Source: Promethearchaeota archaeon (GTDB lineage Archaea; Asgardarchaeota; Lokiarchaeia; Sigyniarchaeales; SOKP01). From it: 17,656 nucleotides of DNA. The notes under the pieces were generated by a model that saw only the letters and a program-made list of their open reading frames with translations, had not been told where the DNA came from and did not search any database. The stretch covers positions 1 to 17,656 of the forward strand of contig JAFGOA010000216.1 in the NCBI GenBank assembly GCA_016926735.1, written 5' to 3'. The first letter of the stretch is position 1. Every line of letters begins with the position of its first letter. Shown piece after piece: positions 1 through 17,656 of this stretch. The position numbers and the translations under genes are program-made.

Positions 1-12
1 ATAATAAAAATT

Positions 13-501
13 TTATATAGAAATTTGGACAGAATTAGATTCCGTTTTACTACCACATTGTTGACAGAAAGCAAATCCTCTAGATTCCAAAGCATTTAAT
101 ACTTTTCCAGAAAATCTAATACCACATTCTGGGCAGAAACTTGCTTTGTTATATGTATTGGTATTTATGTTTACTTTTTGTGGTACAGATTGAACTGGTG
201 CTCGATTCTCAATTACTTGAACATAGTGAATTTCTTCGGATTCTTCATTTTTCTTGGATTTTCCCTCAACCGCAGTTGATAATCCTTTAAAAAGCTTATA
301 TATACCTTTTCCAATGTAAGTTAAAAGTAAGCAAACACCTTTAGCTATATAATATACAAGTACAATTGTTAGTATAAGAACAGTAGCAATTCCAATTATA
401 ACTAATATTTGAGCTATTAAAGGAGCAGCTAAGAACCAAGTTATAAATTCATCCCAATAATATGTAAACCATTCCCATCCATCTCCATGCTGATAAATCA
501 T
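13..501 (-). CDS. Membrane protein with C-terminal zinc ribbon
   Basis: 162-aa ORF; long hydrophobic segment (PLIAQILVIIGIATVLILTIVLVYYIA); C-terminal CPEC...CQQC pair; GGTGG SD-like site upstream of the ATG. Confidence 0.8.
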   Translation of the reverse strand: MIYQHGDGWEWFTYYWDEFITWFLAAPLIAQILVIIGIATVLILTIVLVYYIAKGVCLLLTYIGKGIYKLFKGLSTAVEGKSKKNEESEEIHYVQVIENRAPVQSVPQKVNINTNTYNKASFCPECGIRFSGKVLNALESRGFAFCQQCGSKTESNSVQISI

Positions 502-576
502 TTTTTAATTCCACCGATTTTATTATATTTTATATTTTTTTTCTTAATTATTGAATATGTGAATAGTAATATGAAT

Positions 577-667
577 AAATTGGAGTCCAATTTTGATATT
601 TTTCAGATTAAAACCAATAAGGAGTGAAAAATCTTGAAATTAAGTAGGATGATATCTCTAAGATATC
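577..667. promoter_or_regulatory. Palindromic putative operators in a divergent intergenic region
   Basis: AAATTGGA-G-TCCAATTT (577-593) and GATATCT-CTA-AGATATC (651-667) between divergent genes. Confidence 0.4.
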
Positions 668-866
668 TCAAACCTTTGAAAATATCAGATTATTTTTATT
701 ATCTATATCTTATTTTTTCATAAATATTAAATAATGATTCTATTATGAAAAATACAAGAAATTATTAGAATTGGAAAAAAAAGTTTGTTCAATTTCAAAT
801 ATAATTATTTTTAATATAGAAAATCTGTATTTACTCAAAATTATATTGTATATAGAAGGTGATTTT

Positions 867-1556
867 ATGGAAAATGATGAAAATTCAGAAGAAATAGGTA
901 ATATGGATGTTGGTAAAGAAATATTAACTATGTTAGATAAAGCACAAAAGATTGCCTATGATTATGAAATTTTATTAAAAAAAGGTAATTTTGAACAAGA
1001 ATGTCCTTATTTAGAAATTGCTGATATATACAGAGAGATTATTAAGAAATTAGTTGAAAAAGGGCAGATAAGTCAGCTTGAGACATATTCTAAAGAAATA
1101 GAAATTTATAAAAAAAAGTATGAAAAAGATAAAAAATTAAGGCAAATTGAGTATGAGAAATCATCAAAACAGCAAGTTTTTGAAAAAATGCAAAAAATAG
1201 AAGAAGTTGATTCCGTTCAAGCAGTTCTTCAATCATTAGAAACCGAAATGAGAGTATTAAATTTTGAAGAGCAAAGGGAAGAAAAATCTAAAGAATTTGA
1301 TAAAATTCTTGAATTAATAGATCAAGCTGAAAAAAATGTAAAAGAATATAAATTAAAAATTAAAAATCAGAATATTCTTAAAATCGAGTCACCTTATTTG
1401 GGAGTAATAAAAATTTATGAAGAAGCTATAAATAAACTTACAAATCATGGTTGGAACGATACTGCTAATAAATTAACAGAATCAATTGAATATTATAAAA
1501 AGGAATTAGAAAGAGATAATTATTTAAGAGAAATTGAAAAAAAAACTGCCAAATAA
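867..1556 (+). CDS. Helical protein with two ~80-aa internal repeats (hypothetical)
   Basis: Start moved from TTG 771 to ATG 867, which follows AGGTGA. Repeats ILTMLDKAQK...CPYLEIADIY...YKKKYEKDKKLRQIE and ILELIDQAEK...SPYLGVIKIY...YKKELERDNYLREIE. Confidence 0.8.
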   Translation: MENDENSEEIGNMDVGKEILTMLDKAQKIAYDYEILLKKGNFEQECPYLEIADIYREIIKKLVEKGQISQLETYSKEIEIYKKKYEKDKKLRQIEYEKSSKQQVFEKMQKIEEVDSVQAVLQSLETEMRVLNFEEQREEKSKEFDKILELIDQAEKNVKEYKLKIKNQNILKIESPYLGVIKIYEEAINKLTNHGWNDTANKLTESIEYYKKELERDNYLREIEKKTAK

Positions 1557-1594
1557 TACCTCAAAAAGTATTTTAAATAAATTAAAAGGTTTAT

Positions 1595-1619
1595 AGTGAC
1601 ATTACCGAATTGTGTCACT
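1595..1619. other. Short inverted repeat (possible hairpin or operator)
   Basis: AGTGACA-N11-TGTCACT about 40 nt downstream of the 867..1556 stop codon. Confidence 0.3.
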
Positions 1620-1811
1620 TAAATTAAAAAAAGAAAACAAAAAAGATCAATAATTTTTTTTGAAAATCAAATTCAGAATATCTCATTTTGGAAAATATTT
1701 AAAAATATTAATTAAATAGAAGAAAATACAGAAATATTACACATTTTTAACGTTAAAGATCAAAATATTTTTAAATAAGAAAAAAGAAAGATTTAAATAA
1801 ATTCAAGTTTT

Positions 1812-1839
1812 GATCTAAATGTAGATCTAATATTAGATC
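1812..1839. promoter_or_regulatory. Tandem overlapping palindromic operator GATCTA-N4-TAGATC (x2), probably PadR-bound
   Basis: GATCTA-AATG-TAGATC (1812-1827) and GATCTA-ATAT-TAGATC (1824-1839), just downstream of TATA-like TTTAAATA (1792-1799) and upstream of the GyrI-like/PadR pair. Confidence 0.6.
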
Positions 1840-1853
1840 CAAGAAAAGTAGAG

Positions 1854-2324
1854 TTGAAAAATATGAGTTATGAAGTAAAATATTTAAATACATTACCCCA
1901 GAAGATATTATCAGTTCGGAAGGAGTGTAAATCAGAAGATCTTCCTCAATTTATGAGTAATAATATGCAGTTATTATTTTCATATATTATTAAAAATGGA
2001 TGTTCTCCAAGAGGTCCCCCAATAGCAATCTTTTATAAAGTAAGTAAAGATAGTATAGATGTTGAACTAGGTGTTCCTATAGAAGGGAAAATCAAAGAAA
2101 AAGGTAAATTTAGAATAAGCAAAACACCGGGTGGTAAAACTGCCTTTACGCTATATAAAGGACTTTATGAAAAAATTGAGCCCGCTTATACTGCAATCAA
2201 GAATTGGGTAAAAGAGAAAGGTTATGAAAGTACAGAAATTTGGTGGGAAATTTATTGTACAAATCCGGAAGAAACGCCCAATAGAGAAGATTGGAAAACT
2301 GAAATATATTGTCAATTAAAATAA
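1854..2324 (+). CDS. GyrI-like (AraC effector-binding type) small-molecule-binding protein
   Basis: GPPIAIFY, VELGVP, PGGKTA..YKGLYEKI..AY..IKNW, WEIY.TNP and W.TEIY motifs typical of the GyrI-like fold. Start is TTG 1854 or ATG 1863. Confidence 0.85.
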   Translation: MKNMSYEVKYLNTLPQKILSVRKECKSEDLPQFMSNNMQLLFSYIIKNGCSPRGPPIAIFYKVSKDSIDVELGVPIEGKIKEKGKFRISKTPGGKTAFTLYKGLYEKIEPAYTAIKNWVKEKGYESTEIWWEIYCTNPEETPNREDWKTEIYCQLK

Positions 2325-2357
2325 TTTTTTTTTTATAAAATATTTTCTTTTAAAATT

Positions 2358-2987
2358 ATGAAAAATAAACCCCCACCAGAGGAATTGCCTTCGAGTGATG
2401 TTGCAATACTTGGAATTCTATCAGGTAGCGAAAGACCATTAACTGGAAAAGAAATTAATATGGTTATTTCAATGGCTCATTATAGTGATTGGGTTAATAT
2501 TGAATTCTCAACAGTGTATAATTGCTTAAAAAGACTTGAAGAATATGATTATATTAGAGGAAAATATACTATAAGAAATCAAAGAAGAAATAAAGAATTT
2601 GAACTTACCTTGAAGGGAAAAGCTATTTTAGAGAAAGAAATAGAGTGGAGATTGTCTATACCTAAAAAATCAATTAATGAGATAGATCTATCTATAAAAT
2701 ATTTAACGTTATTGCCTAGAGAAAGAGTAATGCAAGCTCTTGAGAGTTATATTAACCATCTTGAAAAAGATTTTATTTATTATGAAGAAATAATCAACGA
2801 TCTTAAAAAAGCAAAATCTGGGGAACAAATCAAACATATTCCAATAACGGAATCAAATCTTAAAACCCTACCCTTTGTAATAGCATTATTTGAAAGACCA
2901 TATAATGAACTTTTAGCAAGAAGAGATTGGTTAAAACAATTTATATCTAAGATTAATAATTATTATAATCAATATCAAGATTTTTGA
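2358..2987 (+). CDS. PadR-family transcriptional regulator with C-terminal helical domain
   Basis: AILGIL...TG.EI...STVYNCLKRLE..Y....K.F.LT.KG..L wHTH signature; C-terminal ...ARRDWL helix. Confidence 0.85.
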   Translation: MKNKPPPEELPSSDVAILGILSGSERPLTGKEINMVISMAHYSDWVNIEFSTVYNCLKRLEEYDYIRGKYTIRNQRRNKEFELTLKGKAILEKEIEWRLSIPKKSINEIDLSIKYLTLLPRERVMQALESYINHLEKDFIYYEEIINDLKKAKSGEQIKHIPITESNLKTLPFVIALFERPYNELLARRDWLKQFISKINNYYNQYQDF

Positions 2988-3120
2988 TTGATTTATCACT
3001 CAAAATCTGAAAAATATTTTTAGATTTCTAAATTTTTCAACCTATCAATTTAAATATTTGATACTATATTTTAATATTACGAAAAGATAAATTTCAAAAA
3101 AAATTATATTCATCAAAAAA

Positions 3121-3251
3121 GACTCCAGTCAAACCCTGGATTTTTGTCTTTTGGTTAGTGTATTTTATACACTTATTCTCAGCTTGCTGAGAAATCTCTC
3201 CCTTTACATTTTTATAATTCGGCCTTTACATTGGGTCGTTTGACTGGAGTC
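3121..3251. ncRNA. Orphan multi-hairpin structured RNA candidate (or MITE-like element)
   Basis: Perfect 14-bp terminal stem GACTCCAGTCAAAC/GTTTGACTGGAGTC enclosing hairpins at 3157-3173, 3176-3193 (G-CUUG-C loop) and 3221-3237; CCTTTACATT occurs twice; GC-richer than its flanks. Confidence 0.6.
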
Positions 3252-3550
3252 ACCTATATATATCATTGCTGTTGAGGGTATAATTATTAAAAAAACTAAG
3301 TAAAATAATATATAGGGCTTATTAATATAAAGTCACAATATCCTTTTTAAAAGTTAATATTAAAGAAAAAAAAAAACTATGTAAAAGCTCCTATAAGATC
3401 TAAAAATTTAAATAATTATGTTTAACCAATTATATATTAGTTAAAAATTGTATCTTTAATTTTTAATTAAAATAAATTTAATATATATAAATTAAGCAAA
3501 CAAAAAAAATTTTCAAAATTAGATCTATTAATATAAAAAAAAAGATAGAA

Positions 3551-4606
3551 ATGACCACAAAAAAATATTTATCAAATAAAAAAACTACTCAACAAACTAT
3601 TTCAATATCACCAGCACTGAAGGATTGGATTGAAAGATATGTAAATGTAGAGCATAAAAAAAATCCTGAAGATAAAAGATTTCAGAGTTTATCTGCGTTT
3701 TATTGTAATGTAATGGAGAATGTTCTTAAAATTTTTGAAAAGGGTAAATCCCTTGAAGATTTTAAAAATATGGTTGATAATAAAGTACAACATTTTTATG
3801 ATAATATAACCTTTAGAGCAATAATCTCCTATTATGAAGACTTAGTTAACTTAAACAAATATCAGGAATATCGATATAAAAATATTTTGGATATATTTAT
3901 GATGTATAGAAATCAAATAACTAATCTAGAGGAATTGACTCCTGAAAAAATAATAGAATCCGTCAACCGTTTTAAATTGTTTCTTCTTGATAATAAAGTA
4001 ACTAAAGATATTAATGTAGAATATGTTCAAAATAAGTATATCTTTCATTATTTTGGACTCTATTCAAATATTCATTATGATATATCGAAATGGTTTGCAG
4101 GCTTAGCAGGAGTATTAGGATTAAAAATTAAAAAATTAACATATTCAAAGAATTATACTCGATTTGATTTAGAAGAAACAACCCTATTCAAAAATATACA
4201 CCCTATGGATAAAGAGAGAAGAGCATTATTTTACGAGAATATTAAAGAATTTACAAATTATCATAAGATTATACTTGATGAGGATCCCACACATCTATGG
4301 TTAAAATTAGTAAATAATCAAAACACAATTCTATCATTTAATGATAAAGAAAAAAGTAATACCATAATTGAGGAAATAATCAATGACATTGAACGATATT
4401 CTTCGCTATTAGAGAGAAAAAAATTGATATTGAAACTTTTATATCATTTTAATTGGATTAAAATTTTAGATTTGGAGGAGAACTCATTTATTTTTAGATT
4501 AAATGAAGAGCATATAATAGAAAAAGAAATAATGGAAAAATTCTTAGAAAGATTTAATTTACAAGTAATCAGAGATAAAAATATTTACTTTATAAAAGAT
4601 TTGTAA
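3551..4606 (+). CDS. Hypothetical protein with N-terminal ribbon-helix-helix-like domain (putative regulator)
   Basis: 351-aa ORF; QQTISIS strand, PALKDWIERYV helix and SLSAFYCNVME helix fit the RHH pattern; remainder unrecognised. Confidence 0.6.
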   Translation: MTTKKYLSNKKTTQQTISISPALKDWIERYVNVEHKKNPEDKRFQSLSAFYCNVMENVLKIFEKGKSLEDFKNMVDNKVQHFYDNITFRAIISYYEDLVNLNKYQEYRYKNILDIFMMYRNQITNLEELTPEKIIESVNRFKLFLLDNKVTKDINVEYVQNKYIFHYFGLYSNIHYDISKWFAGLAGVLGLKIKKLTYSKNYTRFDLEETTLFKNIHPMDKERRALFYENIKEFTNYHKIILDEDPTHLWLKLVNNQNTILSFNDKEKSNTIIEEIINDIERYSSLLERKKLILKLLYHFNWIKILDLEENSFIFRLNEEHIIEKEIMEKFLERFNLQVIRDKNIYFIKDL

Positions 4607-4634
4607 AAAACTATAGTCTATAAATAAATCTATC

Positions 4635-6116
4635 TTAGATCTCTTTCACATTAATATTTACTCTTGGTTTAATCATTATCTTGTTCATTTCACTTAATTC
4701 CCTTAGAGATTCAATTACTTTTAGGATTGATGGTTCTTGTTCTAAAATTGGTGAATTTTGAAGTGCGTTTGCAAAAGCAGAATATGTGTTAGAGACCTTT
4801 TTTTCTGATTCAATATACGCTTTAAATGCATATTTTAGAGCAGAGTATCCCTTTCCTAAAGTTGGATGATCAAAAGCAAAAAATCCCTCACGATATACCA
4901 TTTCTGGAGGTAAATCATCATTAAAAATTCTGCCTTGATTATTGAATGTATTATATACTTCAGTCATCGGAAGTGGTTTCATATTTGATATAAAGTACCA
5001 ACATGAGTCATATTCCAGATTCCTCTTGATTTCTATTTCAATATTTTTCTTGTTATGAAAGGGTAATCCAAGAATAAAATTATGATTAGTTATAATACCT
5101 AAGCTTGAAAGAGATTGTATAAATTTATTTGAAATACCTTTATTTTTAATATAATTTTCTGTCAGGGTTGATTCTATACCATAATTTACAAAAAAGAATT
5201 TTAGTGAACTTTCAGATTGTATCTTTTTAAGATTAAATTTGCTCAAATGAGCTAATGAAATTAAACAAATGATATACATTTTATTTTTAGTCTTGCCTTC
5301 ATTCATAAAATATTCAAAGACTTCATTCCAGACTCTCTCAGGAAAACAAGCATTAGGTTCACATATCTGGATAAAAAAATCTTGGTCTATATTTTTATTT
5401 ATCGCTTCTAAACATTCTATAATTTTTTTTGAATTAGAAAATGGAGTATATTGAAGAGTTGATGTAATACAGAAATCACAATTATATGGACAACCAATTT
5501 GTGAAACAAGATAGAAGGATTTTATTTTAATAGGAAATTGATATACATCAGCTATGATTGAAGGAATTTGATAATCTTCTGGTTTTATCATTGAAAGATT
5601 GAATTTTTTTCTTATCCATGCTATCCCATTCCTCAAACATATATTCTCAAGGGGTATAAGTTTTTGTATATAAGAGAATTTAGCGCCTACATTTCCAACA
5701 TAAATAATTTTATCATTATAATGTTTTTTTAGTGTTTTTATTAGATTTACACCCAAATCTAATCCATGTGCATAGGAACTTATTCCAATATGTGTAATAT
5801 CATCATTTTTATCTAAAATTCTATGTATATCTTTAACTGAGCATGATTCATCAATAACTAATGAATCAATTTCAGGGAGATTTTTTGCCAGATATCTCCC
5901 TTCAATATTAGGTGAATTTAAAATATTAGCATAAATAGATGAATTAAATGGATTTAATTTATATCCATATTCATCAAATGCATTTTGAATTTCAGATTTA
6001 TCAATATATTGAGGAAAATTATCATATTTTGGATCATTTAAAATATCTAAAGCTAATTCCTCTGTAGATTTTAAAGGATTAGGTAAGGTCCTAACAAATA
6101 ATATTCTTTTTTTTAT
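4635..6116 (-). CDS. Cobalamin-binding-domain radical SAM protein (ORF extended 120 codons upstream of the TTG at 5756)
   Basis: CxxxCxxC motif GCPYNCDFC, plus YGIES and FILGLP motifs. The frame stays open upstream and encodes KKRILFV...THIGISSY...KIIYVGNVGA, resembling a B12-binding domain. No in-frame ATG/GTG/TTG there; candidate start ATA at 6114-6116 behind GAGGGA. Confidence 0.8.
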   Translation of the reverse strand: MKKRILFVRTLPNPLKSTEELALDILNDPKYDNFPQYIDKSEIQNAFDEYGYKLNPFNSSIYANILNSPNIEGRYLAKNLPEIDSLVIDESCSVKDIHRILDKNDDITHIGISSYAHGLDLGVNLIKTLKKHYNDKIIYVGNVGAKFSYIQKLIPLENICLRNGIAWIRKKFNLSMIKPEDYQIPSIIADVYQFPIKIKSFYLVSQIGCPYNCDFCITSTLQYTPFSNSKKIIECLEAINKNIDQDFFIQICEPNACFPERVWNEVFEYFMNEGKTKNKMYIICLISLAHLSKFNLKKIQSESSLKFFFVNYGIESTLTENYIKNKGISNKFIQSLSSLGIITNHNFILGLPFHNKKNIEIEIKRNLEYDSCWYFISNMKPLPMTEVYNTFNNQGRIFNDDLPPEMVYREGFFAFDHPTLGKGYSALKYAFKAYIESEKKVSNTYSAFANALQNSPILEQEPSILKVIESLRELSEMNKIMIKPRVNINVKEI

Positions 6117-6130
6117 AGTTTCATCCCTCT

Positions 6131-7141
6131 TTATTCTATTTTTGAAGATCCTAATAATACCATATCTTTATGATTATAGTAAAAAGGAAGATATGCATAG
6201 AGATTTAATTGATTTTCTTTAAGGATTTGTTGTGATTCCTTATCATTAACGTCTATTATAAAAGATAATGAACGAATATCTCCTTTTAAATTAAATTTTT
6301 TAATTATAGTCTCGAAAATTTGTTTTTTTTCACAATAGGTTAGATTATTGCTAATTAATCTGATATTGAACCATGAATGTTGATTTCCTGATATTTCAGC
6401 ATATATCTTATCATCTTCATCCATAAGATATATTTTTTTTTTCAATAAACTATGTTTGTTAATTTTAATAGATAAAATGATTTTTTGATTTTCTGAAAAT
6501 GATGGAATAAAAACTTCAGTTGATATAATTCTTTTAATTTCAGCTTCTTTAATTATTTTATATATATTTGTAGAGAGCTTTATATCGGGTTTAATCATTT
6601 TCCAATAAAAATCTTTTAAAATTCGTCCATAAATTAATAGATTTTCACTTAAATTATGTTTAGGGAGAGAACCATATTTTTTAAATTTAAAATTCTCAAG
6701 AACTTGAATCATTTTAAGGTTTTTTTGATTAACAACAGCATAGACACAAAAGATATTTGAGTTTTTTAAATCATCTATATATTCTGCCAATTTTAATCCT
6801 AAAAGATTCATTATTCCCATATTTTTGAAATTATTATGTACCATAGCGAGTTTTACGATAGCGATTCCAAATTGCTTTTGAAGTATAACTTGTCCAATCA
6901 GGTGATCACCATAATAAGCACACTTCCAAATGATTTTGGATTTTTCATTAACATTAGATTTTTTTATCAATTTTTTTAAATAGTTTGAATTATAGAACTC
7001 ACCATCAGAATATTCTTTTCCGTATATATCATTTATTAATTTTAAAATTTGATTTATATCATTTATTTCTACGTTGCGTATGATGATCTTTTTTTTTTCT
7101 TCTAAATAGCACTTAGATTTTAAAATCTCAAACCCTGTCAT
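6131..7141 (-). CDS. GNAT-family acyltransferase, possibly with a second degenerate GNAT-like domain
   Basis: IIRNVEINDINQILKLI start, motif A-like VHNNFKNMGI, N..MIQVLE..KF...G motif B; the C-terminal half ends in a similar D.ESQQIL....L..Y..LP pattern. Confidence 0.75.
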   Translation of the reverse strand: MTGFEILKSKCYLEEKKKIIIRNVEINDINQILKLINDIYGKEYSDGEFYNSNYLKKLIKKSNVNEKSKIIWKCAYYGDHLIGQVILQKQFGIAIVKLAMVHNNFKNMGIMNLLGLKLAEYIDDLKNSNIFCVYAVVNQKNLKMIQVLENFKFKKYGSLPKHNLSENLLIYGRILKDFYWKMIKPDIKLSTNIYKIIKEAEIKRIISTEVFIPSFSENQKIILSIKINKHSLLKKKIYLMDEDDKIYAEISGNQHSWFNIRLISNNLTYCEKKQIFETIIKKFNLKGDIRSLSFIIDVNDKESQQILKENQLNLYAYLPFYYNHKDMVLLGSSKIE

Positions 7142-7265
7142 AAATTAATGATCACTTTTTGTAATATTTATTCAGAATGACTTTGTCAATTTATTGTATT
7201 TTTGATCTGGTTATATCATAATTAAAAAAAATTAGACTATAAAACTTTTTGCATATCTTATAAGA

Positions 7266-7347
7266 CGCGGAGAGAGGGAATCGAACCCCCATATGTATAA
7301 ACATAACAACTTAGCAAAATGTCGCAATTCCATTATGCGATCTCCGC
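7266..7347 (-). tRNA. tRNA-Ser(GCT), long variable arm, no intron
   Basis: Acceptor GCGGAGA/TCTCCGC, G73; anticodon loop TT-GCT-AA; variable arm TATGT-TTAT-ACATA; T-arm GGGGG-TTCGATT-CCCTC; T30.T40 mismatch in the anticodon stem. Confidence 0.88.
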
Positions 7348-7355
7348 TTCGATTA

Positions 7356-7443
7356 CGTGATGGACAGGATTCGAACCTGTGGTATCGGGATTCGATACTC
7401 CCACTCTCAAGGCGGGCACCTTAAACCTCTCAGTCACCATCAC
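7356..7443 (-). tRNA. tRNA-Ser(TGA), long variable arm, no intron
   Basis: Acceptor GTGATGG/CCATCAC, G73; CCCGC-CT-TGA-GA-GTGGG; variable arm GTATCG-AATCC-CGATAC; T-arm ACAGG-TTCGAAT-CCTGT. Confidence 0.92.
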
Positions 7444-7453
7444 TTTATTAAAG

Positions 7454-7538
7454 TACGGGAATATGGATTTGAACCATAGAACCTTCTTCAAGGTATGGAT
7501 TTTGACTCCACTGCCTTTAACCACTCAGCCATTCCCGC
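7454..7538 (-). tRNA. tRNA-Leu(CAA), long variable arm, no intron
   Basis: Acceptor GCGGGAA/TTCCCGT, A73; GTGGA-GT-CAA-AA-TCCAT; variable arm ACCTT-GAAG-AAGGT; T-arm TATGG-TTCAAAT-CCATA. Confidence 0.9.
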
Positions 7539-7556
7539 TTTCCTATATCGAATAAA

Positions 7557-7638
7557 TACGGATGGTGGGACTCGAACCCACGAGGCACTACTGCACCCGC
7601 TTTTAAAGCGAGATCTATTCCAACTTAGACACATCCGC
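7557..7638 (-). tRNA. tRNA-Leu(TAA), long variable arm, no intron
   Basis: Acceptor GCGGATG/CATCCGT, A73; CTCGC-TT-TAA-AA-GCGGG; variable arm GCA-GTAG-TGC; T-arm GTGGG-TTCGAGT-CCCAC. Confidence 0.9.
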
Positions 7639-7660
7639 TTTTTTTCAATTCGATGTGATG

Positions 7661-7742
7661 TGGGGATGGTGGGACTCGAACCCACGAGGCACTATTGCAT
7701 CCACTTCTAAGGCGGGATCCTTACCAGCTTGGGCACACCCCC
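7661..7742 (-). tRNA. tRNA-Leu(TAG), long variable arm, no intron
   Basis: Acceptor GGGGGTG/CATCCCC, A73; CCCGC-CT-TAG-AA-GTGGA; variable arm GCA-ATAG-TGC; T-arm GTGGG-TTCGAGT-CCCAC; C10.A25 and C27.A43 mismatches. Confidence 0.88.
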
Positions 7743-7781
7743 ATAATTTATATTTTCATTAGTATCTTAATTTGAATTTTA

Positions 7782-7806
7782 TGATTTATATTGATTTATA
7801 ACTTCT
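7782..7806 (-). promoter_or_regulatory. Putative BRE/TATA promoter of the tRNA array
   Basis: Minus strand reads GAAGT-TATAAATCA-A-TATAAATCA (two TATA-like boxes 10 bp apart), 40-60 nt upstream of tRNA-Leu(TAG). Confidence 0.45.
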
Positions 7807-8358
7807 TTATCTTAGAATTAATTGTGATAAGAAATTATTCTCAAGAGAAAAATCTTCAAAAAAAGGATTTTAAATCGATCTCAGATTATAATAAGAGCAA
7901 TGAACTGAGTGACAAACTCAAGAACAGACTATTATTTATATTTAAGATCATGATAAATATAAAATATGATTTATTCATATTTAAGCATTATGACCGTGGG
8001 AATAAATTCCCTCAATGATTCTTTAATTCGGAATAATTTTTGTATAAATATAATATGATGTATTAATATCTAAGAATTAATTTTAATAAAGAGCAATATT
8101 AATAAATATGTAGATAATTTGGCTAATTAAATAAATATTAGATCATATAACATAAGAATTTCTATAAGACTCTTTTATAACAAAAAATTCTATTTGTTTA
8201 AAACTTCATGAATTATAATAATTTATAAATATAATTTTAAAATGCAAATTAGCACAAAAATCTACTTCAATGACCTCTGTTTTATATTAATTGAATAATA
8301 AATTTTAATTGTTACTTTTAATTATAAAGAAAATATTCCATTCTCTTTTTATTTAAAT

Positions 8359-8491
8359 GGGAGGGTGGTCTAGCTTGGTATGATACATAATTTGTCATTA
8401 AGCCAAATTAGCCAAATCGGCTGGGGAAAATAAAACAACTGTTTTTTTTACAGAAGCCGAGTGGTCGCGGGTTCGAATCCCGTCTCTCCCA
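8359..8491 (+). tRNA. tRNA-Pro(GGG) with two introns (27/28: 8387-8416; 37/38: 8427-8455)
   Basis: Acceptor GGGAGGG/CTCTCCC, A73; T-arm GCGGG-TTCGAAT-CCCGT. Removing 30-nt and 29-nt inserts gives CTCGG-CT-GGG-GG-CCGAG. Both inserts fold into relaxed BHB-type motifs. TATA-like TTATAAA at ~8322. Confidence 0.88.
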
Positions 8492-8778
8492 TTATAAAAA
8501 ACATCATATTTTTAATATAATCAGAAATTCAACTATACTTTTTTTTTATAATTATTAATCATTCATTTAAATGCCATTAAACATAAATTATATTCAAAAT
8601 AATTCTAAAATTACTATTTTTTTAGTATAATTTAATGAAAAAAATTATAGAAATCCCTTTTTTTTATTATTTCAAGTCATAAGAGGCTATAATAAAGTAC
8701 AAAATGACAAAAATACATTCAATGTTTCTCCATATTATTTTAAATATGACCTTTTCATTTTATTTTATAATGATAAAA

Positions 8779-8849
8779 TTGGAAATACAGAGATATTTCC
8801 AAATTACATTGAAAAAGGAAATGATATCAGAAATCTGGAAGATTTCTGA
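8779..8849. promoter_or_regulatory. Two inverted repeats upstream of the small GTPase
   Basis: TTGGAAATA-N6-TATTTCCAA (8779-8802) and TCAGAAATCT-GGA-AGATTTCTGA (8827-8849). Confidence 0.5.
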
Positions 8850-8951
8850 ATGAAAATTGTCCAGTAAGTTATAGGATTAATTAAAAACCAAAAAATAGCA
8901 AAAAAAAAAATATCACTTCCTTTTTTTTTTTACACCTAATGAGGTTACCAA

Positions 8952-9509
8952 ATGCTTACTTTACAAAGTGAAATTGTGTTTAAGATTTGTATATTTGGTG
9001 ATAATGGAGCAGGGAAGACTTCGTTTATAAATAGATATTTAACCAGTAATTTTCATTCTTTTTATTCAAAATTAGAGGGAGTTGATTTTTACTCTAAAAA
9101 AGTGAAGATTGACTCACAAAAAGTAGCTTTACAGATTTGGGATTTTTCAGCAGAAGATAGATATAGATTTCTTCTACCAAGTTTCGTTAGTGGTTGCCAT
9201 GCTGCAATATTTATGTTTGATATGACGGATTTTAAATCTTTAAGACATTCTGAGGAATGGCTTAATATGTTCAGAAAAGGTTATAATCAAAAAATAGAAG
9301 GAACCAGCCTCCCAATAATATTAGTAGGAGGAAAATCTGACTTAAGACATAAAAGAGTAATTTCTAGAATGCAAGCTGAGAAGATAGTATCAACTCAAAA
9401 TTTATATCTATACCTTGAATGTTCTGCTAAAACAGGTGAAAATGTGGATTTAATTTTTGAAAACATTACAGATTTAATCAGAGAAAGAACAGGAAATTTA
9501 GTTTATTAG
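8952..9509 (+). CDS. Rab/Ras-superfamily small GTPase (atypical switch motifs)
   Basis: G1 GDNGAGKTS, GVDF, LQIWD, G4 GKSD, G5 CSAK; SD GAGGT upstream; no C-terminal prenylation motif. Confidence 0.92.
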   Translation: MLTLQSEIVFKICIFGDNGAGKTSFINRYLTSNFHSFYSKLEGVDFYSKKVKIDSQKVALQIWDFSAEDRYRFLLPSFVSGCHAAIFMFDMTDFKSLRHSEEWLNMFRKGYNQKIEGTSLPIILVGGKSDLRHKRVISRMQAEKIVSTQNLYLYLECSAKTGENVDLIFENITDLIRERTGNLVY

Positions 9510-9745
9510 AATTTGAACAAGATAAAAAAATATACAAAATAAGGTATTAATTTCATTAATCTAATTTTACATAAGTTAAAATCATTCAAATAAGCTACAA
9601 ATTTATATATTTTTAATAGAAAAATAATGCACTATTTCTCCATAGTCATTTATATATCACTTACTATATCTTATAATTAATAGTGGATTTTTGAACCAAT
9701 CGTTAAATTGCGTTAATATATAATTCTATATTAAATATAAGGAAA

Positions 9746-12700
9746 ATGTTAAGAAAAAAAAAAAAAGGAAAATATGGTATTGTTCTCTTCACCTTAATTC
9801 TTCTCCTATTTAGTATTGGTATCTCACAACCACTATTTTCTCCTCCTTCTTCAATAAATTCTGATAATTCAGATTCAACTTCAGACAATTTAAATATAAT
9901 TCATACTTCAGATTTTGCACCTCCTCAAGAATCACAAGATAATTACGCAGCAGCACTTCAAAAAGCAATATATTTTTATCAGGAACAACGTTCCGGAGAT
10001 CTTCCTGAAAATAATACTGTTATTTGGAGAGGTGACTCCTTTCTTAATGATGGTGAAGTTGTAGGATTAGATCTCACAGGGGGGTATTATAATGATGGGG
10101 GATATCTTAAATTAGGACTTCCATTAGCATCTGCAATTACTACCTTAGCTTGGAGTGTTTATGAATATCAGACAGTTTTTGAAAATATAGGTCAACTTGA
10201 TGAAATATTAGATGCTATTAAATGGGGAACAGATTATTTATTAAAATGTCACCCTTCTCCAAATGAATTTTATTTTCATATTGGAGATATAAGTACGATG
10301 TATGATTGGAGAGGTCCTGTTGAGACTGCTTATATGTTTGTTAATAGACCATCATATAAAGTAGATGAAACACATGGTGGTTCTGCTGTTGTAGCTGCGT
10401 CTTCAGCAGCTTTAGCATTATCTTCAATAATTTTTAATGAAACTAATCCAGATTATGCTATAAATTTAACAATCCATGCAGAACAACTCGATAATTTAGC
10501 ATGGAAAATGGAGTCAGATGATTATTATAATACAGTATATAATTCATTTACTCGATATCAATCTCATAATGGTTTTTATGACGAATTATCAGCTTCAGGA
10601 ATATTATTATATTTAAGAACGGGTAATATTACTTATTTAGAAAAAGCAGAAAATGCAGCATGGTCTTGGCCAAAAGAAGGACCTTATTTCCAATATATGC
10701 AAACTCATTCATGGGATGATATGCATTATATGGCTCAGATCTTTCTTTCACGAGAAACTACTAATCGCTCTTATGTTGAATCAATAGAAAGGAATTTAGA
10801 TTACTGGTCTCCTGCATATGGAACAGAAAATATTACATATACAAATGGAGGTTTAGCATACTTAAATCCAACATGGGCAGGAGAAGGCGCACTTAGATTT
10901 TCAGCTAATGCGGCATTTCTTGCATCAGTTTGGTCTGATGATGTGAATTGTACTCCAACAAATTCTTCAATCTATAGAAAATTTGCTGAATCTCAAATAA
11001 ATTATACACTTGGAGATAATCCATATGGTAGAAGTTATTTAATTGGTTTTGGAAATAGTTCTTGGCAAAATATAAATCACAGAACTGCTCATGGTTCTTG
11101 GTCTGGAAGTATCTCTGATCCAATTGATAATCGACATATTCTATATGGTGCCCTTGTAAGTGGTCCTCGCGGTGGTGATTTTTGGAATGATGATAGAGCA
11201 ATTCCTGAAGAAACAGGCGTTGCAATTGATTATAATGCAGGAATAATTGGCGCATTGGCGAAAATGACAGATTTATATGGTGGTACTCCTTATATAGATT
11301 TTCCAAATGCCTCTTGGTTCAGACCTAAAAATGAGACGGGTCTTGAGTATTACGGTAATTCAGAACTTACCATAAATGGTACAATTTCTACAAGAATAAC
11401 TGTTGATCTTACAAATCACGGTACTTGGCCAGCAAAAGTTACCGATATGCTTTCCTATAGATATTATCTTAATCTAACTGAAGTTTTTGAGGCAGGTTAT
11501 ACTATCGATAATATAACAATTGATATCGATACAGAAGGAGGCATTGAAGCAATAGTTTCAAACTTAATTAATCTTACTAACAATATATATTATGTTGTCG
11601 TTGATTATAGCGGAATTGCCATATATCCAGGTCGTGATGATACAACAGCAAAAGAAACGACTATTACTTTTTCATTACCTATTAGTGCTCCTGATACTGC
11701 ATGGGATCCTACAAATGATTGGTCCTTCCAAGGATTAAATAGTTCAAGACACCCTTCTGAATATATTCCTATTTATGATAATAATGTCCTTATATATGGT
11801 AAGTGTCCTGTTAATGATACAACTCCACCAATAGCCACAATAACAGGTTTGAATACAACAGTTATAGATTCCTCACAAATTAGATTAGATTGGGATTTTA
11901 ATCCAGATCCAGATATCTATGGATATAATATTTATAGAGAAATTTACTCTGGTTTTGACCCAAACGGTTTGAATAGAGTAGGACAAACAATCACTAATCA
12001 CTATCTTGATACGATGTTATATGAAAATACCACATATTATTATATCGTAATCCCTATTGATAGTAGTCTTAATTTAGGTACTCCTTCAAATGAAGTTAAT
12101 GCAACTACAGATGAAGATTTGTATTCTCCAGCAGCTCCAACAAATGTATCAACTAATAGGATGAATTCCACAGCAGTATTTATTGATTGGAATGATAATA
12201 TAGAACCAGATCTGACAAAATATTTTATTTATAGAAGCACAAACGACACTTTCATAGCAGATGGATCAAGCTTCTTAGCAGAGTCATTTATAAGCGAATA
12301 TTTAGATATCAATAGTTCTATTGAATCCTCATACTATTATATTATTGTTGCTGTTGACATTAATGATAACCTGAGTAATTCATCTTTAATAGCTGATGCA
12401 ATAACTCCATTAATAGTAACAGGTTTAAATATTACTTTTTTTGATTCATCACAGATTCGATTAAATTGGACTGCGAATACTTATACTAATCTTTATTCAT
12501 ATTATATTTATAGAAATACTTATTCAGGATTTGAAGCTAATAATAGTTATAGAATTGGAGAATCTTTTATAAATGGATTTAATGATACTTTATTATTTGA
12601 AAATACAACCTATTATTATATTGTAAGGGCTGTTGATAATAGTCTCAATATTGGCCCATCATCAAATGAAGTCAATGCTACAACAGCTATTGATTCATCG

Positions 12701-13414
12701 GCCCCGGCATCCCCTACAAATGTCTCAACACCTATAGTAAATTCTACAGAAATATTCCTTGATTGGGATGATAATATAGAAATTGATGTAGTTGGATATT
12801 TAATATATAGAAGTATTCACCAGAATTTTACTCCAAATTCATCAACATTTTTAGCTCAAACGATAGTTAGTGAATATCTAGATACTAATATTTCTGCAGG
12901 AATAACATACTATTATAAAATCGTTGCTGTTGATATAAATGGATATCAAAGTGGTCCTTCATATGAAATAAGTGCTACTGTACCATCTATAGTAAACCCT
13001 CGAAATGAATTGATGATAGTAGTTATAGTTATCTTAGGTATTATCATGACGTTATTAGGTTCTGTATATGTTTTAGCCAGGCAAAAACCTAAAAGACCTA
13101 TGTCTCAAATGGTTTTACATGAACAACCAAAAGAGCATAAAGTTTTTATAAAAAGTGAAGTAGATGTTTTAGATAATAGTAGACTTATACATATTTTTGA
13201 AGAAGAAGAGCTCTTGCAAAGAATTGATCATTTTAAAGATATAACGATAACAATCCTTGAAGAAGATTTTCTTGAAAATATTGAAAAACTAGATTGGGAC
13301 GATGACTTAGAGAAAAAAACATTCATAAAAGAAATGCTTGTATTAACACCAGATGAAAGACAGAAAATCATTAAAGAAATGCTTAATGATTATTATAACC
13401 AATCGAAAAAATAA
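9746..13414 (+). CDS. Single-pass surface protein: signal peptide, GH9-like domain (catalytic residues substituted), CBM3-like, 4x FN3, TM helix, cytoplasmic tail
   Basis: GH9 motifs QRSGDLP, WRGDS, DLTGGYY, KWGTDYLLK, YDEL, WDD, GDNP.GRSY.IG.G, HRTAHGSW, LYGALV.GP, A.DYNAG; CBM3c-like N..TWPA...LSYRYY.NLTE...WDPTNDWSFQGL; FN3 repeats; TM LMIVVIVILGIIMTLLGSVYVLA followed by RQKPKR; many N-X-S/T sequons. Confidence 0.9.
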   Translation: MLRKKKKGKYGIVLFTLILLLFSIGISQPLFSPPSSINSDNSDSTSDNLNIIHTSDFAPPQESQDNYAAALQKAIYFYQEQRSGDLPENNTVIWRGDSFLNDGEVVGLDLTGGYYNDGGYLKLGLPLASAITTLAWSVYEYQTVFENIGQLDEILDAIKWGTDYLLKCHPSPNEFYFHIGDISTMYDWRGPVETAYMFVNRPSYKVDETHGGSAVVAASSAALALSSIIFNETNPDYAINLTIHAEQLDNLAWKMESDDYYNTVYNSFTRYQSHNGFYDELSASGILLYLRTGNITYLEKAENAAWSWPKEGPYFQYMQTHSWDDMHYMAQIFLSRETTNRSYVESIERNLDYWSPAYGTENITYTNGGLAYLNPTWAGEGALRFSANAAFLASVWSDDVNCTPTNSSIYRKFAESQINYTLGDNPYGRSYLIGFGNSSWQNINHRTAHGSWSGSISDPIDNRHILYGALVSGPRGGDFWNDDRAIPEETGVAIDYNAGIIGALAKMTDLYGGTPYIDFPNASWFRPKNETGLEYYGNSELTINGTISTRITVDLTNHGTWPAKVTDMLSYRYYLNLTEVFEAGYTIDNITIDIDTEGGIEAIVSNLINLTNNIYYVVVDYSGIAIYPGRDDTTAKETTITFSLPISAPDTAWDPTNDWSFQGLNSSRHPSEYIPIYDNNVLIYGKCPVNDTTPPIATITGLNTTVIDSSQIRLDWDFNPDPDIYGYNIYREIYSGFDPNGLNRVGQTITNHYLDTMLYENTTYYYIVIPIDSSLNLGTPSNEVNATTDEDLYSPAAPTNVSTNRMNSTAVFIDWNDNIEPDLTKYFIYRSTNDTFIADGSSFLAESFISEYLDINSSIESSYYYIIVAVDINDNLSNSSLIADAITPLIVTGLNITFFDSSQIRLNWTANTYTNLYSYYIYRNTYSGFEANNSYRIGESFINGFNDTLLFENTTYYYIVRAVDNSLNIGPSSNEVNATTAIDSSAPASPTNVSTPIVNSTEIFLDWDDNIEIDVVGYLIYRSIHQNFTPNSSTFLAQTIVSEYLDTNISAGITYYYKIVAVDINGYQSGPSYEISATVPSIVNPRNELMIVVIVILGIIMTLLGSVYVLARQKPKRPMSQMVLHEQPKEHKVFIKSEVDVLDNSRLIHIFEEEELLQRIDHFKDITITILEEDFLENIEKLDWDDDLEKKTFIKEMLVLTPDERQKIIKEMLNDYYNQSKK
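11843..12985 (+). repeat. Tandem 576-bp duplication encoding FN3 domains in A-B-A-B order
   Basis: TGLN...DSSQIRL.W...ENTTYYYIV...SNEVNATT...PA.PTNVST...DW.DNIE recurs with a 576-nt period (11843/12419; 12089/12665). Confidence 0.85.
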
Positions 13415-13443
13415 TAAACTATTAATTTTATTCAAAAAGGGAA

Positions 13444-13905
13444 ATGATAATAATGTCTTCTAGATTAGTCCGTCAGGAAAAATTAGTTTATGAAGAAATA
13501 AAACATTATCTTAACGAAAATAGAGTTTTTGAATTAAATAAAGCATTATCTTATATTAAAAATCAATTCAATAAAAACAACCTTAAATTTGATCTAAATC
13601 AAATTAAAAATATTTTTTTATCATTTTTAAAAAGAAAAATAATAGTAGAAGGTTCTTATTTAGTTAGAGAAGATATTTTATCAATAAAAAAAAGACGATT
13701 TATTTTCAAATATATTATTCAAAATCCAGGAGTTTCCTTTTTTGATATCAAACAAGAATTAAATTATAATTCTCACATATTAAAATGGCATCTAAGCATT
13801 CTTTTAATATTTGATTATATTTATAAAATTCAAATTGAAAATCGTGATACTTATTTTGATTCAAATTATCTTCAAGAAGATTCCAACATTCCAGATAATG
13901 TTTAA
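13444..13905 (+). CDS. Winged-helix transcriptional regulator
   Basis: RRFIFKYIIQNPG.SF.DIK.EL....HIL.WHL.IL.....I wHTH pattern after an N-terminal helical domain; starts 29 nt after the GH9-like gene. Confidence 0.75.
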   Translation: MIIMSSRLVRQEKLVYEEIKHYLNENRVFELNKALSYIKNQFNKNNLKFDLNQIKNIFLSFLKRKIIVEGSYLVREDILSIKKRRFIFKYIIQNPGVSFFDIKQELNYNSHILKWHLSILLIFDYIYKIQIENRDTYFDSNYLQEDSNIPDNV

Positions 13906-14030
13906 AAAATTAATAAAATAGCTTGTTTATGAAAAAAATTTCATAATTATTCCAAATCTCTTTATAAAGTACTTTTTGTTATTTTATATTAAATAATAAG
14001 AATATATTTTTTTAAATAAAAAAGAGGAAA

Positions 14031-14216
14031 TTGAATATGGTTGATATGAATAATAATTTTCTAAATAATCTAAAACTTCAAGCAACACAAAGAAAAGAAC
14101 AAGGAAAAAAAAGGAAAGTAGTTAAAGAATTAACTCAACCTCTTGAAATTAAGAAAAATTATCAAGAAATTTATAGTAATATTCTCAAAGAATTTACAGA
14201 ATTAATGGGAAAATAA
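14031..14216 (+). CDS. Small basic helical hypothetical protein
   Basis: 61-aa ORF with GAGGA upstream; it fills the intergenic space and its stop abuts the convergent flavodoxin stop. Confidence 0.45.
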   Translation: MNMVDMNNNFLNNLKLQATQRKEQGKKRKVVKELTQPLEIKKNYQEIYSNILKEFTELMGK

Positions 14217-14690
14217 TTATTTTTCTAATTGACTAATATAATCTGTGATTTTATCGTCATAAGATTTTTCCTTTAGTTCTTTTCTCCCTATTTCTAATGT
14301 GGCGATGGGCGTCTTTCCGCTAACTTCTTGCATAATTTGAAAAAGCGTAGAACCACCATTCCATCCTCCTTGAGTACAAAAAAAAGCAACTTTATCCAAT
14401 TTATCTTTAAATTCCATTAGGAATGTTTTTATAGCGGGGGGCATTTTTCCACCCCAAATTGGCGTACCAATAATTATTAATTCATAATCTTTGGGATTTT
14501 TCATAAATTTATTTAACTCAGTTAATTCTCCTTTTCTTGCAGCATTTCCGCCCCTTAAAAACCCTATAATGCCTGATCTCCCTTTAAGATCAATTATTTC
14601 CTCAATATCACAGCTAAGTTTTTTTGAAATAATTTCAGCAATATGTTTAGTTCTACCAGTTCTTGAGTAATAAAGAATTAATTTTTTCAT
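14217..14690 (-). CDS. Flavodoxin-like protein
   Basis: FMN phosphate loop YYSRTGRTK.IA, GTPIWGG.MPP and AFFCTQGG motifs. Confidence 0.9.
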   Translation of the reverse strand: MKKLILYYSRTGRTKHIAEIISKKLSCDIEEIIDLKGRSGIIGFLRGGNAARKGELTELNKFMKNPKDYELIIIGTPIWGGKMPPAIKTFLMEFKDKLDKVAFFCTQGGWNGGSTLFQIMQEVSGKTPIATLEIGRKELKEKSYDDKITDYISQLEK

Positions 14691-14983
14691 AATTGTAATA
14701 CCTTCTCGATATAAAAATTTCTCTTTTAAATGAAAGAAGCATCGGATATAATTAAATTTATCAAAAAATCTCGTGATTTGTTAAAAAAGTATTAAATAAA
14801 CATGTTTTTAGATTTATGATCTTTATTGTATTAAAGAATGTTAAAAATATAAAAACCAATAATTTATGTTAATCAAAAAAATATATTTAATTAATTATAA
14901 ATCTAAAGTATTTTATTGATTTTTTAAAATTGTACAGAATGAATAGTTGAGGTGTCTTAAAAATTAAAGAATATTATCCCCAA

Positions 14984-15769
14984 TTGAGTATATTAATTGC
15001 GCTATTGGGAATATTAGCATCAATAATGATGATAATTGTCTATAGGAAACAAAGAGAATTAAAACTTTTATTATTATCATATCTGAATACGACAATAGGG
15101 GTTGTTATCAGCGCTTTAAATGATATTTTTACTCCAGGAGCGATTGGTCATGAAATAAGTAGAATATTTTATATTCTTGGTTCGTTAATACTCTTCATTT
15201 CAGTTTTTAAAGAATATTCACAAACATTCCGTAAAAGGAAAGATAATTTTTTAAATAATAATCTTGAATTATCTGTGGTTGTAATTATAACACCAAGTTT
15301 AATCATTACAATCTCTTTAGAAATACTTATAATTACTTTTTGTTTGATCTCAGCTATGATGTCTTTTAGGATAGCAAAGAAAAAAAGAAAATATGCTAAT
15401 GCATTTTTAGGTATGTGTTTATGTACTGTTTTATCAGCTTTGTCATTAACAATTGTCGAAAGTTTAGGATTTGAGGAAATGAGATTATTTGCTTTAGGTA
15501 TGGATATCATCTTTTTTACAATGCTTTTTATAACGGCTATTGTTATCTTTTTAGAACAAAAATTAATCACAACAGAAGCAGATAAAACAATTATGAAAGA
15601 TAAATATTCTCATGATTTAGGTAATATTCTACACACAATTTCTCTTTCATATGAATTAATTAAAAATGATGATAAGACTAATATAACTCTACCTAAAGAA
15701 TTGGATGAATTAATACAAAAAAAAATTGAAGAAGCATCTAATGTTGTACGATTTATAAGATCTTTATGA
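14984..15769 (+). CDS. Multi-pass membrane protein with C-terminal HisKA (DHp)-like domain and no ATPase domain
   Basis: About six hydrophobic segments, then H-box-like YSHDLGNIL; the ORF stops ~50 aa later. The start may be slightly upstream (GAGGTG at 14949, in-frame ATT at 14963). Confidence 0.7.
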   Translation: MSILIALLGILASIMMIIVYRKQRELKLLLLSYLNTTIGVVISALNDIFTPGAIGHEISRIFYILGSLILFISVFKEYSQTFRKRKDNFLNNNLELSVVVIITPSLIITISLEILIITFCLISAMMSFRIAKKKRKYANAFLGMCLCTVLSALSLTIVESLGFEEMRLFALGMDIIFFTMLFITAIVIFLEQKLITTEADKTIMKDKYSHDLGNILHTISLSYELIKNDDKTNITLPKELDELIQKKIEEASNVVRFIRSL

Positions 15770-15820
15770 CCTATTTGAAAAAGAAGATATTCTCAAAATA
15801 GAGTAATTCTAATTATTAAC

Positions 15821-16405
15821 CTATATATGCTCTCCTTGTTTTAAATTAGAGATACCTACAGTAGACAAATCCTCATCATTTTTTAATAATTGTTTGTCTA
15901 TTAGTCCCTTTTCAATATATTTATCAAGAATATTAATTATAGATTTTTTATTTATATTTTTATTAAGTGCCTGTCCAAAAACAGCACTCTTTTCTATTAA
16001 TAAAGCTAAACTAATTTCCTTTTCTTTTGAAATTATTTTTAATAAGATTTTATCAATTATATCTGGAATATCTTCTTTTAACATATCTTTATATTCTATA
16101 TTACTGAGATATATTAAGCTTTGATCTTGAATGCATTGCTTGATATCGTTAGGTGCTGAGGAATTAAATTGTGAGTTCTCAAGAAAATTATTGTCGTTAT
16201 TTATTTTCAATGAATTATGAACGATTTGAGTACCTCTCACTTTACCATCAGAATCAATATGGACAAGTATTGTTTCTCCACAGTGTTCTGAAACAAAAGG
16301 ATTTAAATGTTTATTAGAATTTGAAATTATATCCAGATCTATATCGATTTGCATAGTTTTTTTACATACTGGACATTGAGAAAATATTGTTTTGATATTA
16401 ACCAT
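15821..16405 (-). CDS. Hypothetical protein with N-terminal zinc-binding-like domain and C-terminal winged-helix-like domain
   Basis: CPVC...EHC...VHID..GKVRG at the N-terminus; IDKILLKII....EISL...IINILDKY.EKGLI at the C-terminus. Confidence 0.65.
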   Translation of the reverse strand: MVNIKTIFSQCPVCKKTMQIDIDLDIISNSNKHLNPFVSEHCGETILVHIDSDGKVRGTQIVHNSLKINNDNNFLENSQFNSSAPNDIKQCIQDQSLIYLSNIEYKDMLKEDIPDIIDKILLKIISKEKEISLALLIEKSAVFGQALNKNINKKSIINILDKYIEKGLIDKQLLKNDEDLSTVGISNLKQGEHI

Positions 16406-16671
16406 TTTTACCCCATGTTATTCTTTAAGATTCTTTGATATCTAATGATAAAAATCTTTAAAATTTAACTATAGACTCAAATTTAACAAGAGTTAATAGA
16501 AAAATTATACCCTTAACTATGTAACTATGATAACAATACTTATTTTTTAATTTTTTGAAAATATACTTTGTATCAATCTTAACTTTAAAATAATACAACA
16601 TAGTGTTCTTTCTTTTCTTATTTGAATCGCTTAATACAGATCAAACGAAAAATAAAAGAGATTAATCAATC

Positions 16672-17526
16672 TCAGAGGAAATCATTTAAAGGTTTACTTA
16701 AGTTATAATAATATTTATAAAGGGAGTCAAAAAATTCTTGTAATTTTGGTTGATCATTAATAATGAAATAATTATGATAATCAATGTCACCATCTTTTAT
16801 CAGAGAAAAGATTAAAATTTCATTAATTTTTAGAATCGTAAATTGAAAAAAATTCCTATCATATATCCTTATTTTTTCTTTTATATTGTATTGATTTTCA
16901 AATAGATCTAATATTTTATTATTCCCCTTAAAAAATTGTAAAATTGTTTTATCTGTGACAATTTGTAATTTAAAATTTTTCAATTCATTAGGAATGTCAC
17001 CATCTAAAAAATCAAAATCATCATAAAACATTTTAAAAAGTTTATATTCAAAATTAAAATCCCACCATCCTATTAATCCTAATTGAAAAGTTGAGTTTTT
17101 TGAAGTGTCTTTAATTTTTTTAAATATATTATTGATATTGGCTATAAAATCAAAAGAACTCTGATTAGTATTAATATTTTGAAAATAGGGCAAGTAATCA
17201 TATAATAATTTTGAAGGTATTGATTCTGAATTAATTTTACCAAATATATTATTAAAATTACTTAATATTTCAAATCTATTTAGACTATTAAGTATATAAC
17301 TTCCTAAATTAGTGAGAGAAAAGTATTTATTCTCCTTTTTTATTAAATTTATTTTTTTTAATTTATTTAGATTGTCTTGTACAGTTGAAATCGCTTCATC
17401 AATCAACTTAGATGTTTCAGTTAAATTGTATGAATTATTTTTATATAACTTTAATATTTTTAATGTTAATGGGGAAGAAATAATATGTAATAAATTTTGA
17501 AAATCATAATTATGATTTTGAATCAT
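16672..17526 (-). CDS. ArsR-like winged-helix transcriptional regulator with a large C-terminal domain
   Basis: ISSP.TLKIL.L......L.E.SK.I....STV...LNKL...NLI.K....F.LT.LG wHTH signature. Confidence 0.75.
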   Translation of the reverse strand: MIQNHNYDFQNLLHIISSPLTLKILKLYKNNSYNLTETSKLIDEAISTVQDNLNKLKKINLIKKENKYFSLTNLGSYILNSLNRFEILSNFNNIFGKINSESIPSKLLYDYLPYFQNINTNQSSFDFIANINNIFKKIKDTSKNSTFQLGLIGWWDFNFEYKLFKMFYDDFDFLDGDIPNELKNFKLQIVTDKTILQFFKGNNKILDLFENQYNIKEKIRIYDRNFFQFTILKINEILIFSLIKDGDIDYHNYFIINDQPKLQEFFDSLYKYYYNLSKPLNDFL

Positions 17527-17656
17527 AATATCTAAAAAATTTTATGAGCAAAAAATATTTACGGTGAGATTGGAATTTCCCTTTTTTCTGGAAAATACAG
17601 TTATGTTGAATTTATTATCATTAAAGGCTATTCCGATTATTAGATTGATTTAATCC

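Follow-up and report, generated by a model that had tools for sequence, protein, structure and literature searches.

A putative membrane receptor with a predicted inactive GH9 domain and its winged-helix partner, one cassette of a Lokiarchaeial family

The window analysed here, i.e. the whole stretch of 17,656 nucleotides taken from contig JAFGOA010000216.1 of a Promethearchaeota archaeon (Lokiarchaeia; assembly GCA_016926735.1), contains a gene pair belonging, as one cassette, to a Lokiarchaeial family whose common docking domain is combined with varied outer domains, each with a co-evolving partner of its own. The pair encodes a membrane protein of 1222 aa and a tandem winged-helix protein of 153 aa on the same strand, with a gap of 29 nt. 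The larger protein is probably a surface receptor rather than an enzyme, and this forms part of the explanation that we consider the best, namely that a receptor with a dead GH9 domain sequesters the neighbouring winged-helix partner. Because the pair of tail and partner recurs on many outer domains, it looks like a kinase-free link from the cell surface to gene control. If this is true, a new docking domain would be shared, through one helix, by exchangeable outer domains of the dead-cellulase, solute-binding-protein, lectin-like and beta-helix types. A literature search for the tail-partner system found no publication.

Table 1. Positions of the features in the window and the basis of their assignment
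Feature	Position	Strand	Basis and remarks
Membrane protein gene, 1222 aa, type I	9746-13414	+	ORF call; putative dead-GH9 receptor
GH9 domain, aa 67-504, predicted catalytically dead (N116, G119, G at E424 position)	9944..11257	+	PF00759 E 7e-110; 1js4 mapping
CBM3c-like module, aa ~520-688	11303..11809	+	Unbroken alignment with GH9-CBM3c structures; 2xfg_B match
Four FN3-like repeats, stalk, aa 691-1080	11816..12985	+	Repeat identities; Pfam fn3, NCBIfam CbhB
Transmembrane (TM) helix, aa ~1088-1110	13007..13075	+	Hydropathy; positive cluster RQKPKRP follows
Juxtamembrane linker, variable, aa 1111-1140	13076..13165	+	dN/dS; low pLDDT
Docking domain, acidic, helical, conserved, aa 1141-1222; motif EK..FI.EML.L.P.ER	13166..13411	+	Family, dN/dS, predicted interface
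Partner gene, 153 aa, WH1 aa 10-74 and WH2 aa 75-139, short form without third winged helix	13444..13905	+	AF2, paralog comparison
Promoter element of receptor gene: TGCA-N7-TCCA, 6 nt, TATA box TTTATATA, CACTTA	9628..9663	+	Read directly
Second promoter element copy, TTCA-N7-TCCA and TTTATAAA	13940..13969	+	Conserved at G002:C145 locus
Third promoter element copy, TTCA-N7-TCCA and TATA-like	8718..8746	+	~200 nt ahead of GTPase gene
Small ORF, basic, 59 aa, conserved, single copy, behind second element	14037..14216	+	Comparison
Ras-family small GTPase gene, directly upstream	8952..9509	+	PF00071 E 3e-38; syntenic in G001

The membrane protein and its GH9 domain

The 1222-aa protein displays, in this order, a signal peptide (a hydrophobic signal/anchor at aa 12-30), GH9, a CBM3c-like module, four FN3 domains, one TM helix and a cytoplasmic tail of 112 aa. 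An earlier, sequence-only reading of the window had proposed this layout, together with the loss of the GH9 catalytic residues and a wHTH gene at the above distance downstream; domain searches and hydropathy confirmed the layout, and the two other proposals are borne out by the structure alignment and the fold model described below. The GH9 matches in the PDB reach E 5e-147, and the alignments with the GH9-CBM3c structures 8u49, 7unp, 1js4 and 1g87 extend up to aa ~688. With 2xfg_B, a CBM3c that forms a chain of its own, the match covers aa 544-689 (E 4e-25). The CBM3c module lies directly behind the GH9 domain, which is the arrangement of Theme B enzymes. The FN3-like repeats, on whose assignment the Pfam fn3 and NCBIfam CbhB matches concur, are arranged A-B-A-B with identities of 59% (A1/A2) and 52% (B1/B2); only two of them are present in the G002:C145 ortholog versus four in the window protein. 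The topology is also visible in the N-x-S/T sequons, with 38 in the ectodomain versus 1 in the tail.

Upon alignment with T. fusca E4 (1js4), all three catalytic residues are replaced (D55 by N116, D58 by G119, E424 by G), as are five further positions of the cleft (H125 by Y, W209 by H, W256 by Q, H376 by N and Y420 by P); Y206, D261, W313, R317 and R378 are retained. The sequence is that of a GH9 (alpha/alpha)6 domain from which the DxxD base pair and the E424 acid of an active enzyme are missing. D58, E424, W209 and H376 are absent in every tail-bearing GH9 copy compared (P1, G002:C145, G001:C33, G001:C75) and kept in the live copies (C177, C103 and C192 of the source genome, G003:C521 and G029). 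A search for the tail domain in the live GH9 proteins of the source genome with an assembled C-terminus (C177, C192) gave no match, and the dead copies form one group in the tree (support 89/97). Judged from these comparisons, the pseudo-enzyme status appears to be real and restricted to the receptor-type GH9 copies. The dN/dS values of 0.16 for GH9 (versus the G002 orthologs), 0.17-0.23 for CBM3c and 0.12 for the tail domain point to a dead GH9-CBM3c module kept by purifying selection; the value for aa 1086-1140, which comprise the TM helix and the linker, is 0.79 versus G002:C145. Cellulose or a beta-glucan would be the presumed ligand. Binding of glucan by the dead GH9 is not assured, since the cleft is without W209, W256, H125, H376 and Y420 in addition to the catalytic residues, sugar stacking being affected at several positions, and the altered positions differ among the dead paralogs.

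Docking domain, winged-helix partner and their pairing

The conserved domain occupies the last ~80-95 aa of the tail. Two properties assign the window locus to the cassettes: the domain with the motif given in Table 1 is C-terminal and cytoplasmic behind a TM helix, and a WH1-WH2(-WH3) gene adjoins it on the same strand. A Pfam search with aa 1085-1222 returned no family at E<=1 and a Foldseek search of PDB structures with the tail domain returned no match. In the source genome, the domain is C-terminal in 11 proteins whose outer parts are GH9, beta-helix/NosD (four), SBP_bac_5, FN3 or unknown. Among relatives it is also located behind LamG, sialidase-like CBM and beta-propeller domains; polytopic and small bitopic membrane proteins carry it as well. 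Stand-alone tail proteins of 82-98 aa also exist. The domain is present in 113 of 134 genomes sampled from the family and in 127 of 400 from the phylum sample, and is represented by 324 cluster representatives among 1.84 billion proteins.

The AF2 model of the partner (pLDDT 89) contains two units of three helices plus wing, i.e. a wHTH fold. Its best Foldseek matches are ArsR/SmtB and MarR proteins, at a probability of 1.00 but with E 2e-3 or weaker. ScpB and ESCRT-II Vps22 appear alongside ArsR/MarR in the list obtained with the whole model, and the folds nearest to WH2 are ArsR/SmtB proteins. The Pfam HTH matches of the partner are all sub-threshold (PF24266, 21.9 bits versus a cut-off of 31), and in its paralogs the HTH_24 and HTH_5 cut-offs are exceeded solely by WH3 or by short forms. 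Most paralogs have a third winged helix, and the WH3 of these long forms is their best match to DNA-binding HTH families (HTH_24, MarR, TrmB); no WH3 remnant was found downstream of the 153-aa gene, and neither an EAP30 nor a Vps25 Pfam match was found in the partner and its paralogs. The short form is conserved in two other species of the genus, G003 (153 aa, 95% identity) and G001 (161 aa, 49%). At the G002:C145 ortholog locus, the gene is wholly absent. Long and short forms stand side by side at two loci (C41, C207), and one three-winged-helix paralog is located beside a second dead-GH9 receptor (contigs C186/C124). Distant tandem winged-helix modules are fused right behind TM helices in at least six proteins of the source genome.

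The expectation that the tail would occur on varied ectodomains, usually beside a homolog of the partner, held in the source genome as well as in related genera. A partner homolog adjoins 8 of the 11 tail genes of the source genome on the same strand; WH1 is carried by 11 proteins at E<1e-12, ten of them encoded beside a tail gene and one fused behind two TM helices. Among relatives, ~35 of ~50 tail matches have a strong partner match within 700 nt. Tail and partner co-diversify, with a Mantel r of 0.78 between their divergences (reached in 0 of 5000 permutations) and of 0.67 among the source-genome paralogs alone (5 of 5000).

Contact between the tail domain and the partner, which had also been predicted from the sequence, is supported by a model of the complex with an ipSAE of 0.85 in 3/3 runs versus 0.07 for the best of 3 controls. 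Of 80 solved complexes, 58 attain this ipSAE, as do 2 of 110 mismatched pairs; both figures are approximate, since we used our own alignments. The runs have at least 80% of their contacts in common and a partner pLDDT of at least 82. The modelled interface comprises aa 30-108 of the tail (counted within 1112-1222), with the nearly invariant F82, P91 and E93, and aa 16-73 and 109-122 of the partner, with W115, an invariant residue in the third WH2 helix; the net charges are -10 for the tail domain and +5 for the partner. In a permutation test, the interface residues were not more conserved than the rest (p 0.24, 0.37). Because the third helix of WH2 is the tail-binding surface in the model, this winged helix may serve to bind protein and not to read DNA.

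Promoter element, proposed mechanism and rival explanations

The promoter element precedes the receptor gene, the GTPase gene, the small ORF, a live GH9 gene (C103) and other receptor cassettes. Non-coding matches to TTCA-N7-TCCA with a TATA box number 13 at a spacing of 7 versus 0-6 at spacings 3-11. A TTTCTCCATA core, with no TATA box at that spacing, is located ahead of a GH3 beta-glucosidase gene (C160). The sequence of the element varies between cassette subfamilies, and in other genera only 1 of the 8 cassettes examined is preceded by it. A block of 40 nt upstream of the G001:C33 ortholog is nearly identical to the receptor promoter, the proteins being only 62% identical, and the sequence upstream of that ortholog ends with the end of the same GTPase.

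According to the mechanism proposed here, the dead GH9-CBM3c module would be held off the membrane outside the cell by the glycosylated FN3 stalk and, inside, past the variable linker, the acidic helical domain of ~80 aa would dock the basic partner. The docking domain is predicted by the complex model to wrap WH1 and to cover the canonical DNA-reading helix of WH2. In the most likely mode, the receptor would keep the partner at the membrane, and the amount of free partner would shift upon an event outside the cell, namely binding to or clustering on a polysaccharide, possibly followed by proteolysis. Binding of the ligand would presumably alter the docking, and the partner, released upon the signal, would act at promoters with the TTCA-N7-TCCA element. 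DNA binding by a short partner lacking WH3 is presumed in this scheme; a two-site direct repeat would be hard to read with its one free helix. More tentatively, and with somewhat more doubt than confidence, Lokiarchaeia may possess a modular kinase-free and sigma-free signalling class whose regulator reads TTCA-N7-TCCA at BRE/TATA, the local instance being a cellulose sensor that controls a live GH9, a GH3 and a Ras-like GTPase.

The short form of the partner bears on two other explanations. The window pair could be auxiliary or decaying; its short partner would then be a decoy or modulator that does not bind DNA, and regulation would fall to the three-winged-helix paralogs. The missing WH3, the pairing of long with short forms at two loci and the loss of the short gene at G002:C145 would all fit, but the conservation of the short form in G003 and G001, its confident fold prediction and the high score of its complex with the cognate tail lead us to regard this as a minority possibility. 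It is unlikely that docking occurs without transcription and that the partner is a protein adaptor coupling surface tails to small GTPases, cytoskeleton, trafficking or turnover. Tandem winged-helix adaptors are exemplified by ESCRT-II and ScpB, both seen among the Foldseek matches, and such a role would also agree with the absence of WH3, with the predicted use of the W115-bearing helix and with the syntenic upstream GTPase gene under the same element. The long-paralog WH3, however, resembles DNA-binding HTH families, the cassettes are marked by a fixed-spacing direct repeat beside a TATA box with a subfamily-specific sequence, a GTPase gene adjoins only 1 of the 11 cassettes despite the 45 such GTPases of the genome, and EAP30 and Vps25 gave no Pfam match.

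Other explanations concern the ectodomain. The tail could titrate the regulator by the amount of membrane receptor as a load feedback, so that surface-protein expression would be set through an assembly checkpoint as with FlgM/sigma-28, and with the dead GH9 as an adhesin or structural module instead of a sensor. Tails are indeed found on adhesin- or S-layer-like outer domains (beta-helix, PKD/DUF285, propellers), on membrane proteins with almost no outer part and as free-standing proteins; the cleft residues drift, and the element at the cassettes themselves suggests autoregulation. This is nevertheless quite unlikely in view of the purifying selection on GH9-CBM3c, of one receptor with an SBP_bac_5 domain, a classical ligand sensor, and of the TTTCTCCATA core ahead of a GH3 beta-glucosidase gene and a live GH9 gene, a placement consistent with a regulon tied to the substrate. 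An ordinary membrane-anchored cellulase beside an unrelated regulator is highly improbable: its layout would be that of processive endoglucanases and live GH9 paralogs exist in the genome, but three catalytic and five more cleft residues are replaced, and the conserved, modular tail domain shows tight linkage with the partner family. The receptor that sequesters its partner is probable as an explanation of the whole.

Comparison with known systems

The logic of the proposed receptor-partner pair would be that of anti-sigma/sigma or SdpI/SdpR systems, but with unrelated parts. SdpI/SdpR of Bacillus subtilis is reportedly a kinase-free system (Ellermeier et al. 2006): a winged-helix regulator of the ArsR type is sequestered there by a membrane protein. 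The sequestration logic proposed here is alike, as are the ArsR/SmtB folds nearest to WH2; SdpI, however, is a polytopic protein that responds to a peptide toxin and has no homology to the tail domain, and the partner family here has two or three winged helices. One-component regulators of the ToxR/CadC type employ a membrane-bound winged-helix output without phosphorylation, and the partner relatives fused behind TM helices in the source genome resemble them. In the window, in contrast, the sensor and the winged-helix protein are two polypeptides that a docking domain is predicted to join, the winged helix is not of the OmpR type and the orientation differs.

The RsgI/SigI pairs of Clostridium (Acetivibrio) thermocellum are biomass sensors (PMC4711584, PMC10328401, PMC6582324), and in RsgI6 the polysaccharide sensor is a GH10 module with hardly any activity (PMC4711584). 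The likeness extends to a single-pass protein with an outer module of carbohydrate-active type (CBM3, PA14 or a low-activity GH in RsgI) and an inner part that holds a transcription regulator, the role proposed here for the partner, and to several paralogous pairs with differing outer modules and cognate promoters in a cellulolytic organism. The window pair was nevertheless rejected as RsgI/SigI: its host is an archaeon without sigma factors, its membrane protein is N-out/C-in whereas RsgI is N-in, the inner, C-terminal domain is not RsgI_N and matched nothing known, and the partner is a tandem winged-helix protein instead of the sigma-70 family SigI. Neither an autoproteolytic domain nor an RseP step was seen for the window pair. 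With the Theme B GH9-CBM3c enzymes (T. fusca Cel9A/E4, C. cellulolyticum Cel9G), the window protein shares fold and domain order, ~620 residues being alignable (1js4, E 4e-136); unlike them, it has lost D55, D58, E424 and the five further cleft residues named above, and has gained a stalk of FN3 repeats, a membrane-spanning helix and a domain in the cytoplasm.

Layout of the putative receptor and state of its GH9 domain

The locus lies in an AT-rich window (22-34% GC) of a Loki-type Asgard genome of 3.88 Mb. The parts assigned to the receptor by the sequence-only reading, namely a signal peptide, a GH9-like domain, a CBM3-like module, four FN3 domains, one TM helix and a tail, were all confirmed, and the wHTH gene placed behind it on the same strand was likewise found, its product being modelled as two winged helices. 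The isolated CBM3c chain 2xfg_B matches the corresponding module of the receptor at E 4e-25. N-glycosylation sequons number 38 before the TM helix versus 1 after it, which fits an outside-in orientation of the protein.

Features of the receptor locus (window positions unless receptor residues are indicated)
Feature	Position	Strand	Description
PadR-like winged-helix regulator gene	2358-2987	+	outside the partner family
Five tRNA genes	7266-7742	-	tight cluster: Ser-GCT, Ser-TGA, Leu-CAA, Leu-TAA, Leu-TAG
Element sites, n=3	8718; 9628; 13940		before the GTPase gene; the receptor gene; the 59-aa ORF
Ras-family small GTPase gene	8952-9509	+	directly upstream of receptor gene; element at 8718-8746
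Receptor-gene element	9628-9663		TGCA-N7-TCCATAG, 3 nt, TTTATATA, then CACTTA
Receptor ORF	9746-13414	+	1222 aa
Signal/anchor	receptor N-terminus		hydrophobic segment
GH9 domain	receptor aa 67-504		PF00759, E 7e-110
CBM3c-like module	receptor, to aa ~688		unbroken alignment with GH9-CBM3c crystal structures
FN3-like repeats	receptor		n=4, pattern A-B-A-B
TM helix	receptor aa ~1088-1110		basic cluster behind
C-terminal part of receptor			112 aa after TM helix
Partner ORF	13444-13905	+	153 aa; start 29 nt behind receptor ORF
Small ORF	13940-14216	+	59 aa, conserved, basic, helical; positions include its own element copy, behind which it lies
HTH_45/HVO_A0261_N-like winged-helix regulator gene	16672-17526	-	outside the partner family

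The GTPase gene is syntenic in a related species of the genus (G001). Its linkage was rejected as a general feature of the cassettes, i.e. of tail genes with an adjoining partner gene, as only the window cassette has a GTPase within 6 kb; 45 Ras-family-type GTPases are encoded in the source genome. The 59-aa ORF, for which no Pfam match was obtained, was rejected as a recurring third component since it occurs in a single copy in the source genome. At the G002:C145 locus of another related genome, this ORF and its element are kept and the partner gene is deleted.

The loss of GH9 catalytic residues noticed in the sequence was confirmed by alignment to T. fusca Cel9A/E4 (1js4), where D55/D58, which form the catalytic base pair, correspond to N116/G119 in the receptor and the catalytic acid E424 to a glycine. 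H125, W209, W256, H376 and Y420 are also substituted, and Y206, D261, W313, R317 and R378 are kept. Judged from these residues, the GH9 domain of the receptor is catalytically dead. Several GH9 paralogs occur in the genus and split cleanly into two sets by residues and tail. DAGDH, HHR, NEVA and W209 are retained in the live set (C177, C103 and C192 of the source genome, G003:C521 and G029), and no tail match was found in the live copies with an assembled C-terminus (C177 and C192). The copies ending in the tail (the receptor, G002:C145, G001:C33 and G001:C75) all lack D58, E424, W209 and H376, which are gone too from the contig-cut copy C186. In the maximum-likelihood tree the dead copies cluster together (support 89/97). 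Comparison with the G002 orthologs gave dN/dS values of 0.16 for GH9, 0.17-0.23 for CBM3c and 0.12 for the tail domain, versus 0.79 for the TM helix plus linker (aa 1086-1140), which argues that the dead state is not decay; in the comparison with G001:C33 the tail row is unusable, the ORF being cut by the locus end. The substituted cleft positions vary between the dead paralogs and an ordinary cellulose chain cannot therefore be assumed as the ligand.

The second dead GH9 copy of the source genome (C186, 1-2152, -) meets its contig end inside an FN3 repeat, and contig C124 (1-603, +) starts within an FN3 repeat followed by a TM helix, the tail and a long-form partner of three winged helices (WH1-WH2-WH3). 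The two are probably one gene split by the assembly of repeats, in which case the source genome would hold two dead-GH9 receptors.

The tail domain and its winged-helix partners

When the genome was searched with receptor residues 1085-1222, paralogous matches were limited to the last ~80 aa. An iterated HMM of the tail retrieved 11 proteins in the source genome, with the domain C-terminal in every one and carried on varied ectodomains, the outcome that the sequence-only reading had named as support: GH9 in one (the receptor), beta-helix/NosD repeats in four, an SBP_bac_5 solute-binding domain in one and FN3 in one cut by its contig. Two others are without Pfam family and two are free proteins of 82 and 96 aa. 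Each of the long proteins has an N-terminal signal and a TM helix preceding the domain. The alignment yields the motif EK..FI.EML.L.P.ER, in which R is invariant and F, P and E nearly so. No family was matched in Pfam or NCBIfam, and no PDB match at E<=1 was returned by Foldseek for the tail model, which, predicted alone, consists of five helices, the last three confident. The tail was found in 113 of 134 sampled genomes of the family, with 6-15 copies per genome in the genus and only weak matches elsewhere. Among 1.84 billion cluster representatives 324 members were identified, with lengths of 58-1906 aa and the domain almost always at the very end; the outer domains sampled include beta-helix, SBBP/LVIVD propellers, LamG and sialidase-like CBM. 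In other genera the tail also stands behind an 8-TM zinc-ribbon protein and small bitopic proteins. A protein of ~264-270 aa conserved across the family (L031 of G013; L047 of G004, ORF 1198-1989, -) has TM helices at the N-terminus, the tail domain in mid-protein and a further acidic domain at the C-terminus. A long-form partner gene lies upstream of it, and this arrangement may represent an ancestral or housekeeping form of the cassette.

The partner was modelled by AF2 as two winged helices (WH1, aa 10-74; WH2, aa 75-139) with a pLDDT of 89. Only generic wHTH folds were returned by Foldseek, the nearest being ArsR/SmtB and MarR regulators and, for the tandem, ScpB, ESCRT-II Vps22 and Rpc34, all weaker than E 1e-3. 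A word-based protein search retrieved two relatives only, neither of them named. Most paralogs measure 212-239 aa and include WH3, which matches the HTH_24, MarR, TrmB and ArsR profiles. The window partner is a short form from which WH3 is absent. A fresh truncation was rejected, as no WH3 remnant was detected downstream of 13905 by tblastn with three paralog queries (best E 3.1, with stops) and the short form is kept in G003 (95% identity) and G001 (49%). Short forms also stand beside long ones at loci C41 and C207.

The predicted adjacency of tail genes and partner homologs was borne out. A same-strand partner homolog adjoins 8 of the 11 tail genes of the source genome (five downstream, three upstream), and 10 of the 11 proteins found with a WH1-only HMM at E<1e-12 are encoded next to a tail gene. 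Across 30 related genomes, a strong partner match lies within 700 nt of roughly 35 of 50 tail matches, many of the remainder sitting at contig ends. The linkage is thus close to one-to-one. Distances among tails correlate with those among partners (Mantel r 0.78, 0/5000 permutations; r 0.67, 5/5000, for the source-genome paralogs alone), which indicates duplication and divergence of whole cassettes; by itself the correlation does not prove contact.

The eleventh WH1 protein (C138:3373-4503, -; 376 aa) is a fusion of two TM helices and an outer loop of ~75 aa with the complete WH1-WH2-WH3 module, which comes last. This membrane-tethered version of the partner is conserved in 4/4 genomes of the genus. 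Membrane proteins of 421 aa and ~750-770 aa, encoded at C41:63499-68147, C222:4878-7184, C103:15879-17144 and C16:81798-83063 of the source genome, end in tandem winged helices distantly related to WH2-WH3 of the partner. It seems that surface domains are commonly coupled to winged-helix outputs in the source genome.

Predicted contact and promoter element

Modelling of the tail-regulator complex, proposed together with the sequence-only reading, was run three times and scored 0.85 each time, versus 0.07 for the best of three control complexes. Solved complexes attain the score mark in 58 of 80 cases and mismatched pairs in 2 of 110, figures that are approximate since own alignments were used. 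The runs have at least 80% of contacts in common and a partner pLDDT of at least 82, and the model supports binding of the partner by the tail. The predicted interface comprises residues 30-108 of the tail fragment 1112-1222, including F82, P91 and E93, and on the partner residues 16-73 (WH1) and 109-122, the third helix of WH2 with the invariant W115. In ArsR-type proteins, the helix at this position is the one that reads DNA. The net charge is -10 for the acidic tail domain and +5 for the basic partner. Conservation is not significantly higher at the interface than among the other residues (tail, p 0.24; partner, p 0.37).

Upstream of the ortholog G001:C33, whose protein is 62% identical, a 40-nt block is nearly identical to that of the receptor gene within otherwise diverged DNA. 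Related blocks are found ahead of G001:C75, of a live GH9 gene (G003:C521, with a counterpart on C103) and of the beta-helix cassettes, which have their own variant TTTCAyTTTTnGTCCA. The form they have in common is the direct repeat TTCA-N7-TCCA, which stops 2-9 nt ahead of a TATA box. Loose regular expressions proved useless at 25% GC and were replaced by exact-core and spacing-controlled scans; with spacing as the control, 13 non-coding matches were counted at N7 versus 0-6 at N3-N11, and three of the N7 sites lie in the window. The core TTTCTCCATA also precedes a GH3 beta-glucosidase gene (C160) and a PKD/Ig-like protein gene (C4). Three near-identical promoter-like blocks (TTTCAAAAATAATCCAAAA..TTTATAAAGAGAATTTTTAAAAT) matching the N7 element were observed at C67:12796, 14550 and 24735 (+). 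In other genera the element is upstream of only 1 of 8 cassettes examined, so its link to the system is established mainly within the genus. This 11-bp direct repeat abutting BRE/TATA might be a reading site for a tandem winged-helix regulator.

Proposed receptor and docked regulator: rivals and known systems

Jointly, the results fit a cassette of a receptor and a docked regulator. This reading draws on an outer module that is dead but under selection, live paralogs without the tail, varied outer domains on the tail, a winged-helix family that co-diversifies with the tail and is almost obligatorily linked to it, a contact model with a high score, a promoter element marking the cassettes and partner relatives fused to membrane anchors. 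An anchored enzyme with a chance neighbour would share the GH9 architecture and is contradicted by the same results. The main weakness of the receptor-regulator reading at the window locus is that the partner is without WH3, and a serious rival is that the partner serves as an adaptor with no DNA involved. Under the receptor-regulator reading, the short partner may act via WH2 after release, together with a long paralog, or as a modulator. Sequestration is the favoured mode: the tail would keep the partner at the membrane with the reading helix of WH2 covered, and an outside event would alter the free pool of partner. With an insoluble, multivalent polymer outside, the likeliest signalling routes of a single-pass receptor would be clustering and regulated proteolysis, either of which agrees with the variable linker and the occurrence of free tail-only proteins.

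Asgard archaea are the closest relatives of eukaryotes. To our knowledge, little is understood of archaeal transmembrane signalling apart from two-component systems and a small number of membrane-bound regulators, and almost nothing has been tested in Asgard archaea. The locus offers a concrete, testable system, in which the ~80-aa docking domain and the 153-aa partner can both be expressed for a binding assay, together with a defined candidate operator and a set of natural receptors that differ in outer domain. The locus also lends support to the view that some Lokiarchaeia degrade cellulose and regulate their own enzymes.

No description of a tail and winged-helix cassette system was found by literature searches. 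The closest systems in logic are the RsgI/SigI biomass sensors, among which RsgI6 uses a low-activity GH10 module as sensor (PMC4711584), and SdpI/SdpR. Unlike RsgI/SigI, the window pair has no sigma factor and no RsgI_N, and its topology is reversed. The defining parts of both systems are all absent and the likeness is therefore one of analogy, not membership. The dead and live GH9 domains found side by side in one genus would represent an enzyme-to-sensor conversion, apparently convergent with the clostridial RsgI biomass sensors.

Follow-up and report, generated by a model that had tools for sequence, protein, structure and literature searches.

What does a protein do that has the complete fold of a family 9 glycoside hydrolase (GH9) and none of that family's catalytic carboxylates at their canonical positions? 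The question is raised by a gene of a Lokiarchaeial genome (Promethearchaeota archaeon, contig JAFGOA010000216.1), which was analysed within a window of 17,656 nucleotides, the whole stretch of DNA under study. Its product is laid out in the order signal or N-terminal hydrophobic segment, GH9, CBM3c, four FN3-like repeats, membrane span and cytoplasmic tail:

9746-13414, + strand: whole open reading frame, 1222 amino acids
9746-9835, + strand: probable signal peptide, a Lys-rich and hydrophobic N-terminal segment (aa 1-30; hydropathy peak at aa 8-30 and sequence reading)
9944-11257, + strand: GH9 (alpha/alpha)6 domain, catalytically stripped (aa 67-504; Pfam PF00759, AF2 model, Foldseek)
11303-11815, + strand: CBM3c module (aa ~520-690; aligned to the CBM3c of 1js4, 8u49 and 2xfg_B; the precomputed Pfam list has PF00942)
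11816-12991, + strand: sequon-rich (N-X-S/T) stalk built from four FN3-like repeats ordered (A-B)x2 (fn3 matched by Pfam at aa 989-1076; repeats from sequence reading)
13001-13069, + strand: single membrane span (aa ~1086-1108), followed by RQKPKRP (hydropathy)
13169-13402, + strand: conserved cytoplasmic tail (aa ~1142-1219), a small helical bundle of no recognised family (ortholog identity, dN/dS, AF2 model)

Tandem Repeats Finder detected no DNA-level repeats in the FN3 stalk. The ectodomain contains 38 sequons, compared with 17 +/- 3.6 after shuffling, an excess that fits an exposed glycoprotein.

A GH9 fold with a dismantled catalytic centre

By homology and fold the protein belongs to GH9: the Pfam profile PF00759 is matched along its full length (positions 1-444 of 444; E 7e-110), and the AF2 model, in which the GH9 and CBM3c unit is complete (pLDDT 92.5), has the (alpha/alpha)6 barrel and resembles the solved GH9 structures 8u49, 1g87 and 1tf4 with TM scores of 0.88-0.91 (Foldseek). 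The CBM3c module directly follows the GH9 domain, the arrangement that defines Theme B; alignment to Cel9A, Cel9G and BlCel9A extends to aa 688, and a CBM3c alone (2xfg_B) matches at E 1.2e-24. The Theme-B GH9-CBM3c processive endoglucanases of Thermobifida fusca (Cel9A/E4, 1js4/4tf4), Acetivibrio thermocellus (CelR, 7unp/7v0i), Clostridium cellulolyticum (Cel9G, 1g87) and Bacillus licheniformis (Cel9A, 8u49) are clear homologs, with phmmer E values down to 2e-146 and 40-42% identity over the whole GH9 and CBM3c unit.

In T. fusca Cel9A, Asp55 and Asp58 of the DAGD motif activate the water and Glu424 is the general acid. The motif residues of an active hydrolase (base Asp58 with helper Asp55, and acid Glu424) are not found in the Lokiarchaeial protein. 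In the phmmer alignment to Cel9A (1js4), which is free of gaps at the motifs, and in the homolog alignment, the altered sites are the following (roles of active-site residues, including those of the +1 clamp, are taken from PMC10149213):

10091-10102 (NDGG), + strand: NDGG in place of DAGD (DAGDH to NDGGY, aa 116-120); Asp55 becomes Asn116 and Asp58 becomes Gly119
10298-10309, + strand: MYDW in place of DH.W (DHKWW to MYDWR, aa 185-189); the +1 clamp His (H125 of Cel9A, H141 of CelR) becomes Tyr186
10877-10888, + strand: clade-specific AGEG insert after the -2 subsite Trp, W377 (alignment; local pLDDT only ~62)
11072-11083, + strand: INHR in place of PHHR (aa 443-446); the first His of HHR is gone
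11204-11224, + strand: PEETGVA in place of Y..NEVA; the clamp Tyr becomes Pro487 and the acid Glu424 becomes Gly491 (11216-11218)

Compared with the Theme-B enzymes, the protein has thus exchanged base, acid, Asp55, the two residues that form the +1 clamp and the first His of HHR, and it has gained a loop after the -2 Trp. The -3 Trp is missing as well, and the AGEG loop lies beside the -2 Trp. Retained are WDD (aa 323-325), which supplies the -4 Asp pair, W377 before ..LR (now followed by an insert of 3-4 residues), HRTAHGSW, DYNA, Tyr206 and the Ca ligands, besides the CBM3c. The initial annotation, made from the sequence alone, had listed the replaced triad (NDGG, Gly491), the MYDW and INHR changes, the retention of WDD, of the W....LR Trp and of HRTAHGSW, and a frame intact over 1222 codons; the gapless alignment bears out both motifs and coordinates.

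The loss is confined to one conserved clade

The catalytic triad is complete in all 115 closest homologs, none of which lacks any member of it. Among the best 150 representatives drawn from 1.84 billion proteins, 139 read D-D-E, 8 are fragments or truncated rows, one (P0256) reads N-D-D, and base and acid are both absent in only two, both from the clade of the protein described here. Within these best 150 GH9-CBM3c relatives, loss of base and acid is therefore limited to a single clade, and on the evidence of the alignments the loss of catalytic residues is far beyond chance.

That clade comprises nine proteins, referred to here as dead, which come from a single Lokiarchaeial genus (four species), and forms at least three sub-lineages. 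It is monophyletic (SH-aLRT 100; 98 with the motif columns removed), and base and acid are absent from all nine members: outside the present sequence the acid position is occupied by Lys, Arg or Ser and the base position by Ser or Asn. The replacement of Asp55 is noted for the present copy specifically, whereas the loss of base and acid is clade-wide. The intact sister clade has dockerins in place of the membrane span and tail, and the genus also possesses intact GH9 cellulases. A second dead GH9 gene of the host genome is cut off within its FN3 region on contig C186, for which no overlap was found with C124 or C184, contigs with a tail at their start.

Loss of every catalytic residue could mark a gene copy in decay that will eventually disappear, which is extremely improbable here: the 1222-codon frame is intact, the gene has been kept in four species and several sub-lineages, and dN/dS is about 0.2, as in intact paralogs (0.216 for the dead pair, 0.233 and 0.173 for intact pairs from the same two genomes). 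By region, dN/dS is 0.16 for the GH9 domain, 0.18-0.21 for CBM3c and 0.075-0.11 for the tail. Because the clade is monophyletic and multi-species, has lost base and acid throughout and is under purifying selection equal to that of intact paralogs, decay was rejected, and the reading of the gene as a pseudoenzyme rather than a decaying copy, which the initial annotation had proposed, is well supported by sequence comparison. At 145 columns the 115 intact homologs agree to 95% or more; all eight dead members compared retain the residue at 91 of these, and 17 are altered in at least five of the eight, including D58, E424, H125, Y420, the first His of HHR and R378.

It is also very unlikely that the protein is still an enzyme, with Asp117, Glu488/489 or Glu380 in the place of base and acid, or that it catalyses a different reaction, for example transglycosylation. 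The closest sub-clade conserves Asp117 and Glu488/489, but the dead clade at large does not, so that these residues cannot account for the clade as a whole, in which other members have the acid and base residues given above. Glu380, from the AGEG insert, is present in seven of the eight dead members; the insert, found in none of the 115 intact homologs, is nevertheless missing from one dead sub-lineage. The clamp His and Tyr have gone too, and single changes at such catalytic positions of GH9 enzymes are enough to lower activity by orders of magnitude.

What the ectodomain may bind

The hydrolytic centre has been dismantled, yet the protein keeps its fold, its Ca site, its CBM3c and the residues of subsites -4 to -2, which argues for binding without cutting; the ligand of the ectodomain would most likely be a beta-1,4-glucan chain or cello-oligosaccharide. 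There is precedent in a GH9 mutant lacking only the acid (E439Q, 7v0i), which still binds cellohexaose (PMC10149213). With the +1 clamp and the -3 Trp gone and the AGEG loop beside W377, cellulose may have ceased to be the ligand. The GH9 fold might then serve as a mere scaffold in a receptor or binder for another glycan, for the cell's own surface glycans or for a protein partner, and the remodelled cleft, with its lost residues, new loop and ten clade-specific invariant substitutions, would suit such a role. This alternative appears improbable, as purifying selection continues to act on all of CBM3c and on the -4 Asp pair, the -2 Trp, Tyr206 and the Ca ligands, and the clade occurs only in the genus that has intact GH9 cellulases.

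A conserved tail and an adjacent winged-helix gene

Membrane anchoring with a cytoplasmic tail distinguishes the protein from the Theme-B enzymes, as it is neither secreted nor borne on a dockerin. A membrane span and a helical tail of ~75 residues are present in every complete dead copy and in no intact copy. No other region of the protein is as constrained as the tail (79-85% identity to orthologs), for which AF2 predicts five helices, with the final 45 residues exceeding a pLDDT of 90. The tail has no Pfam match, no Atlas match and no Foldseek match in the PDB at E <= 0.001. A profile of the tail matches the present protein with E values of 8e-29 to 3e-30, varying with model and search; among ~150 GH9 proteins and locus open reading frames, the 115 intact homologs included, its matches are restricted to members of the dead clade. 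Within the order, 121 of 151 genomes have the tail domain, as do 45 of 54 in the family; GH9 genes were detected in only 5 of the order's 151 genomes searched. Twelve copies of the tail are present in the host genome, where it also terminates SBP_bac_5, beta-helix/NosD and uncharacterised ectodomains.

Two further features flank the gene:

9633-9700, + strand: conserved block near the promoter, a TTTATATA box between TATTTCTCCATAGTC and GTGGATTTTTGAACCAAT (comparison with genome G009)
13444-13905, + strand: partner gene, 29 nucleotides downstream of the dead GH9 frame, encoding a winged-helix protein of 153 amino acids (PF24266 HTH, aa 83-143)

The upstream block is nearly base-for-base identical before the syntenic G009 ortholog, in an AT-rich spacer that has otherwise diverged; a search for it across the genome gave no clear regulon and no shared operator.

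The locus thus pairs a C-terminal tail, placed after a single span, with an adjacent same-strand winged-helix (wHTH) gene. An open reading frame of the wHTH family lies within 200 nucleotides on the same strand in 19 of 23 cases of tail-bearing frames from 12 genomes; in genomes G009 and G034 an ortholog of the 153-residue protein comes after the tail, as paralogs do after other tails. The PF24266 match of this protein (E 1.8e-4) is below the family cut-off, and the protein is a short two-domain form that lacks the C-terminal HTH of longer paralogs. No wHTH gene was found at the locus of the G006 ortholog (contig C145). Tail and wHTH sequences diverge together overall (Mantel r 0.68, p 2e-4), not significantly so within the host genome (r 0.32, p 0.08); the overall correlation is expected from co-inheritance alone, and so is no proof of contact. 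An upstream gene for a Ras-like GTPase was considered as a general part of the module and rejected, being adjacent only here and in the G009 ortholog and beside none of 10 other tail genes.

The initial annotation had called the protein lectin-like, a description too narrow for a single-pass membrane protein whose best-conserved part is its tail and whose tail belongs to a recurring gene pair. A pure adhesin or lectin, in which the dead GH9-CBM3c on its FN3 stalk would tether the cell to cellulose or hold substrate near dockerin-bearing enzymes and the tail would serve anchoring or sorting, accords with the surface-anchored architecture and its many sequons, with the cellulosome-like repertoire of the host genome (19 dockerin and 7 cohesin matches), and with a wHTH partner that is short here and missing beside the G006 ortholog. 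It is judged unlikely, although the least so of the alternatives considered here, because a simple anchor would have no need of a tail that is the most constrained region of the protein and that is found on unrelated ectodomains, nearly always beside a wHTH gene.

The high conservation of the tail and the recurring gene pair instead favour a receptor over a plain lectin, and the best reading, judged somewhat more probable than not, is that the dead GH9 protein is a non-catalytic glucan-binding receptor, with a dead GH9-CBM3c head and a tail coupled to the wHTH regulator. We infer ligand binding, inactivity, contact between tail and regulator, signal direction and targets. The receptor would be a type I protein, glycosylated and crossing the membrane once, on the surface of a cellulolytic Lokiarchaeon, and would grip glucan at its outer end with a GH9-CBM3c unit of processive-endoglucanase type whose catalytic centre has been dismantled. 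The FN3 stalk would carry this ectodomain, one membrane span would couple it to the helical tail, and the tail would hold or release the wHTH protein of the adjoining gene, so that extracellular cellulose would be reported to gene expression.

Comparison with known sensors

In Clostridium (Acetivibrio) thermocellum, Rsi24C-GH5, RsgI6-GH10 and RsgI-CBM3 each join an extracellular carbohydrate-active module through one membrane span to a cytoplasmic domain, which governs the DNA-targeting product of an adjacent gene, and the GH5 module of Rsi24C has lost its acid/base and still binds crystalline cellulose (PMC3526467, PMC3413522). The logic proposed for the Lokiarchaeial protein is similar, and its host likewise has a cohesin/dockerin system. 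In contrast to the clostridial sensors, the protein is archaeal, its sensor module would be GH9 rather than GH5, GH10 or CBM3, and the partner is a winged-helix protein rather than a sigma factor. Its topology is opposite to that of RsgI, with the predicted sensor N-terminal and outside and the tail C-terminal and inside. No Pfam match to an RsgI-N domain or a sigma-I gene was found in the protein or its neighbours, and the tail has no detectable similarity to RsgI-N. By analogy, the protein is RsgI-like in its presumed working and is not a member of that family.

Literature searches brought up no account of a conserved clade of GH9 pseudoenzymes, nothing relevant on Lokiarchaeota GH9 or an Asgard cellulosome, and no published description of the Lokiarchaeial pair of tail and wHTH genes. 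More tentatively, the locus may represent an undescribed form of archaeal transmembrane signalling, in which a dead GH9 senses cellulose, the tail sequesters a wHTH regulator until ligand causes its release, and a cellulosome-like enzyme set is controlled, the logic of RsgI/SigI having been invented independently from unrelated parts.

Implications

The genus stands out in having GH9 genes together with dockerins and cohesins. Databases label the dead proteins as glycoside hydrolase family 9, and a tally that takes them for cellulases puts the degradative capacity of Asgard genomes too high. If the receptor reading is true, a dead glycosidase has been reused as a sensor, convergently with Rsi24C-GH5 of Clostridium, and the locus would offer a testable entry, with a defined ligand candidate (beta-glucan), a tail domain and a DNA-binding partner, into the sensing of the cell exterior by the archaea most closely related to eukaryotes.

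Domain organization of the GH9 protein

The ORF at 9746-13414 (+), in a window that is AT-rich (G+C 22-34%), is intact over 1222 codons, as the initial annotation had stated. Its product has a hydrophobic N-terminus, a GH9-CBM3c module, four FN3-like repeats, one membrane span (aa ~1086-1108) with basic residues behind it, and a cytoplasmic tail of 115 aa. Pfam matched fn3 and GH9, the latter over its full length (aa 67-504, E 7e-110), and phmmer against PDB sequences aligned aa 62-688 with GH9-CBM3c processive endoglucanases (8u49, E 2e-146; 7unp; 1js4, which is T. fusca Cel9A; 1g87). An AlphaFold2 model of aa 62-690 (pLDDT 92.5, pTM 0.93) matches solved GH9-CBM3c enzymes with TM 0.88-0.91. 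Its nearest named relatives carry the label "Candidatus Lokiarchaeota archaeon" and a GH9 annotation. The ectodomain contains 38 N-X-S/T sequons, compared with 17 +/- 3.6 after shuffling, which agrees with an exposed archaeal glycoprotein. The FN3 stalk (11816-12991) is an (A-B)x2 duplication; lengths of orthologs (P0002, 1027 aa; a G009 protein on C33, 1413 aa) suggest two to six repeats and thus a stalk length that differs between species. These repeats seem to interrupt genome assemblies; the present genome (G000; 3.88 Mb, 238 contigs) is 99% complete.

Loss of the catalytic residues

In a gap-free alignment, Asp55, Asp58 and Glu424 of Cel9A correspond to Asn116, Gly119 and Gly491, bearing out the initial claim that all three catalytic carboxylates are lost; WDD, the Trp before LR, and HRTAHGSW are retained, also as first described. 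The altered motifs in this alignment are:

DAGDH of Cel9A: NDGGY in the window protein
DHKWW of Cel9A: MYDWR in the window protein
PHHR of Cel9A: INHR in the window protein
NEVA of Cel9A: TGVA in the window protein

In CelR, the catalytic residues are D71, D74 and E439, the +1 clamp is formed by H141 and Y435, and the -2 Trp is W330; the -3 His and Trp (H226 and W209 in Cel9A), the -4 pair (D278/D279) and the Ca ligands have also been assigned (PMC10149213). Eight proteins lacking both base and acid (termed dead) were compared over the 145 alignment columns with conservation of 95% or more among intact (D-D-E) proteins. At 91 of the 145, all eight keep the conserved residue; 17 are altered in five or more of them, among these the base and acid, the two clamp residues, R378, the first His of HHR and the Ala-Gly within DAGD. 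Residues retained are the -4 Asp pair, Tyr206, the -2 Trp, DYNA and the Asp/Glu that bind Ca. Thus, the -1/+1 centre is dismantled, and the minus subsites and fold are preserved. In the dead clade, ten substitutions are both invariant and clade-specific (e.g., Ca-site Ser to Asn275), and a 3-4 residue insert follows the -2 Trp, with Glu380 in seven of eight members.

The protein is best read as the head of a putative receptor that would bind glucan without catalysis. CelR E439Q, in which only the acid is lost, still holds cellohexaose (7v0i; PMC10149213). The remodelled cleft with its new Glu380 loop leaves room for a ligand other than glucan. The same features could accommodate residual chemistry, which is less likely than a different ligand: the candidate substitutes Asp117 and Glu488/489, at the positions of Cel9A Ala56 and Val421/Ala422, are not conserved in other dead sub-lineages.

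Within the top 120 homologs, every one of the 115 other proteins has the D-D-E triad. In the top 150 representatives of 1.84 billion proteins clustered at 50%, 139 have D-D-E, 8 are fragments or partial rows, and only P0001 and P0009, which both belong to this archaeal group, have neither base nor acid. One distant representative, P0256, has N-D-D. This unrelated GH9-CBM3c protein (676 aa, 35% identity) has NAGD and an Asp replacing the acid Glu, and could have a further active site that is partly altered.

Phylogeny and selection

A search of 151 genomes of the order found GH9-CBM3c genes in only 5, namely all four of the genus (G000 included) and one of another family. Nine proteins lack base and acid (G000, two; G006, two; G009, three; G034, one; a metagenome, one), with the sub-lineage motifs NDGG/TGVA, DDDG/NRVA, DGSG/TSIA and DGS(S/N)/N(K/R)VA. 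They form one clade (SH-aLRT 100; 98 with all motif columns removed) nested among intact Lokiarchaeial GH9s that bear dockerins. Pairwise Nei-Gojobori dN/dS is 0.216 for the dead pair of G000 and G034, compared with 0.233 and 0.173 for intact paralog pairs of the same genomes, and 0.21-0.24 between the window protein and its G006 relatives (GH9 0.16, CBM3c 0.18, FN3 0.23, membrane span 0.9, linker 0.76, tail domain 0.11); for the tail it is 0.075 versus G009. The initial annotation, which named dN/dS and ortholog motif state as checks, had proposed a pseudoenzyme rather than decay, and this is well supported, given the single clade of nine proteins and a dead-protein dN/dS (~0.2) in the range of intact paralogs.

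A second dead GH9-CBM3c paralog in G000 (C186:59-1951; L016, P0009; DGSS/NKVA; 53% identity) ends at the contig end within its FN3 region; its G034 ortholog is 90% identical.

The cytoplasmic tail and its putative winged-helix partner

The last ~75 residues are 79-85% identical to those of orthologs, with long stretches identical. In the model of the tail, five helices (pLDDT >90 across the last 45 residues) come after a disordered linker, and no PDB fold, Pfam or Atlas match was found for it. Among ~150 GH9 proteins and locus ORFs, with 115 intact homologs, the tail HMM matches dead-clade members only; the intact sister clade has dockerins. Of the order's 151 genomes, 121 have the domain, as do 45 of the family's 54; elsewhere in the phylum sample it is all but absent. 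It ends ten further G000 ORFs, on ectodomains that are SBP_bac_5, right-handed beta-helix/NosD (four cases) or of unknown type; two of the G000 tail ORFs (85-97 aa) stand alone.

Stand-alone tail ORFs of 85-98 aa (G000 C184:388-678 and C222:41135-41389; G006 C194; G009 C39 and C10; G034 C3) have neither a membrane span nor an adjoining winged-helix (wHTH) gene, and could be soluble competitors or fragments.

The dead GH9 gene is flanked by:

8952-9509 (+), Ras-family small GTPase (PF00071, E 3e-38), directly upstream
13444-13905 (+), wHTH gene, 29 nt downstream (PF24266, E 1.8e-4, below cut-off)

Paralogs of this wHTH gene directly adjoin other tail genes. Twelve genomes, of which eight belong to other genera, provided 23 tail-bearing ORFs for a survey; 19 of these ORFs are accompanied, no more than 200 nt away and on their own strand, by a wHTH-family ORF (16 downstream, 3 upstream). 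The four without one are the two stand-alone tails, a case at a contig end and the ortholog on G006 C145. A second dead sub-lineage (G009 C75) has tail and wHTH too. Tail and wHTH divergence are correlated (Mantel r 0.68, p 2e-4), not significantly within G000 alone, and co-inheritance can explain this co-divergence.

Findings at the wHTH gene count against receptor signalling. The window wHTH is a short form (153 aa, as in G034) lacking the last C-terminal HTH that tail-side paralogs (~220-245 aa) carry, and no remnant of it was found downstream of 13444-13905. The G006 C145 locus has no partner. Between its tail and flavodoxin genes (L041, 2665-3200) no wHTH gene is present and all frames are closed, suggesting partner loss.

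Gene order (Ras-GH9-tail-wHTH-TM) is retained in G009, where the GTPase is 76% identical; none of the 45 Ras-like ORFs of G000 lies within 5 kb of the other ten tail genes. A promoter-proximal block with a TTTATATA box (9633-9700, +) is near-identical in the G009 ortholog, the remaining spacer having diverged, and is a candidate operator/promoter. A related element, TTTCTCCATA...TAAATA, lies at 8725, upstream of the GTPase; no shared regulon motif emerged from a search. Other features of the window are:

14984-15769 (+), 261-aa multi-span membrane protein, no Pfam or NCBIfam match, C-terminal ..YSHDLGNILHT.. recalling a histidine-kinase H-box, syntenic in G006 (65%) and G009 (56%)
7266-7742 (-), tight five-tRNA cluster (Ser-GCT, Ser-TGA, Leu-CAA, Leu-TAA, Leu-TAG)
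4635-5756 (-), 373-aa ORF with a CPYNCDFC motif (CX3CX2C, radical-SAM-like), no Pfam match at E <= 0.01

A probable cellulosome-like setting and a proposed receptor role

In G000, 19 dockerin matches and 7 cohesin matches were found (e.g., C147:32813-34162, C154, C55), some in proteins of 1500-2000 aa with several cohesins, so the organism appears to have a cellulosome-like system. Together with the GH9 distribution, this points to such a system in one Lokiarchaeial genus; a literature search found no paper on it.

The closest functional analogue of the proposed dead GH9 receptor is the clostridial RsgI/Rsi24C system, in which the GH5 domain of Rsi24C retains binding to crystalline cellulose despite the loss of its acid/base and is believed to pass a signal to an anti-sigma domain inside the cell (PMC3526467; PMC3413522). 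In the window protein, however, the topology is reversed, the partner is a wHTH protein and the tail is unrelated to RsgI-N; thus it would work like RsgI/Rsi24C without being a member. A cellulase would have been recruited into a pre-existing, family-wide receptor architecture of tail and wHTH, and would then have lost its chemistry.
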